Below, piece after piece: positions 1 to 64,000 of a DNA stretch of 64,000 nucleotides. The first letter of the stretch is position 1. Every line of letters starts with the position of its first letter. The stretch covers positions 900,727 to 964,726 of the forward strand of contig JAGWFT010000001.1 of the NCBI GenBank assembly GCA_028867755.1, in the 5' to 3' direction. The position numbers and the translations under genes are program-made. Source of the stretch: Nitrososphaerota archaeon (GTDB lineage Archaea; Thermoproteota; Nitrososphaeria; Nitrososphaerales; Nitrosopumilaceae). The notes under the pieces are model-generated. The model saw nothing but the letters and a program-made list of their open reading frames with translations, did not search any database and had not been told where the DNA came from.

Positions 1-97
1 GACTCGTACCAAAAATAGGTTTAAACCAGAATTTGCGATAAAAAGGCAGACCTGTTACTAGAGATTGTAAATCTCATTGAATTTTAATTATATGAAA

Positions 98-598
98 TTA
101 AGAACCGTATTGTTTGTGAGCCAATTTAGGAAACAATTTTTCTAATGTTTCCATTGCCTTTTGTTCACTTGTCTGCTTTGCTTTTTCAAGATTGACTTTT
201 GTGTTGTTTCCTGATTCGTTTGTACTGGTATAATTAAACTGTTCATAGCTAATCTTTGCAGAAAAATTTTTCTTCGTTGAGCCAATTGTTTCTAGATATT
301 GTTTAGCTTTTTCTTCACTTGCCTGTTTAGCTTTTTCTATCTCAGCATTTCTGTCTTTGGTTGATTGCCCTGCAGTGGTATAATTGAGATTCCCATAGCC
401 CGATTTTATTCCAAGGTTCTTGAGATACTCTTCGGCATGCTCTTCATTTAATTTTTTTAGTTTGTTTAATTCATTTACACTGTTAATATCTGCAAAGACA
501 TACTGAATCGGATTGCAAAGAACAGAGACAAGTAGTATTGAGATAGAAATCGCTGCTATAACTTTCAAATTTTCTGTCTTGGCCATCTCGGGTGTCAT
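98..598 (-). CDS. Exported/membrane-anchored hypothetical protein with internal helical repeats
   Basis: 166-aa ORF. N-terminal hydrophobic segment (VIAAISISILLVSVLC), then ~2.5 copies of NYT..N..(I/L)EKAKQxSExKA..xLE. Confidence 0.7.
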   Translation of the reverse strand: MTPEMAKTENLKVIAAISISILLVSVLCNPIQYVFADINSVNELNKLKKLNEEHAEEYLKNLGIKSGYGNLNYTTAGQSTKDRNAEIEKAKQASEEKAKQYLETIGSTKKNFSAKISYEQFNYTSTNESGNNTKVNLEKAKQTSEQKAMETLEKLFPKLAHKQYGS

Positions 599-924
599 CT
601 AAACTGCTCTTCGAGCAAATCTACACAAGTAAGTAAGAGATCTCTGCTTTTCTTTACAAGCCAGCCTGGGAATTCTTCTATCGTAAAAACTAGTTGTTGC
701 TGAAAACTTGGTGGTATGCCTCCTCCTGACGTTACCACCTGCACTATGACATAATCATCAGTTAGCGTACAGACTGTCTCCTGATACGACTCTCCTTCCT
801 CTTCCATTGTTGTCCTGTATAGTACTATTGGTATTTTTGTTCTTGCCACGTGAGCAGAGCCCTTTTTTAACAATACCTGAAAGTGAGACAGCAGCCAGCC
901 ATCAAGTGTAATCTGTTTTGGCAT
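595..924 (-). CDS. Hypothetical protein, co-oriented downstream of ileS
   Basis: 109-aa ATG ORF; overlaps the next gene by 4 nt, suggesting translational coupling. Confidence 0.7.
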   Translation of the reverse strand: MPKQITLDGWLLSHFQVLLKKGSAHVARTKIPIVLYRTTMEEEGESYQETVCTLTDDYVIVQVVTSGGGIPPSFQQQLVFTIEEFPGWLVKKSRDLLLTCVDLLEEQFR

Positions 925-969
925 GATAACTGATCTCTATCTAATTATTTAATTGAAATGGATAAAACG

Positions 970-3900
970 CTACTCAATAGAGATTTGTATCTTTTGACCA
1001 TCAAGATCCTCATCTTTGTAGCTTTTGGCCTTGTCTGAAAATTCAACTCTTTTTGCCCTCACAAGAAAGGCAAGCTCGGATTGTTTCTCCTTGACCATCT
1101 CAAGTGAGTCGTCATCAAGGCCTAGTATGTATGCAGCATCCAAGACATCAGTTGGGTTGTATGCACGCTCCTTTCTGAGCACCTGCAATCGTCTTGCAAT
1201 GTCTCGAACCAGCCCGCGTACCATCATCTCACGGTTTCTTGCCGTGTTGATAAATACAATGAGCGAATCACGCCTTGCCATGGCGTATCCATCTTGCTCT
1301 GCAAAATCTATTACAAAATCATCTCTGTCAAGCTCGATCTTGTTGTTGCCAAGATCAAATGTGTAGGACCCTTTTTTCAATAATGCATCTACAATTGCAT
1401 CTTGTGCAGTCTGCGAGAACTTTGCTACAAGGCTTCCCATGTCTTGCTTTGCCTTTGGCCCTATCTTCTTTCGTTCAAGTTCCACTTTTGGAACAATCGG
1501 TAATTTTGCATTCATTAGATTTGCTATTAGCTCAAGTCCTTCTGATTTTGGTAATTCCACTATACGGTATTTTTCTACGTTGAGCTGCTGTATCATCAGG
1601 TCTGACAAGGACTCTAGTTTTTGTTTTTGTGATGGTTCGACACATATGATTGCCTCATTTAGGGGCCATCTTCGTTTCAATTTTCCTTTCATTCTTGCTG
1701 CAGAAGAAATCGAGACTGCTTCTTTCATCAGGTCAAATGATTCTTCTACTTTATCACTGACAAGTGACTTCTGCGGGGCAGGAAAGTCTTCTAAGAGTAT
1801 GTTCTTTTTTTCAGAAAACATGGCAGAGTGCAAGTATTGAGTTGTAAATGGGCAAATAGGATGAATCAAAATATCTAGTGTTCTTAAGATCTCATACAGT
1901 GTGGCATAAATTGCAAGCCTTCGCTCTCGCAGTGAGTCGTCTTCTGCCCATAACTCTTCTCTTGTAATTGGGATGTAGACTTGGCTTACGGAATTTATGA
2001 TATAGTCGTCAATTGCTTTTGCTGCCTCGTGAAACCTGCACCTGTCTTGTGATTCAATCACAGAAGAAATTAGTTTTTGAAGTTTTGAGAGTATCCACAC
2101 CTCTGGCTCTTTTAGTAGGTTCTTGTCTTTTGCCCACTGGACTGTAAATGACTTGTCATACTTGTCATACTCACTATTTTGTTTTAGGTAGATGTGCAAG
2201 TGATATAGTGTGCTAAGAATCTGGTAGGGTCTTGAAACAAGCTCGTCTGTGCTAAAGTTAAGAGGCTCAATTGGACTTGCCTTCCACATGAAATACAGGC
2301 GAATCAAATCAACTGGATACTTGTTCATTAACTCTATTGCATCTAGTACGTTTCCCTGACTCTTGCTCATCTTGTTGCCGTTCTTGTCAAGAACATGTCC
2401 CTGAAAGAGAAATGACTTGAATGGTGCAACAGGAGCGTTGTTGAATATTACATTTTCAATTAATAGTGTGTATGCCCATCCTCTTGTCTGGTCTATTCCT
2501 TCGGTAAGAAATACTGCAGGGATGTACTCTTTGTAATCACTGTCGGCAAGCGATGCATATGGTGCGGCTCCGCTGTTGTGCCATGTATCCAAAACAAACT
2601 GCTCTCGCTCCATCTTTGATTTGCATTTGTTGCAGTTTATTCCAACCTTGTCTATCCATGGTCTGTGCAGCTCAAAGCTTGGCCCGTCGGGAAGATCTGA
2701 TGACGCCTTGATTATCTCGTCTCTTGAGAAGAACCACTTTTGGTTTCCACAGTTTTTGCAATTCCAAAGAGGAAGCGGGCATCCCCAGATGCGCTCCCTT
2801 GAGATGCACCATGGGTGCTTGTCCTTGATTATCTCTACAAATCTGTTTTTTGGGGGCTCAAAAAAATATTCTACATTTTCTGCAGCCTTTACTGCCTTGT
2901 CTTCTAATCTGTCAAGAAAATAAAAAAATCCCCTTCTTGCAAGCCAGAGAAGCTTGTGCTGTGATCTCCAGCACAATGGATACTGGTGCTTTATCTTTCC
3001 TATCTTCACAAGGGCGTTTTTTTCCTTGATAGAGTTTACTATCTTGTCGTCTGCATCGCGCACAAAGAGGCCCTCGTAGACGCCTGCATCTTTTGTAAAT
3101 TTTGCCTCGTCGTTTATAGGGTTAAAGATTGGTATCTTTCTTTTTGTTGCAATCTCAAAGTCCTCTTCGCCGTTTGCAGGAGACAGGTGTACAAGGCCGC
3201 TTCCTGTCTGTACATCTACAAAGTTTTCTGATACTATGATATGAAAATTAGGAAGCTTGGAGCGTTCCTTGAGCCCGGGGATCTCGTCTAGCAGCGGGTG
3301 GATGTATTTTTTTCCTTCAAGTGTTGCACCCTTTACCTCTTTTACAATATGGTGCTCCTCGACACGTGCCTCCTTTACGAACTCCTCTAGGCGGCTCTTG
3401 CCGACAACCCATGTCTCGTCGCCAACCTTTGCGTGGACATAATCCTCGTCTGGATTTACTCCAACCATTGTATCAGTGACCAGAGTGAACGGCATTGTAG
3501 TCCAGACAATAAGGTACAGGTCCTCGTCTTGCATCTTTACCTTGTAGTAGAGTGATGGGTCCTGGACGGTGTCATATCCTTGGTTTACTTCGGCATGACT
3601 CAGAGATGTCTGGCAGCTTGGGCAGTATGCCACCACCTTGTATGCTTCTGAGAGAATTCCACTCTCATGGGCTTTTTTTAGGTACTTCCATTCTCGTTCT
3701 ATGTACTCATCTTTGTATGTCCAGTATGCATTTTTTTGGTTAAACGACATTCCAAGTAATTTATCTGACTCTAGCCATCTCTCGTTGAATTGATGCACAA
3801 TCTTTTTGCACTCTAAAACAATTTTCTCCACTCCTGCAGATTCTATGACCTGGGACTTGCTTCCTGAGATGCCAAGCTCTTTTTCAGCCTGTAGCTCAAC

Positions 3901-4167
3901 TGGGAGACCCTGTGTGTCCCATCCTGCATTGAAGATTATCTTGTATCCTCGCAGTGTCATGTACCTGTACCACAGATCCTTCATCACTCTTCCGCGAAGA
4001 TGGCCTGCATGCGGAATGCCGTTCATGGTAGGAGGGCCTTCTATGAATACAGTTTTTTTTGTTTTATTTGTAGACTCAAAAATTAATTTTTCTAAATCAA
4101 TACCTGACAGCTGCCGCTTTACTTCTTCTTCTACTTTCTTTGGATTAAACTCTGTTGAAATCTGCAT
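970..4167 (-). CDS. ileS: Isoleucyl-tRNA synthetase (archaeal/eukaryotic type)
   Basis: 1065 aa. HIGH-like motif PHAGH, GWDTQGLPVE, WTTMPFTL, WCISRER, EGIDQTRGW and KMSKS. Confidence 0.97.
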   Translation of the reverse strand: MQISTEFNPKKVEEEVKRQLSGIDLEKLIFESTNKTKKTVFIEGPPTMNGIPHAGHLRGRVMKDLWYRYMTLRGYKIIFNAGWDTQGLPVELQAEKELGISGSKSQVIESAGVEKIVLECKKIVHQFNERWLESDKLLGMSFNQKNAYWTYKDEYIEREWKYLKKAHESGILSEAYKVVAYCPSCQTSLSHAEVNQGYDTVQDPSLYYKVKMQDEDLYLIVWTTMPFTLVTDTMVGVNPDEDYVHAKVGDETWVVGKSRLEEFVKEARVEEHHIVKEVKGATLEGKKYIHPLLDEIPGLKERSKLPNFHIIVSENFVDVQTGSGLVHLSPANGEEDFEIATKRKIPIFNPINDEAKFTKDAGVYEGLFVRDADDKIVNSIKEKNALVKIGKIKHQYPLCWRSQHKLLWLARRGFFYFLDRLEDKAVKAAENVEYFFEPPKNRFVEIIKDKHPWCISRERIWGCPLPLWNCKNCGNQKWFFSRDEIIKASSDLPDGPSFELHRPWIDKVGINCNKCKSKMEREQFVLDTWHNSGAAPYASLADSDYKEYIPAVFLTEGIDQTRGWAYTLLIENVIFNNAPVAPFKSFLFQGHVLDKNGNKMSKSQGNVLDAIELMNKYPVDLIRLYFMWKASPIEPLNFSTDELVSRPYQILSTLYHLHIYLKQNSEYDKYDKSFTVQWAKDKNLLKEPEVWILSKLQKLISSVIESQDRCRFHEAAKAIDDYIINSVSQVYIPITREELWAEDDSLRERRLAIYATLYEILRTLDILIHPICPFTTQYLHSAMFSEKKNILLEDFPAPQKSLVSDKVEESFDLMKEAVSISSAARMKGKLKRRWPLNEAIICVEPSQKQKLESLSDLMIQQLNVEKYRIVELPKSEGLELIANLMNAKLPIVPKVELERKKIGPKAKQDMGSLVAKFSQTAQDAIVDALLKKGSYTFDLGNNKIELDRDDFVIDFAEQDGYAMARRDSLIVFINTARNREMMVRGLVRDIARRLQVLRKERAYNPTDVLDAAYILGLDDDSLEMVKEKQSELAFLVRAKRVEFSDKAKSYKDEDLDGQKIQISIE

Positions 4168-4283
4168 TAACAGATGGTGATAATTTTACTGATTTAATAA
4201 AGGTACAAAGTTGGAATCTGTTATATTGTATTTATGATAAAATTCCCCTTTTGCTAACCCGAAGCTTTTTTGCTTCTCTCTGG

Positions 4284-4682
4284 CTATGTCCATACTTTGA
4301 TTGAACCTTTTTTGTATTTCTCGTACAGCCCTATCTTGTATAGCTTCTTTTCTAGTTCCTTTTTGAGCTCTTTTGGTATTGCTATATGAAGAGGAATGTC
4401 CTTGCCATCCATCTCTCTGCCTGTAAATGCCTTCAATTGCGCATCTATGTTTGGGTCGTCTTTGAGGCTAGTTTTTGCCTCGCCAAAATGTCGTAATGCT
4501 CCCTTCATTCCTTCCAAGTCTGGAGTCTGTCCATCTCTTTCCTTTGGCTTTGGAAGAGACCTGTATCTCTCATCAAAATATTCTGGTGTCTTGTCTATGT
4601 CGATGTGTGTTATTGTTATTCCCTGTGATTCCATGGTGTTTGCCAGGGAGTTTACCAATCTCTGATGCTCATCTGATGTCAT
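4284..4682 (-). CDS. Small hypothetical protein with possible PD-(D/E)xK nuclease-like motif
   Basis: 132-aa ATG ORF containing PDLEGMKGALRHFGEAKT (PD...ExK spacing). Confidence 0.6.
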   Translation of the reverse strand: MTSDEHQRLVNSLANTMESQGITITHIDIDKTPEYFDERYRSLPKPKERDGQTPDLEGMKGALRHFGEAKTSLKDDPNIDAQLKAFTGREMDGKDIPLHIAIPKELKKELEKKLYKIGLYEKYKKGSIKVWT

Positions 4683-4824
4683 GTTGATAACACCACCATA
4701 TGATAAAATCTAGGTATTATTTGATTTGTTAGATGTTCTTGCTTTGTGGATTGTGGGCGAATTTTTTTGTATTGATATTTTTTTGAAAAAAAAATTTGCC
4801 TATTTTATAATATCAAGACGCAAA

Positions 4825-4858
4825 ATTAGGAAGGGAAAGTCTAGCCGCTTTCCCTAAT
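4825..4858 (-). terminator. Hairpin plus T-tract just downstream of the small membrane-protein gene
   Basis: GGGAAAG (4833-4839) pairs with CTTTCCC (4848-4854), with outer ATTAG/CTAAT; followed by TTTT on the minus strand. Confidence 0.4.
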
Positions 4859-4863
4859 CTTTT

Positions 4864-5097
4864 CTATGTAGCTCTAAAAACGAATGCTAGATAGCCTACC
4901 AAAACGCCTGCGGACATTAGACCTGCTGACTCGTAAAAACCCACGACATTGCTTCCTCCACCGTATCCTCCAGCTTCTGGGTTGATGCCAAATATGATAG
5001 TAAAACAGCAAGCCAACATTATGGCTACTGCTATTGGCAGGTACTCATCATGGCGTTTTCTTTGTTGCACTTTGCCAGACGAATCGTATGTTGACAT
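4864..5097 (-). CDS. Small two-TM membrane protein (77 aa from MSTYDSSGK)
   Basis: Two hydrophobic segments joined by a Gly-rich loop. The ATG at 5097 lies ~25 nt after a TATA-like element, so it is preferred over the longer ORF-track start. Confidence 0.55.
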   Translation of the reverse strand: MSTYDSSGKVQQRKRHDEYLPIAVAIMLACCFTIIFGINPEAGGYGGGSNVVGFYESAGLMSAGVLVGYLAFVFRAT

Positions 5098-5183
5098 TGC
5101 CTCCCATACGTTATACATAGATATAGAGATATTCTGAATTTTTAGCACAAATATACAGATAAATGCTTAATTATTGAACAAAT

Positions 5184-5642
5184 GTGCATTATTGTATGGC
5201 AGTTGACGATCTGGATAGGCGTATACTAGAAGAACTGTTGAAGAACTCAAAGCGCTCGTACAGGCAACTTGCAGACGAGTTGAAGATTGCGCCTGGAACT
5301 GTTCTAAAAAGAATAAAGGACTTGGAATCAAGTGGGATAATCAAAAGCTATTCTGTGGTAATAGATCAAAGCAAACTAGGCTCGCAAATCATTGCCATAA
5401 TAGAAATACTTTCGTCAGGCGGGAAATTAGAAGAGATGGGAAAAAAGCTATCAAAACTGCCCAACATTTACTGTGTTTATGAAACCACTGGCTCCCCTGA
5501 TGTGATCATAATTGGAAAATTCAGGGATACTGACGAGCTTAGCAAGTTTGCAAGATATCTTTTAGGGCTGCCGTCTGTTAGCAGAACAAATACACATGTG
5601 GTGCTAAATACAGTCAAGGAAGATTTTAGAATTTTAATCTAG
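5184..5642 (+). CDS. Lrp/AsnC family transcriptional regulator (true start probably ATG 5196, MAVDDLD)
   Basis: DDLDRRILEELLKNSKRSYRQLADEL HTH, LESSGIIKSYSVVID and TTGSPDVII RAM domain. Confidence 0.92.
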   Translation: MHYCMAVDDLDRRILEELLKNSKRSYRQLADELKIAPGTVLKRIKDLESSGIIKSYSVVIDQSKLGSQIIAIIEILSSGGKLEEMGKKLSKLPNIYCVYETTGSPDVIIIGKFRDTDELSKFARYLLGLPSVSRTNTHVVLNTVKEDFRILI

Positions 5643-5670
5643 TCTGAAAAATACTTTTTGTAGTTCTGGC

Positions 5671-6843
5671 TTAGCTTAGTGCTATTTTGGAATCTACCTT
5701 GATGTGTATTTTTTCGCCAGTGTGTTGGTGGTCGTTGTAAATCATCTTTGTCTTGATTCCCTTTTTATTTAGATACCCTTCAAGCAATAGTGCCCAAGGA
5801 ATAGAGTGACCGCTATTTACTTTGGATTCAATAACAAAGTGGTTGCCCTGAGATTCGTACCTTAGCTGACCTGAACATGTAATATCAAGCGTAGAATCAA
5901 CAAGCGTAATTATCTCGTCAAGTGTCTTTGATTGTAGATCAAGGCCATTTTTTTCCAAAAATGCCAAAATGTCCATTGCTTTGCCCTTTGAGCGCAGCAT
6001 TGTGTTTAGGACAAAACCCAAGCCATTCTCATTTATCAACTGGACTACCTTGAGCGTCTCTTGGGCGTCTGATTTTGTCATGTCTGATAAATTGTTAACC
6101 TTGATTCCATTCTTCCAGGCGTGGTCAAAAGTCTTGACCTGGTTTGTGCCAAGAACATCAGTTGACAGAAATATCGCGCCCTTGCCGTTGCTGCTATTTA
6201 TCATAAGAATCTCAGAATCATCAAAAGTGATGACGTTTTGAGAAACTTCGGCAGTTTTTAATTTTATTTCTGCTGGCAAGTCGTGGAAGGCATCAGTGCC
6301 TACAAGATTTGACGGAATCACTATCTTGACATCTATGTTTCTTCTAAGCGCAGCCAAGAGTTCTTCCTTGCACTGTGCAATAAGGCCAAGTCCCCAAGAA
6401 TCAATTATTGCATGAATTGATGTCTTTGAGCCCTCTATCATTGACTGGAATTGTTTGAAAACATAATTCTGGGCAAGATGGAAATATCTTTTTTCTTCTG
6501 ATCCCCTTGCCTTCTTGCTGTCCTCGCTGAGTTTTTTTAATTTGGTAATTAGGCTGTTCATTGCATTTACCCGATTTATCTGCTCTTGAATTATCTCATC
6601 AAATGCATCTTCTGGGGCAATTGCAGTACACATTATTGGCTTGCTTTTTGATATTATTGTAATCTTCTTTTTTTCAAGTTTTAGTAATGTTGGATAAACT
6701 TTGGTTCTTGGCAAGTTGGAATAGTATGCAAGCTCGCCTGCAGAAATGGTGCCCTTTGTGATTAGCGTCACATAGGCCTGAGCCTCGTACTTGCTTAGGC
6801 CAAACTCTTCCAAGCTTACTGCTAAATCCTGCCCCTTGACCAT
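5671..6843 (-). CDS. TrmB family transcriptional regulator
   Basis: LEEFGLSKYEAQAYVTL...LPRTKVYPTLLKLEKK TrmB wHTH followed by an effector-binding region. Confidence 0.9.
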   Translation of the reverse strand: MVKGQDLAVSLEEFGLSKYEAQAYVTLITKGTISAGELAYYSNLPRTKVYPTLLKLEKKKITIISKSKPIMCTAIAPEDAFDEIIQEQINRVNAMNSLITKLKKLSEDSKKARGSEEKRYFHLAQNYVFKQFQSMIEGSKTSIHAIIDSWGLGLIAQCKEELLAALRRNIDVKIVIPSNLVGTDAFHDLPAEIKLKTAEVSQNVITFDDSEILMINSSNGKGAIFLSTDVLGTNQVKTFDHAWKNGIKVNNLSDMTKSDAQETLKVVQLINENGLGFVLNTMLRSKGKAMDILAFLEKNGLDLQSKTLDEIITLVDSTLDITCSGQLRYESQGNHFVIESKVNSGHSIPWALLLEGYLNKKGIKTKMIYNDHQHTGEKIHIKVDSKIALS

Positions 6844-7001
6844 GGCTGAGATTATCTATTTGCAAGGTAAGCTCAATAGCTAAATTCATTGAACAAAGGC
6901 TAGAAAAAATACTAAGCTGTAACTGCGCACTGCGTTACTGTGGTTACACAAGTTGTCGCTACATGGGTTTGATATATCAAAATCCAAAACCATATCTGAA
7001 A

Positions 7002-7565
7002 ATGGCAACTCAATCAAAATGGGTAATAGAAGATGAGACTAAAAATCAGATTGTTCGAGCAAGTACCATAAAACCTAGGATAGACTATGCAACCGAGATT
7101 GTAGACAAGACACTTGAGATCCTAGCACAAAAGAGACTTGACCTCAATAGGTCAAACCTGTCACTTTACAAGCAGTCAGATGGTGCCTCCGCATCTTTCA
7201 AGGTGCTTGAAGGGGGAGTAAGACACGAGCTTGAAATCTTGTATGCAATAGAGTCACTAAGGCAGGTAAGGCGAAGCCTTGATTGTATAGCGGGAATAGG
7301 AAATGTCCCTATTTCTCTTGCACCTACCATATCAATTGTAAGGGCAACTCGGTCAAGGATGCTTTCTATAATGCCTGCCCTTGACTTTCAACTAGGTGAG
7401 CTGTCACTTCTTTTGGGCGGGGTCATAATAGATGCAGCCCACATTGCAAGCTCTTGTCTGGACTTTGAGAGGGCAAACAAAGAATCAAGAATTTTACTTG
7501 ATGAAGCGAAGTTGATTGCCGACTCTAAAATATGCAAGCAGTTCCCTAATCTAGATTTACTGTAA
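7002..7565 (+). CDS. Divergent ESCRT-III / CdvB-family (Snf7-like) protein
   Basis: Recognisable thaumarchaeal CdvB pattern: N-terminal W, IKPRI, GNVPISLAPTISIVR, IMPALDFQLGELSLLLGG, ANKESRILLDEAKLIA, KQFP. ATG 7002 lies ~25-30 nt after GATATATC. Two genes upstream of Vps4. Confidence 0.75.
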   Translation: MATQSKWVIEDETKNQIVRASTIKPRIDYATEIVDKTLEILAQKRLDLNRSNLSLYKQSDGASASFKVLEGGVRHELEILYAIESLRQVRRSLDCIAGIGNVPISLAPTISIVRATRSRMLSIMPALDFQLGELSLLLGGVIIDAAHIASSCLDFERANKESRILLDEAKLIADSKICKQFPNLDLL

Positions 7566-7574
7566 GGCCTTACC

Positions 7575-8135
7575 ATGTTACATTTCTCAAAAGATGACTC
7601 AGAGTATGACCTGTCTCATCCTCTTTTTAAAATCAAGACACTATCATCTAAGATTGAGCAGAAAATTGTCCAAAAAGACAATGGAAAAGAAGATGGCTTT
7701 ATCGAGACACTATCAGTTGAGGAGCTAAAGGACCTCCGGCAGGTAATTCTTGCATCTGAATATCTGCTTACAAAATATCAGGATAAAAAAGACCTCAAAG
7801 AATTCCTCGAGGAGTTCATTGGTATCATAATGCATGCTGCAAACTCAGTTAATGTCCTAAAAGACGACATGGAAGACTTGGTAATATCAGCAGAAGTAGC
7901 ATTGCAGCAGATTCAGACTCTGCATTACGATGTAACCCAGAACCTGGCCTTTGGAAGGGGAACACAAACAAAACTAGACGAATTTAAACTGCCTCTTGTC
8001 AAGACAGCGCCTGTCATGCCAGAGCCTGTAAAGGCCCAGCCTGAGGCATCTGGCACAAGTTCAATTAATTTAACAAATCCTACTAGACGAGTTCACACCA
8101 GTGATTACCTAACAAGAACCGCAGTTGAGATCTAG
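7575..8135 (+). CDS. Uncharacterised acidic helical protein between ESCRT-III and Vps4
   Basis: 186-aa ATG ORF with 9-nt and 11-nt gaps to its neighbours; Pro-rich C-terminal tail. Confidence 0.75.
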   Translation: MLHFSKDDSEYDLSHPLFKIKTLSSKIEQKIVQKDNGKEDGFIETLSVEELKDLRQVILASEYLLTKYQDKKDLKEFLEEFIGIIMHAANSVNVLKDDMEDLVISAEVALQQIQTLHYDVTQNLAFGRGTQTKLDEFKLPLVKTAPVMPEPVKAQPEASGTSSINLTNPTRRVHTSDYLTRTAVEI

Positions 8136-8146
8136 TTGGTAATATT

Positions 8147-9331
8147 ATGAGTCTAGCCCCGCAAGAACTAGAAAACAGTGCAAGTAGATTTGCTGCAGAA
8201 GCTATAAAGCTTGATTCTCAAGGTGCTAGAGGCATGGCAATTTCTAATTATCAGAGAGCAATAGAGTCTCTCACTAAACTGATTCAACTATACCCTGAAA
8301 ACAAACTAAATAGGGTATACCAGGAACGCGTTGCTGCATATCAGAATCGCATCAAGGCACTTCAATTGAATAATGTGGACATTGAACCAGTGGTAGATTC
8401 AAAAGCAAGCCCTGAAGAGCAAAAACAATCTCTTGCAAAAAATGATCTTGATTCATTGATAATGAAGGAAAAGCCAAACGTCAGCTGGGCTGAGGTGATA
8501 GGTCTTGAAGATGCAAAAAATGCATTGCGAGAATCAATTGTTTATCCTGCTAAACGACCTGACTTGTTTCCACTTGGATGGCCAAGAGGCATGTTGCTTT
8601 ATGGTCCGCCTGGCTGTGGCAAGACTGTACTAGCTGCTGCCACCGCAAGCGAGATTGATGGATATTTCATTAATGTTGATGCTGCATCAATGATGAGCAA
8701 ATGGCTCGGCGAAGCAGAAAAGAATGTAGCAAAATTATTTACCATGGCACGAGGAATGGCAGAAAAAGAAGGACTGCCAGTAATACTATTCATTGACGAA
8801 GTGGACTCACTTTTAGGAAACCGCAACAGCGAGATGGGCGGGGAGATTCGAGTAAAAAACCAATTCCTAACTGAGATGGATGGAATCAACGGAAAAGGAA
8901 AGGACCTCAAGCTCTATGTTATCGGAGCTACGAACAAACCTTGGAGCCTTGACTGGCCATTTCTTAGAAGATTCACAAAGAGAATCTATGTATCGCTTCC
9001 AACACTAGAGGCAAGAATTAATCTCTTTGAGCTTTACACTGCACCTCTTAAGAACGCAGGCGACGTAAAACCTGCCGAGCTTGCAAAACTTGCAGATGGA
9101 TACAGCGCAAGCGACATCAAGGACATCTGCCAGTCTGCGCAGCTAATGGTCGTAAATGACTTGTTCCACTCTCCAGAGTTCAAAGACCCTGTAGTAGGAG
9201 AAGAAAGGTCACAGCCTCGCCTTATTACAATGTCTGACTTTAAGGAAATCGTAACAAGAAGAAAGCCAAGTGTCAGCATGGAAATGATTCGCGCCTATTA
9301 CAAGTGGAGCGATCAGTTCAAAGCTCTGTAG
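8147..9331 (+). CDS. cdvC: Vps4/CdvC AAA+ ATPase with N-terminal MIT domain
   Basis: MIT helices (AAEAIKLDSQG...YQRAIE), Walker A GPPGCGKT, Walker B LFIDEVD, ATNKPWSLD and RRFTKRIYV. Confidence 0.93.
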   Translation: MSLAPQELENSASRFAAEAIKLDSQGARGMAISNYQRAIESLTKLIQLYPENKLNRVYQERVAAYQNRIKALQLNNVDIEPVVDSKASPEEQKQSLAKNDLDSLIMKEKPNVSWAEVIGLEDAKNALRESIVYPAKRPDLFPLGWPRGMLLYGPPGCGKTVLAAATASEIDGYFINVDAASMMSKWLGEAEKNVAKLFTMARGMAEKEGLPVILFIDEVDSLLGNRNSEMGGEIRVKNQFLTEMDGINGKGKDLKLYVIGATNKPWSLDWPFLRRFTKRIYVSLPTLEARINLFELYTAPLKNAGDVKPAELAKLADGYSASDIKDICQSAQLMVVNDLFHSPEFKDPVVGEERSQPRLITMSDFKEIVTRRKPSVSMEMIRAYYKWSDQFKAL

Positions 9332-9427
9332 ATTTTTCAAATCTATTGTGGAACCGTTGTACTTTAAACCAGAAAACAAAAACCAAATCTAGATCGACAT
9401 AAAACTTAAATTCTCATTGTTCTGCAG

Positions 9428-10600
9428 TTGCTGAGGGTCTCAGAAATTCCAACAAAAAAAGCCAAACATGTAAACAAGTTTGGTAAGCTTGTTTTGGAAG
9501 ATGGCACTGTTTTTAACGGAATGGGTTTTGGTTATTCTACGACTGTTTCTGGCGAGGCAGTTTTCAATACTGGGATGACTGGCTACACTGAATCTCTAAC
9601 TGACCCGTCATACAGCGGGCAAATTCTTACCCTCACATATCCATTGATAGGAAACTATGGAATTCCAAATGTTTCAGAAAAAGACAAAGATGGTATCAAA
9701 AAATACCTAGAGTCTGATAAGATACAGGTGCGTGCACTTGTGGTACACGAGTTGTCACTTACCGCAAGCCACTGGAATCTTGCCATGACGCTAGATGAGT
9801 GGCTGTACAACGAGAAAATACCTGGGATTGCAGGAATTGATACAAGGGAGCTTACAACAAAACTTAGGACAAAAGGTGTCATGATGGCAATACTTGCCGT
9901 ATCTGAAAAAGAAATTGATGAGCAAGAACTAAAAAAACAACTTGCATCTGCCAAAAAGTATTCTGATGATGAATTTATGACTGCAGTATCCACCAAGGAG
10001 CCTCAGACATATGGTACGGAAAAAGAGTCTATTGTGGTAGTGGATACAGGTGTAAAAAATGCCATACTGCGAAATATAATAAAACTTGGGTACAAAGTAA
10101 TACGTGTTCCGTGGAACTATTCTGTAGAAAAGATTCTTGCGTATAACCCAAAAGGTATTGTAATATCAAATGGTCCTGGCGATCCGCTAAAATGTGCAGA
10201 GACCATGAACACTGCTAAAACATTGATTGACAAAAATATTCCAACACTTGGAATATGTCTTGGTGCGCAGATTCTTGGGCTTGCAGGTGGTGCTAGCACA
10301 TACAAGATAAAGTATGGCCATCGTGGACAAAACAAGTCATGCATCAATTTAGACACAAAGCAAGTTTATGTGACAAGCCAGAACCACGGATACTGCATAA
10401 ACCCAGACTCGCTAAAAAATACCAACTTCAAATTATGGTTTGAAAATACCGATGACAAGACAGTAGAAGGAATAAAGCACAAGGAAAAAAAGATAATTGC
10501 AGTCCAGTTTCATCCGGAAGCGTCACCTGGTCCTTTTGATTGTATGTTTATTTTTGAAGAGCTCAAGAAACTCATAGGGGAGGGCAATGCCAAAAAATGA
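9428..10600 (+). CDS. carA: Carbamoyl-phosphate synthase small (glutaminase) subunit
   Basis: GEAVFNTGMTGY, LTDPSYSGQ, SNGPGDP, catalytic LGICLG, SQNHGY and QFHPE. TTG start. Confidence 0.97.
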   Translation: MLRVSEIPTKKAKHVNKFGKLVLEDGTVFNGMGFGYSTTVSGEAVFNTGMTGYTESLTDPSYSGQILTLTYPLIGNYGIPNVSEKDKDGIKKYLESDKIQVRALVVHELSLTASHWNLAMTLDEWLYNEKIPGIAGIDTRELTTKLRTKGVMMAILAVSEKEIDEQELKKQLASAKKYSDDEFMTAVSTKEPQTYGTEKESIVVVDTGVKNAILRNIIKLGYKVIRVPWNYSVEKILAYNPKGIVISNGPGDPLKCAETMNTAKTLIDKNIPTLGICLGAQILGLAGGASTYKIKYGHRGQNKSCINLDTKQVYVTSQNHGYCINPDSLKNTNFKLWFENTDDKTVEGIKHKEKKIIAVQFHPEASPGPFDCMFIFEELKKLIGEGNAKK

Positions 10601-13600
10601 GTCGCTAAAAAAAATATTGGTTCTTGGCAGTGGGGCAATTAAAATCGGAGAAGCAGGCGAAAGTCACTAAATGACCGTCAATTCGACTACTCCGGTAGCC
10701 AGTGCCTCAAGGCCATCAAGGAAGAAGGGATACAGAGCATTCTTGTAAATCCAAACATCGCAACAATTCAGACTGACACAAGATTTGCAGATAAAGTATA
10801 TTCCATTCCAGTAAACCCACAGTACGTAGAGTCCATCATAGAGTCTGAAAGGCCAGACGGTCTGATGCTTGGGTTTGGAGGACAGACTGCCCTGAACTGT
10901 GGAGTAAAACTCGACGAGATGGGCATACTCAAAAAATATGATGTACGTGTACTTGGCACGCAGGTAGCAGGAATTCGTGCAACAGAAGACAGGCAGCTCT
11001 TCAAAGACGCCATGATAGAGTGTGGTGTTCCAGTATTGAAGAGCAGGACAGTTTACAACTTTGAGCAGGCAAAAGAGATTGCAAATGAACTTGGCTATCC
11101 TGTGATCATACGTGTTGCATATACGTTAGGTGGAAAAGGCGGAGGGGTTGCCCACAATGAAATTGAATTGCATGAAATTGTGACAAGGGGCCTTAATGCA
11201 AGTCTTGTTGGCCAGGTTCTAATCGAGGAATATGTTGGACACTGGAAGCAGATAGAGTATGAGGTCATGGCAGACTATCACGGAAACAATATCATAATTT
11301 GTAACATGGAAAATGTTCTTTCAATGAGGGTGCATACTGGTGACAATATCGTTGTGGCACCATCACAAACACTTGACAATTATGAATACCAGCTGTTAAG
11401 GTCTGCTGGACTGCGGGCAGCAAAACATGTTGGGATTGTTGGTGAATGCAACATCCAGTTTGCACTAGATGTTGATTCTGACAAGTATGTTGCAATAGAG
11501 ATGAACCCGAGACTCTCGCGTTCGTCTGCACTTGCAAGCAAGGCAACAGGATACCCGATAGCATACATGGCAGCAAAGATCGGGATGGGTTACACCCTGT
11601 CTGAGCTTGTAAATCGCATAACAAAAACCACCACTGCGTGCTTTGAGCCATCGCTTGACTATATAGTATGCAAGCATCCGCGATGGGATTTTAGCAAGTT
11701 TGAGCTTGCAAACCGAAGCCTTGGGCCTACGATGAAATCAGTAGGAGAGGTGATGGCAGTAGGAAGATGCTTTGAAGAATCATTTCAAAAGGCAATTCGA
11801 ATGCTGGAGATTGGAAATGATGGTCTTGTTGCAAACAGGAACCCTGACAAAGTTTACGATATCGAGGATCTAGAAGACAAGCTGCAAAAAGCAGATGACC
11901 GTATACTGTATCATGTTGCAGCTGCACTACGGCAGGGAATCTCAGTTGAGAGGATCTGCAAGCTTTCTGCAATTGACCCGTGGTTTATTGAAAAAATTCA
12001 AAACATTGTAGAGACAGAAAAAAATCTCAAAGAGTCCAAGTTTGAAAAAAATATTTTGCACAAGGCAAAAAAATTCGGGTTCTCAGACAAGCAGATTGGA
12101 AGACTGGTAGGAAAAGACGACATGGAGATTCGAAAGACAAGAAAAGAATTTGGAATCGTGCCAGTAGTAAAGCGAATAGACACACTTGCAGCAGAGTGGC
12201 CTGCAAAGACAAACTATCTCTATCTTACGTATGGCGGAACAACAAATGACTTTGAGGTAACCTCTGACAATGAAAAGATAGCAGTGCTTGGGGCAGGACC
12301 ATATCGCATTGGGAGCAGCGTAGAGTTTGACTGGGGAACTGTAAACATGGTCTGGGGTCTAAAAGAAAACGGCGTAAAAGAAGTCTCTGTGATAAACTGT
12401 AACCCGGAAACCGTATCAACAGACTATGACATTTGTGACAGGCTGTACTTTGAAGAGTTGACACTTGAGCGAGTCCTTGACATTGCAGAGTTTGAAAAAC
12501 TCACAGGCATTGTAACTGCAGTGGGAGGCCAGACTGCAAACAACCTTACGCCAAAGCTTGCAAAAAATGGAATCAAGATAATTGGAACGTCATACGAAGA
12601 CATTGACAGGGCAGAGAATAGGTCTCACTTTAGCAAGGTACTTGACGAGCTACACATAAGGCAGCCCCCATGGCAGGCATTCTCAAGTCTTGCTGATGCC
12701 AAGAAATTTGCGCTAAAGGTTGGCTATCCTGTTCTTGTAAGGCCGTCTTACGTGCTAAGTGGCGCTGCAATGAAGGTTGTCTGGTCCGAAGAGCAACTCA
12801 AAAGATATCTTGAGGAGGCAACCAATGTCTCGCCAGACTATCCTGTAGTGATTACAAAATTTATGCTAAATTCTCTTGAGGCCGAAGTGGATGGCGTATC
12901 TGATGGAAAAAATGTTGTAATCGGTGCTGTAATAGAACACATCGAAGGTGCAGGTGTTCACTCTGGAGACTCTATGATGTGCATCCCGCCCTGGAGTCTT
13001 TCAAACAAGGTGATTGAAACAATACTTGATTACACCAAAAAAATTGCCACTGCGTTTACGATAAAGGGGCCGTTTAATTTGCAATTTCTGATAAACTCTG
13101 ATCAGGTCTTTGTAATTGAGCTTAACATCAGGGCCTCGCGCTCTATGCCTTTTGTGTCAAAATTTGTCAGGATGAATCTTATCAATCTTGCAGCAAAGGC
13201 AGTACTTGGGAAAACTCTTCCTGTGGTTCCAAAAGACAGGTGGCGCAAGATACACAACTATGGAATCAAGGTACCACAGTTTTCATTTATGCAGCTTGAA
13301 GGCGCTGATGTCATACTTGGAGTAGAGATGCAGTCAACAGGAGAAGCCGCTTGCTTTGGCGAGAGCTTTTACGACGCACTTGCAAAGGGGCTAATATCAG
13401 TGGGATACTCTCTGCCAAAGGAAGGGTCTGTACTGATAACAGCAGGAGGCTCTGAGAACAAGGAAAAACTCTTGCAGACAGCACTCTTGCTCAAAAGTCT
13501 TGGATATACGATTCTTGCAACAGAGCACACTGCAGAATTTCTGTCAGACAAGAGGATAGGAGATGTACAAATAGTATACAAGATTAGCGAGCCTCAAAGA

Positions 13601-13852
13601 AAGCCAAACATTGCAGACATGTTGTACGAGCGCAAGATTGATTTTATAATAAATGTTCCAAGCACATCGACACTTGAAAAATATGTTGGAATGTTGTACG
13701 ACGAGTATCAGATTAGAAGAAAGGCAGTAGAGCTTGGTATACCAGTACTGATAACGACAGAGCTTGCAGACTCTTTTGCAAAGACACTAGAGTGGTTGAG
13801 GCACAATGAGACGACCAAAAAACCACTCGAGTCATACGAGTCCATTCAGTAG
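10587..13852 (+). CDS. carB: Carbamoyl-phosphate synthase large subunit, split by a 20-nt intron: join(10587..10661,10682..13852), 1081 aa
   Basis: ATG 10587 gives MPKNESLKKILVLGSGAIKIGEAGE, then a 20-nt insertion, then FDYSGSQCLKAIKEEG in frame with the 10865..13852 ORF (two ATP-grasp domains plus MGS domain). The joined product restores the conserved IGxAxEFDYSG motif. Confidence 0.93.
10662..10681 (+). other. Putative bulge-helix-bulge (BHB) mRNA intron in carB (AGUCACUAAAUGACCGUCAA)
   Basis: Central 4-bp helix GGCG(10656-59)/CGUC(10676-79), 3-nt bulges AAA(10660-62) and AAU(10680-82), intron stem GUCA/UGAC. Cutting after the 2nd nt of each bulge gives GGC GAA|UUC GAC, the exact frame restoration. 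Confidence 0.85.
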
Positions 13853-13858
13853 ACTTTT

Positions 13859-14815
13859 CTAAAATGAGTCGTCGATGCCGAGGCTTTTTCTTAGTATCTT
13901 TGCGACATTTCTTATTGTCACACTGCTAATGCCTGATGCTTTTGCAATCTTGTCCTGAGTAAACTTTTCCTCGTTTAGTACTCCAGATATGAACATGGCA
14001 GTTGCTGCAAGCGATATCGGGCTTTTGCCATCTGTTATTCCTTTTTCTTTTGCTCTGTAAAGTATGTCAAGTGCATCTCTTTTTGCTTTCTCGCTAGAAC
14101 CAATGGCTGTACCTATCTTTGATACAAACTCTGATGGGTCAAATGCATCTACTTGCAAGTCAAGTGCCTTGACAAATACTCTATAGTGTCTTGAAAGCTC
14201 CTTGACTGTTACGTTTCCTGCATGTGCAATATCGCTTAGAGCTCTTGGAACATTTGATTCCCTGCAAGAAATGCATAATGCAGAAAGAATCATTCCTGTT
14301 ATGGTTCTTCCTCTGATGATATTTTTTGTTAGTGCCTTTCTATACAGGTAAGCTGCTCTTTCAATTACAGCATCTGAGAGCTCAAGTTTTGATTGTATTG
14401 ATGTCATGACAGCAAATGCTGCACGTAAGTTTCTCTCAGTTGAGCTTGACTTGCTTCTGCTGTCCCACGTTCTTAATCTATTAAACGTGTACTTCATGTA
14501 ACTTGAAATTGAATTTCCTAATGCATCTCTTCCAGTGTTTCCAATCATTGTTGACAATCCCTTGTCGTGAATGGCAAGTGTAGAGGCCATTCCTGTTCTT
14601 GCATTGTTGTTATACTCTTCTGGAGTGAATGATTTTTGCTCAGGACCGGTATCTTCTACCTTGTCTGCTAGTACTGCACCACAACTTGCGCACAAGATCT
14701 CGCCTCGTATGTTGTCAGTAATCAGCGGTCCATGGGATTTTCTACCGTCTGCGCACGCATCCTTGGTGCCTTTTTGAACTATACACTTCTGTCCGGATTT
14801 GCTATTAACTATCAT
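13859..14815 (-). CDS. tfb: Transcription initiation factor IIB (TFB paralog)
   Basis: Zn ribbon (GEILCASCGAVL), B-reader/linker (HDKGLSTMIG, RLRTWDSR) and cyclin repeats (GRT, TDGKSP, GISSVTIRN). Confidence 0.93.
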   Translation of the reverse strand: MIVNSKSGQKCIVQKGTKDACADGRKSHGPLITDNIRGEILCASCGAVLADKVEDTGPEQKSFTPEEYNNNARTGMASTLAIHDKGLSTMIGNTGRDALGNSISSYMKYTFNRLRTWDSRSKSSSTERNLRAAFAVMTSIQSKLELSDAVIERAAYLYRKALTKNIIRGRTITGMILSALCISCRESNVPRALSDIAHAGNVTVKELSRHYRVFVKALDLQVDAFDPSEFVSKIGTAIGSSEKAKRDALDILYRAKEKGITDGKSPISLAATAMFISGVLNEEKFTQDKIAKASGISSVTIRNVAKILRKSLGIDDSF

Positions 14816-14930
14816 TTGTATATCTAATATAGTAATGAAAGTATTTAAACACTAAAGTAAGAAACCGGATATTAACTGAAGGCATGGTAAGTTGGGTATT
14901 TAAAAAAAGACAGAATTTTGGAGTATCGCA

Positions 14931-15551
14931 CTAGCCGTACCAATCGTGAGCTATTGCATGTATGTCCTTGATTGCCTTTGCAAAATTGCTTGCCTTGGTA
15001 TCCTCGTCTCTGTTCATTGCTTCTGCCAAGACTCCCTTCACTTCACTGAATCCCATGAATTGAAACTCGGCATTGGAAAGAGACAATGCGTGCTCCCATG
15101 CTTTCATTGGCCCAGTGCTGTAAGCACCTCCGCTAGAAACTATTGTTAGTGCTTTTTTCCCTTGCATCAATCCGGCATAGCTTCCATCTTTGGCATCCCA
15201 CGTGTGACCTTTTAGCATGATAGAATCAAACCAAGCCTTGACTGCTGCTGGCATGGAAAAGTTGAACATTGGGTATGCCAGTACTACCATGTCAGCCGAT
15301 TTTACCTGCTCTGTCATCTTGTCCATCTTGGTCAAGAGGCTCTTTTGTTCTGGTGGCAGGCTCTGCCCTAAATAATCACGCGAGATGTATGCCATAAGAT
15401 TATCAGACAAGAATAGGTCTGGGACATCCTTGGTAAGATCAAGCTCTTCAATTGTAGAGTTTTTTACTCTAGACTTGAATTCTTCTAGAATTTTTCTTGT
15501 GTTGGAGCGCTCTCCGCGCGGAACATATTTTACAACAAGTGTCTTGGTCAA
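14931..15551 (-). CDS. azoR: FMN-dependent NADH azoreductase / quinone reductase (flavodoxin-like fold)
   Basis: PRGERSNT, ADMVVLAYPMFNFSMPAAVKAWFD and GKKALTIVSSGG. TTG start with SD AGGTGA. Confidence 0.85.
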   Translation of the reverse strand: MTKTLVVKYVPRGERSNTRKILEEFKSRVKNSTIEELDLTKDVPDLFLSDNLMAYISRDYLGQSLPPEQKSLLTKMDKMTEQVKSADMVVLAYPMFNFSMPAAVKAWFDSIMLKGHTWDAKDGSYAGLMQGKKALTIVSSGGAYSTGPMKAWEHALSLSNAEFQFMGFSEVKGVLAEAMNRDEDTKASNFAKAIKDIHAIAHDWYG

Positions 15552-15567
15552 TCTATCTCACCTAAAT

Positions 15568-15604
15568 TTTCTATACTAGATATAGAAAGGTAAGTATTTA
15601 AATC
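15568..15604. promoter_or_regulatory. Divergent azoR/hxlR promoter with candidate operator
   Basis: TATTTAAAT (15596-15604). Inverted repeat TTTCTATA-N5-TATAGAAA (15568-15588). The minus strand reads ATACTTACCTTTCTATA, shared with 16122-16138. Confidence 0.5.
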
Positions 15605-15644
15605 AGGCAGTAACTACAAGTAAATCAACTGAGGTTGTGGTGAG

Positions 15645-16055
15645 TTGAAAGAAGAAGAGTGCAACATACTGATGGACAACATGAAAGCATGTCCTATTGA
15701 CAATACATTTGCAATAATTGGAAGAAAGTTCACCGTACACATCATACGAAATATGACACGACTGAACCAAAGTAGATTCAATGAATTTCTTGATTCAATT
15801 GAGGGCATAAACCCAAAGACACTGTCCGCAAGACTGCGCGAGATGGAAAAAAATGGGTTGATTGAGAGGAAGATCTACCCTGGGAGCCCTGTAAGGATAG
15901 AATATTCCATGACTGAAAAAGGCAAGGCGCTAAAACCAGTTCTGGAACAAATGGCTGCGTTTTCTATGCAACACTGCGCAAAAGAAGTCTTCAAGGATGG
16001 AAAGCCTCGTGTATTCAAACAAGTGTTTGAAAAACCTCCAAGGATTGCAAAATAA
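15645..16055 (+). CDS. HxlR/MarR-DUF24 family winged-helix regulator (redox/quinone-sensing type)
   Basis: ACPIDNTFAIIGRKF, GINPKTLSARLREMEKNGLIER and PVRIEYSMTEKG. N-terminal Cys residues. Confidence 0.9.
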   Translation: MKEEECNILMDNMKACPIDNTFAIIGRKFTVHIIRNMTRLNQSRFNEFLDSIEGINPKTLSARLREMEKNGLIERKIYPGSPVRIEYSMTEKGKALKPVLEQMAAFSMQHCAKEVFKDGKPRVFKQVFEKPPRIAK

Positions 16056-16116
16056 AATTCTAAAAACGTTTACACTTACCCCAAGTTAATCTGATTTCCC
16101 AAACTTCACTTTCCAT

Positions 16117-16141
16117 CTTATATACTTACCATTGTATAGTA
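16117..16141 (+). promoter_or_regulatory. TATA box followed by second copy of the candidate HxlR-family operator
   Basis: CTTATATA followed by ATACTTACCATTGTATAGTA; 15/17 identical to the azoR promoter motif. Confidence 0.45.
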
Positions 16142-16157
16142 ACTATAAGAACGTAAT

Positions 16158-16496
16158 ATGGAATGTACATCTGAAACATGCAATACAAAAGAACATGCAA
16201 CGTGTTCATGTAGCTCTGAAATGCATGGTGAACAATGCGGATGCGATGAAATAGATGCAGTACATCATGTCATGGATCTGTGGCACAAGGCATTCCATGA
16301 CGCGATGCACGAAGCCCAAGTGGAACGACTCAAAAAAAGAATAGATGCTAATTTTGGGCCTACCATGGACAAAGCAGCTGATGCGTTTATTGAAACAGCA
16401 GGCAAGGTATTCCAATCCGTTGTTGTAAAATCCGAAGCAAAAAAAGAGCTAGAATCAAAGTTGCAGAAAATCCTTTCTGAAACAAGTAGGAGATAA
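16158..16496 (+). CDS. Cys/His-rich putative metal-binding protein
   Basis: 112 aa. N-terminus CxxxxC...HxxCxC...HxxxCxC, His-rich middle and helical C-terminus. Confidence 0.75.
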   Translation: MECTSETCNTKEHATCSCSSEMHGEQCGCDEIDAVHHVMDLWHKAFHDAMHEAQVERLKKRIDANFGPTMDKAADAFIETAGKVFQSVVVKSEAKKELESKLQKILSETSRR

Positions 16497-16526
16497 CTCC
16501 CCAATTATCTCCTGCTTTATTTTTTT
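16489..16526 (+). terminator. Hairpin plus T-tract terminator
   Basis: GGAGATAA/TTATCTCC 8-bp stem spanning the stop codon, followed by TTTATTTTTTT. Confidence 0.5.
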
Positions 16527-16657
16527 ATAACTTGGAAAATTAGCGGTAGGATATGAGATGACCATGCATGGACAATTCTGATCGTGAAATATTTGATGCC
16601 TATGTGAATGTGGGCAAATAACGAAGGTATAAGGTATAGCAACGACACTACAAACTC

Positions 16658-18856
16658 ATAAACAAAAATGAAACCTCGCTGAAAATATTAGAAGCATATA
16701 CTCGTGATGTTGGTAGAGTCATAGCACGAATCGATTACAATTCCATGGAATCCCTTGGGGTATCAACTGGAGACATTTTAGAGATCAAAGGAAAGCGAAG
16801 ATCGGTTGCAAAATGCCTTCCACTTTATCCGTCTGATGAAGGAAAAGGGGTTATTCGGGTAGATGGTCTTGGACGAAACAATGCAGGTGTAGCAATAGGG
16901 GATACCGTTGTTGTATCCAAGATCAAGACAGTTGCAGCCGATAAGGTCCTAGTTGCACCACTAGAGTCAATCCCAAAGCTAGATGAGCGTTATCTTACTG
17001 ATTCGCTTGAAGGCGTTCCTTTGGTAAAAGGCGACAACGTCATGGTTCCTTACTTTGGAGGAAGGATAACGTTTCAGGTACTTGGATTAACGCCTCCTGC
17101 AGATGCTGTACTTGTAACTTCAAAGACAACATTTAACATTGCTGAAAAAGGCGCCGAGTTGCGCGGGGTTCCACAGGTCTCGTACGAAGATATCGGGGGA
17201 TTAACAGATGAGATCAAAAAAGTTCGTGAAATGATAGAGCTTCCAATGCGACATCCGGAGATTTTTGAGAAACTAGGAGTAGAGGCCCCAAAGGGAATAT
17301 TGCTTTATGGAGTTCCGGGTACTGGCAAGACACTTTTGGCAAAAGCCGTTGCAAATGAAAGCAACGCCAATTTTCTTAGCATATCAGGACCTGAGATAAT
17401 GAGTAAATTTTATGGAGAAAGCGAAGCAAGGCTTAGAGAGATTTTCAAGGAAGCGCGTGAAAAGGCACCATCCATCATATTCATAGATGAGATTGATTCT
17501 ATTGCTCCAAAACGTGAAGAGGTAACAGGTGAGGTTGAGAGAAGAGTGGTATCCCAAATGCTTTCACTGATGGACGGTCTTGAGGGAAGAGGCAAGGTAA
17601 TTGTGATTGCTGCAACAAATAGACCAAATGCGCTTGATCCTGCATTGCGAAGACCTGGAAGGTTTGACAGAGAAATTGAAATCCGAATCCCAGACAAGAA
17701 GGGCCGGCTACAGATACTTTTGATTCACACAAGAAACATGCCATTAAATGAAGATGTCAACTTGGAAAAAATTGCAGCAACAAGCCATGGATATGTGGGA
17801 GCTGACCTTGAATATCTGTGCAAGGAAGCTGCAATGAAATGCTTGCGAAGACTGTTGCCAGAAATTAATCTTGCAGACGAAAAGATTCCAGTTGAAACTT
17901 TGGACAAGCTTATTGTAAATGATGAAGATTACCAGTTTGCATTTCGCGAAGTCACACCTGCCGGCATGCGTGAAGTTTACATTGAAAAGCCTGACGTAAA
18001 ATGGGACGAAATTGGAGGGCTTGAAAATGTAAAGCTTGAACTGCAAGAGGCAGTAGAGTGGCCAATGAAATATCCTGTACTTTATTCAAAACTTGGGCAC
18101 AAAATGCCAAAGGGAATCCTGCTTTATGGCTCAAGCGGCACTGGAAAGACACTTTTGGCAAAAGCTGTTGCAACAGAGAGCGAGGCTAATTTTATCTCTG
18201 TAAAGGGGCCTGAGCTTTTATCAAAATGGGTTGGAGAGTCAGAGCGTGGAATACGTGAGATATTTCGAAGGGCAAGGCAGGCGTCCCCCTGTGTAATATT
18301 TTTTGATGAGGTTGACTCTATTGCACCCATCAGGGGGTCTATGGACAGTGGGTCTAGTGAGAAAGTTGTTAGCCAGCTATTGACTGAGCTTGATGGCATT
18401 GCAAGCCTCAATGAGGTGGTAGTCATTGCGGCAACAAACAGGGCAGACATGATAGACAGAGCGTTGATTCGACCAGGGAGATTTGACAAGATAGTTCTAG
18501 TGCCAATTCCAGACAAAGCAGGACGACTCAAAATATTGCAGATTAGCTCAAGAGATGTTCCAATGTACGTGGGTGACGGTACTGCCACTGATGAAAATCC
18601 TGATTATGTCAATCTTGAAAAAGTTGCAGATTCAACTGATGGGTTTAGCGGTGCAGACGTTGCTGCAATTGCTAACACTGCTGCATCAATTGTGATAAAC
18701 GAGTTCATTGACAAGTATCCTGATCCAAAGGAGGCAGAAAAACACACCGAGGTTGCCAAAGTTATGATGCGACACTTTGAGGATGCAATCAAAAAAGTCA
18801 GGGCCCAAAAAGATCTAAAGATTGGGCAAAAATTATCTGTGTCACACTTTAGGTGA
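16658..18856 (+). CDS. cdc48: Cdc48/VCP/p97 AAA ATPase; conserved N-terminus begins ~29 codons upstream of the first in-frame ATG (16745)
   Basis: Two AAA modules ([34 protein letters not shown] x2). The upstream in-frame [26 protein letters not shown] matches the Cdc48 N-domain start; the first codon after the upstream TAG that fits is ATA 16658. Confidence 0.92.
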
Positions 18857-18970
18857 TTTTTTATCTGACACTGTTTGAAAAGAAGTGCTCTACCGCTCAC
18901 TTCTTTTCTATATTTGTTAACATGGGATTTTGTTGGAAAAAGGAAAAGACCCTTTCAGGTCAATTATGAT

Positions 18971-19024
18971 TTACTTTTTGCTTTTTGACTTCTTTGATTT
19001 TGCTTTTGATTTGGCTTTTGCCAT
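18971..19024 (-). CDS. Putative 17-aa Lys/Ser/Ala-rich micro-protein (MAKAKSKAKSKKSKSKK)
   Basis: Clean ATG..TAA. TATA-like CTTAATAG 22-29 nt upstream on the minus strand, consistent with a leaderless mRNA. Confidence 0.5.
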   Translation of the reverse strand: MAKAKSKAKSKKSKSKK

Positions 19025-19231
19025 ACAAAGTAAGACTTTGCATGGCTATTAAGCATAGGGTTTTTCGTTTTCTGACATTGATTTGTGATTTTTGCAATTA
19101 ATTTTGCTCAACTTTTTTGATTTGCAAAATTTGATTTGACTAAAACAGCATACAACATCAAATAGTTTGAACAAGAGATCTAACTGTCAATTGATTTTCT
19201 GCATTGTTTGATCTAAAATTTTGCTTTTCAT

Positions 19232-19981
19232 CTACAGAACATTTGGTATCATTGACTCGTTACCGATTATAGAGCCGTCAAGTGTGACTATTTTTGCAGA
19301 TTTTGGCGTCTTGATGGCGTTTATGATTGGAGAAATTGATTTTTTGTACGATCTTTTGAATGTCGCGTAAAAATACTTGTTAAACGATGGCACTATGACG
19401 ATCTCTATCTCACCTACAGTTGAAGGAAAGATTTGGCTCTTTTCTGCCTTGATTGATACCCATACTCGCTGGCCATCAAGGACCGAGCCCTCCTGAAAGT
19501 ATACTGGATGAACGTGGCCCATCACAATCTTGTTTATGTGGGATAGGTTCTCAGACGGCATTACATGCCCATGGGTCAGTAGTACATCGCCAACTACAAT
19601 GCCTGATGAGCTAGATACCGTTACCCAGTCTGGAACAAGTTTCTGTATATTGCCATCATGGTTTCCTGGAATTACAACTGTGTCAATCTTTTTCCCAATC
19701 TCGAAAAAAAGCGGCACGGCACTCCATTCTATCTTGGATATTGTCTCTACACCTGACTTGATATCGCCTAGCAATACAAGTGAGTCTGGTTTTTGGGATT
19801 CTATGATTGACTCTAGGCTTTGTATTGTTTCTGCAATCATTTGCTTTGGATCGATATGTATGTCATTTGCAACAAGCTTGCTTTCAAATCCGATATGCAG
19901 GTCAGTCACGACAAGATAGCGTTTTTTGTCTTCTACAATTAGGGCAGGCTGAGATTTGACTAGCCTTGTTAATACCATCAA
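19232..19981 (-). CDS. Calcineurin-like metallophosphoesterase
   Basis: Motifs DLHIG, LGDIK, PGNHDG, THGH and GHVHP. Confidence 0.9.
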   Translation of the reverse strand: MMVLTRLVKSQPALIVEDKKRYLVVTDLHIGFESKLVANDIHIDPKQMIAETIQSLESIIESQKPDSLVLLGDIKSGVETISKIEWSAVPLFFEIGKKIDTVVIPGNHDGNIQKLVPDWVTVSSSSGIVVGDVLLTHGHVMPSENLSHINKIVMGHVHPVYFQEGSVLDGQRVWVSIKAEKSQIFPSTVGEIEIVIVPSFNKYFYATFKRSYKKSISPIINAIKTPKSAKIVTLDGSIIGNESMIPNVL

Positions 19982-20012
19982 AGATAATACATTAGTTTTG
20001 AATTAAATTCTT

Positions 20013-20315
20013 GTGAAAGGACGCGGCGATGCCGACTCTATTGTATCTGCCATGGGTGTCAAGCTGCACTACTTTGAGCCAAGCGGGAGAAAAATCTGGA
20101 CCGTAGTAGGAAATGAAAATGAGCACTGGCTTGACCCTGATCTGGGGTTTTGCTCTTGTGCAGATTATTATTACAATGCACTAAGTACTGGTGGAGAGTG
20201 CTACCATCTCAAGGCAGTGAGAGTAGCACAGGCACAAAATAAGATTGAGACTGTGAAATTTTCTGATTTGGAGTTTGAGAATTTTATTTCTGCTCTAGTC
20301 AAAGACTTACTGTAA
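20013..20315 (+). CDS. SWIM-type zinc finger protein
   Basis: CSCADYYY...CYHLKA (CxC-x11-CxH). GTG start. Confidence 0.75.
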   Translation: MKGRGDADSIVSAMGVKLHYFEPSGRKIWTVVGNENEHWLDPDLGFCSCADYYYNALSTGGECYHLKAVRVAQAQNKIETVKFSDLEFENFISALVKDLL

Positions 20316-20595
20316 ACAAGTCTTCTTTTGCAACACCCTTCCAAAGACCAATCATTCCCTCTGGCTTTACTGGCTCTACTTTTGTTATCTTTTGAATCTT
20401 GATGTGGTCAGGATTTGGCGGCATCCAGAGCATTGCCATGTAATCACCCACTGTGCCAACAGCGTCTGGCCTTGCAGAGACTATCTTTTCTTTTGCAAAT
20501 CCCTTTGATACTAGTGCATCAACTGCCTTTTGCTCCAAGTCTCGTCTGCCATGGGTAAAAAGATAGATTGACTTTTGCAAGTCTATTGCACTCAT
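20299..20595 (-). CDS. Hypothetical protein (98 aa from MSAIDLQKS)
   Basis: Protein-like C-terminal 98 aa of the 20299..20994 ORF; the upstream extension is antisense to purD and judged spurious. Confidence 0.7.
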   Translation of the reverse strand: MSAIDLQKSIYLFTHGRRDLEQKAVDALVSKGFAKEKIVSARPDAVGTVGDYMAMLWMPPNPDHIKIQKITKVEPVKPEGMIGLWKGVAKEDLFTVSL

Positions 20596-20681
20596 GGCTC
20601 TTTGAGATTGGGCACCGTTAATCAATATTTCTGCGTGGCATTTTTTTTCATTAGCTTTTATACGAGCCACATGAAGAAAAA

Positions 20682-21962
20682 TTGTTGATAAACGTTCTAG
20701 TTGTGGGCTCTGGCGGACGCGAGCATGCACTTGGGTGGAAATTATCTTCCAGTCCCAAAGTTGGCATAGTGTACCATGCGCCAGGAAATGGCGGAACTCC
20801 AAATAATGTTGAAATTGAGGTGCACGAGATTGAAAAACTTGCAAAATTTGCGTCTGAGAATAACTGCCTGACTGTGGTAGGCCCAGAGGTGCCGCTTGCT
20901 GCAGGAATTGTGGACGAGTTTGCAAAAAAAGGTCTTGCGATATTTGGCCCAACAAAAGCTGCAGCTCAGCTAGAGTCAAGTAAGGTCTGGGCAAAAAATT
21001 TCATGAAAAGAAATGGCATCCCAACTGCACGCTTTGAGGTATTTGACGATGCAACAAAGGCAAAAGAGTATGCAAAATCAGTTGATTATTCACTTGTAGT
21101 AAAGGCAGATGGGCTGGCAGCAGGAAAAGGAGTGATTGTATGCAATGATAAATCAGAGGCAATCTCTGCAATTGACAAGATTCTAGTTGACAAGAGTTTT
21201 GGCGCATCAGGTGCTAGAATTATTTTAGAAGAGAGAATTGATGGTGTGGAGGCGTCATATATCGCAATCTCAGATGGCAATGTTGCATATCCAATGGCTA
21301 CAAGCCAGGATCACAAAAGAATCTATGACAACGATAAAGGGCCAAACACAGGCGGCATGGGTGCATACTCGCCAACTGGCGTTATTGATGATACCATGGC
21401 AGAAAATATTCAAAAAAATGTAATTGAAAAAACTGTCTTGTCGATGAAAAAAGAAAACATCTTGTTTTGTGGATTTTTGTATGCTGGAATAATGGTAAAA
21501 GACGGCAAGCCGTATGTTTTAGAGTTTAATGCAAGGATGGGCGACCCAGAGTGCCAGCCCATAATGATGAGGATGGACTCTGACCTGCTTGATTACATCC
21601 AGGCAAGCATTGATGGAACACTTGCTAGCCTTCCCAATATATCATGGAAGCGCCAGAGTGCAGTCTGCGTGGTCTTGGCCTCAAAGGGATATCCTGATTC
21701 TTATCCAAAAAACGAAGAGATTTTGGGCCTTGATGCATCAAACAAGGACTCGTATGTGTTTCATGCTGGAACAAGGCGTGTGGATGGCAAGGTGTTGACA
21801 AATGGTGGGCGTGTACTTGGAGTTACTGCAACAGGTGATACGTTGCAAAGTGCAATCTACAATGCATATACCAGAGTTGAGAAGATTAGATGGCCTAGTA
21901 AATACTGCAGAACCGACATTGGAAAAAAAGGACTCAGATCCTCTGTGGGTTCAGACTTGTAA
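20682..21962 (+). CDS. purD: Phosphoribosylamine-glycine ligase
   Basis: VLVVGSGGREHAL, VVGPEVPL, QLESSK, KADGLAAGKGV, QDHKR...GPNTGGMGAY and TNGGRVL. Confidence 0.97.
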   Translation: MLINVLVVGSGGREHALGWKLSSSPKVGIVYHAPGNGGTPNNVEIEVHEIEKLAKFASENNCLTVVGPEVPLAAGIVDEFAKKGLAIFGPTKAAAQLESSKVWAKNFMKRNGIPTARFEVFDDATKAKEYAKSVDYSLVVKADGLAAGKGVIVCNDKSEAISAIDKILVDKSFGASGARIILEERIDGVEASYIAISDGNVAYPMATSQDHKRIYDNDKGPNTGGMGAYSPTGVIDDTMAENIQKNVIEKTVLSMKKENILFCGFLYAGIMVKDGKPYVLEFNARMGDPECQPIMMRMDSDLLDYIQASIDGTLASLPNISWKRQSAVCVVLASKGYPDSYPKNEEILGLDASNKDSYVFHAGTRRVDGKVLTNGGRVLGVTATGDTLQSAIYNAYTRVEKIRWPSKYCRTDIGKKGLRSSVGSDL

Positions 21963-21976
21963 GATTCTGGACTGGA
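21945..21976 (+). repeat. Degenerate 32-bp direct repeat, left copy (overlaps purD stop)
   Basis: GTGGGTTCAGACTTGTAAGATTCTGGACTGGA; 25/32 identical to 23957-23988. Confidence 0.6.
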
Positions 21977-21980
21977 TAAC

Positions 21981-22430
21981 TTACTTTATCTTGAATTTTC
22001 TAGAAACCATTATTGCCCCAATTATGGCGCATATGGAAATTATCCCAACCATTGAGCCAAATTCTGGAACCGTCTGCATGATTATCTTTGTAGATGTAAC
22101 TACTTGCCCATTAATTTTGGCATTTGCCTCTATTCCAAAATTGCCTGAGGTTGCTGTTGGTGGCACTTTAAATTGGAGTGCAAAGTTGCCATTGGAATCA
22201 GTTTGAACTGTCCTAATTACAATAAGATTTCCACTTGGATCTTTAACTTGAATTCCAACCAGAGTATTTGGAGCTCCGCTTATTGCTCCATTTATCTGAA
22301 CCGTATCACCAGGGCCATACGAATTTTTGTCGGTATTGAGAATTATCTGTGCTTGTTCAGTAGAAGGATGCACCATTAGAGAAATCAATACAATTGAAAG
22401 CAATGTAAAGAGTACTGTAAAATGTTTCAT
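21981..22430 (-). CDS. Exported Ig-like surface protein with PEFG-CTERM sorting signal
   Basis: Signal peptide, TDKNSYGPGDTV Ig-like start and C-terminal VPEFG + TM helix + basic tail (SRKFKIK). Confidence 0.88.
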   Translation of the reverse strand: MKHFTVLFTLLSIVLISLMVHPSTEQAQIILNTDKNSYGPGDTVQINGAISGAPNTLVGIQVKDPSGNLIVIRTVQTDSNGNFALQFKVPPTATSGNFGIEANAKINGQVVTSTKIIMQTVPEFGSMVGIISICAIIGAIMVSRKFKIK

Positions 22431-22431
22431 C

Positions 22432-23874
22432 TTATTGAATCCCTACTGTTGCTGAGGACTCTGCAGTAAGAGGTGTACCACCATTGCTTGGCCAGTCAGA
22501 ATAAACATCTGCATAAATAGTAGCAGCACCAACACTGGCTCCTGCAGGGATGTAGAATGATACCACCGTCTCACTGCTTCCAGATCCTAATGTTGTTTTG
22601 ATTGAACCAATGCCTAGACTAGTACCATCAGATCCTACCAAGTTGAGAGTGACAAGCGCAGATTGGCTTGAGGTAGACGACAAGACTACTTTAGCAAAAC
22701 CTGTTCCTCCCCTTGTAAATGATGTTACACTATTATTTCCTTGTTGGTCTGTCGGTTGTACAGAGGTTAGAGATACACTAGATAGTTGAGGCGTGTAAAT
22801 CGGTGATAACACCATAAATTGAGCGGAGCCTTTTACATAGTTGTCATTATATGACATGGTTGCAGTTATCTGATAAGTTCCAGCTTTGGCATCTGGTGGT
22901 AATCCTATCTTAAGTACGCCATAACCCTGATTATCTGTTGATATTGTTCTTGATGAAATAACATTGGATAGTGGATCTGTAACAAGAATAGCTACATTCT
23001 GTCCTGCTGGAACACCGGGAGAATACGTCGTTATGGTTGTAGTATCACCTGGATTATACGATGATTTGTCAGATTGAACATTTATTGTGTATGGTGTTGG
23101 CGTAGGAGGAGACGATTGCACTCCATTTCCCACGATAATTTCACCTGTCATCCATGGATGAACCATACAAAAGTAATTGTATGTGCCTGCGGTATTGAAA
23201 GCAGTGCTTGTGTAGGACTTACCAGCTGCAATCAAGCTACTGTCAAAGACAGTGCCAGTCTGACTGTCTGATGGTTTACCGCTTGTTGCAGTGTGACCAA
23301 CGGTGTCAGTGTTTGTCCAAGTTACAGTCTGTCCGATATTGATGTTTAAAATATTTGGATTAAAACAACTTGTTGCTGAGCATGTTCCGTTTGTGGCGCT
23401 TGCACCCCTACTAATTGTTACTTGAGTGCCAGATGGAGTTTGAGATAGCGGTGGAGTATACGGCGGAGTTATTGGTGATACGCTTGCTGTACCAACAATA
23501 ATTTCACCTGTCATCCATGGATGAACCATACAAAAGTAATTGTATGTGCCTGCGGTATTGAAAGCAGTACTCGTGTAAGATTTGCCAGCTGCAATCAAGC
23601 TACTGTCAAAGACAGTGCCAGTTTGATTATCAGATGGGTGACCACTTGTTGCAGTATGTCCAACGGTATCAGCATTTGTCCAAGTTATAGTATCTCCAAT
23701 GCTGATGTTTGCAACTTGGGGATTGAAGCAGGTTGTTGCTGAGCATATTCCGTTTGTAGCACTTGCGCCCTTGCTAATTGTTATTGGGACGTTTGCTGCA
23801 TAAGCTGGTTGAGCTATTGCAAAAATTCCAGCAACTAGGATAAGAGAGAATACAAATAAGTTGTTGTATCTCAT
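22432..23874 (-). CDS. Exported protein with two type-1 copper (cupredoxin/plastocyanin-like) domains and Ig-like C-terminal domains
   Basis: Signal peptide; two copies of W.N.D...HTATSG...FDSS...YFCMVHPWMTG (His...CxxHxxM ligand set). Confidence 0.9.
   Translation of the reverse strand: MRYNNLFVFSLILVAGIFAIAQPAYAANVPITISKGASATNGICSATTCFNPQVANISIGDTITWTNADTVGHTATSGHPSDNQTGTVFDSSLIAAGKSYTSTAFNTAGTYNYFCMVHPWMTGEIIVGTASVSPITPPYTPPLSQTPSGTQVTISRGASATNGTCSATSCFNPNILNINIGQTVTWTNTDTVGHTATSGKPSDSQTGTVFDSSLIAAGKSYTSTAFNTAGTYNYFCMVHPWMTGEIIVGNGVQSSPPTPTPYTINVQSDKSSYNPGDTTTITTYSPGVPAGQNVAILVTDPLSNVISSRTISTDNQGYGVLKIGLPPDAKAGTYQITATMSYNDNYVKGSAQFMVLSPIYTPQLSSVSLTSVQPTDQQGNNSVTSFTRGGTGFAKVVLSSTSSQSALVTLNLVGSDGTSLGIGSIKTTLGSGSSETVVSFYIPAGASVGAATIYADVYSDWPSNGGTPLTAESSATVGIQ
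23135..23568. repeat. Intragenic duplication of cupredoxin domain (363-nt period; 71-nt identical core at 23135-23205 and 23498-23568)
   Basis: Direct reading of the sequence. Confidence 0.9.
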
Positions 23875-23956
23875 TAGTATTGTACGTAGTATTCCACTAT
23901 ATGACTTTGATCCTAATCTCGTATAATGTCTTTGTCCATTTAAACTCGAATCTTTA

Positions 23957-23988
23957 GTGGATTCAGACCTGTAAGAGCTTGAACTAGA
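23957..23988 (+). repeat. Degenerate 32-bp direct repeat, right copy
   Basis: GTGGATTCAGACCTGTAAGAGCTTGAACTAGA; it encodes VDSDL* where the purD end encodes VGSDL*. Confidence 0.6.
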
Positions 23989-24012
23989 ATGGAAAATATT
24001 GATTCTGTTCTA

Positions 24013-24576
24013 TTATGAATCAGGATAGATAATCTCACTTTCTGTTACAATACAGTCCACTTTGACGTCATGGTTTTCGTGAGGAATCACTTTTACGACT
24101 TGTTTAGAATAGGATAACGCAATCTTCTTGGAACGCTTGTCATGCAGATATCTGTCATAGTATCCAAATCCATATCCTAGCCTGTATCCTTCCCTTGTCA
24201 GTGCAATTGCAGGCACCAAAATCACCTCAAGCTTCTTTACTGTCTCGCAGCGCTCCTTTGGTTCCATAACAGAAAAGTTTCCAAGCTCAAGGTCTGAAAA
24301 ACTAGAAATTTTCTTAAAGACCAAGTCATCTTTTTCCACCCTTGGAAGTGACAGTTCCTTTCCTGCATTTAGTATCTCTTGCAAGATATCTTGTGTGTGA
24401 ACCTCGCTTCCTACCGCATGATACCCGCCTATTATCTTGGCATTTCTGTAAAACTCTATCTTTCGCAGGTTATCCTGAATCTTGCCGCTTGCTATCTTGA
24501 TAAAATCAAGCGAGGTGTTGTCGCGCTGGTCCAAAAGTTGCTTGCGAAGACGCGCCTTTTCAACGATTTGTGGCAA
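24013..24576 (-). CDS. 5-formyltetrahydrofolate cyclo-ligase
   Basis: KARLRKQLL, EVHT, LPRV, EP, LVPAIA...GYRLGYGFGYYDR and HDVKVDCIVTE. Confidence 0.92.
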   Translation of the reverse strand: MPQIVEKARLRKQLLDQRDNTSLDFIKIASGKIQDNLRKIEFYRNAKIIGGYHAVGSEVHTQDILQEILNAGKELSLPRVEKDDLVFKKISSFSDLELGNFSVMEPKERCETVKKLEVILVPAIALTREGYRLGYGFGYYDRYLHDKRSKKIALSYSKQVVKVIPHENHDVKVDCIVTESEIIYPDS

Positions 24577-25429
24577 ATCCTTTACTAATTGAAGCTGCAG
24601 TGACAGTGTTTCTTAAAAGCATCGCTCTAGTCATGGGCCCAACACCCCCAGGAACAGGAGTTGCATATGACGCCTTTTTGATTATACCATCATAATCAGC
24701 ATCTCCTGCAAGCTTGCCATTTACCCTGCTTGTCCCAACATCAATTACAACAGCACCTTCTCGTATCATGTCTGCAGTAAGGGTAAACTTGGCCCTGTTC
24801 CCAACCGCAGTTACCACAATGTCTGCACCAAGGCACAGATCCTTGAGATTTTTTGTCTTAGAATGGCATGTAGTAACAGTAGCATTTTTTTCTAGCATGA
24901 GATGATAAAGCGGCTTTCCTACCAAGTTGCTCCTGTTTATTATGACAACATTTTTTCCAGACAGGTCAATGCCATAGTAATCAAACAGTTCCATTATCCC
25001 TGATGGTGTGCATGGTTTTAGAATTGCCCTGCCAGAGGCCAAGAGGCCAACGTTGTAGGGAGTCAGACCATCAACATCTTTTATTGGCGAGATGCGAGTT
25101 GTCGTTGAAAACTCGTCAAGTTGCTTTGGCAGCGGCAACTGGACTAGAATTCCATGAACCGTCTTATCATTATTTAGAAGGTCAATGAGGCTGTCAAGTT
25201 CCATCTGAGAGAACTCTTGTGGTAATCTATGGTCCTTTGTGATGATGCCAACCTCGGCGCAATCTTTTTGCTTGCTTGTTACATATGACGCAGATGCTGG
25301 GTCGTCTCCAATTAGTATGGTTGCAAGGCATGGCTCGACACCATCTTTTTTGAGCTCAGAAACTGATGCCCTAACTAACTCCTTGACAGAATTTGCAACT
25401 GTAATACCGTCTATTTTCTGTCCAGTCAA
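24560..25429 (-). CDS. folD: Bifunctional methylene-THF dehydrogenase/cyclohydrolase
   Basis: IDG..VA, YVTSK, HGILVQLPLP, KDVDG, PCTPSG, INRSNLVGKP and TPVPGGVGPMT. Confidence 0.96.
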   Translation of the reverse strand: MTGQKIDGITVANSVKELVRASVSELKKDGVEPCLATILIGDDPASASYVTSKQKDCAEVGIITKDHRLPQEFSQMELDSLIDLLNNDKTVHGILVQLPLPKQLDEFSTTTRISPIKDVDGLTPYNVGLLASGRAILKPCTPSGIMELFDYYGIDLSGKNVVIINRSNLVGKPLYHLMLEKNATVTTCHSKTKNLKDLCLGADIVVTAVGNRAKFTLTADMIREGAVVIDVGTSRVNGKLAGDADYDGIIKKASYATPVPGGVGPMTRAMLLRNTVTAASISKGFATNR

Positions 25430-25496
25430 ACATCATTGAGTAACTTTTAGGATATTTAATCCTTGGAATTTATTATCTCAAACTACGATAGATTTC

Positions 25497-26042
25497 TTGA
25501 TGAATCTACGAGAAGCAGAAACTGTAATTCGGGATACCATTGAGCAAATAAAAAAACACGAAATAGAGCTGCACCAAGGATGTGTTGCATGCCACGTAAT
25601 ATTTTCACTAAAACAAAAGTCTGGAAGATCAGAACAAGACGCAGCAGACATGATGTCAGAAATTCTAACAAATGACCCAGAATTAAATTCTGAACTAATA
25701 GAGACTGTGGAGCAGGTACACATGACAGAGCGAGGAATGGGGGGAACATTCGCAGCAAGAGAGCGAGAATCAAAGGACATCTATCTTGAAGCCTACTTTG
25801 CAAATGTACTTGACGAGCTTACATCAGACCTGCAACATGCAACGCACGATGTCATACTGAGAAAATTACTGCTAAGCTACCTGTCGCTCTATCTTGCACA
25901 AACCATCGGCGTGGATTATCATGCAGCAACTGAGGAACTCTATTACCTATTGCGAAAAGATGATGGCAAGAATTCAAAGATTGCACAACTGATTGCAAGA
26001 TTTGAAGAAAGGATAAAAAAACAAGGTTCTGGCATGCGTTAA
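25497..26042 (+). CDS. Hypothetical helical protein with CxxCH motif
   Basis: 181-aa ATG ORF containing GCVACH; no signal peptide. Confidence 0.75.
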   Translation: MMNLREAETVIRDTIEQIKKHEIELHQGCVACHVIFSLKQKSGRSEQDAADMMSEILTNDPELNSELIETVEQVHMTERGMGGTFAARERESKDIYLEAYFANVLDELTSDLQHATHDVILRKLLLSYLSLYLAQTIGVDYHAATEELYYLLRKDDGKNSKIAQLIARFEERIKKQGSGMR

Positions 26043-26077
26043 ATCCATTAATATCTCAACTAGCCCATGCTAAACTA

Positions 26078-26398
26078 TTGAAGATAGAGTTTGATACAAA
26101 AAAATATGTAAAAGACTTGGCCAAGTCCAAGTCATATTTTCACACATTTCTGAATAAAGAAAACATTGCCGCAGGCATTCTAAGACTTGAGCCAGGTGAA
26201 AAAGACACCCAATCTCCACATGAGAGCGACGAGGTGTATTATATCGTAAAAGGAGACGGCTTTTTGAGCATAGGTGGCAAGGATTACAAAATATCAGAAG
26301 GAATGTCATACTATGTGGCAAAAAACATTGAACACCAATTCCATAATAACACAAAAGAGCTAATAGTTGTGTATTTTTTTAGTGGGCAAGACTCTTAG
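26078..26398 (+). CDS. Cupin domain protein
   Basis: PHESDEVYYIVKGDG...VAKNIEHQF cupin motifs 1 and 2. Confidence 0.88.
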   Translation: MKIEFDTKKYVKDLAKSKSYFHTFLNKENIAAGILRLEPGEKDTQSPHESDEVYYIVKGDGFLSIGGKDYKISEGMSYYVAKNIEHQFHNNTKELIVVYFFSGQDS

Positions 26399-27012
26399 GA
26401 TGTTACAGTCTTTCTGCCCCTTGTCTTTATTCTGCCTTCTGCAAAAAGCCTGACTGCTTTGGGATAAATCCTGTGCTCTTGCTCTAGTATTCTTTTTGAG
26501 AGGCTCTCTTCTGTGTCTCCATCTTTTACCTTGACTATAGCTTGTAGTATTATGGGGCCAGTATCTACTCCCTCGTCAACAAAGTGCACCGTGCATCCTG
26601 AATATTTCACGCCATGCTCGATTGCCTGCCTTTGGGAATGTAGTCCTGGAAATGCAGGCAAAATTGCAGGATGTATGTTGATTATTCTTCCTTGATACTT
26701 TTTGATAAACTCTGGACTCATTATTCTCATAAATCCAGCAAGGCAGATCAGGCCATTTTTTGGCGTGACATTGTTTTCTTCAAGAAGTGATACTAGTTTT
26801 TGGTCATACTCCCAGCTTCCGCCCTTGAGCCCGGTGCTATCAACTATTGCAGTCTTGACTCCAAGTTTTTGCGCAACCTTCAGCCCCTTCGCATCAGGTT
26901 TGTTTGATATTACAACTGCAGGCTTGATTGGAATCTTTTTCTTTTTGACCGTGCGCAAGATTGCTTCCATGTTAGAGCCGCGTCCTGAAATCAGGATTGC
27001 AAGATTTACCAT
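26395..27012 (-). CDS. purN: Phosphoribosylglycinamide formyltransferase
   Basis: Start at MVNLAILISGRGSNM; LAGFMRI, INIHPAILP and GCTVHFVDEGVDTGPII. Confidence 0.96.
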   Translation of the reverse strand: MVNLAILISGRGSNMEAILRTVKKKKIPIKPAVVISNKPDAKGLKVAQKLGVKTAIVDSTGLKGGSWEYDQKLVSLLEENNVTPKNGLICLAGFMRIMSPEFIKKYQGRIINIHPAILPAFPGLHSQRQAIEHGVKYSGCTVHFVDEGVDTGPIILQAIVKVKDGDTEESLSKRILEQEHRIYPKAVRLFAEGRIKTRGRKTVTS

Positions 27013-27168
27013 GTGTATTGGTTTTGGCCTTGTGTAAATAAACATCTTACGCTAGTTGCAAAAAAGATCGAGTTTGAATTGCTTTAGACTAGATGTTGTG
27101 ATGGATCAATCTTGCAATTTATATCCGATGCACTTCTCCAAAATCTCAATTTGAAGCAAGTTGTAAAG

Positions 27169-28134
27169 ATGACCTCTAACGGTATTTTTGTATCAACCCA
27201 GAATGGTGCCAAGATACACCTTGATCCAAAAAAGGGTGCAGACGACGGCATTACCTTTGTCTCTCATGCCCATCTAGACCACCTTCACAGGCAGAATGGC
27301 GGGCTTGTACTGACATCAAAGCAGACAAGCGAGATTGCAAGACTGCGAGGCTATTCAATTGAGAACTATCTTGAAGAGTATGAGGATTTTTCGCTAATTG
27401 ATGCAGGCCATATTCTTGGGGCAAAGGGGCTCTTGTTTGGAGACGGTGTTTTCTATACTGGGGACATTAGCATACGCGAGCGCGCTTTTATGAAAGGTGC
27501 CAATGTTCCAAAATGCAAGGTATTGATAACAGAGTGCACATTTGGGATGCCAGAGTACGTATTTCCGAAAGTGCAAGAAACAGTCAAACGTGTCAACGAA
27601 ATAATATCTGAATTATACTCTAAAGGCAAGCCCGTGATTCTTCTTGGGTATGAGCTTGGCAAGGCGCAAATTCTCTCGTATTTGTTCTCACACTGGTCAC
27701 CATACTATCATGATTCTGTAAAAAAAGTAAATGATATCTATCGAAAATTTGGAATAAACCTGCAAGATTCCATGGGCCACTCTGAAGCAGAAAGTGCTGG
27801 GCTCTTGGACAAAAAGCCATGGCTTATGATTGCGCCAAACATGAGTGGCAAGAATAGTTTTGTGCAGCACATGAAATCAAGATATGATGCAATAACAATT
27901 GGCTTTAGCGGATGGGCCCAGTCGCCAAGATTTGCATTTGCAAGACAGCATGATTATTCCATACCGTTGAGTGACCATTGCGATTACAACGAGTTGGTAC
28001 AGCTTGTCAAGCAGTGCAATCCTGAAAAAATCTATACAGTGCATGGGTTTGTGGAGGAATTTGCATCAGATCTAGTCAAAATGGGATATGATGCCCAGCC
28101 TCTCACTGAAAACGCGCTAGACGATTATTTTTGA
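27169..28134 (+). CDS. Metallo-beta-lactamase / beta-CASP family nuclease
   Basis: SHAHLDH, AGHILG, YTGD, ITECTFG, GKAQ and PLSDHCDY. ATG 27169 preferred over the upstream TTG. Confidence 0.85.
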   Translation: MTSNGIFVSTQNGAKIHLDPKKGADDGITFVSHAHLDHLHRQNGGLVLTSKQTSEIARLRGYSIENYLEEYEDFSLIDAGHILGAKGLLFGDGVFYTGDISIRERAFMKGANVPKCKVLITECTFGMPEYVFPKVQETVKRVNEIISELYSKGKPVILLGYELGKAQILSYLFSHWSPYYHDSVKKVNDIYRKFGINLQDSMGHSEAESAGLLDKKPWLMIAPNMSGKNSFVQHMKSRYDAITIGFSGWAQSPRFAFARQHDYSIPLSDHCDYNELVQLVKQCNPEKIYTVHGFVEEFASDLVKMGYDAQPLTENALDDYF

Positions 28135-28244
28135 GTGCAACTATTAATCTTGGGTGCTCTTCCAACTTACCACATTTTCATCTAGTAACTAGATTGTCAC
28201 TTTGCACTTTATATGGATTGTAGCTGTATGGTAATTGTACAAAA

Positions 28245-29081
28245 ATGACAGATCAAAAAGTTGCTATTGTTACTGGTAGTTCAAGTGGAATAGGATATGA
28301 GACTGCACTTGTACTTGCAAGAAATGGTTTTCGTACATATGCAACTATGAGGAATCTAGAAAAAGCAAAAGCTATCTCAGATGTAGCAAAAAAAGAAAAA
28401 CTTTCATTGCATACAATAAAGTTAGATGTTACAGATGAAAAATCTGTAAACGACGCCATTAAAACTATCAAGTCTGAAGCAGGAAGAATTGATGTACTGG
28501 TAAATAACGCAGGCTATGGTCTAATGGGATCTCTTGAGGATCTATTGATGAGTGAGATAAAGGCGCAGTATGAAACAAACGTCTTTGGTCTGATACGAGT
28601 AACCCAAGCAGTTCTGCCTATTATGAGGGAGCAAAAAGGTGGCATTATTGTAAATATTAGCTCTATAGGTGGGAAGATGGCAATGCCGTTGTCATCGCCA
28701 TACATTGGTACAAAATTTGCAGTTGAGGGCCTCAGCGAATCTATTGCATATGATCTAGAGCCATTTGGAATCAAAATTATCCTAATAGAGCCAGGTGCAA
28801 TCAAGACCAATTTTGACACTGGCATGATAGTAGCTCAAAAAAATCAAAACCCAATCTCTCCTTATTACAACGGCATGCAAAAGTTGCAGAGTTCTCTTAA
28901 TGCCATTTTAAAGAATGGCACCTTGCCTGCCAAGGTCGCTGATGTAATATTAAACGCAATTACAATACCCAATCCTAATCTTAGATATACTGTAGGTGAT
29001 GATGCTGCCTTGCTTGCACAAAAAAGAAGAGAGCTGCCAGATTCAGAATTTCGTAAACTTGTTTCAGAGTTTCTCAAATAA
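28245..29081 (+). CDS. Short-chain dehydrogenase/reductase (SDR)
   Basis: TGSSSGIG, NNAG, SS and catalytic YxxxK (YIGTK), then IEPG. Confidence 0.93.
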   Translation: MTDQKVAIVTGSSSGIGYETALVLARNGFRTYATMRNLEKAKAISDVAKKEKLSLHTIKLDVTDEKSVNDAIKTIKSEAGRIDVLVNNAGYGLMGSLEDLLMSEIKAQYETNVFGLIRVTQAVLPIMREQKGGIIVNISSIGGKMAMPLSSPYIGTKFAVEGLSESIAYDLEPFGIKIILIEPGAIKTNFDTGMIVAQKNQNPISPYYNGMQKLQSSLNAILKNGTLPAKVADVILNAITIPNPNLRYTVGDDAALLAQKRRELPDSEFRKLVSEFLK

Positions 29082-29130
29082 AGATGATTTAGTAATAATT
29101 TTAATAATCTCGGATTTTTAAATCAGAGAA

Positions 29131-29244
29131 ATGGCTGAACGCTGTAGGTTCTGTAAAAAAACCCTTGGATCTTGCACCTGTGATGAGAACAATTTGGGAG
29201 AATATTACAATAAACCCAAAGAACGCGATGATCCATATGAATAA
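29131..29244 (+). CDS. Putative 37-aa zinc-binding micro-protein (MAERCRFCKKTLGSCTCDENNLGEYYNKPKERDDPYE)
   Basis: ATG..TAA; CxxC-x6-CxC; TTTAATAA ~24-31 nt upstream. Confidence 0.5.
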   Translation: MAERCRFCKKTLGSCTCDENNLGEYYNKPKERDDPYE

Positions 29245-29580
29245 CTAGTATCACACAGTTTTTGTGGACAAACAATTTATCATGCCTGGTATATCGCAAT
29301 TAAGACCATAGGACTTCAACGGAATGATGATAATTACGGCAATCCTTTGACTGTCGGAGTGCTGTGGTCACTCTAACTTTAATATGCAAAAAGGATTAGT
29401 TTCCTATCTGTAAGACATAAGATGTCTTCAAGGTATTGCGGTATTCAAACAAATATTTGGAAAATCTCCGGGAATTGTAAAATAAAATTCTAAAAATCTA
29501 TTGCGTTTATCTTAAATTACTCTGATTTTCTCAAGTTCTATTTTATTTTTCAGACTATTGTCTCAGCTCTAAATCCTGTA

Positions 29581-29605
29581 TATCAATTGATAAAAACAAT
29601 TGATA
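29581..29605. promoter_or_regulatory. Palindromic candidate regulator site upstream of the 184-aa exported protein
   Basis: Perfect 12-bp palindrome TATCAATTGATA, followed by a second CAATTGATA. Confidence 0.35.
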
Positions 29606-29640
29606 CAATTCATTATAATTTCAATTTAAAATGAACCAAA

Positions 29641-30195
29641 ATGAAAATACAACTATTTTTGACACTGCTGGTGTCATGCGCCTTGCTTGTTCATACTGCA
29701 TATGCGACCATGTATACTGGAGATTTACAGACTAGACAAGAAAACTGCTCTCTTGAATCATGTGTAACTCCAGCATTTTTTGGGATTTTTACGTATCAGA
29801 CAAGCGAACCTGTAGTAAACTCACAACCTAGTATCAGTACTTCCTATGGGGCTACAATGACCTCAAACCACGGCCAAGACTGGCTTGTACAATTTAATCC
29901 ATTTACACCACAAAATGCATATGCTACATTTGTGTCTCAGGTAAATCAAACAGTTCAGACTATTTTCTGGGGCCAGTTTAACTTTACAGAGCAGAAAACA
30001 AATCAAGGTCTTGCTGCTATGAATCAAGTTCTTCAAAATGGAGGCACCAGTGATCAAGCAAGAAATGCATTAGCTCAAAATGCTCAGAGCTCTAGAAGTG
30101 AAATAACAAAAGTCAACAATGATTTGAATGTAAAGTATGGCAATGCAAGTGCTGACGTCCAGTCAAAGTTTGACAAATATGGTAACTTGCGGTAA
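29641..30195 (+). CDS. Exported hypothetical protein, Gln/Asn/Thr-rich
   Basis: 184 aa with a signal peptide ending ...TAYA. Confidence 0.75.
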   Translation: MKIQLFLTLLVSCALLVHTAYATMYTGDLQTRQENCSLESCVTPAFFGIFTYQTSEPVVNSQPSISTSYGATMTSNHGQDWLVQFNPFTPQNAYATFVSQVNQTVQTIFWGQFNFTEQKTNQGLAAMNQVLQNGGTSDQARNALAQNAQSSRSEITKVNNDLNVKYGNASADVQSKFDKYGNLR

Positions 30196-30285
30196 TGGAA
30201 GTTGGAATCTTGGTCTTGCACCGAACGGCAAATAATTAACCCTTAAGTATTTGTTTTCCGATCAAGATTCTAATTGCTAGTGCCC

Positions 30286-30304
30286 TATCCTAGGGGGGAG
30301 GATA
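30286..30304 (+). promoter_or_regulatory. Candidate CsoR/RcnR-family operator
   Basis: TATCCT-AGGGGGG-AGGATA: inverted repeat flanking a G6 tract, the architecture known for CsoR/RcnR operators; ~50 nt upstream of the metal transporter gene. Confidence 0.65.
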
Positions 30305-30355
30305 TGCTTTTTAGGAGCTTATTTTTAATTTTAATTCAAGGAAACATGTGTTTGA

Positions 30356-31024
30356 ATGATTAACCTTCTTCCCTACGTAATAGGAGCAGCTGTAGTTGGA
30401 ATACTGCACATGTCAGCACCTGACCATTGGGTTACGCTTTGCGTCCTTGCAAGGAATAAACAGTGGGCACCCAAAAAGCTATTCGGGATATCGTTTGTAG
30501 CAGCAGTCGGACATGTTGGCCTGTCTATTGTCATGGGTCTTGCAGTAGTAACTCTTGGACTAGTATTCTCACATTTGATTTCATACTATCTTGATACTGG
30601 AATTGGAATTATCATGGTTGGGGCTGGGTTAATTGTTGGAATCAAACCACTTGTCGTAAAAAAAGGTCATCATCACGATGACCACGAACATGAACACAGT
30701 CTTGATACTCAGGATAATGAAGGAAAGGAAGGTGTTGGCAAACTAACGCAGGGAATAGGGTATTTTGCAGTCCTAGGGGCCGCACTCTCACCGGATCCTA
30801 GCATCATACCAATTTATCTTTCGGCAATATCTGCTGGGTTTTATTTTGCGCTTGAGCTATCTGCAGTGTTTGCAACTGCCTCAATTCTGACACTCTTACT
30901 TTTAGTCAAGCTTGGTACGGTGGGACTTGCAAAAACCTTCGAGAAAATTCCAGAAAAATACAATGACTCACTAGTAGGTTTTGTAATTGCTGTTATAGGA
31001 GTTTATGTTCTTATTGCAAGATAG
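30356..31024 (+). CDS. RcnA/NiCoT-like nickel/cobalt transporter with His-rich loop
   Basis: GILHMSAPDHW (HxxxxDH NiCoT-type signature), ~6 TM segments and loop HHHDDHEHEH. Confidence 0.75.
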   Translation: MINLLPYVIGAAVVGILHMSAPDHWVTLCVLARNKQWAPKKLFGISFVAAVGHVGLSIVMGLAVVTLGLVFSHLISYYLDTGIGIIMVGAGLIVGIKPLVVKKGHHHDDHEHEHSLDTQDNEGKEGVGKLTQGIGYFAVLGAALSPDPSIIPIYLSAISAGFYFALELSAVFATASILTLLLLVKLGTVGLAKTFEKIPEKYNDSLVGFVIAVIGVYVLIAR

Positions 31025-31076
31025 GTTGGATAAACTATCCAATTAGATAAATATCTCAATAGGTACAACATAGATC

Positions 31077-31334
31077 ATGACTCATCATAAACTGCCTGAA
31101 GTGAAGAAAAGGTTGGCAAGGATAGAGGGACATGTTAAAGGCATAAGAAAGATGATTGACGATGAAAAGGGATATCCTGAGATTGTACAACAGATCACGG
31201 CAGTCAGAGCGGCTCTTGATAGCACAATGGAGATAATAATTCAGGATCTTGTAGATCATGTTAACCTTAATACAAATACTAGAGGCAAACAGGCAGCCAG
31301 TGATCTAAAAAATACAGTGTCCAAAATTCTATAG
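31077..31334 (+). CDS. CsoR/RcnR family metal-sensitive repressor
   Basis: KRLARIEGHVKGIRKMI...IVQQITAVRAAL...DH. N-terminal THH; the usual first Cys position appears to be substituted (GYPE). Confidence 0.88.
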   Translation: MTHHKLPEVKKRLARIEGHVKGIRKMIDDEKGYPEIVQQITAVRAALDSTMEIIIQDLVDHVNLNTNTRGKQAASDLKNTVSKIL

Positions 31335-31437
31335 GGTGTTGACAAGAATAACAGAAGCAGGCAGAAAAATTCACAATGCGCTGGATGATCAATAATTCAA
31401 ACTGGCTTTTATTTTTCAAGTTTACTCAATCCTGTGT

Positions 31438-33024
31438 TTAATTTGCAGAAAACTTTCTTAGCGCCCTGTTGTACGCAACACCGAACCTGTGGGCCTCGTC
31501 TCTTGCATATTGCAGAACCTTTAGTGCGGCACTGCTTTTTGGCAAGACAATAGGGCTTTTCAGGTTTGGATGGTAAATCTCCTCATTTTCCTTGGCTAGT
31601 GAGACAATTGCTATGCTTACCCCAGCTGACTTGAGTGCCTCACGCGCAGCATTTAGCTGCCCTCTCCCTCCATCAATTAGCACCAAGTCAGGCATCTTGG
31701 AGTCTTCCTGCCGTGCTCTAAGGTATCTTCTTTTTACTATCTCATTTATCATTGCAAAATCATCTCTGCCCTTTACTGTCTTGATTCTAAACTTGCGATA
31801 TCCTGACTTTGATGGTCTGCCGTCTACAAGGCACGACATTGAACCAATTGCATAATCTGTGCCATGATTTGATATGTCAAAACATTCTATGGTTCTTGGG
31901 GTGTGTTCTAGTTTTAATTTCTCTTGGAGCTCAACTACCGCAGGGTCTGCACCCTTTGTCAGTACAAGATCAATATTTTTCATTATGAGTCCTATCATCT
32001 CTTTTCGTTTCCCGCCTGCTGGCACCACAATGTTTACCTTGAATCTTGCAGAGCGAGAAAATATTTCTTCGAGAATCTCTTTTTTGTCCGGCATCTCGCT
32101 TGCTACAATGAACTTTGGAATTGGGTTTGACATATAGTATTGTGACAGAAAACTTGAAAACGAGTTGTCTCCCACCAAGTCAAATGAAAACTTGTTCCTG
32201 TCTTTTATTACGCCACGAGTCTGCCTGAAGCTCATGACATGAGCAGTCTGGTCTTTTATCTTGATGCCAAAATATTCTTCATCTGATTCTCTTACTGTTT
32301 CCATCTTTTGTCTTGTCTGAAGATTTTGAAGCCTCTGCAGGGTCTCGCGAATCTCTTTTGCCCTTTCATATTGGAGGCTTGATGAAGCTTCTTTCATCTC
32401 CATTTCTAGTTTTGTAACAAAGTCTTCCAGTCTGCGTTTTCCTTTTAGTATGGATTCAAGTTCTGCTATGTGTTCTGGGTATTGTTTCCGTGCATCCTTG
32501 AACTGGCATGGGGCTTCACAGTTGCCAAGGTGATATTCAAGACATGCCTCCTTTGGGAGTTTTTTGCATATTCTAATCTTGAATGTCTTTCTTAGGTGTC
32601 CAATTGAGAGCATCTTTGAGCTACCATGTGTGAAAGGCCCGTACACGCGTCCGCCTCCAAGAAATTCTCCAGTTCGGGTCCTTCTTGCCACCATGAGACG
32701 AGGAAACTCTTCGTTTGTAATCCTAAGGTAGGTATACCTTTGCTGGTCTTTTAGTTCGATGTTATAGGGTGGCCTGTAACGCTTGATCATGTTTGATTCA
32801 AGCAAAAAGGCCTCCTCTTCATTGTCTGTTAGGACAAACTCGATATCGCGTATCTTTTCAACAAGTTTCTGTGTCTTGTAGTTCTGGTTCTTGACAAAAT
32901 AAGACCTGACTCGATTCTTGAGGTTCTTTGCCTTTCCGATATACAGTATGTTGCTGTTGTCATCTTTCATGATGTAGATGCCAGAGTGTGGTGGAATGTT
33001 TACAGTTGATATGTCAAGTGTCAT
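31438..33024 (-). CDS. uvrC: Excinuclease ABC subunit C (no C-terminal HhH pair visible)
   Basis: GIY-YIG (GIYIM..LYIGKAKNLKNRV), UVR, IECFDISN, DDFAM, DGGRGQL and RDEAHRF. Confidence 0.93.
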   Translation of the reverse strand: MTLDISTVNIPPHSGIYIMKDDNSNILYIGKAKNLKNRVRSYFVKNQNYKTQKLVEKIRDIEFVLTDNEEEAFLLESNMIKRYRPPYNIELKDQQRYTYLRITNEEFPRLMVARRTRTGEFLGGGRVYGPFTHGSSKMLSIGHLRKTFKIRICKKLPKEACLEYHLGNCEAPCQFKDARKQYPEHIAELESILKGKRRLEDFVTKLEMEMKEASSSLQYERAKEIRETLQRLQNLQTRQKMETVRESDEEYFGIKIKDQTAHVMSFRQTRGVIKDRNKFSFDLVGDNSFSSFLSQYYMSNPIPKFIVASEMPDKKEILEEIFSRSARFKVNIVVPAGGKRKEMIGLIMKNIDLVLTKGADPAVVELQEKLKLEHTPRTIECFDISNHGTDYAIGSMSCLVDGRPSKSGYRKFRIKTVKGRDDFAMINEIVKRRYLRARQEDSKMPDLVLIDGGRGQLNAAREALKSAGVSIAIVSLAKENEEIYHPNLKSPIVLPKSSAALKVLQYARDEAHRFGVAYNRALRKFSAN

Positions 33025-35833
33025 TTCTCAAGATTCGTTTTAGGTACTGCCCAGTGTAACTTCTTGGATTTTGGGAAACCTGCTCGGGAGTTCCAGTTGC
33101 AACAATTGTTCCGCCGCCATCTCCTCCCTCTGGGCCCAAGTCAATTATCCAGTCTGAGTTTTTGATAACATCCATGTTGTGCTCAATTATGATTACCGTG
33201 TTTCCCATCTTTACCAATCTGTTTAGCACCTCAAGTAGTTTCTGAACGTCTGCAAAGTGCAATCCGGTTGTTGGCTCGTCTAGTATGTAGACTGTTCTTC
33301 CAGTGTCACGCTTTGACAGCTCTGCTGAAAGCTTTACACGCTGGGCCTCGCCGCCAGACAATGTTGTAGCAGCCTGGCCTAGCTTGATGTATCCAAGACC
33401 CACATCAAAGACTGTTTGAAGTTTTCTCTGAATTGAAGGAATGTTTTTGAAAAACTCTAGTGCCTCTTCTACTGTCATTGCAAGTATGTCTGAAATGTTC
33501 TTGTCTTTGTAGTGCACTGCAAGTGTTTCAGAGTTGTATCTTTTTCCTTTGCATTCATCGCATACTACGTATACGTCTGATAGAAACTGCATCTCTATTT
33601 TTTTGACCCCGTCTCCTTCGCATGCAAAACACCTACCGTCTGCAACATTAAACGAAAACTGTCCTGGGGCGTATCCTCTCTCTTTTGACAGTTCGGTCTC
33701 TGCGTATAGGTCTCTGATTGGCGTAAATGCACCAATGTATGTGGCAGGATTTGAGCGCGGAGTTCGTCCTATTGGTGACTGGTCTATTCCTATGACTTTA
33801 TCAATCTCATCTAGCCCTGTTATTGTCTTGTGCCTTCCCGGCCTCTCAATTGAACCATAGATGTCTTTTGCAAGGGCCCTGTAGAGAACGTCGTTTACAA
33901 GCGTAGATTTTCCAGAGCCTGATACGCCTGTCACTGTAATCATCATGCCTAGAGGAAACTGGACATCGATACTTTTGAGATTGTTCTCTGCTGCACCTTT
34001 TACTGTTATCTCTCCTTTTTTTGTATGCACTCTTTTTTCAAATTTTATTGCATCATGGTTTTTGAGATACTGTCCAGTTACAGAGCCAGAACTTTTTAAA
34101 ATATCATATATCGTTCCTTCAAAGACCACTTCTCCTCCATGTACTCCGGCACCAGGTCCCAAGTCAATTATCCAGTCAGAGCTTCGCATTACTTCTTCAT
34201 CATGCTCTACGACAAGTATTGTGTTTCCAAGATCACGAAGCTTTGTTAGTGTCTTTATCAACTTTGCATTGTCTCTTTGGTGCAATCCAATTGTTGGCTC
34301 GTCAAGAACATAGAGCACTCCTGTAAGATTAGAGCCAATCTGTGTTGCAAGTCTTATTCTTTGTGCTTCTCCTCCAGACAAAGTAGAGCTTACGCGATTA
34401 AGTGTAAGATAGTTCAGGCCAACGTTTTTTAGAAATTCAAGTCTTGAGAGAACCTCTTTTAGAATGGATTTTGCAATATATTTTTCAGTCTCGCTTAGCT
34501 GGAGATTTTTGAAAAACTCGTAACAAGAGTCAACTGACAGGTCACAGACATCCATGATTGATAATGAATTAATTGACACTGCAAGTGATTCGTCTTTTAG
34601 TCTTCTTCCCTTGCATGTGTTGCATGGAGTCTCTCGCATGAACTTGCTTAGCTCCTCTCTTTTTGACTCGGAATCTGTCTCTGCAAAGTTTTTCTGAAGG
34701 CTTGGAATTACTCCATGAAAAGTATTGGTATACTCCCACCTTGAATCAGTTGACTGGGATTCATATGAAAACTTGACAGCTTCTTGGCTACCGTGCAAAA
34801 TGATTTGGAGCTGCTTTTGTGTCATCTTGTTAATTGGCGTCATTAGGTCAAAGCCGTATTTTTTTCCAACGTCTCGCAGAGTCTGCCTTCTAAATGAAGA
34901 AAACCTGCCTGACCATGGCACTATGGCCCCATCTAGGATGGATTTTGTCTTGTCAGGAATCAGCAGATCAGGCTCAAACTCCATCTTTACGCCTAGCCCA
35001 TGGCATGTCTTGCATGCCCCAAAAGGAGAGTTGAACGAAAAGCCTCTTGGCTCAAGCTCGCCTATTGAGATTCCACAAAAAGGACATGCATTGTTTTGAG
35101 AGTAGACTTTTTCCTCAGTGTCAACAATCATGACATCGCCCTTTCCTGCCTTGAGCGCAGTCTGGATTGATTCGTAGAGCCTACTTTTTTCCTCCCAGGA
35201 TGCCTTGAGCCTATCAACGACGATTTCTATATTGTGCCACTTTTGCTTGTCAAGTACTGGGAATTCTCCTGTGATCTCAAGTATCTCACCGTCTACTCGA
35301 ATTCTCGAGTATCCTTGTTTTTTTACTTCATCAAATAGTTTTTCATAAGTTCCTTTCTTTCTTCTAACAAGTGATGCAAGAATCAATATTTTTTTTCCTT
35401 CAGATTCTTTGAGAATTGACTCGCAGATTGATTCTATTGACTGGTTTGATATCTTGCGTGAGCATCTTGGGCAGTGCGGCGTTCCAATTCTTGCGTATAG
35501 CAGTCTGAGATAATCGTAAATCTCTGTTATTGTCCCAACAGTAGAACGAGGATTTTTGCTTGTAGTTTTTTGCTGGATTGATATTGCAGGAGAGAGTCCT
35601 TCGATTGAATCAACATCAGGCTTGTTCATCATCTCAAGAAACTGTCTTGCATAAGCTGACAGTGATTCAACATATCTTCTCTGCCCTTCTGCATAAATTG
35701 TATCAAATGCAAGCGTTGATTTTCCAGAGCCTGAAAGACCAGTGATTACTACAAGTTTATTTTTTGGAATATCGACATTGATATTTTTTAGGTTGTGCTC
35801 CCTTGCACCTCGGATGATTAGCTTGTCATTCAT
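33014..35833 (-). CDS. uvrA: Excinuclease ABC subunit A
   Basis: GAREHNLK, two Walker A motifs ([16 protein letters not shown]), LSGGEAQR x2 and Zn fingers. Confidence 0.97.
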
Positions 35834-37766
35834 TTCTAAGTTGTCTCTGTACCTTGGTTAATTTATCCCGGTATTCGATTGCATTCTCAAAGTCAAGGTC
35901 TTCCGCATATCGCTTCATGGTGGCTTCTATCTCAATTGCAAGTGTTTGCAGGTCATGTCTTGACATATGTTTTGTCTCATCTAGTGCTATTGTTTGCTGT
36001 GGTATTGCCTTTACAATAGTTGCAGGGGTAATTCCCATCTTTTTGTTGTATTCTACCTGTTTCTTTCTTCTTCTTTCTGTCTCTGCAATGGCAAGCCTCA
36101 TTGACTGGGTGACGTTATCTGCATACATTATCACAGAGCCGTCCACGTTTCTTGCTGCCCTTCCAAAGGTCTGAATCAAACTTGTGATATTTCTCAAAAA
36201 TCCTTCCTTGTCTGCATCAAGTATTGCAACAAGGGCAACTTCAGGTATGTCAAGGCCCTCCCTTAGGAGGTTTATGCCTACAAGTACATCAAACTCCCCT
36301 AGCCTCAGCTGTCTTATTATCTCGGTTCTCTGGAGATTTTCAATCTCCGAGTGAAGGTATCGCACCTTGACCTTGTTTTTAGACAAGTATTCTGCCAAGT
36401 CTTCTGCCATTCTTTTTGTTAGTGTAGTAACAAGTACGCGCTGATTTTTATCAACACGCTTTTTTATTTCTAAAATTAAATCGTCCATCTGCACATCTGT
36501 CTTTCTTATCTGAACTGTTGGGTCAACAAGGCCTGTTGGTCTTACCAGTTGCTCGACTATCTGGAAACTTTTTTTGCGTTCATACTCTCCAGGAGTTGCA
36601 GATACAAAGATTGTGTTTCTTACATACTTTTCAAATTCATCAAATCGTAGTGGCCTGTTATCAAAAGCGCTCACCAGCCTGAACCCATAATCTATGAGAG
36701 ATTTTTTGCGTGTATGGTCGCCATTATACATTCCATGCAACTGTGGCAAAGTTACATGCGACTCATCAATTACAAGTAAAAAATCATCTCCAAAAAAATC
36801 AAGAAGACAAAAAGGAGGTTCCCCTGCAAGCCTTCCATCAAAATGTCTTGAATAATTTTCAATTCCGGAACAATATCCAAGCTCTTCAATCATCTCTAAA
36901 TCATACTTTGTTCTCATCTCAAGTCGTTGTCTTTCAAGCTCGGGCAGCTCTTGCAGTCTTTGTTTTAGCTCATTTCTTATTGACTCGATTGCAGTTTTTC
37001 TAACGTCTGCTGCAACAAGATAGTGCTTTGCAGGATAAATCTTGATCTTGGACACTTGTTTTTTCTCTTTGAGAGATATGGGGTCGCAAATTGATATCTT
37101 TTCAACATCGTCGCCAAACATGGAGATTCTTACTACAGAGTCAGAATAAGCCGGAATGATGTCTATTGTATCGCCCTTTATTCTGAATCCGCCTGGTGCC
37201 AACTCCATATCATTTCTTTCATATCTTGCATTGACGAGTTTTTTTATCAAAGATCCTCGTCCAATCTCAGAGTCTTTTTCTATTGTAATTGACATGAGCT
37301 CCCATTCGCGTGGAGAACCAAGTGAGTATATGCAAGAAACTGTGGCAACTATGATGGTGGGCTCCCCTGAGAGCAACATTGCAGTTGCCTCAAGCCTCAT
37401 CTTTTCAATTTTCTCGTTTATCTGGGTGTCTTTTTCTATGTAGGTGTCAGTCTGTGGTATGTAGCTTTCAGGTTGATAGTAATCGTAATAGCTTACAAAA
37501 TATCCAACATTGTTTTTTGGGAAAAACTGTTTTAGTTCAGAGTAAAGCTGTGCAGCAAGCGTCTTGTTGTGTGAAATGACAAGTGTATTTTTCCCAGTCC
37601 TCTGAATGGCATTTGCAACAGTAAACGTCTTGCCGCTTCCTGTAACCCCAAGCAAAGTTTGGATCTTCTTTTTCCTAATGCCTTCTGCTAGTGCATCTAT
37701 TGCCTGGGGCTGATCCCCTGTAGGTACAAAGTCTGATGCTAACTCAAAGGTAGGATTTTCAAGCAA
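35826..37766 (-). CDS. uvrB: Excinuclease ABC subunit B
   Basis: [32 protein letters not shown] and [10 protein letters not shown]. Confidence 0.97.
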
Positions 37767-37855
37767 GATTGCTATTTGTTGGTGCTTTCCTAACTAAAAC
37801 TTTGAGTTGTTATGGATGCTGACTAGATGTTTGCAGCATTTTTCAAATGATGTAC

Positions 37856-38503
37856 TTACCAGAGCGGATCTTCTGATATCTCGAGGTCTTTGCCTGTCTG
37901 TCTTATACCCATTGTCTTGACCGTATTTTTTGCAGTAGGTGAGTTTCTCTCAAGGATTAGTTTTGCTAGCGCAAGCCTTGTTTTTTTGTCCAAATGTTGG
38001 CCTATCTTGTACTTGCCACGCATTGTCTCTGGCACCACCTTGATTATGGCAACTTCATCTACTACGTGCATCTCAGGCGTTATCTTCTCATACTTGCCTT
38101 CTGGCTGGTATTTTTCCATAAGTGAGTTTAGGGCAAATACCTTCTCGTTTCTGTCTGACACTAGGCTTCCATGTCCCTTGATGACGACGCTGATGTAAAA
38201 CGTGTCTGCCTGCGATGCATCTGTCGGGCTGCTAAAGTATGACGGTAAAAATTCCAAGCTATGATCTACCTCAAAGCCCACCTTTGAATTTCTTGAGATG
38301 TTTTCAAGTTTCTCACCCTTGATGTGAGAATGCATGTAGATCGAGTCTCTTGCATAGACAAAATTCATTGGGATTATCTGGGGGTACCCATCCTTGTCTA
38401 TACTGCATACACGCCCGGTCTCCTGACTGTTTAGAAATTCGATTATCTTTTCCTTTGATTTTATCTCTAATCTTCCAAGTAATTGCATGTATCTTGTTCT
38501 CAT
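37856..38503 (-). CDS. Pyridoxamine 5'-phosphate oxidase-like (split-barrel flavin-binding) protein
   Basis: YPQIIPMNF, IYMHS..GEKLENI, KVGFEVD, YISVVIKG and GKYK. Confidence 0.85.
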   Translation of the reverse strand: MRTRYMQLLGRLEIKSKEKIIEFLNSQETGRVCSIDKDGYPQIIPMNFVYARDSIYMHSHIKGEKLENISRNSKVGFEVDHSLEFLPSYFSSPTDASQADTFYISVVIKGHGSLVSDRNEKVFALNSLMEKYQPEGKYEKITPEMHVVDEVAIIKVVPETMRGKYKIGQHLDKKTRLALAKLILERNSPTAKNTVKTMGIRQTGKDLEISEDPLW

Positions 38504-38562
38504 AATTGGTATTTTTGCGTATGTTTTTAATGGTTAAATTGGGGGACATACCATTACCGGGC

Positions 38563-38973
38563 ATGCAATCAGACCAAGTGAAATCCAGTCTTAGGGCATT
38601 TGTGATGATTGGAGCATCAGTTGTAGGATTTTCAAGCTTTGTGTATCATTTGTTTGGAGATACGATTCCGTCGTTTTTCTCAGTATATCTCAAAGAAATT
38701 GGTGCTGCCCTGATAATGATGGCAGTCTTTGTGTTTGCAATTGCATGGCTACTCAAAGCAAAACCACACAAAAAACCGCAACGATACTTTATCAAAGTGT
38801 TTGATCTCTTCGGACAAGAGTTTAAGATTGAAAACGTGAGAACCGAGTTTAAGACACACGATGTGGCATGGAGCTTTATGAAACAATACAAAACATCTTA
38901 CCCGCTCTACAACTTTGCACTAGTATCAGACCTGCCAAATTCTGACAAGATGACGATTTTCAGATATCTGTAA
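38563..38973 (+). CDS. Two-TM membrane protein with small C-terminal soluble domain
   Basis: From ATG 38563 (MQSDQ): two hydrophobic helices, then a soluble domain. Confidence 0.65.
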   Translation: MQSDQVKSSLRAFVMIGASVVGFSSFVYHLFGDTIPSFFSVYLKEIGAALIMMAVFVFAIAWLLKAKPHKKPQRYFIKVFDLFGQEFKIENVRTEFKTHDVAWSFMKQYKTSYPLYNFALVSDLPNSDKMTIFRYL

Positions 38974-38978
38974 AGAAA

Positions 38979-40064
38979 CTATTTTCTTGGATTGTTTTGG
39001 TCTTTAAAGTAAGGCAATACAGTAGAGCCAAACTTGTCTATAGAGCCAAAGTATCCAGAACCCCAGAATCTGACTATAAAGTGGTTGACTCCTGCCTTGA
39101 TGAATCTCTCAAAGACAGGTATGATATCATCTGGGGTGCCAATACCAATTGAAGAGCGTGCCACCTGGTCAGGAATTGTCTGTGCGGCCTCTCTCATCTT
39201 TACTATCCATTCCTGATTTGACATGGAATATTCTGTGAAATACTTTTTGAAGTCAAAGCCTGCAACATCTTTGATTCCGTGTACCTTGAGAACCTCTGGC
39301 TTGAACAAGCTTACCTTTACTGCATTTTTCATCTTTGCCCATGCTATTTCTGTGTCATCTGCAAAGTAAACATCGATATCTACGCCAAACTGGAAATTTG
39401 AGCTGTCTCTGCCGTTTTCTTTCATTGATTGCTTGATTGATTTTACGTGCTCTTCATATAATTCTGGAGTGTATCCTATTGGAATCCATCCATCGCCATA
39501 TTTTCCGCACAATGCAAGTGTCCTTGGTGCACCTGCTGCCATGTAAATTGGTGGATGTGGTTTTCTAATCGGTGCAGCTTGCAAGCATGCATTTTCAAGC
39601 TCATAGTATTCTCCCTTAAAGTTAACTCTGTGATCAGGTGATGACTCGAAAAGTAATTTGATTACCTGAAGCTGTTCTTCAAATCTGCCAACTGGTTTGT
39701 CCCATAATATTTTGAACTCTTTGATATTTTGTGCCTCCCCTGCACCTATTCCAAGTGTTCCTCTTCCATGTGATACTCTGTCAAGAGTAATTGAAGCAAG
39801 CGCAATATTTGATGGATGACGTCTTACTGCATCTGTTACACAAGTTCCAAGCTCAACCTTGTTTGTGATGGACGCTATGGCAGAGAGCATCACCCATGGG
39901 TCATTTACAATTGCATGATTCCACTGAGGAACATTGCTGTGGTCCATGTACCAAATCGAATCGTATCCGACCTTGTCAGCCAGGACACATGCCGTTAAGA
40001 TCTGGTCTTCTGTTAGTCCAAGACGAGCAACGTTTAACCCCTGTTGAATTCCAAACTTGATCAT
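38979..40064 (-). CDS. LLM-class (luciferase-like, probably F420-dependent) oxidoreductase
   Basis: ADKVGYDSIWYMDH, DPWVMLSAIA, LGTCVT, LDRVSHGR..LGIGAGE and GDGWIP. Confidence 0.9.
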   Translation of the reverse strand: MIKFGIQQGLNVARLGLTEDQILTACVLADKVGYDSIWYMDHSNVPQWNHAIVNDPWVMLSAIASITNKVELGTCVTDAVRRHPSNIALASITLDRVSHGRGTLGIGAGEAQNIKEFKILWDKPVGRFEEQLQVIKLLFESSPDHRVNFKGEYYELENACLQAAPIRKPHPPIYMAAGAPRTLALCGKYGDGWIPIGYTPELYEEHVKSIKQSMKENGRDSSNFQFGVDIDVYFADDTEIAWAKMKNAVKVSLFKPEVLKVHGIKDVAGFDFKKYFTEYSMSNQEWIVKMREAAQTIPDQVARSSIGIGTPDDIIPVFERFIKAGVNHFIVRFWGSGYFGSIDKFGSTVLPYFKDQNNPRK

Positions 40065-40198
40065 TTTTTATTCGAAATCCTGTTGCACTTTGCTCAATTG
40101 AAAGCAGTATTTAAGTTTAGTAAGAAAGACAGTAATCGTCATCCCGTGTGATAAAGTGACAGAAAAATATACCAAAAGTATCAATTGCCAGAAAAATC

Positions 40199-41524
40199 CT
40201 ACAATTTAACCCTGTAATAGTCCCACCTTTCAGGATCAAATTGTCTTACAAACTCAATTTTCTCGTTGCGCTTCATCCTTTCCTGTACTACATCTCTTAG
40301 GGCAAAACTTGAGAGATACTTGTATCCCTTGGATTGGGCCTGCATCAAAAACAACAGGCGCATCTCACGCCCGCCTTTTAATCCCCAATATCCCATCTTC
40401 AGTGCAATTGGCTCTAAAAACACGGTATCATTTTTTCCAAAGTGTGGATCGTCAATACCCGGGCGAAGCTTGTAATTTTCAAGAGCACTTCCCTTCACAA
40501 ACCCAACTATTGGACCATTTTCGTTTCCAATCCTTAGTGTGTTAAGCAATATGTCGGGGTTTCGCACAGAGTCTGCAAAACCTGTTTGCAGAAACTGGAG
40601 AGGGTATGGTAATTCTTTGAAGATCTCAAAGAGTGCATTGACAAACTCATCTTCTCGTCTTGTCTTGATTGGATCAATTGTCGGTACGAGTTGCACCTTG
40701 TCATAAATTACAGATGCCTGATTTTGTATCTCGTTTTCTCTAAGCCTCATGAAACCAAGTACGTTATCCATGAACGACTTGCGCATAGCCCTTGGCAGTG
40801 CTTCTAGGATGTGATTACACATTTCAGATTCATTGTTTAACAAATCCTCAAAGTATGCAACAGAGCGAATTGCAATCAAGTTTGGATGCCATGCAAGCGA
40901 GTGGGCATTTTTCTTTGCCATCTCAAGTGCATATGAAAAGTTTCCCATGGCATATCCTCCTATCCTGTCTGATACAGAAAGAAACCATCCAAGTTTTTTA
41001 TAGTGCTCGACCTTGGATGGATTGTCATGTGTGCTGTCTGCCATGGAATAAAAATTATCAATCAGTAATTCGGCTTTTTCCTTTTTTTCTCCATTCCACG
41101 GATAAGTGGTCCTCAATATCATTGCTGCAACAATGTTAGAGTCAACACCAGCTTCTTTTAGTAATGATTCTAGTGTCTTGTCAGTCTTGACAAAATTAAC
41201 TGCATCAGGTTCGTGCGGCTTGTCGATTCTTTTCTGAGGATCATAATCATGAAACAAGGCTGACACAAAAAGATACTTGATGTCGTCTTTTGTAATGATA
41301 TTCTGCATGCTATGCCATTGTGCAGCTATGAGAGTGACATATGTGACTTCGAGCTCGTGAACAATATTGTGGTATCCGTAATAGTCAATGCCAAGACCTT
41401 TTTGATGAAACAGGTCTATTGTGTAATCAAGTATTTTGGAATAGCAAGATGAGTCAAATCCGTTCTGGTTGAGGTTTTCTAGTATCTTATCCCTGAGGCT
41501 GTTTGTACTGTAAATCTCTTGCAT
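40199..41524 (-). CDS. HD-domain metal-dependent phosphohydrolase with C-terminal GNAT-like region
   Basis: YHNIVHELEV, ALFHDYD and SDRIGGY. The C-terminus has IVGFVKG, FLEPIAL...YWGLKGG and AQSKGYKYL. Confidence 0.7.
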   Translation of the reverse strand: MQEIYSTNSLRDKILENLNQNGFDSSCYSKILDYTIDLFHQKGLGIDYYGYHNIVHELEVTYVTLIAAQWHSMQNIITKDDIKYLFVSALFHDYDPQKRIDKPHEPDAVNFVKTDKTLESLLKEAGVDSNIVAAMILRTTYPWNGEKKEKAELLIDNFYSMADSTHDNPSKVEHYKKLGWFLSVSDRIGGYAMGNFSYALEMAKKNAHSLAWHPNLIAIRSVAYFEDLLNNESEMCNHILEALPRAMRKSFMDNVLGFMRLRENEIQNQASVIYDKVQLVPTIDPIKTRREDEFVNALFEIFKELPYPLQFLQTGFADSVRNPDILLNTLRIGNENGPIVGFVKGSALENYKLRPGIDDPHFGKNDTVFLEPIALKMGYWGLKGGREMRLLFLMQAQSKGYKYLSSFALRDVVQERMKRNEKIEFVRQFDPERWDYYRVKL

Positions 41525-41616
41525 TGGAACTTTTAGTTTTATGGATCTGGTTGCATAAAAGCTTAATCAGAAATGAAAAAGAGGATAAAATGAGGCAGAG
41601 AAAAGCTAGGAGCGAA

Positions 41617-42561
41617 TTACATTCTGCCGTCTACAATATCCTGTAAGAGATGCATAATGTCCTCTTTTGTTACAGGTATTGGATTTGGGTCAAGGTGACC
41701 TCTGTCTGTCATGACAACATCTGCAGCTTGGTCAATTGGAGCTTTGAGTGCAAGCTTGTCAAATCTTAGTTTCTCTATTACTTCTTTGAATTTGTCGTAG
41801 AATATTGATTTGTTGAACCTGTGTGCCACCGTAGTGCAAGATGAAAGTGAGTAACCATGTGGAACTCCCTCGTTTGAAAACACATACGACAATGCATGTC
41901 CAAGTGTAGTTGATGCGTTGCCAAAACCAATTCCAGACAACATGGAACCAAATGGATAATTTTCTGGCTTGTTGTTAATTATTGCATCATACAGTACATC
42001 AAAAGCAGACTTGCACATCATTTTTGTAAACTCGTTTCCTCTTTTGCTGTCATAGCCCTCTGTTGCTTGAGCACATGCATCGCAAACCGAGTTCTTGACT
42101 ATGGCTTCTGGTGTTCCATCCATAAAATAGGAATCTATTACTGCTACATCTGCAAGAAACCTTTCGTCCTGCAATAGTTTCTTTTTTCCTTCAAATTTAA
42201 GTACACAATACGTTGTCATCTCTGCACCTGTGCCAAATGTTGTTGGAATGAGTATCTTTGGTATCTTCATTTCCATACCTGAATATTTTGCTACATCAAG
42301 TGAGCTTCCTCCACCAAGGCCTATGATTGCAGAAATATTCTTTGGCTTGTATTCTGCAATGACTTTGTTTACTGTCTCAATGGAAGGCTCTGGCTCTACC
42401 TTGTCATAGAGCATGTAATCTGTGATCTTCATTCTGTCAATCCATTTCTTTGATACCTCAGGAGGCGCCGTTGTAACAACAAGGGCGTTTTTTGGATATT
42501 GTGTTTCTGATAACGCATTTTTACCATAGTTTATTGTCTTTGGGATTCTTACTGTATTCAT
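41617..42561 (-). CDS. Iron-containing alcohol dehydrogenase; candidate malonic (or succinic) semialdehyde reductase of the 3HP/4HB cycle
   Basis: GLGGGSSLDVAK, PTTFGTGAE, GHALSY and PHG metal ligands. The family matches the Fe-ADH semialdehyde reductases described in Nitrosopumilus; the substrate is inferred. Confidence 0.8.
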   Translation of the reverse strand: MNTVRIPKTINYGKNALSETQYPKNALVVTTAPPEVSKKWIDRMKITDYMLYDKVEPEPSIETVNKVIAEYKPKNISAIIGLGGGSSLDVAKYSGMEMKIPKILIPTTFGTGAEMTTYCVLKFEGKKKLLQDERFLADVAVIDSYFMDGTPEAIVKNSVCDACAQATEGYDSKRGNEFTKMMCKSAFDVLYDAIINNKPENYPFGSMLSGIGFGNASTTLGHALSYVFSNEGVPHGYSLSSCTTVAHRFNKSIFYDKFKEVIEKLRFDKLALKAPIDQAADVVMTDRGHLDPNPIPVTKEDIMHLLQDIVDGRM

Positions 42562-42703
42562 AGCACAGTAAGATCTGCAATTATTATTATACTATTGCCT
42601 GTTCTGGTATTTTAAAAAACAAAACAAAATGTGGTTTTGTATCCCAGATAACGGGAATAAAGGCGTTGATTTTTATATCTAAAAACTAGAGGATAGTAAG
42701 AAA

Positions 42704-43009
42704 ATGAGTCCTAAGAACTCTGATGAAACAATTTCTAAAGTAGAATCCATGATTCGTGTGCTTTCTAAAGCAGTACCACACGGTGATGTTTTAGATCAAG
42801 ACGACATCAAGGCTCTAAATCAGGTGGATAAGGAAGACCAGCCCAAGTTGGCTGATAGGCTAGAAGACATGATAATGTTCCTAAAGGACGAGCCAGATAA
42901 TAAACGAAAGATACTTGAGATTCATGACACTGCAATGGACGAGTTTGGCCATGTCAAACCAGTCCGCGATGTACTAGAGTCAGTAAAAACATACTTTTTG
43001 AACAAATAA
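42704..43009 (+). CDS. Hypothetical acidic protein
   Basis: 101-aa ATG ORF with a TATA-like element (TTTTATA) upstream. Confidence 0.7.
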   Translation: MSPKNSDETISKVESMIRVLSKAVPHGDVLDQDDIKALNQVDKEDQPKLADRLEDMIMFLKDEPDNKRKILEIHDTAMDEFGHVKPVRDVLESVKTYFLNK

Positions 43010-43011
43010 AA

Positions 43012-44031
43012 TTACAAACCTATGCTGTTTATTGCTGCACCGGAATTTGCATCAATTACTAGGATTATTTTTTTTCCCTTGTGATCGTATTTTGCAAACC
43101 AGATTGGAACATGTAATATCTCCCCACTTGAAACATCCATCTCGGTTTGCATCTGCTGTATCATGTGATATTTTGAGTGGGCTGCGTCTGACTGTAACTT
43201 GTCTGCTATTGTTTTGGCTTGATTTTTGGCAATGTCCTCATTGATGTCGCCATTTAGAATCTTGACTGATTTTGGAATCTTTTTAGAGTCAAAGTCTACT
43301 CGGCCATCAAGTGCAAACTCATAATCATGAGGCTGGTACATTGTCAATGCCTTGAGTGCAATTACGGGGCAATTGTAATTTGCGTCAATTGTGTATGCTT
43401 TTTTGGTATTTGCAGAACCCATCATTCCTCCGCCGCCTAGCATGCTACCCATGAGCATGCCATCCATCATGCCCATCCCCATTCCTCCTCTTCTTGAACC
43501 AAAACCCCCTCCTCCCATGGCTCCACCCATCACACCAAACAAAGCAGCTGTTGTGGCAATACTTCCAACCTCTGCAGCAATGTCTGTTGCAACAAGATTA
43601 GTTCGCGCAGCAACAGGAATTATCCAATAAGGAATCATGCTCAAGCTAATCTCTTCTAGAGTTGAAGTTTCTTGCAAGTGTCTGTGGAGCAGACCCTTGT
43701 CCATCATCTTTTTCAATCTTGCAGTGATGTCGTCTTTGTCAATTATGGTGATTGGCAACATGGTGTGCCTTTCTACATTTTTCCAACCGGTGTTTTCAAG
43801 AGTAACACTACTGCCGCAATATTCACATGTTATGACCATCTCGCCGAATTTTGGAGATATTGGAGCGCCACAACTTGGGCACTTGATCTCTTTTACTCCC
43901 TGTGATTCATTTGTTGATTGGCTTGCTGATTTCTCAGGCTGTGCCGTCTGGGGCACTTGTTGTTTTGAACCGCATTTTATGCAAAAAGCCGCGTCATCTG
44001 GAAGTTGAGAACCGCATTTTATGCAATACAT
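43012..44031 (-). CDS. Zinc-ribbon domain protein (YdjG-like) with Gly/Met-rich segment
   Basis: CxxC..CxxC twice (YCIKCG..FCIKCG; CPSCG..CEYCG), GGMGMGMMDGMLMG and C-terminal VPIW...IDANSG. Confidence 0.8.
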   Translation of the reverse strand: MYCIKCGSQLPDDAAFCIKCGSKQQVPQTAQPEKSASQSTNESQGVKEIKCPSCGAPISPKFGEMVITCEYCGSSVTLENTGWKNVERHTMLPITIIDKDDITARLKKMMDKGLLHRHLQETSTLEEISLSMIPYWIIPVAARTNLVATDIAAEVGSIATTAALFGVMGGAMGGGGFGSRRGGMGMGMMDGMLMGSMLGGGGMMGSANTKKAYTIDANYNCPVIALKALTMYQPHDYEFALDGRVDFDSKKIPKSVKILNGDINEDIAKNQAKTIADKLQSDAAHSKYHMIQQMQTEMDVSSGEILHVPIWFAKYDHKGKKIILVIDANSGAAINSIGL

Positions 44032-44040
44032 GTTTTTCTC

Positions 44041-45126
44041 CTAACTTGTCTTCAGTGCCTTGCCGCAGCTGGAGCAGAACTTGGAATCGCTGGCAATATG
44101 GGCCCCACACTGTGGACACAAAATTCCTTCCTGTGGCTTTGGCTGCTGCACCTGTTGCTGGCTTGAACCACAATTTGGACAGAAACTATTGGAGACAGGC
44201 ATCATCATGCTGCACTTGGGACACTGCTTCATTGGGGGCTGGTACATTCCTTGGGACATCTGGCCTGCAAGGGCATATCCTATTCCGCTTCCAGCTCCAA
44301 ATCCTACTCCCAAGCCAACTCCTGCTCCTGCAGTACCTCCTGGGTTCTTGGCAGCATCAGTCATGGCTTGGCCTGCCTGATACTGCATGTAATTTACACC
44401 AAGTACAGACATTTCTGATCTGGTGTCAATTGCCTTTTGAACCTCTTCTGGTAAACTAATTGTAAGTCCTGATATCTTGTTAATCTCAATTCCGTACTGT
44501 CCAAAATTGGACGTTGAGTTGGCAAGTACTACCTGCTCGATGTTCTGAAGATTGGTAGCAAGGTCGGTCACCTTCAGACCATTGTCTTTCATCTTTCCTA
44601 ATGCATTGAATATCAGCAGAGTCATCTGTTCTTTTAGTCTTGATTCTATCTCGTCTGATGTCTTGACTGCAAATGTGCCAACAAACTGATTTACAAAATT
44701 CTCAGGCTGTGCTACTTTCCACCTGAACTCTCCAAAGATTCTCAAATTCACTATGCCAAAAACAGGATCTACAAACTGGTATGGTTGTGTAGAGCCAAAT
44801 TTACCGTCAACATACCTGTTTTGAAGATAATACACTTCTGCAGCTTGCTGTACTCCGGTGAAGAATTTTAACAGGCCTCCAACTATTGGAGCGTTAAAAT
44901 CGGTAAGGGCATATCTGTTTGGTTTGTCAAAATATGTCAGAACCTTTCCGTCTCTGAAAAATACTGCAATCTCGTCTTGTCTTACCACTATGTTATCGTT
45001 TAACCTGATAAGGCGGGGAACCTTCCACATTACGTTTCCCTCTTTGTATTGTGAGTCCCATTCTATTGTGGTGGACCCTACTACGCTACCGCCGCCAAAA
45101 TCTGGATCTTTTTTGTGCCCAAACAT
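44041..45126 (-). CDS. SPFH (band 7) domain protein with C-terminal double zinc ribbon (YdjI-like)
   Basis: IVVRQDEIAVFFRDGK, KFGS..P, LRIFGEF, Gly/Ala-rich linker and CPKC..FCPNCG / CPQCG..FCSSCG. Confidence 0.85.
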   Translation of the reverse strand: MFGHKKDPDFGGGSVVGSTTIEWDSQYKEGNVMWKVPRLIRLNDNIVVRQDEIAVFFRDGKVLTYFDKPNRYALTDFNAPIVGGLLKFFTGVQQAAEVYYLQNRYVDGKFGSTQPYQFVDPVFGIVNLRIFGEFRWKVAQPENFVNQFVGTFAVKTSDEIESRLKEQMTLLIFNALGKMKDNGLKVTDLATNLQNIEQVVLANSTSNFGQYGIEINKISGLTISLPEEVQKAIDTRSEMSVLGVNYMQYQAGQAMTDAAKNPGGTAGAGVGLGVGFGAGSGIGYALAGQMSQGMYQPPMKQCPKCSMMMPVSNSFCPNCGSSQQQVQQPKPQEGILCPQCGAHIASDSKFCSSCGKALKTS

Positions 45127-45171
45127 TTATAGTTCACTTTTTTCCTTTCTTGTTATTATAATTTTCATCAA

Positions 45172-45717
45172 CTATTTTGTCACCAATATGTTTTCAACAG
45201 ATTCCAGCCTTTGTCTCCAAACATGCTTGAAATCTTCTAGCATTGTACTTATCTTGGCCGAAATTGCCTGTGCGGTAATTGTTCCTGCTGTATACCCTGA
45301 AAGCGATTCTGTAACTGTAGAAAATATCTGCTCAGAATTATTTACAAAATTGTAATCATACTCGTATAGTTTGTTTAGTACGTTTTCATCTATCCTTATG
45401 TTTGGCGATATGCCTGCAGAGCCTTGTTGGGCATGAAACACCTCTCCGCCTATTTGTTGCATCTGAGAGATAATACCTCCAATAGCAGTTAGACCGCTAA
45501 AATCCCCCTTGTCAGACATTGCCTTTCTTAGCGTCTCAAGTCTTCCCCTTGATTCCCCAAGTCTGTCAAAGACTTGTTTTCTGAGAAGCTCGTCAGCTGC
45601 TCTAATATCCTCTAGTTTGCGATATTCTTTGAGTGCAGGTATGGCAAGCTGTAACTTTTTGAAAAAGCCACGACTCTCGTTTACTTTGTCTCGAAGATCT
45701 GGATTATTTGTTGACAT
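45172..45717 (-). CDS. Helical hypothetical protein, first gene of the SPFH operon
   Basis: 181-aa ATG ORF with SD-like GGTGTGA upstream. Confidence 0.75.
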   Translation of the reverse strand: MSTNNPDLRDKVNESRGFFKKLQLAIPALKEYRKLEDIRAADELLRKQVFDRLGESRGRLETLRKAMSDKGDFSGLTAIGGIISQMQQIGGEVFHAQQGSAGISPNIRIDENVLNKLYEYDYNFVNNSEQIFSTVTESLSGYTAGTITAQAISAKISTMLEDFKHVWRQRLESVENILVTK

Positions 45718-45733
45718 GTATCACACCATATGT

Positions 45734-45745
45734 AGCGATATCGCT
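45734..45745. promoter_or_regulatory. Palindromic candidate operator of the SPFH operon
   Basis: Perfect palindrome AGCGATATCGCT directly downstream (minus strand) of a TTAAG TATA-like box. Confidence 0.4.
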
Positions 45746-45798
45746 TAAGTATTGCGTAACAAAATTCTTGATATTTTTCAAAATAACAATCACCATAA

Positions 45799-46536
45799 CT
45801 AGACTACAATTATGCCGTTAGAAACAAGCCACTGAATTCCCTTGACAAAGTCTTGATCAGAGATTTGACCGCTTGCCCACCATCTTGCGTTTGTCTTAAT
45901 CCAAGATGGAATCTGAGATGCTCCAGATGTTGCAGATGAATTTGATTGTAAAGGCACTTGCATTATTTTTTGTTGTATCAAGTACTGGATTCCCTTGACA
46001 AAGTCTTGGTCTCCGACTTGACTCTGTGACCACCATTTTGCAGTATTTTTAATCCATGATGGTATTACTATTGTTGAATTGATACCTGTAGTGCCACTAG
46101 AATTTCCTCCTCCAAGATTAACAGTAAATGTTGCAGTCTCAGGTGGTATTGGCTGGAAAAGTATTCCGTCTACTTCAACAACTACTTGGTATGTTGCAGC
46201 GTCAGGAAATTGGCATGGGATGGTAACTGATCCTTCTGCTGTATGCAATATTTGAGTACCACAGATCTGACTACTTCCTTCCATTACTGCTACCTTGTAG
46301 TCTATGTGTTGTTGAATGGCATGAGTTGATTTGTTAACAAAGCTTATCTGAAGATTTGTGTTTCCACCTGGAGTTGGGCTGGCAGGGTCTGTTGCAAAAC
46401 CCACATCAATAGTTCCTCCGCTTGTTGGCTGGATTACCTGATCAGCGTAAGCTGGTATCACAATAATAGAAGCGATTACTAAAAACCCAAAATACATTGA
46501 TAGTTTTCCCTTGGGCCCGAAACCTGTGCCTCCCAT
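45799..46536 (-). CDS. Exported protein with Ig-like domain and two C-terminal IPxWIKxxAxWW repeats
   Basis: Signal/TM segment; IPSWIKNTAKWWS...DFVKGIQYL and IPSWIKTNARWWA...DFVKGIQWL. Confidence 0.8.
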   Translation of the reverse strand: MGGTGFGPKGKLSMYFGFLVIASIIVIPAYADQVIQPTSGGTIDVGFATDPASPTPGGNTNLQISFVNKSTHAIQQHIDYKVAVMEGSSQICGTQILHTAEGSVTIPCQFPDAATYQVVVEVDGILFQPIPPETATFTVNLGGGNSSGTTGINSTIVIPSWIKNTAKWWSQSQVGDQDFVKGIQYLIQQKIMQVPLQSNSSATSGASQIPSWIKTNARWWASGQISDQDFVKGIQWLVSNGIIVV

Positions 46537-46672
46537 AAGCTATCTTACTGCTGACTATATATAAAAAAACTGTAACAAGGGTAAGCATTCTTTTTAAGTC
46601 TGTGCAAGTGTTTTGGGACTAAAAAGATTCAAAAATTCAAACAACTTTTCTTTATTTGTATTATGATGACAA

Positions 46673-47953
46673 ATGATTGTTAGGAATTTCAAGCAACTAG
46701 CAAGAGACAGCAAGAAAAAATCAGCACTGTCGATAATTGAAGCAGGTTTTGCTGCTGCCATACCAAATGCAGCACTGGGAAAGATCATAAAGAAAAATTT
46801 TCTTCAAGTGGGAAGAAAAAAGATCTTTTTTAAAAAATATGACCGTGTCTATGTAGTTGCCATAGGTAAATCTGCAGATTTGATGACAAAGGTAGCAAAT
46901 TCTTTGACTAGAATTCACAAAGGCATTGTAGTGTTGCCTGATAATGCTTCAACTATTCTAAATGCAAGAAAATTTACTGTGATAAGGTCTAGTCATCCAA
47001 TCCCTACCAAGAAAAGTATTGTAGCTGCAAAAAAGATAATTGATTTTCTTACGATCCCAAAAGAGTCAGATCTGGTTCTCTTTCTGATCTCAGGCGGTGC
47101 TTCATCATTGGTATCTGTGCCTGATGGTGTGTCACTTGAAGACAAGCAGCTTGTAACCAAACTCTTGCTACGATCTGGGGCCAATATACGTGAGGTGAAC
47201 TGCATTAGAAAACATCTTTCAAAAATAAAGGGTGGAAGACTGGTAGAGTCACTTGGATGCAAAGCAATATCCCTTGTAATGTCTGACGTAGTGGGAGACA
47301 ATCTATCTGTAATTGCATCTGGAATCACATATTGTGACAATTCAACTTTTCATGACGCAAAAAAAATCCTATTAAAATACAACTCTAAAAACCGCATCCC
47401 AAAATCAGTCTGGTCGCACATCATTCTTGGAACAAAAGGGCTGATTCCTGAAACTCCAAAAAGACCTATGATTCCTAACTATGTCATACGAACCAACAGG
47501 GATTGTGTCAATACCATGAAGATTCATGCGCAAAAACTTGGATTTGCTACAAAAACAATCCTCTCATTGGAAGGAGATGTAAAAGATGTGGCATCGAAGA
47601 TCTCAAGACATGTTTGCAATTCTCAAAACTTTTGTCTTATTTTCGGAGGTGAGCCTACAGTTACAGTAAAAGGAAAAGGAAAAGGTGGGCGAAACCAAGA
47701 ATTGGTCTTACATCTACTCAAAAAATTAAGAGATCATAAAATGATCGTTGCATCTGTTGGTACAGATGGAATTGATGGAAACACAAATGCTGCAGGCGCA
47801 ATTGCAGATTTTACCATGCCATTAAAACCGATCGACCGATATCTTTGCAAAAATGATTCATATCAATATTTTAAAAAATACGGCGGGTTGATATTCACAG
47901 GACCAACTCGCACTAATCTTATGGATATTGGCATAGCGTTACGAAGAAAGTAA
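46673..47953 (+). CDS. Glycerate 2-kinase family (DUF4147/MOFRL)
   Basis: AIGKSA, SSHPIP, LISGGASSL, RKHLSKIKGG, SDVVGD, GGEPTV, GGRNQE, GTDGIDG and TGPTRTNLMD. Confidence 0.9.
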   Translation: MIVRNFKQLARDSKKKSALSIIEAGFAAAIPNAALGKIIKKNFLQVGRKKIFFKKYDRVYVVAIGKSADLMTKVANSLTRIHKGIVVLPDNASTILNARKFTVIRSSHPIPTKKSIVAAKKIIDFLTIPKESDLVLFLISGGASSLVSVPDGVSLEDKQLVTKLLLRSGANIREVNCIRKHLSKIKGGRLVESLGCKAISLVMSDVVGDNLSVIASGITYCDNSTFHDAKKILLKYNSKNRIPKSVWSHIILGTKGLIPETPKRPMIPNYVIRTNRDCVNTMKIHAQKLGFATKTILSLEGDVKDVASKISRHVCNSQNFCLIFGGEPTVTVKGKGKGGRNQELVLHLLKKLRDHKMIVASVGTDGIDGNTNAAGAIADFTMPLKPIDRYLCKNDSYQYFKKYGGLIFTGPTRTNLMDIGIALRRK

Positions 47954-48325
47954 TGGTGTCGCCTTGTTTTTCTGTTGCTCGATCAGATGATATCTGATTT
48001 GTAATTCTCGCTGATCTACTAGTTGTTGAATGAATCTGATTTTAGAAGCAATGAGCGGATCATCAGCAATTTTATTTTCTGCAAGATGCTCAAACATGGA
48101 TTTTAGATCAAGCATGACATTTACAGTATCTCCATTTTTTATTACGAATCTACCAATTCCCCAAAAGATTCCTACGTGCAATGCAATGTATTTTGACTGC
48201 TCTGCAGACACCATGTCATAGTAATTTTCTGCATGTGTTCTAGTTTGATCTGTTTTTGTCTCACTGTTCTCAATCGTCCATGAGATCATTTTTGAATTTC
48301 CATCCAAATAAAAAACATGTTCCAT
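47939..48325 (-). CDS. Hypothetical protein, degenerate RNase HI-like pattern
   Basis: FYLDGNS...AEQSKYIALHVGI...VNVMLD resembles RNase HI YxDG / EYxAL / xDS. Confidence 0.6.
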   Translation of the reverse strand: MEHVFYLDGNSKMISWTIENSETKTDQTRTHAENYYDMVSAEQSKYIALHVGIFWGIGRFVIKNGDTVNVMLDLKSMFEHLAENKIADDPLIASKIRFIQQLVDQRELQIRYHLIEQQKNKATPLLSS

Positions 48326-48401
48326 ATGTCAATCAAAAAGGTGTTGATTGTCTATATATTTTGAATATACAACTGAATAACAAAAATAAAAATCTGATTT
48401 C

Positions 48402-48608
48402 GTGTTAGAGGCCAATTCATTCTTCACAAACATGGTAGACGAGTTGGTAGAGTTCTCAGAATATGATCCAGAGCTCGCTGAGGGGCTAAAGTGGATCGAT
48501 GGTGAAGCACAAAAACGAGGAATAACTTTCTATGAGATGGTCTTCCATGTTCTGCATAGATATGATACTGATGCACGAGCAAAGGACTGGCTTGCTAATA
48601 GAAACTAG
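48402..48608 (+). CDS. Small hypothetical protein (68 aa), similar to 50196..50429
   Basis: GTG start; motif DxEx4GI(T/S)FY(E/D)Mx3VL. Confidence 0.65.
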   Translation: MLEANSFFTNMVDELVEFSEYDPELAEGLKWIDGEAQKRGITFYEMVFHVLHRYDTDARAKDWLANRN

Positions 48609-48653
48609 GTCTCAAGTTATCTGTTAAAGGTATTTTAAAACAGTTTTAAAAAA

Positions 48654-48836
48654 TTAAGACAATGATGAGCAAATATCGCTGAACACATTTGGGTTGTATT
48701 GTCCGGCATACATCTTGATGCTTTTATCGCGCGGAATTATTTTGCAGATTACCTGTGGTATGAAAAAGTCTGCCATAAGGTACACCCCTATGAGCAAGCA
48801 TCCAATCAAAATTATAATTCCAAATGGTACTTTCAT
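48654..48836 (-). CDS. Small single-TM protein
   Basis: 60-aa ATG ORF with an N-terminal hydrophobic helix. Confidence 0.45.
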   Translation of the reverse strand: MKVPFGIIILIGCLLIGVYLMADFFIPQVICKIIPRDKSIKMYAGQYNPNVFSDICSSLS

Positions 48837-48896
48837 CGCTTGGCAGTGTAGTACTCCCGTATAATAATCATTTAATTGATTTTCTAATTTTATGTA

Positions 48897-50069
48897 TCAG
48901 ATAGATGCAAGTCTTTTTTCAATGGGCACATATTCGCATCCAGAAGGACCGCAATACTTGCCAACATAGACTGCCTTTGGTCTGTAAAGCATTGGTTTTG
49001 GTTGTGCTTCTGCAAATTTTTCTTCAATAACATGTGCAGTCCATCCTGCCACTCTTGAAATTGCAAATATTGGTGTGTTAAGATCCATAGGTATGCCAAG
49101 CATGTAATATGCTGACGCACTGTACAAATCCACGTTTGGAAATATGTCAGACCCCTTTATCTTTTTCATTTCTTCCTCTGTTACATCTTCAACTTTTTTT
49201 GTGATTTTGTACCATGGCTGGCCCGTCTTCTCTGAGAGTCTACGAGAAAGTTCTCGTAATACCTCGGCTCTTGGATCAAATGTCTTGTATACTGCATGGC
49301 CCATTCCCATGACTCTTTCTCCTTTGGCAAGTTTTTCTTTTATCCATGGTTCCACCTTGTCTTCTGTTTGGATGCCAAGAAGCATCTTCATGACTTGAAA
49401 GTTTGCTCCTCCGTGCAGTTCTCCACTGAGCGCACCAATGGCAGCGCTGACTGCTGCGTATATGTGGGCCCGGGTCGAGGCAACTTCTCTTGCAGCAAAG
49501 GTAGATGCGTTAAAACTATGCTCTGCGTGTAAAATCAAGCATATGTCAAAAATTCTGGCAATCTCTGAATCTGGCTCTTTTCCTGTTAGCATGTAAAGAA
49601 AATTTCCTGCATGGTCTAACTTTTTTGAAGGTGGAATGACGTCTTTACCATTTCTTATTCTGTCCCAGTATGCTATGATTATTGGAATTTTTGAAATAAG
49701 ATCTATTGCCCTGTTATAGTTGGTTTCCCTGCTGTCCCCCTTCTCTTTGTCATATGCAGCTAATTCTGATACACGAGACTGTATGACATCCATTGGATTT
49801 GCTGTCTTGGGCAGGTTTTCTAGATTCTTTTCAATATTTTCTGGAACTTCTCTTGCTTCAACCAATCTTTTTGCAAAATCAGCCAAAACATTGTCTGTGG
49901 GAAGGTCATCATTGAGAAGCAGGCAAGCAGTTTCCTCAAAATTAGATTTTTTTACCAGATCTAAAATGTCATATCCTCGATAGATTAGTTTGCCATTGAT
50001 TCCGTCAATTGCACAAATCTTTGTATCTGCAACTTCAATATTGCGAAGACCGATGTTCTTTGTTTCCAC
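48897..50069 (-). CDS. gltA: Citrate synthase
   Basis: GKLIYRGY, LHAEHSFNAST, GELHGGAN, GMGHAVYKTFDPR, FPNVDLYS and SRVAGW. Confidence 0.96.
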   Translation of the reverse strand: METKNIGLRNIEVADTKICAIDGINGKLIYRGYDILDLVKKSNFEETACLLLNDDLPTDNVLADFAKRLVEAREVPENIEKNLENLPKTANPMDVIQSRVSELAAYDKEKGDSRETNYNRAIDLISKIPIIIAYWDRIRNGKDVIPPSKKLDHAGNFLYMLTGKEPDSEIARIFDICLILHAEHSFNASTFAAREVASTRAHIYAAVSAAIGALSGELHGGANFQVMKMLLGIQTEDKVEPWIKEKLAKGERVMGMGHAVYKTFDPRAEVLRELSRRLSEKTGQPWYKITKKVEDVTEEEMKKIKGSDIFPNVDLYSASAYYMLGIPMDLNTPIFAISRVAGWTAHVIEEKFAEAQPKPMLYRPKAVYVGKYCGPSGCEYVPIEKRLASI

Positions 50070-50195
50070 TGCTGATAATAATGCAGCAAATGTGTATTAA
50101 ATTATTGCTAAGGGTGAAAAAGGTAAAAAATTAAGCACTTGGTCTAATCTAACAACTCTGGTGCATATAGCAAAATTTTCAATGAATTATATAAA

Positions 50196-50429
50196 ATGGT
50201 TCAATTGGAAGAAGATTTCATCAAATTAGTTGACGGTTTTGTGGTAGAAACTAGAGACCCAAAAATCTTGGAAGAGATATCACAGCTTGATGAGGAATCT
50301 AGATTGCTTGGAATCTCATTTTATGACATGTACTGTGTAGTTTTACAAGATGCAACCAAGCACAAAAAATTGGTCTCAGAATTCAAACACTATATGAATC
50401 TCAAAAAACCCGCAACTTTTGTAGCTTGA
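50196..50429 (+). CDS. Small hypothetical protein (77 aa), similar to 48402..48608
   Basis: ATG start; LDEESRLLGISFYDMYCVVL. Confidence 0.65.
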   Translation: MVQLEEDFIKLVDGFVVETRDPKILEEISQLDEESRLLGISFYDMYCVVLQDATKHKKLVSEFKHYMNLKKPATFVA

Positions 50430-50491
50430 ATTAATTATTAGATTTTTATCGGTTTTGATTTAAATGAGGGTGGTTCTGCCTTGTTAGTTCG

Positions 50492-51472
50492 ATGGCAAGA
50501 ACCAAAGTTATCTGTCTTTCTCACAAAGAAGATGCCGATGGAATAGGCGCAGCATCACTTATCAGGCAAGCTTTTGGAGGCGATACTAGACTTGTTGATT
50601 ATCCAGGTCTTATGACAGAGCTTGAACAACTGCGTAACGACGAATCTCTAAAAACGCTATACATATGCGATCTGGGTCTTAGCAAAACCAACCAAGATCA
50701 GTTCATCGAACTTTTACGTAATCTACGAAAGAAACGCGTTGCTATAACCTACATTGACCACCATGATATCGAAGAAGGCATAAAGAAGAAGATCAAGGCT
50801 CTAAAAGTCAAGTTAATTCATACGATAAACGAATGCACTACAGTCCAAGTCTATAACGCATTCAAGTCAAAACTAAACGATCACAGTTCCTTGATTGCGG
50901 CGTGCTCTGCAGTCACTGATTATATGGAAGACAGGCCAATTGGCTCTAAGCTGCTTCAGAGGTTTGACAGGCAATTTGTCTTACTTGAGGCCACTGTTCT
51001 CACATTTACAATTGTCAGCCATCAAAAAGATGGGGATTACCTGCTGTATCTTGTAGACGAAATTAGCCAATTAAAATATCCACACGAAATTCCAAATACT
51101 TTTGAATTTGCGCGCATACAAGCAGAAAGAATCTCAGGCGTCATTCAAAAGGTAAAAGATAACATGAAGAAAATGAAAAACCTGTCCTACATGGAAGTCA
51201 CAGACTCTGGTGCAAGCATGGTAGTCAACTTTGTCTTGGGGTTATCAGGAAAAGATGTTGGGGTGTCATACAAATTTAGAGAAGAAAAAGGAATCTATGC
51301 AGTTTCTATTCGTGGTTCAAAGGCATGCAAAGTACATCTTGGTAGAATAGTAAACCAGTTGGCAACAGATCTTGGAGGATCAGGTGGTGGTCATGACAAG
51401 GCATGTGGTGCAGTCATCCCAAAAGAAAAAATGCCTCTATTTCTAAAAAAATTCAATTCCAAACTTAACTGA
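50492..51472 (+). CDS. DHH/DHHA1 family phosphoesterase
   Basis: SHKEDADG, ICDLG, IDHHD and C-terminal SIRG...GGSGGGHDKACG. Confidence 0.92.
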   Translation: MARTKVICLSHKEDADGIGAASLIRQAFGGDTRLVDYPGLMTELEQLRNDESLKTLYICDLGLSKTNQDQFIELLRNLRKKRVAITYIDHHDIEEGIKKKIKALKVKLIHTINECTTVQVYNAFKSKLNDHSSLIAACSAVTDYMEDRPIGSKLLQRFDRQFVLLEATVLTFTIVSHQKDGDYLLYLVDEISQLKYPHEIPNTFEFARIQAERISGVIQKVKDNMKKMKNLSYMEVTDSGASMVVNFVLGLSGKDVGVSYKFREEKGIYAVSIRGSKACKVHLGRIVNQLATDLGGSGGGHDKACGAVIPKEKMPLFLKKFNSKLN

Positions 51473-51920
51473 CTTCGGCTATTGCATCTATCTCAACAGT
51501 AGAGTTCAAAGGAAGACTTGCAACTCCAACCGCAATTCTGGAATGTTTTCCTTTGTCACCGAATATCTCAAACAACAAGTCTGAGGCAGCGTTGATAATT
51601 TTTGGTTGCTCAGTAAAATCGCTGGCGCTGTTTACAAATCCAGACACTCTCACAATTCTGGAAATCTTGTCTAGTGTTCCAAGTTCTGCTCTGAGTTGTG
51701 CCAAGATGTTGATGATGCACAGTTTAGCTGCTTGCTGGGCTGTATCAATTGATACATCTGTAGGAACTTTTCCCTGAAATTCCACTTTGCCATCCCTCAT
51801 TGGAATCTGGCCTGAGACAAACACCAGATTTCCAGTTCTAATTACAGGAATGTACGAGCCTGCCGGCTTTGGCGGTACTGGAAGTGAAATATTCAAAGAA
51901 GCAAGTTTTTCTTCAATCAT
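51465..51920 (-). CDS. RidA/YjgF/YER057c family protein
   Basis: PAGSYIPVIRTGNLVFVSGQIP and HSRIAVGVASLPLNSTVEID. Confidence 0.92.
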   Translation of the reverse strand: MIEEKLASLNISLPVPPKPAGSYIPVIRTGNLVFVSGQIPMRDGKVEFQGKVPTDVSIDTAQQAAKLCIINILAQLRAELGTLDKISRIVRVSGFVNSASDFTEQPKIINAASDLLFEIFGDKGKHSRIAVGVASLPLNSTVEIDAIAEVS

Positions 51921-51985
51921 GATTTTTGCTTGCCTGATGAATCTTTTAACTTTATGTTCATATACATTGTAAACGGAGCCTAATT

Positions 51986-52222
51986 ATGGAAAAGTCGCAT
52001 GGCAAGAAAATGCAAAAGGACTTGGACATTATGGAATCTAGGCTTAATGCGCTTGATGCCTCGTCATCTGACAAGTATCAAAAATCGCTCATTAGCGTTC
52101 TAAAGGGGATTGTCGAAAACCAAAAACACCTTGTAGATGAGTTTGAGCATTTGAAAAAAGCTATAGATCTGCTTACACTCCATATATTCAAAGTAGAGCA
52201 AAGCTCCAATTCAAGATCGTAA
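51986..52222 (+). CDS. Small coiled-coil hypothetical protein
   Basis: 78-aa ATG ORF with a heptad pattern; TATA-like CATATACA upstream. Confidence 0.65.
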   Translation: MEKSHGKKMQKDLDIMESRLNALDASSSDKYQKSLISVLKGIVENQKHLVDEFEHLKKAIDLLTLHIFKVEQSSNSRS

Positions 52223-52312
52223 ACTTGTGAGCAGAAATTATGTTATGCTTTAAGACTCGACGAGGCATTTATTAATAAAGATTAAATTCAGCACCTATTT
52301 TTTGGTCAACGA

Positions 52313-53290
52313 ATGTCATCGTCAAATGAGCCATCTGATAGCTCAAAGCCTGTTCTAAGAGACAAGAATCCTCATAATTATAGAAAAGTGGGCTATTCGA
52401 TGATAGTAATCTCAGTATCCCTAGTGGCAATTGGTTTACTTGTATGGGCAATAGGAAGTGACTATCACTTTTCAACCAACATCATGGCCTCGCAAGAAGT
52501 AGATGCCATGACGCCAAAAACAGGATACAATGTTGTTCTCTTTGATATCTCACAGCCTGTTGGTGCCAAATTAAAATTACTAGATCACGCAGATGCACTT
52601 GATGCTGCCCAAGTATTGCAATCGCAAGACGCACAGCAAAACCAAGGCTCTACAATGCAAGTACTACTCTTTAACGCTACTAACAATTACAATCTTAATC
52701 TAATGGCTAATGCCGAAGTATTCGTTCAGACTCCAAAACAATGTTACAACGTAATTCTCTTCAACGATGATTTGCCTGTGGGGCAAAAACTAACGCTGGG
52801 AATTCATGAAAATGCATTTGAAAATGCTACAGCGTATCAAAAACAACAAGTAGACTCACTTCAAGGGCAGGGAATTCAGGTATTGATTTTCACTCCGTCT
52901 TTTACTGATGATTTGAAAATGGTAACAGGCTCTAGCACACCAGTTGGTGCTTATGCTGTTCTAGCTAGTAATGAGACAAGTCCTGCATCATTTTGTCCTG
53001 CACTGCAGCCAGCAAATCAAACGAAAACTGTTACAACAAATCAAACAGCAGTTGTACCAACAAATAACACTATGATATCAAACAAGACTACAACTGTTGT
53101 AGCAAACCAGACTGCAGTTATGGCAACAAGCCCAATTGCAAAGATGATGATATCCCACCAAACTAATTCCACAACTCCAAAAACAATGAACACAACTACA
53201 AATGTTTCAATTAATGCTACAGTATCTGCTGGGGCTGGCAAGTCAGTTACACTAAATGAAACAATGTCAGTTAACGCCACAGGAAAATAA
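52313..53290 (+). CDS. Membrane-anchored extracellular protein with tandem ~80-aa repeat and Thr/Asn-rich stalk
   Basis: TM helix near the N-terminus. YNVVLFD..PVGAKLKL..H..A...QG..MQVLLF versus YNVILFN..PVGQKLTL..H..A...QG..IQVLIF. Many NxT sequons. Confidence 0.8.
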   Translation: MSSSNEPSDSSKPVLRDKNPHNYRKVGYSMIVISVSLVAIGLLVWAIGSDYHFSTNIMASQEVDAMTPKTGYNVVLFDISQPVGAKLKLLDHADALDAAQVLQSQDAQQNQGSTMQVLLFNATNNYNLNLMANAEVFVQTPKQCYNVILFNDDLPVGQKLTLGIHENAFENATAYQKQQVDSLQGQGIQVLIFTPSFTDDLKMVTGSSTPVGAYAVLASNETSPASFCPALQPANQTKTVTTNQTAVVPTNNTMISNKTTTVVANQTAVMATSPIAKMMISHQTNSTTPKTMNTTTNVSINATVSAGAGKSVTLNETMSVNATGK

Positions 53291-53293
53291 AGA

Positions 53294-53446
53294 CTAGATT
53301 AATTCCTCGTCAATTTCATCTATAGGATCTATGTATTGTTTGCAAGAACAGTTTGATATTATGCATCTGCCCACCTTTAGAACCGAATGACTGTCACTTG
53401 ATGGTTCATGTGCAGCATCAGTGTGATGGCAGCGCTTGCAATTCAT
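53294..53446 (-). CDS. Putative 50-aa zinc-binding micro-protein (MNCKRCHHTDAAH...GRCIISNCSCKQY...)
   Basis: ATG..TAG; CxxCxHxxxxH plus Cx4CxC; acidic tail. Below the ORF-track cutoff. Confidence 0.7.
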   Translation of the reverse strand: MNCKRCHHTDAAHEPSSDSHSVLKVGRCIISNCSCKQYIDPIDEIDEELI

Positions 53447-53493
53447 AACTGAAAGAATTTGAACTGTTATTTAACGCTTGAATAATGCCGGAC

Positions 53494-54366
53494 TCATAGT
53501 TTCAATATTCCGGCATTTATCATGTATTGAATTCCAGAAATAAAATCGTCATCAGAGATAGTTCCCTGTGCCCACCATCCAGCATTACTTTTTATCCAGT
53601 GCGGGATGTCATGTGTTGTATTATTGCCAGAGGAACCATGAGGTATCTGCATGATTCCATTTGAGACAAGATATTGTATGCCTTTCACAAAGTCATCATC
53701 TGATATCTCACTGCTTGCCCACCATCCTGCGTTTGTTTTAACCCAAGCTGGAATGATTATGCTCTTTGAAGGTTGTGTATAATTAGAATCGGAACTAATG
53801 ATGTCAGTATCTATCAGATTGTTTGAAAATGTAACTGTAATGGGTTTTCCCAAAAACTTTGTCATTCCAACAGAATGTGCACTCAAAAGGACACCAGTTT
53901 GTGTATCGTATGCCATATCAGATGAGCCGTTGGTATTAGACTCGGTAGCAATCAGCACCGTCCTCTTAAACCCGTTATAGTCTTTCAATTCTTGTGATAT
54001 TACAATATCACTTTGGTTATACTGGATTGGTACTGGTAATATTGAAACAAACGGAACAATATTTCCTTGCTTATCATGTCCGTATCCAGTTTTTAGGCTC
54101 AAAACAAAAGTGTCATTTTCAACATCCTTTCCAAGATAATATGTTTCTGTGACATTGATGCTTTCTGGATTGATCATGTTTCCAAATGAGTATATGATGG
54201 AGCTATTGACAATGCCTGTCTGGATAGCATATTTTAGATGATCTCCTGAGTGCACGCATACATTATGAGGCGCGCATACATTTCCTTGGTCTGCAAAGAC
54301 CTTGCCTGAATACATTACGCCAAACAGAATAGCAAGAACTGCTAAACCCAAAACCAATTTTCTCAT
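53494..54366 (-). CDS. Exported protein with two C-terminal IPxW(V/I)KxxAxWW repeats
   Basis: Signal peptide; IPAWVKTNAGWWA..DDFVKGIQYL and IPHWIKSNAGWWA..DDFISGIQYM. Confidence 0.82.
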   Translation of the reverse strand: MRKLVLGLAVLAILFGVMYSGKVFADQGNVCAPHNVCVHSGDHLKYAIQTGIVNSSIIYSFGNMINPESINVTETYYLGKDVENDTFVLSLKTGYGHDKQGNIVPFVSILPVPIQYNQSDIVISQELKDYNGFKRTVLIATESNTNGSSDMAYDTQTGVLLSAHSVGMTKFLGKPITVTFSNNLIDTDIISSDSNYTQPSKSIIIPAWVKTNAGWWASSEISDDDFVKGIQYLVSNGIMQIPHGSSGNNTTHDIPHWIKSNAGWWAQGTISDDDFISGIQYMINAGILKL

Positions 54367-54447
54367 TTGTTAGCCCACTACGAAGGGCAAACATTACTCT
54401 TTCCATATCCCATCGAAAACAATATGGAACAATACAAATAGCCATTT

Positions 54448-56493
54448 TTGATTCTAGAAATTGTGGAGCCAAACAAACTCGTTCATGAATCAAGTCCATA
54501 TCTTTTACAGCATGCATACAATCCTGTAAAATGGTATCCGTGGTGTGATGATGCCTTAAAGAAGGCAAAGGACGAGAACAAACCAATTTTTCTCAGTGTG
54601 GGCTACAGTGCTTGTCACTGGTGTCATGTCATGGCGCACGAGTCTTTTGAAAACGATGAGATTGCTCAAGTAATGAACGAGAACTTTGTCAATATCAAAG
54701 TCGATAGGGAGGAAAGACCGGACATTGATGATATTTATCAAAAAGTATGCCAGCTTGTTACAGGTAGCGGTGGCTGGCCTCTTAGTGTATTTCTTACACC
54801 AGACCAGAGGCCATTTTATGTTGGAACATATTTTCCACCACTTGATAGTTATGGCAGGCCTGGCTTTGGAAGTCTCATAAGACAGCTTGTGCAAGCCTGG
54901 AAGGAAAAACCCCAAGACGTTGAGGCTGCTTCTGAAAACTTTGTAAACTCGTTGCAAAAAACTGAATCAATTTCTCTGCCATCAAAATTAGAAAAACCCA
55001 TACTTGACGAGGCTGCCATGAATTTACTCTCACTTGGAGACCCAACAAATGGAGGATTTGGGCATGCTCCCAAGTTCCCAAATGCCGCAAACCTATCATT
55101 TATGTTGCGATACTCAAAACTTTCAGGAATATCCAAGTTCCAAGAGTTTGTCCTAAAAACTCTAACAAAGATGGCAAATGGGGGAATATATGATCAAATT
55201 GGCGGCGGCTTTCACAGGTATTCAACTGATTCCAGATGGCTTGTGCCGCACTTTGAAAAAATGTTGTATGACAATGCATTGTTGCCAGTTGTATATGCAG
55301 AGGCATATCAGATAACAAAGGACTCGAGATATCTTGACGTGATAAATCACACACTGCGATACATCTTAAAAGAAATGACCTCCCCTGATGGCGGGTTTTA
55401 TTCTGCGCAGGATGCAGACTCTGAAGGAGAAGAAGGAAAATATTATGTTTGGAAAAAAAATGAGATCCAAGAAATACTTGGAAATGACTCTGATGTTTTT
55501 TGTCTATTTTACGATGTAACAGATGGAGGAAACTTTGAAGGACATACCATATTGAATAACGCCATAAAACAATCATCCGTGGCATTTCAGTTTGGCAAGA
55601 CAGAATCCGAAGTCCAAAATATTATAGAAAAAAGCAAGACAAAGCTTTTGGAAGCAAGAAGCAAACGTGTACATCCTGGCAAAGATGAGAAGGTTCTCAC
55701 TAGCTGGAATGGGCTTATGATGACAGGGTTTCTGCGAGGTTACAGGGTTACACAAGATGCTGACTTCCTAAAGGCAGCAGAAAATTGCATCAGGTTTATG
55801 GAAGAAAAAATGGTAAAAAATGGAGAACTATTACACACCTACAAAGACGGGCAAGCAAAACTCAGGGCATATCTTGATGATTATGCATACTTTGTAAATG
55901 CATTGCTTGATTATTTTGAAGTCAGGCCTATCAAGAAGTATCTTGATCTTGCAATATATTATGCAAATTATTTACTGGAACATTTTTGGGATGAAAATGA
56001 AAGGAGTTTCTTTTTCACTGCAGACAATCATGAAAAGTTAATCATCAGAACAAAGAACATTTATGATTTGTCTCTTCCTTCTGGAAATTCTGTAGCAGCA
56101 GGCACGCTGCTACGATTATACCATATTACACAAGACAAGCGGTATTTTGACACATCGCTTAAGATAATGGAGTCTCTTTCTACGATGGCTGCTGAAAACC
56201 CATTTGGTTTTGGCCAGCTCTTAAATGTCATTTACATGTATTTGCAAAAACCAACTGAGATTACCATGATAAACTATGTCAACAAGGAACTATGCACTTA
56301 TCTTGAAAAGAAATTTCTCCCTGAATCAATTCTTGTAGGGATAAGCAAAGAAGAATCTCTAAAGGAGCTGCAACATTTGTCGTTTTTTGCAGGTAAGGTG
56401 TTTGACAAGACAAAAACTAATGTCTATGTATGCAAAGATTTTACGTGCTCATTGCCGCTAGGAACAATAGAGGAAGTTGAAAAACTTCTCTAG
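54448..56493 (+). CDS. Thioredoxin-domain protein YyaL/SSP411 (DUF255 plus alpha/alpha toroid)
   Basis: [55 protein letters not shown] and AQDADSEG. Confidence 0.93.
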
Positions 56494-56810
56494 ATTTTTT
56501 TAATATTGATCTCTAGCTTGTGTCCTACTTGAGGGCTGCCCATTCTTTCGTATCTGCGCTTTGGCATGCTTATTGTTATTGCAGTCTGGGCATAGCTTTT
56601 GATTGCAATGGTAGGCTGGGCCTGAAGTATGGCCTCTAGGAATGGAAGAATCTGGTCTCGCAATTCTGGTTCTAATTTTTTATTGATGGCTTCTAGCATG
56701 AGCTGTTTTTGTGAAACAGGTTCTGTCTGCACATCTTCTATGAGAGAAAGTTGCACTGTCTGTCCATTGTCAACTAGCTGCTGTATCATATATTGCACAA
56801 TTTCAGACAT
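56490..56810 (-). CDS. Hypothetical protein
   Basis: 106-aa ATG ORF; convergent 4-nt overlap with yyaL. Confidence 0.65.
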
Positions 56811-56907
56811 GGATTGTGGTTTACCATGTCGGGATTTATCTGTATATGCAGAACACTCTATGGATGTTATTTCATCTTAGGCTAGGTAGAAAATATCTTA
56901 CCAAGAC

Positions 56908-57768
56908 CTAGTTGTGCAATATGGCAAGCTTTGAGTTTTCTGTAACATTGAATTTGTCCACAAAGCCTGAGGTTACTTCTAGGACATATTTTGTATTCTG
57001 TCTTTGAGCATCATAAATTGGACATGTAGAGTTGTCATTGCAGGGAGGCAAGTTTTTTTCAATATGCACTACATTTCCATTGTCATCAAACCAAATCATA
57101 TCCAACGGAAACTGCATGTCCTTCATCCACATTGCAACTATCTGTGGTTCTGGGAACACAAAGATCATTCCTTGGTCATATGGAAGTTGTTGCTGAAACT
57201 GTAATCCTTCTGTCATCCTGTCCGGAGTGTCTGCAATCTGGACTTTCAGTATAATGTTGTCGATTTTGATCTTGCCCTGTGGGAAATTACTTGATAACAG
57301 GTTTGAATCCTGTCCTATGTCCTGGCTTACGCCAGGCTTTAGCTTGATTTCACCATTATTGATAAGGTATTGTATATCTGAGAAAAACTCATAGTCTGAA
57401 ACACTTCCGCTTGTCCACCATGCTGCAACATCTTTAACCCATGAAGGAATTGTACCTTGCAAATTGGCAGTGTCGTACTCATGAGAGAGTGGCACTATGT
57501 TATTTGCAACAAGATATCGCACGCCTAAAACAAATTGTGAATCACCAAGTTTTCCTTGTGCCCATAAACTGGTATCGTTTCTAATCCATTCGGGAATGGG
57601 GGAAACGAACGCGCTTGAAGGCTGCGAATTCGTAGTATCATTAGTTGGTTGCTGTGCAAGAGCGACATGTGTTGTCTCAAGTTGATTTTGAGAGAATGGA
57701 TTTACAATAACTCCAAGTGTTGATACAAGCAACAAACTACACGCCAACAAACTTGTCTTTTGTTTCAA
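56908..57768 (-). CDS. Exported DUF192-domain protein with two N-terminal WW-motif repeats
   Basis: Signal peptide; IPEWIRNDTSLW and IPSWVKDVAAWW. DUF192 motifs IADT...GL, GMIFVF, MWMKDMQFPLDMIW and YVLEV. Confidence 0.88.
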   Translation of the reverse strand: MKQKTSLLACSLLLVSTLGVIVNPFSQNQLETTHVALAQQPTNDTTNSQPSSAFVSPIPEWIRNDTSLWAQGKLGDSQFVLGVRYLVANNIVPLSHEYDTANLQGTIPSWVKDVAAWWTSGSVSDYEFFSDIQYLINNGEIKLKPGVSQDIGQDSNLLSSNFPQGKIKIDNIILKVQIADTPDRMTEGLQFQQQLPYDQGMIFVFPEPQIVAMWMKDMQFPLDMIWFDDNGNVVHIEKNLPPCNDNSTCPIYDAQRQNTKYVLEVTSGFVDKFNVTENSKLAILHN

Positions 57769-57842
57769 CTTCTCTAATTCTTTCCTGCTGGCATATTAAA
57801 AAGCTCGAATTATTCTTTATGCATGATCAAAATACTGCAAAG

Positions 57843-58124
57843 TTATATTTTCGCATCAATGATGCTTCGTTTTATTTGAGCTGCTCTTTTTTTAATAATT
57901 TGTGTGAATTCTTGCATGTCTTCTAAAGACGGCTTTTGTTGTTGGGTGGTGTATGACTGTATGAACGCTGAATAGATTGAGCCTAGTATGATTCCAAAGG
58001 CAGCTGCTGGAACATCGCCTACCTCGTCGGCATATGTTTTTGCCATCTGTTTGTATGACGATGCCTCGCTTATGTAATAGTCCACCAAATTATCAATGAA
58101 GCTCTTGGTAGTTGCAGAAATCAC
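57843..58124 (-). CDS. Hypothetical helical protein
   Basis: 93-aa GTG ORF with protein-like composition. Confidence 0.7.
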   Translation of the reverse strand: MISATTKSFIDNLVDYYISEASSYKQMAKTYADEVGDVPAAAFGIILGSIYSAFIQSYTTQQQKPSLEDMQEFTQIIKKRAAQIKRSIIDAKI

Positions 58125-58140
58125 AACCTAGAATTGAGTC

Positions 58141-58338
58141 CTATTCTTTATAACGTTTGATTTTACAGCGATTGCAAATATAATTTGACCTTGTTTCTTT
58201 TGTAGAAAAACAATGACTGTTACCTGTGCCAATTGAAGTTAACCGTATCAACAGGGAATGTCCCGAGTGCAAGAACTCTACCATATTTAATACTGGTAAG
58301 GGATATTTTTGTGGTAAATGCCTTAACACAGTTTCCAT
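58141..58338 (-). CDS. Possible small HxxH/CxxC protein (start uncertain)
   Basis: HSGH...CNRC; no convincing promoter/start geometry. Confidence 0.25.
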   Translation of the reverse strand: METVLRHLPQKYPLPVLNMVEFLHSGHSLLIRLTSIGTGNSHCFSTKETRSNYICNRCKIKRYKE

Positions 58339-58373
58339 ATCCTAATCAACAAGTAGATTTTAGGTAAAATATA

Positions 58374-58829
58374 ATGTGGAAGATAGAACGTGAAGGAGTT
58401 TATTTCAAAATATATGACAAAAGAAAAAACCTAGTTGGATATTTTGCTCCCGAATATGGCAATATATACCCAGAAGACAGGGCAAACGAAGTAATTGATC
58501 AGACGCATAGGCAACATGACAAGATAAAAAGCGGCTACCTCATGATTCCGATGGTAAAATTTGGAATCTTCCAAGAAGGAAATGAGATGAATGTTGCGTA
58601 CCTGGCAAAGCAACTAGACAACGTGAAAACACGTCTCACGTATTGGGATGATTTTCTTTCAAACAATAACATAAAACAATACAAGATTATGGTATCTCAC
58701 ACAGATCACGACATGCTTAGCATAACCATGGACCTGGTGTTTTCCTCTCCAACAGATCTTGAAAAAAATGCTTTAGAAAATGAGATTGGTAAAATACTTG
58801 ATCCGCTTGCTGCACTAGGCTTACTATGA
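58374..58829 (+). CDS. Hypothetical protein
   Basis: 151-aa ATG ORF. Confidence 0.7.
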   Translation: MWKIEREGVYFKIYDKRKNLVGYFAPEYGNIYPEDRANEVIDQTHRQHDKIKSGYLMIPMVKFGIFQEGNEMNVAYLAKQLDNVKTRLTYWDDFLSNNNIKQYKIMVSHTDHDMLSITMDLVFSSPTDLEKNALENEIGKILDPLAALGLL

Positions 58830-59336
58830 ATTGCCTGATTTAGCATTATGAAAAGACTGTAATGCACTCATTTCATACTGAAATGACTGCTGTAGCAGTT
58901 GATCTGATTTTGCTCTAGTTGAATTGTCTCCTGTCTGAATCCATTCTTTTAGAAGATTGTCGCTTTCTATCTGTGTCTGAGTTGATAGCCTGAAGAGCTG
59001 CAATGAAGCAGAAAATGGCTCTGGTGGGCTCAAAGCATCATATCTTGGTATGATGGTTTGCATCTTTGCAATGTGTGCATCTGTTATGTTTAACATTTGT
59101 TCTTTTGATATCTGGCCTTTTTCGTACATTGTAAGATTGGCATCAAAACCAATCGTCTCGTTTTTCAAATCAGATTGAATCGCTGATAAACTATCCCCAA
59201 ATCTCTGTCCAGATAGATTTGCTTGGTCTAAATTGTAATTGACAAGAATGACTACAGCTATTATGGCCACGCCTATTATGATTGCAACTTGTAACCCTCT
59301 CTTGGGGTGGGGCTTTACTTCCTTCTTTTTCTTCAC
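58824..59336 (-). CDS. Type II membrane-anchored helical protein
   Basis: Basic N-terminus, one TM helix and a helical extracellular domain. GTG start. Confidence 0.75.
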   Translation of the reverse strand: MKKKKEVKPHPKRGLQVAIIIGVAIIAVVILVNYNLDQANLSGQRFGDSLSAIQSDLKNETIGFDANLTMYEKGQISKEQMLNITDAHIAKMQTIIPRYDALSPPEPFSASLQLFRLSTQTQIESDNLLKEWIQTGDNSTRAKSDQLLQQSFQYEMSALQSFHNAKSGNS

Positions 59337-59419
59337 AAGCCGACTAGATTGCTATCTAAAATAAATCGTTTGGCATGGTTGCATGTAATTTTAAAAATAC
59401 TGATGTTTGCAATAAAGGG

Positions 59420-59707
59420 CTATTCTATGTAGTTGCCGTCTTGATCGGCTTTTAGCTCAATGATAGCTACGCTCCCGCTTATGTACGAGTCATTTCTGAC
59501 AGTTCTCACACGCCCAACTTCCAAGTGATATGGCCATACATCTACCACAATTGTCCCAATTTTGACACCAGTAGGGGCATCTGTGAATTGTATGTCTTCC
59601 TTTCTTACCCCATAATCCATTAATTTTTTGACACAATGATCAAGCAAAGGTTGAGGAAGGCCGTGATTTATGGCCCAAACGGTGCCTTCGTATTCAATTT
59701 TTTCCAA
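59420..59707 (-). CDS. Hypothetical protein
   Basis: 95-aa TTG ORF. Confidence 0.7.
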   Translation of the reverse strand: MEKIEYEGTVWAINHGLPQPLLDHCVKKLMDYGVRKEDIQFTDAPTGVKIGTIVVDVWPYHLEVGRVRTVRNDSYISGSVAIIELKADQDGNYIE

Positions 59708-59769
59708 TTGGTTATCAAAAAGTTAATGTTTTTTTTAAAGCTATCTGCGCACAAAAATGCTAAAGAATC

Positions 59770-60006
59770 TTAGCTAGGAGTTGTCACTTTTAATGTCATC
59801 GTACTTTCAACTCTTGATATATTTCGAATCTTATGCGATACGGCTCGATCAAATTCTTCAGAGGTAGGAGTTTGCAATTCTGCTATCACGTCATAAGCAC
59901 CAAAAGTCACATATGCACTCTTGACTTGAGGTAAAAGCTTCAACTCCTCTATCACATACTCCTCTGCACCAATATCGCAATTGATCAAAATAAACCCCTT
60001 TTCCAT
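59770..60006 (-). CDS. Stand-alone Lrp/AsnC ligand-binding (RAM) domain protein
   Basis: FILINCDIG, TFGAYDVIAEL and IRNISRVESTMTL; no HTH. Confidence 0.85.
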   Translation of the reverse strand: MEKGFILINCDIGAEEYVIEELKLLPQVKSAYVTFGAYDVIAELQTPTSEEFDRAVSHKIRNISRVESTMTLKVTTPS

Positions 60007-60123
60007 ACTTTTCTCAAATCTACAAATTACTTAACTTTGTCTATTATGTGAAATGAATCAGAATTGAAAAATAAAAAAATACCAGTTCTTGAAATGCTGG
60101 CTAAACTGCAGATTGTCTTGCAA

Positions 60124-60486
60124 TCAACGGCGTAATAGATTCAGCACTTTAAATGGAGTGGCAGATAAATCAATTTCTTTTTCTGCTGACAAGAGAAGAA
60201 GATTATCCTTTATAGGAAAACTCATGATCACGACTCTTTCTCTATATGACATGGCAAAAGATACCTGTCCTAGCACACTGTCGGACCCCTGGCGCATCTT
60301 GGCTCTTGTAACAATGCCACAGTAGAGTGATTCATCGTCTTTTTTATCGCCTATTGGCTTGATGCCGCTCCTCATTCCGCCTCCCACTAGTTTGCCGTCT
60401 TGGTCAATTATTCCCACAAATCTTATTTTTTTATCAATTTCCATTATTTTCTCACAAAGTCTGTTAAAATCTCCATGCGTTAGCAT
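60124..60486 (-). CDS. Roadblock/profilin-like small sensor-fold protein (thaumarchaeal expanded family)
   Basis: KIRFVGIIDQDGKLVGGGMR and VSFAMSYRERVVIMSFP...LLLSAE. Confidence 0.75.
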   Translation of the reverse strand: MLTHGDFNRLCEKIMEIDKKIRFVGIIDQDGKLVGGGMRSGIKPIGDKKDDESLYCGIVTRAKMRQGSDSVLGQVSFAMSYRERVVIMSFPIKDNLLLLSAEKEIDLSATPFKVLNLLRR

Positions 60487-60609
60487 TTCGAGAATGTTTT
60501 ACACAACACTGCTATTAACCTAGTCGATTTTTCAAGCATGAGACAAGGGCCTTTCTTACAAACCTCTGTTTGGTGCAAATGTGGCAGAAATATCACGATA
60601 TAATATTGA

Positions 60610-60684
60610 AGCCAATGAGGGGATTTGGACCCCCGACCTTCTGATTACAAGTCAGATGCTCTAGCCAGGCTGAGCTACATTGGC
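60610..60684 (-). tRNA. tRNA-Thr: tRNA-Thr(UGU), intron-less, CCA not encoded
   Basis: Minus strand GCCAATG acceptor stem paired with CATTGGC, D-arm AGCTCAGCCTGGCTAGAGC, anticodon arm TCTGA-CTTGTAA-TCAGA and T-arm GGGGG-TCCAAAT-CCCCT. Confidence 0.96.
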
Positions 60685-60889
60685 GTTAGGTAATGGCATT
60701 TAGAGGGTGGTTTAAAATGTTATTGCGTGATGAACTGACAGATTAAGTTCATGATCGTCACCAAGAATTAGCAAAAACTGAATATCCGCGAAAGGCAAAA
60801 CCTCGCTTGTAAAAATATACTCATGATGTGGTAACTATTACACAATCAAAAGGAAACGGCTAATTATAATTTAATTCCAGACAAGAAAA

Positions 60890-61348
60890 GTGAAAAAAGA
60901 AAATTACGACAGGATAAAACTTGACAAATCTCTTCTAGCTGAAAAAAGAAGATATTTTCTTGGCAATGTTGTCTTGCACGACATTTCAAAAAATATTGGC
61001 ATTAAGGATTCAAAAGTATACTATGCAGGCTTTAAAAACGGCGCAAGAACAAAAGTTCACTATCACGAAGGGGGACAGACACTGGTTGTAACTCAGGGCT
61101 TGGGTGTTCTTGTCTTGTTTAAGGGCAAGATTCAAGGCAAGAGTGTTAGAATAAAACAAGGGGCAAGGCATGTCTTGAAAACTGGTGATATAGTGTACAT
61201 TCCAAAAAATACACTTCATTGGCACGGTGCAATAGAGAACAAAAACTTTGGGCATGTTGCATTTAATGCATTTTCAGGCAAGGGCAAAGAATCAAAAACG
61301 ATTTGGTATGATTCAGATTTTAAGACGCGCGCAATAAAAATTCTCTAA
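60890..61348 (+). CDS. Cupin domain protein
   Basis: HYHEGGQTLVVTQGLG...GDIVYIPKNTLHWHGA. GTG start. Confidence 0.88.
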   Translation: MKKENYDRIKLDKSLLAEKRRYFLGNVVLHDISKNIGIKDSKVYYAGFKNGARTKVHYHEGGQTLVVTQGLGVLVLFKGKIQGKSVRIKQGARHVLKTGDIVYIPKNTLHWHGAIENKNFGHVAFNAFSGKGKESKTIWYDSDFKTRAIKIL

Positions 61349-61364
61349 AGGTCTTTTTGATATC

Positions 61365-62210
61365 TCAAGTGTTGTGTGCCAGTGCTGTGAGCACAGTCCA
61401 TGGAAAAGTTATCTTTCCATCTTTTGTGTAGCGTACAGTGTTTTGCAGTGAATCATGTTTTATCTGGGATCTGATATTTTCTCCCATGCTCTCAATCTTG
61501 GGTCTAATTGAATTTGCAGTTGAGTGCATGTAATCATGCCAGTACTCTTCAAAGGTCCCCGCCTCATAGCTGAAAACATGTTTTGTTATTGATACATTGG
61601 AAAATCCTGCTCTCTCAAGTTCTTTTTGCAAGTCGCCAGTGTTGCCAAACCTATGTACCGTAGGGACACCTTTTGGCCTGATGTCTGGGATATATTTCAA
61701 AATGGGTGACATTATACTACTAAAATATGGTACATCTTCTGCTAGCCCATGAACTGCAAAAACAATTCTTCCATTATGTTTTAAAATTTTTCTTGCAGTT
61801 TCAAGTACTTTGTTGACATTTGGAAAAAACATGAGTCCATATTGACATAATATTTTGTCAAACACAAAGTTGAATCCAAGATTTTCTGCATCCATTTCAA
61901 AAAAATTCGCATTTGGTAAACTCATTGTTTTCTTTGCAATATGGAGTGCTGTCCTTGACAAGTCTATTCCAACCAATAACCCTGTCTTGTCAAGACGGCG
62001 AAATATCTCAGTTGAAACAGCGCCTGTTCCGCATGCAATGTCAAGCACCTTGTCTGACGGATTTATCTCTGCCAGATTTACTACTTCCACAGTGGACTTG
62101 AATGGACCTGCATGCTTGTTGGCCCAGTTGTAATGGTAATCTGGAGCAACAGCATTCCAGTTGGCTTTTGAATTAATCTTGTACTCTGTAGGATCAAAAA
62201 GTGCTACCAT
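61365..62210 (-). CDS. Class I SAM-dependent methyltransferase (UbiE-like)
   Basis: VLDIACGTG, GIDLS, MDAENL and FDKILCQYGLMFF. Confidence 0.9.
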   Translation of the reverse strand: MVALFDPTEYKINSKANWNAVAPDYHYNWANKHAGPFKSTVEVVNLAEINPSDKVLDIACGTGAVSTEIFRRLDKTGLLVGIDLSRTALHIAKKTMSLPNANFFEMDAENLGFNFVFDKILCQYGLMFFPNVNKVLETARKILKHNGRIVFAVHGLAEDVPYFSSIMSPILKYIPDIRPKGVPTVHRFGNTGDLQKELERAGFSNVSITKHVFSYEAGTFEEYWHDYMHSTANSIRPKIESMGENIRSQIKHDSLQNTVRYTKDGKITFPWTVLTALAHNT

Positions 62211-62258
62211 GCCAATCCTCTAGTCAAGGCTTAAATTAATTCTCTTTTTAGCAACTCC

Positions 62259-62519
62259 ATGCCCTCTTTTCTGGTTAGTGTGATAATAGAGAACAAGCCA
62301 GAAATTGTCGATCCTGAAGGGGATACCATCCTAAATGACCTTATTTTAAAAGACAAAAAGACATCTGTCAAAAAGATTCGTTCAGCCAAGATGCTAAGGT
62401 TTCAGATAGAAGCAAAGAGCAAAGAGCTAGCAGAGAAGGCTGTCATGGATCTGTGCAATGAATTTAGAATATATAATCCGCTAGTAAGCAAGGTCTCAGT
62501 AGACACTTCTCAAATCTAA
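62259..62519 (+). CDS. purS: Phosphoribosylformylglycinamidine synthase subunit PurS
   Basis: KPEIVDPEGDTI, IRSAK, AVMDLC...YNPLV. Confidence 0.88.
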   Translation: MPSFLVSVIIENKPEIVDPEGDTILNDLILKDKKTSVKKIRSAKMLRFQIEAKSKELAEKAVMDLCNEFRIYNPLVSKVSVDTSQI

Positions 62520-62968
62520 CTGTTTTTTACAACCTTTCTGTTTAACGCAGTACTGTCTTCCATGGCCCCATCTATGAGAAGCTTGCTGCGAAGGTACTTT
62601 GCCAGATCTGTCTCAGTTATGATGCCGGCAAGCTTACCATTGTCCAAAACTAACAGCCTGCGTATGTTCTTGTTTGTCATTTTTTGTACCGCGTCCTCAA
62701 TAGGTGTCATAGGCTCTACCCATCTAAAGTTTGGAGACATTATCTCTGATAATTGCACTTCGGAGCTTTTCTTATCAGTGGTTGAAACCTTGCGAGCAAG
62801 ATCTCTTTCTGTTACCAACCCTATCGGTGTTCCTTCTTTTACGACCACAAGTGAGCTAATGCCTTTTTCTGCCATCAGTGATGCAACATCTTTTGCTGTC
62901 TTGTCATACTCGATAGTGACTACGTTATGAACCATAATGTCGCGAACTAGGCCCATAGCTAGTACCAA
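62516..62968 (-). CDS. CBS domain pair protein
   Basis: VRDIM, GISSLVV, GLVTERD, IM, IRRLLV and GIITETD. Confidence 0.92.
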   Translation of the reverse strand: MVLAMGLVRDIMVHNVVTIEYDKTAKDVASLMAEKGISSLVVVKEGTPIGLVTERDLARKVSTTDKKSSEVQLSEIMSPNFRWVEPMTPIEDAVQKMTNKNIRRLLVLDNGKLAGIITETDLAKYLRSKLLIDGAMEDSTALNRKVVKNS

Positions 62969-63137
62969 AGAGTATTAGAATAAAAACGATGTGTTGCTTT
63001 TTGACTATTAATCTTGTAAACTATTATGAAAATTCCAAGTCGATCTATTTTTCTTACAACAAAATTTCAGTATAGTTTGCAGTTACTTGCTTCGCATACG
63101 TCCTTTTTAATTATCTGAGTTCCGATTTCTTGTACAA

Positions 63138-63183
63138 GAGACTGCGAAGCTACAGTTTCCTACCAAAACTGCTTCGCAGTTTC
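63138..63183. repeat. Intergenic 13-bp inverted repeat/hairpin with nested alternative stem
   Basis: GAGACTGCGAAGC / GCTTCGCAGTTTC; also AACTGC-TTC-GCAGTT and a duplicated CAGTTTCCTA. Confidence 0.5.
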
Positions 63184-63259
63184 CTATGGTTTATAGCTAG
63201 ACAGGGTTTCAGTGTTGTAAAAAATTGCATCTGCAACAAACAAAAGAGATGATACTGTC

Positions 63260-63880
63260 TTATGTAGGAAAAATGTCAAAACGCCCCATTCTTTTTCTGC
63301 GTTCAATTTCTATCATCAACTTTGTTAGGAACAACCCCGTGACAAATCCTCCCACGTGAGCCATGAATGCTATGGTAAGTGAAGCAAACGAACCTATGAA
63401 TACATACAAAACTTGGATTGCAAGCCAATAGTATCCACGTATGTCTCCTAGTGCAGCTGATACTCCCAGTATTCCAGATATTGCTCCTGATGCACCAATC
63501 AGTATACTATCGCCACTTGATAGTGCATAAGATGAGACAACTCCATGGAGCAGTGCGCCGCCAAGCCCTGCAGCAATGTAAAGTGTTATGAACCGTGGAA
63601 CTCCTATTGATCTTTCTGCAAAGCCTCCCATGTATGCCAAGGCAAAGAGATTGAATGCAATGTGCGCAATGTTTGCATGAATGAACATCGAAGTAAACAG
63701 TCTCAAAAGACTGTCAGATAGTGGAGAGTTGGTGTCACGGAATAATTCATTTGGGATAAAACCATAGCGCGCAATAATGTCATGCTGTGAATTGCTAAGT
63801 ATCCCATAGGCAAAGATCAAGGCATTTATTGTAATCAGTGCGGTGGTGACAGGAGCAGGACGCCCTACTAGTCTTAACAC
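63260..63880 (-). CDS. Rhomboid family intramembrane serine protease
   Basis: RLFTSMFIHANIAHIAFN, catalytic GASG and AHVGG; multiple TM helices. Confidence 0.93.
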   Translation of the reverse strand: MLRLVGRPAPVTTALITINALIFAYGILSNSQHDIIARYGFIPNELFRDTNSPLSDSLLRLFTSMFIHANIAHIAFNLFALAYMGGFAERSIGVPRFITLYIAAGLGGALLHGVVSSYALSSGDSILIGASGAISGILGVSAALGDIRGYYWLAIQVLYVFIGSFASLTIAFMAHVGGFVTGLFLTKLMIEIERRKRMGRFDIFPT

Positions 63881-64000
63881 CCTTTATTGAAATCGGTTAC
63901 ATAATAAATTGTATGAGATAAATTCTAACCAAATCTGCAAAATAAAAAGCGATCGCATTTTTTGATAAAAATCTCCTAAGCTATTTCATCCGATTCGATT

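What the first reader, a model, noticed from the sequence alone, without database searches (positions are those of the whole stretch)
10644..10696. BHB-type intron interrupting the carB mRNA: likely splicing-dependent carbamoyl-phosphate synthase
Seen in sequence: carB starts at ATG 10587 (overlapping the carA stop) and reads MPKNESLKKILVLGSGAIKIGEAGE. Then comes AGTCACTAAATGACCGTCAA (10662-10681, 20 nt, in-frame TAA, net frameshift), then FDYSGSQCLK in the frame of the long ORF. The junction folds as a bulge-helix-bulge: central helix G10656-C10679, G10657.U10678, C10658-G10677, G10659-C10676; 3-nt bulges AAA (10660-62) and AAU (10680-82); intron stem GUCA/UGAC closing a 5-nt loop. Established knowledge: archaeal splicing endonuclease EndA cuts each 3-nt bulge after its second nucleotide. 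Applying that rule gives GGC GAA|UUC GAC (G-E-F-D), an exact 1081-aa CarB with the conserved IGxAxEFDYSG motif. The frame logic alone allows three registers for the insert, and the BHB cut rule independently picks a valid one, which a random insertion is unlikely to do. The well-characterised archaeal protein-gene intron is in crenarchaeal cbf5; I know of none described in carB, but could not search the literature. Inference: arginine/pyrimidine precursor synthesis here depends on tRNA-splicing machinery, which could act as a post-transcriptional switch. Pipelines would call this gene a pseudogene or N-terminally truncated.
Basis: partly seen in the sequence, partly recalled or inferred. Interest (0 to 1): 0.96.

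Follow-up and report, generated by a model that had tools for sequence, protein, structure and literature searches.

The report
tRNA-type mini-intron splitting archaeal carB
The only carbamoyl-phosphate synthase large-subunit gene (carB) of this Nitrosotalea-type ammonia-oxidising archaeon is broken by a 20-base hairpin shaped like a tRNA intron; the hairpin sits at the same codon boundary in most related archaea and almost certainly has to be cut out of the mRNA, which the papers I could search report for the coding sequence of only one other archaeal gene (cbf5).

Summary
Observation confirmed and reading supported. carB starts at 10587. After 25 codons it is interrupted by 20 nt (10662-10681; in-frame TAA, +2 shift), then runs open for 1056 codons. 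Removing those 20 nt gives a 1081-aa CarB that aligns end to end with intact homologues.

- **Conservation:** the same site carries a 17-52 nt insert in every Nitrosotalea carB junction read, in 124 of 143 Nitrosopumilaceae genomes with a match, and in 8 of 15 other families of the order.
- **Structure:** across 58-61 distinct sequences, the proposed 4-bp central helix and the intron stem are 97-100% paired with compensatory changes. The 3-nt bulges put both cuts exactly at the codon boundary.
- **Selection:** exon synonymous sites are frozen only where the intron is present. All 41 in-frame inserts carry a stop. Exon 1 evolves under protein-level constraint.
- **Need and machinery:** the genome has one carB, no carbamate kinase, two carbamoyltransferases, two EndA paralogues and RtcB.

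The scan has noted this carB intron before on other DNA (at least 22 genomes). I found no paper describing it.

The parts
9428..10600 (+). carA (glutamine amidotransferase small subunit); its stop overlaps the carB start by 14 nt
   Evidence: ORF. Pfam CPSase_sm_chain plus GATase, E about 1e-50.
10587..10661 (+). carB exon 1: 25 codons, MPKNESLKKILVLGSGAIKIGEAGE
   Evidence: Within the genus, 17 of the 25 codons vary; 15 vary only synonymously.
10644..10650 (+). 5' strand of the outer exon-exon helix; pairs with 10690-10696
   Evidence: Present in the MFE fold and the RNAalifold consensus. 93% paired across 58 sequences. The synonymous sites here are fixed only in intron-bearing genes.
10656..10659 (+). 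5' strand (GGCG) of the 4-bp central helix H, lying in exon 1
   Evidence: 97-98% paired with 10676-10679 across relatives, including GGUG/CACC and GGUG/CACU variants. The Gly codon is GGC in 56 of 58 intron-bearers against 2 of 24 intronless genes.
10660..10662 (+). 5' bulge AAA; predicted cut between 10661 and 10662
   Evidence: The bulge is A[A/G]A in 75 of 76 distinct sequences.
10662..10681 (+). 20-nt intron AGUCACUAAAUGACCGUCAA
   Evidence: The covariance model R1 finds this site, and no other convincing one, in the genome (E = 8e-8).
10663..10675 (+). Intron hairpin h': stem GUCA/UGAC and loop CUAAA, with the in-frame stop TAA at 10668-10670
   Evidence: The stem is 100% paired, and 3 of its 4 pairs show compensatory changes.
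10676..10679 (+). 3' strand (CGUC) of central helix H, lying inside the intron
10680..10682 (+). 3' bulge AAU; predicted cut between 10681 and 10682
   Evidence: The bulge is A[A/G/U]U in 76 of 76 distinct sequences.
10682..13852 (+). carB exon 2: 1056 codons starting FDYSGSQCLK
   Evidence: Pfam CPSase_L_D1, D2 and D3, ATP-grasp and MGS domains.
10690..10696 (+). 3' strand of the outer exon-exon helix

Best explanation
The 20 nt at 10662-10681 are a bulge-helix-bulge (BHB) mini-intron in the carA-carB transcript.

**How the RNA folds.** The pre-mRNA forms a 4-bp central helix (GGCG 10656-59 with CGUC 10676-79). This helix is flanked by two 3-nt bulges (AAA and AAU) on opposite strands. Inside it sits a 4-bp intron hairpin. 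Outside it, an imperfect exon-exon helix (10644-50 with 10690-96) holds the exons together.

**How it is removed.** The cell's hetero-oligomeric tRNA-splicing endonuclease (two EndA paralogues) cuts after the second base of each bulge. This leaves a 2',3'-cyclic phosphate and a 5'-OH. RtcB then ligates GGCGAA to UUCGAC, restoring ...GEAGE|FDYSG... and a 1081-aa CarB.

**What unspliced mRNA gives.** It yields only a 27-aa peptide that ends at the intron's TAA.

**History.** The intron is old: it is shared by most families of ammonia-oxidising Nitrososphaerales. It has been lost cleanly several times.

**Shown here:** the anatomy, conservation, covariation, selection signatures, the need for carB and the presence of the enzymes.

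**Inferred:** that EndA and RtcB are the acting enzymes, and that splicing happens in vivo.
For: 1. **Same site in relatives.**
   - An insert is present in all 18 Nitrosotalea carB loci read, and in further genomes of the genus.
   - In the family, 124 of 143 genomes with a match carry it: 86 have an in-frame insert with a stop, 38 a frame-shifting insert and 19 none.
   - It occurs in 8 of 15 other families of the order.
   - Carriers include genomes whose lengths fit the complete genomes of Nitrososphaera viennensis (33 nt), N. gargensis (21 nt) and Nitrosocosmicus (26 nt).
   - Lengths are 17, 20, 21, 22, 26, 29, 30, 33, 38 and 52 nt.
2. **Covariation.**
   - The intron stem is 100% paired, with compensatory double changes at 3 of 4 pairs.
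   - The central helix is 97-98% paired, including GGUG/CACC.
   - No shuffle in 500 reaches the observed score, and slid controls are 14-57% paired.
   - RNAalifold predicts the same two helices unaided.
3. **Cut rule.** Cutting after base 2 of each bulge restores the codon junction in 76 of 76 distinct sequences. It also reproduces the 37/38 junction of this genome's tRNA-Ile intron (H = CUGA/UCAG, bulges UAA and AUA).
4. **Selection.**
   - Exon synonymous sites that form the helices are frozen only in intron-bearers (GGC 56/58 against 2/24; ATCGGAGAA 50/58).
   - All 41 in-frame introns have an in-frame stop, against 17 of 35 frame-shifting ones. The five that lost the loop stop have TAA at codon 7.
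   - In exon 1, 15 of 17 variable codons vary only synonymously.
5. **Necessity.** One carB only, no carbamate kinase above cut-off and two carbamoyltransferases.
6. **Machinery.**
   - Two EndA-domain proteins are encoded. One is closest to the crenarchaeal catalytic subunit 3P1Z_B, E = 2e-43.
   - RtcB is encoded.
7. **Product.** The spliced product aligns end to end with intact CarBs.
Against: - No spliced RNA, circular intron or junction peptide was observed for this organism or genus.
- Searches with the junction peptide found nothing above 91% identity.
- The helix next to the 3' bulge is imperfect, so the motif is relaxed rather than strict on that side.
- The single-sequence MFE fold prefers another register by 3.5 kcal/mol.
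- In archaea translation can begin on nascent mRNA, and the BHB lies only 75 nt from a start codon that overlaps the carA stop. How splicing outruns ribosomes is unexplained.
- The relatives compared are kin, so the tallies overstate independence.
Confidence: 0.9

Rival explanations
1. The hairpin is removed from the mRNA, but by some RNA-processing activity other than EndA plus RtcB, for example another nuclease and ligase pair.
For: The outer helix is imperfect.
Against: The conserved features are exactly those EndA reads: a 4-bp helix, two 3-nt bulges on opposite strands, and cuts after base 2. The same geometry is seen in this genome's tRNA-Ile intron. No other archaeal enzyme is known to excise and rejoin such elements (my own knowledge).
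Confidence: 0.04
2. Ribosomes skip the insert by translational bypassing or programmed frameshifting, as in phage T4 gene 60, without any RNA cutting.
For: A hairpin with a stop codon just after a take-off codon resembles the gene 60 gap superficially (my own knowledge).
Against: Insert lengths of 17-52 nt fall in all three frame classes. The last codon of the insert (CAA, CAG, TAA, AAA, TAT...) never matches the take-off codon GAA/GAG, so there is no landing site. The covarying 4-bp helix between exon 1 and the intron's 3' end has no role in bypassing.
Confidence: 0.03
3. carB is a pseudogene here, or the 20 nt are an assembly error.
For: A gene caller sees a 27-aa stub and a start-less ORF.
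Against: - The insert recurs in over 100 independent assemblies, including closed genomes.
- Both exons stay open and under protein-level constraint.
- This is the only carB in a 99.95% complete genome that also keeps carA, ATCase and OTCase.
Confidence: 0.01
4. The two pieces are expressed separately: a 25-27 aa peptide plus an N-terminally truncated CarB that work together without splicing.
For: Exon 1 has its own start codon and exon 2 is a long ORF.
Against: Exon 2 has no in-frame ATG, GTG or TTG until codon 62 (10865). The break falls inside the invariant GEAGE|FDYSG motif of the first pre-ATP-grasp (CPSase_L_D1) domain. This model does not explain the RNA covariation or the frozen exon synonymous sites.
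Confidence: 0.02

Closest known systems
cbf5 pre-mRNA introns of Crenarchaeota (Watanabe 2002; Yoshinari 2006; Yokobori 2009, PMC2738675)
   Same: - A short BHB-type intron inside a protein-coding sequence.
- A relaxed motif, in a lineage with a hetero-oligomeric EndA.
- A patchy distribution with repeated loss.
- Genes mis-annotated as frameshifted.
   Different: - The host gene differs: a central metabolic enzyme rather than an RNA-modification protein.
- The phylogenetic group differs: ammonia-oxidising Nitrososphaerales, whose own cbf5 is uninterrupted here. PMC2738675 likewise lists no cbf5 intron for Cenarchaeum or Nitrosopumilus.
- The cbf5 introns were shown experimentally to be spliced; this one has not been.
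BHB intron in the 5' UTR of Haloferax volcanii HVO_1309 mRNA (PMC7714728)
   Same: An mRNA that is a substrate of the tRNA-splicing endonuclease.
   Different: That element lies in the untranslated leader and was validated in vivo and in vitro. The carB element lies inside the coding sequence, so splicing is needed to make the protein at all.
Non-canonical BHB introns of archaeal pre-tRNAs (Marck and Grosjean 2003; PMC5829648; PMC4090602)
   Same: Same geometry, same cut positions and the same expected enzymes. This genome has such tRNA introns: ARAGORN, and finds only 25 tRNAs in all.
   Different: The host RNA is an mRNA. The exon part of the motif is also constrained by coding. Covariance model R1 found no convincing second match to the carB intron anywhere in the genome, including its tRNA genes.
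HAC1/XBP1 unconventional mRNA splicing in eukaryotes (IRE1 cut; ligation by Trl1 in yeast, RtcB in animals) - my own knowledge
   Same: Works alike: protein enzymes remove a short structured intron from a coding sequence and change the reading frame.
   Different: The nuclease is different, and that system is stress-regulated. No regulation is shown for carB.

Membership tests
Archaeal bulge-helix-bulge (BHB) intron | Two 3-nt bulges on opposite strands separated by a 4-bp helix | tested here: met
   H is 10656-59 with 10676-79 (3 Watson-Crick pairs plus 1 G.U). The bulges are 10660-62 and 10680-82. H is 97-98% paired across 58-61 relatives, and the bulges are always 3 nt.
Archaeal bulge-helix-bulge (BHB) intron | Flanking helices h' (intron side) and h (exon side) | tested here: inconclusive
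   h' is met: 4 bp, 100% paired, with compensatory changes. h is only partly met. An exon-exon helix (10644-50 with 10690-96, plus 3 further consensus pairs) is separated from the 3' bulge by unpaired bases, so the motif is relaxed on that side.
Archaeal bulge-helix-bulge (BHB) intron | Symmetric cuts after the second base of each bulge give a functional product | tested here: met
   Applying the rule gives GGCGAA|UUCGAC and a 1081-aa CarB colinear with intact homologues. It restores the junction in 76 of 76 distinct sequences. It reproduces the tRNA-Ile 37/38 junction in the same genome.
Archaeal bulge-helix-bulge (BHB) intron | Splicing endonuclease and RNA ligase present in the genome | tested here: met
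   Two proteins carry tRNA_int_endo_N plus tRNA_int_endo domains. One is closest to crenarchaeal catalytic subunits. RtcB scores 594 bits.
Archaeal bulge-helix-bulge (BHB) intron | Cleavage by EndA and a ligated RNA observed | not testable with these tools
   No RNA of this genus was found. Enzyme assays are bench work.
Mobile BHB intron with a homing endonuclease | Endonuclease ORF inside or next to the intron, or multiple copies in the genome | tested here: not met
   The neighbours are a Vps4/CdvC-like AAA ATPase, carA and TFIIB. The intron is 20 nt with no ORF. Model R1 finds one convincing copy in the genome.
Translational bypass element (T4 gene 60 type) | Matched take-off and landing codons flanking the gap | tested here: not met
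   The take-off codon is GAA or GAG. The last codon of the insert is never GAA or GAG in 76 sequences.

The most novel reading that the evidence does not exclude
The intron is kept because it is useful, not merely because it is hard to delete precisely. On this reading it ties carbamoyl-phosphate supply (arginine and pyrimidines) to the capacity of the EndA/RtcB RNA-repair and tRNA-splicing system. Unspliced mRNA would then be a deliberately dead-ended state. Pointers to this are the invariable in-frame stop in in-frame introns, the conserved A-rich loop, and an exon-exon helix that holds the halves together.
Probability: 0.12. Interest if true: 0.9.

Novelty: new member of a known kind. Interest (0 to 1): 0.85.

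Why it matters
- **A second case.** Archaeal introns inside protein-coding sequences are reported in the searchable literature for one gene only, cbf5. A 2020 paper (PMC7714728) still says so, apart from a 5'-UTR case. A second case that is ancient and widespread shows the tRNA-splicing machinery is also part of mRNA expression. It sits in an essential metabolic gene of the globally important ammonia-oxidising archaea.
- **Annotation.** carB is likely to be called a pseudogene or truncated in most AOA genomes. That would make arginine and pyrimidine synthesis look incomplete in metabolic reconstructions.
- **A natural experiment.** Lineages with and without the intron can be compared to study how such introns persist and are lost, and how splicing competes with coupled translation.

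Tried and rejected
1. **Spliced-junction DNA pattern in metagenome contigs.**
   - It gave one hit, L033 (Ga0170475_126731779).
   - L033 is only 63-72% identical to this CarB. Its nearest genome hit is 84% identical in protein and at most 74% in DNA.
   - I could not tell whether it is RNA-derived or an intronless lineage, so it is not used as evidence.
2. **Junction peptides against 5.8 billion proteins.**
   - The peptide of this organism was searched at 'longer' and 'near' lengths. The peptide of the genome taken to be N. viennensis was searched once.
   - No near-identical spliced product turned up.
   - The 99% hits to the N. viennensis peptide (P0135, P0022) sit on long DNA contigs of intronless Nitrososphaeraceae.
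3. **Exact-protein look-up of the L033 ORF.** It is not on record.
4. **Covariance model of the intron core against the whole genome.** It found no convincing second copy.
5. **Genome-wide scan for strict BHB motifs that join two ORFs.**
   - Only carB passed, plus one false positive: an MFS transporter gene at contig C35:186923-188149.
   - The 'intron' of that gene is conserved as coding sequence in relatives.
   - The scan requires a 4-bp inner stem and recovers none of the six ARAGORN-called tRNA introns. It is therefore insensitive, and 'carB only' is weak evidence.
6. **Literature searches for carB, carbamoyl, Nitrosopumilus or Nitrosotalea together with intron or BHB.** No paper describes this intron.
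Full report
**What is in the sequence.**
- carA (9428-10600) is followed by an ATG at 10587 that opens 25 codons, MPKNESLKKILVLGSGAIKIGEAGE.
- Next come 20 nt, AGTCACTAAATGACCGTCAA (10662-10681), with TAA in frame.
- From 10682, in the +2 frame, FDYSGSQCLK... runs open for 1056 codons to 13852.
- That frame has no ATG, GTG or TTG before 10865.
- Joining 10661 to 10682 gives a 1081-aa protein. It aligns 1-1081 with intact 1080-aa CarBs with one gap in total.
- Alone, the region folds only moderately better than shuffles (z = -2.1). The MFE fold uses another register for the central helix: -15.5 against -12.0 kcal/mol for the BHB fold. The single sequence is therefore suggestive, not decisive.

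**Which organism.**
- The carB DNA is 89% identical to a MAG labelled Nitrosotalea sp..
- The assembly is 99.95% complete.

**Comparative evidence.**
- All 18 carB loci of the same genus read carry an insert at exactly this codon boundary. So do further genomes of the genus.
- I queried 151 genomes of the family with the N-terminus of an intronless relative. Of the 143 with a match:
  - 19 are contiguous;
  - 86 have a 21-nt in-frame insert containing a stop;
  - 38 have a frame-shifting insert.
- The sequences I fetched confirm these classes.
- Among 15 other families of the order, 8 carry the insert and 7 do not.
- Carriers include genomes whose lengths fit the closed genomes of Nitrososphaera viennensis (33 nt), N. 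gargensis (21 nt) and Nitrosocosmicus oleophilus (26 nt). That identification rests on my memory of their genome sizes.
- They also include a record named Ca. Nitrosopumilus salarius BD31 (22 nt).
- I collected 76 distinct intron-bearing junctions with lengths 20, 21, 22, 26, 29, 30, 33, 38 and 52 nt, plus one of 17 nt.
- Intronless genes dominate three genera of the family in the sample. Records named Nitrosopumilus and Nitrosopelagicus are likewise intronless. Intronless genes also occur in some Nitrososphaeraceae.

**Structure.**
- The intron stem is 100% paired, with changes on both sides at 3 of 4 pairs (UA/CG, CG/UA, GC/AU).
- The central helix is 97.8% paired, including GGUG/CACC and GGUG/CACU.
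- No shuffle in 500 reaches the observed covariation, and slid controls fall to 21-50% paired.
- A second alignment of 61 intron cores gives 98.6% paired.
- RNAalifold, given no hint, returns the same two helices plus an exon-exon outer helix.
- The 5' bulge is A[A/G]A in 75 of 76 sequences, and the 3' bulge is always A-N-U.
- Cutting after the second base of each bulge restores ...GE|FD... in every case.
- The same geometry and rule reproduce the 37/38 junction of this genome's own tRNA-Ile(GAU) intron (H = CUGA/UCAG, bulges UAA and AUA).
- The helix directly next to the 3' bulge is imperfect, so the motif is of the relaxed kind. According to PMC5829648, only (alpha-beta)2 and epsilon2 endonucleases process such motifs.

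**Signs of selection.**
- **Exon synonymous sites.**
  - The exon bases that build the helices are frozen only where the intron exists.
  - The Gly codon is GGC in 56 of 58 intron-bearers but in 2 of 24 intronless genes.
  - ATC-GGA-GAA is found in 50 of 58.
  - TTC and TCC are used here although both are rare codons in this carB.
- **In-frame stops.**
  - All 41 distinct introns whose length is a multiple of three contain an in-frame stop.
  - The five that lost the loop stop have TAA at codon 7.
  - Only 17 of 35 frame-shifting introns have an internal stop.
  - Read-through of unspliced mRNA therefore appears to be selected against.
- **Exon 1 coding constraint.**
  - Within the genus, 17 of the 25 exon-1 codons vary; 15 of these vary only synonymously.
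  - Exon 1 is therefore translated as protein although it is out of frame with exon 2 in the DNA.

These counts come from related genomes and are not independent samples.

**Need and machinery.**
- The genome has one carB; the next best hit is 28% identical.
- It has no carbamate kinase above cut-off and two carbamoyltransferase genes.
- It encodes two EndA-family proteins with both domains. One is most similar to the catalytic subunit of the Aeropyrum pernix heterotetramer (3P1Z_B, E = 2e-43).
- It encodes one RtcB.
- ARAGORN finds only 25 tRNAs, 6 of them with introns. Many tRNA genes are probably interrupted at unusual positions, so the cell already depends on a broad-specificity endonuclease.
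- cbf5 is uninterrupted here.

**Rivals.**
- **Bypassing or frameshifting:** fails on the variable lengths, the lack of a matching landing codon and the covarying exon-intron helix.
- **Pseudogene or assembly error:** fails on recurrence in closed genomes and on coding constraint.
- **Two-piece enzyme:** lacks a start codon for the large piece.
- **Mobile element with a homing endonuclease:** not what is seen in this window. The neighbours are a Vps4-like ATPase, carA and TFIIB, and the element has one convincing copy in the genome.

**What is missing.**
- I found no RNA evidence for this genus.
- One metagenome contig, L033, has the joined sequence together with the exon signature typical of intron-bearers. 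It is only distantly related, and I could not establish what kind of sample it comes from.
- Earlier notes of this scan say RNA contigs show exact excision in other genera. I could not reproduce that.
- Nothing here bears on regulation. Clean losses in several lineages show the intron is dispensable.

**Literature.**
- Searches combining carB, carbamoyl, Nitrosopumilus or Nitrosotalea with intron or BHB found no description of this intron.
- PMC2738675 (2009) states that splicing was confirmed for no archaeal protein gene other than cbf5.
- PMC7714728 (2020) repeats this and adds a 5'-UTR intron in Haloferax.

**Unpublished genomes.**
- G010, G011, G017, G128, G129, G332, G403 and G435 are flagged as unpublished.
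- L016 (G011) is one row in alignments A1 and A2.
- L005 (G017) is one of the 18 same-genus loci. It duplicates L004, so it is not a row in A1 or A2.
- G010, G128 and G129 are 3 of the 86 in-frame cases.
- No conclusion changes if they are dropped.

Noticed in passing
L033 (metagenome contig Ga0170475_126731779), 3438-3466 minus strand: A carA-carB contig of 4899 nt whose carB has the joined sequence ATCGGAGAAGCAGGCGAG|TTTGACTACTCC. This is the exon codon signature otherwise seen only in intron-bearing genes. It also has a 1-nt frameshift near CarB residue 213. Its nearest genome (84% protein identity, Nitrososphaeraceae) has a 22-nt intron. It could be a spliced transcript or a recent intron loss.
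   Followed up: partly
Own genome G000, all contigs: ARAGORN finds only 25 tRNA genes (6 with introns) in a 99.95% complete genome. Many tRNA genes are probably missed because of non-canonical introns. tRNA-Ile(GAU) at C35:94985-95074 has a 13-nt intron with H = CUGA/UCAG and no inner stem.
   Followed up: partly
G000 C35:186923-188198 minus strand (L203, L204): An MFS-transporter-like ORF of 408 codons has no ATG, GTG or TTG for its first 62 codons or upstream. The conserved peptide TKEIIP[RK]GNI continues upstream in two relatives behind a GGAG-like motif. This suggests a non-canonical start such as ATC or ATT. A tRNA-like 3' end lies just upstream.
   Followed up: partly
Related loci L037-L056, L116-L123 (intronless) against L054-L106 (intron-bearing): Lineages that lost the intron, such as the records named Nitrosopumilus and Nitrosopelagicus, show relaxed synonymous sites around the old junction: GGA/GGG/GGT, GAT TAT TCT. 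This is a footprint of the lost RNA structure.
   Followed up: yes
L200 (G029), L128, L130: Size extremes of the same intron: 17 nt with a 3-bp stem in one family, and 38 and 52 nt with long A/T-rich loops in Nitrososphaeraceae MAGs.
   Followed up: no
window 8147-9331 (+) and 13859-14815 (-): carAB is flanked by a Vps4/CdvC-like AAA ATPase (MIT, AAA and Vps4_C domains) and a TFIIB gene.
   Followed up: no
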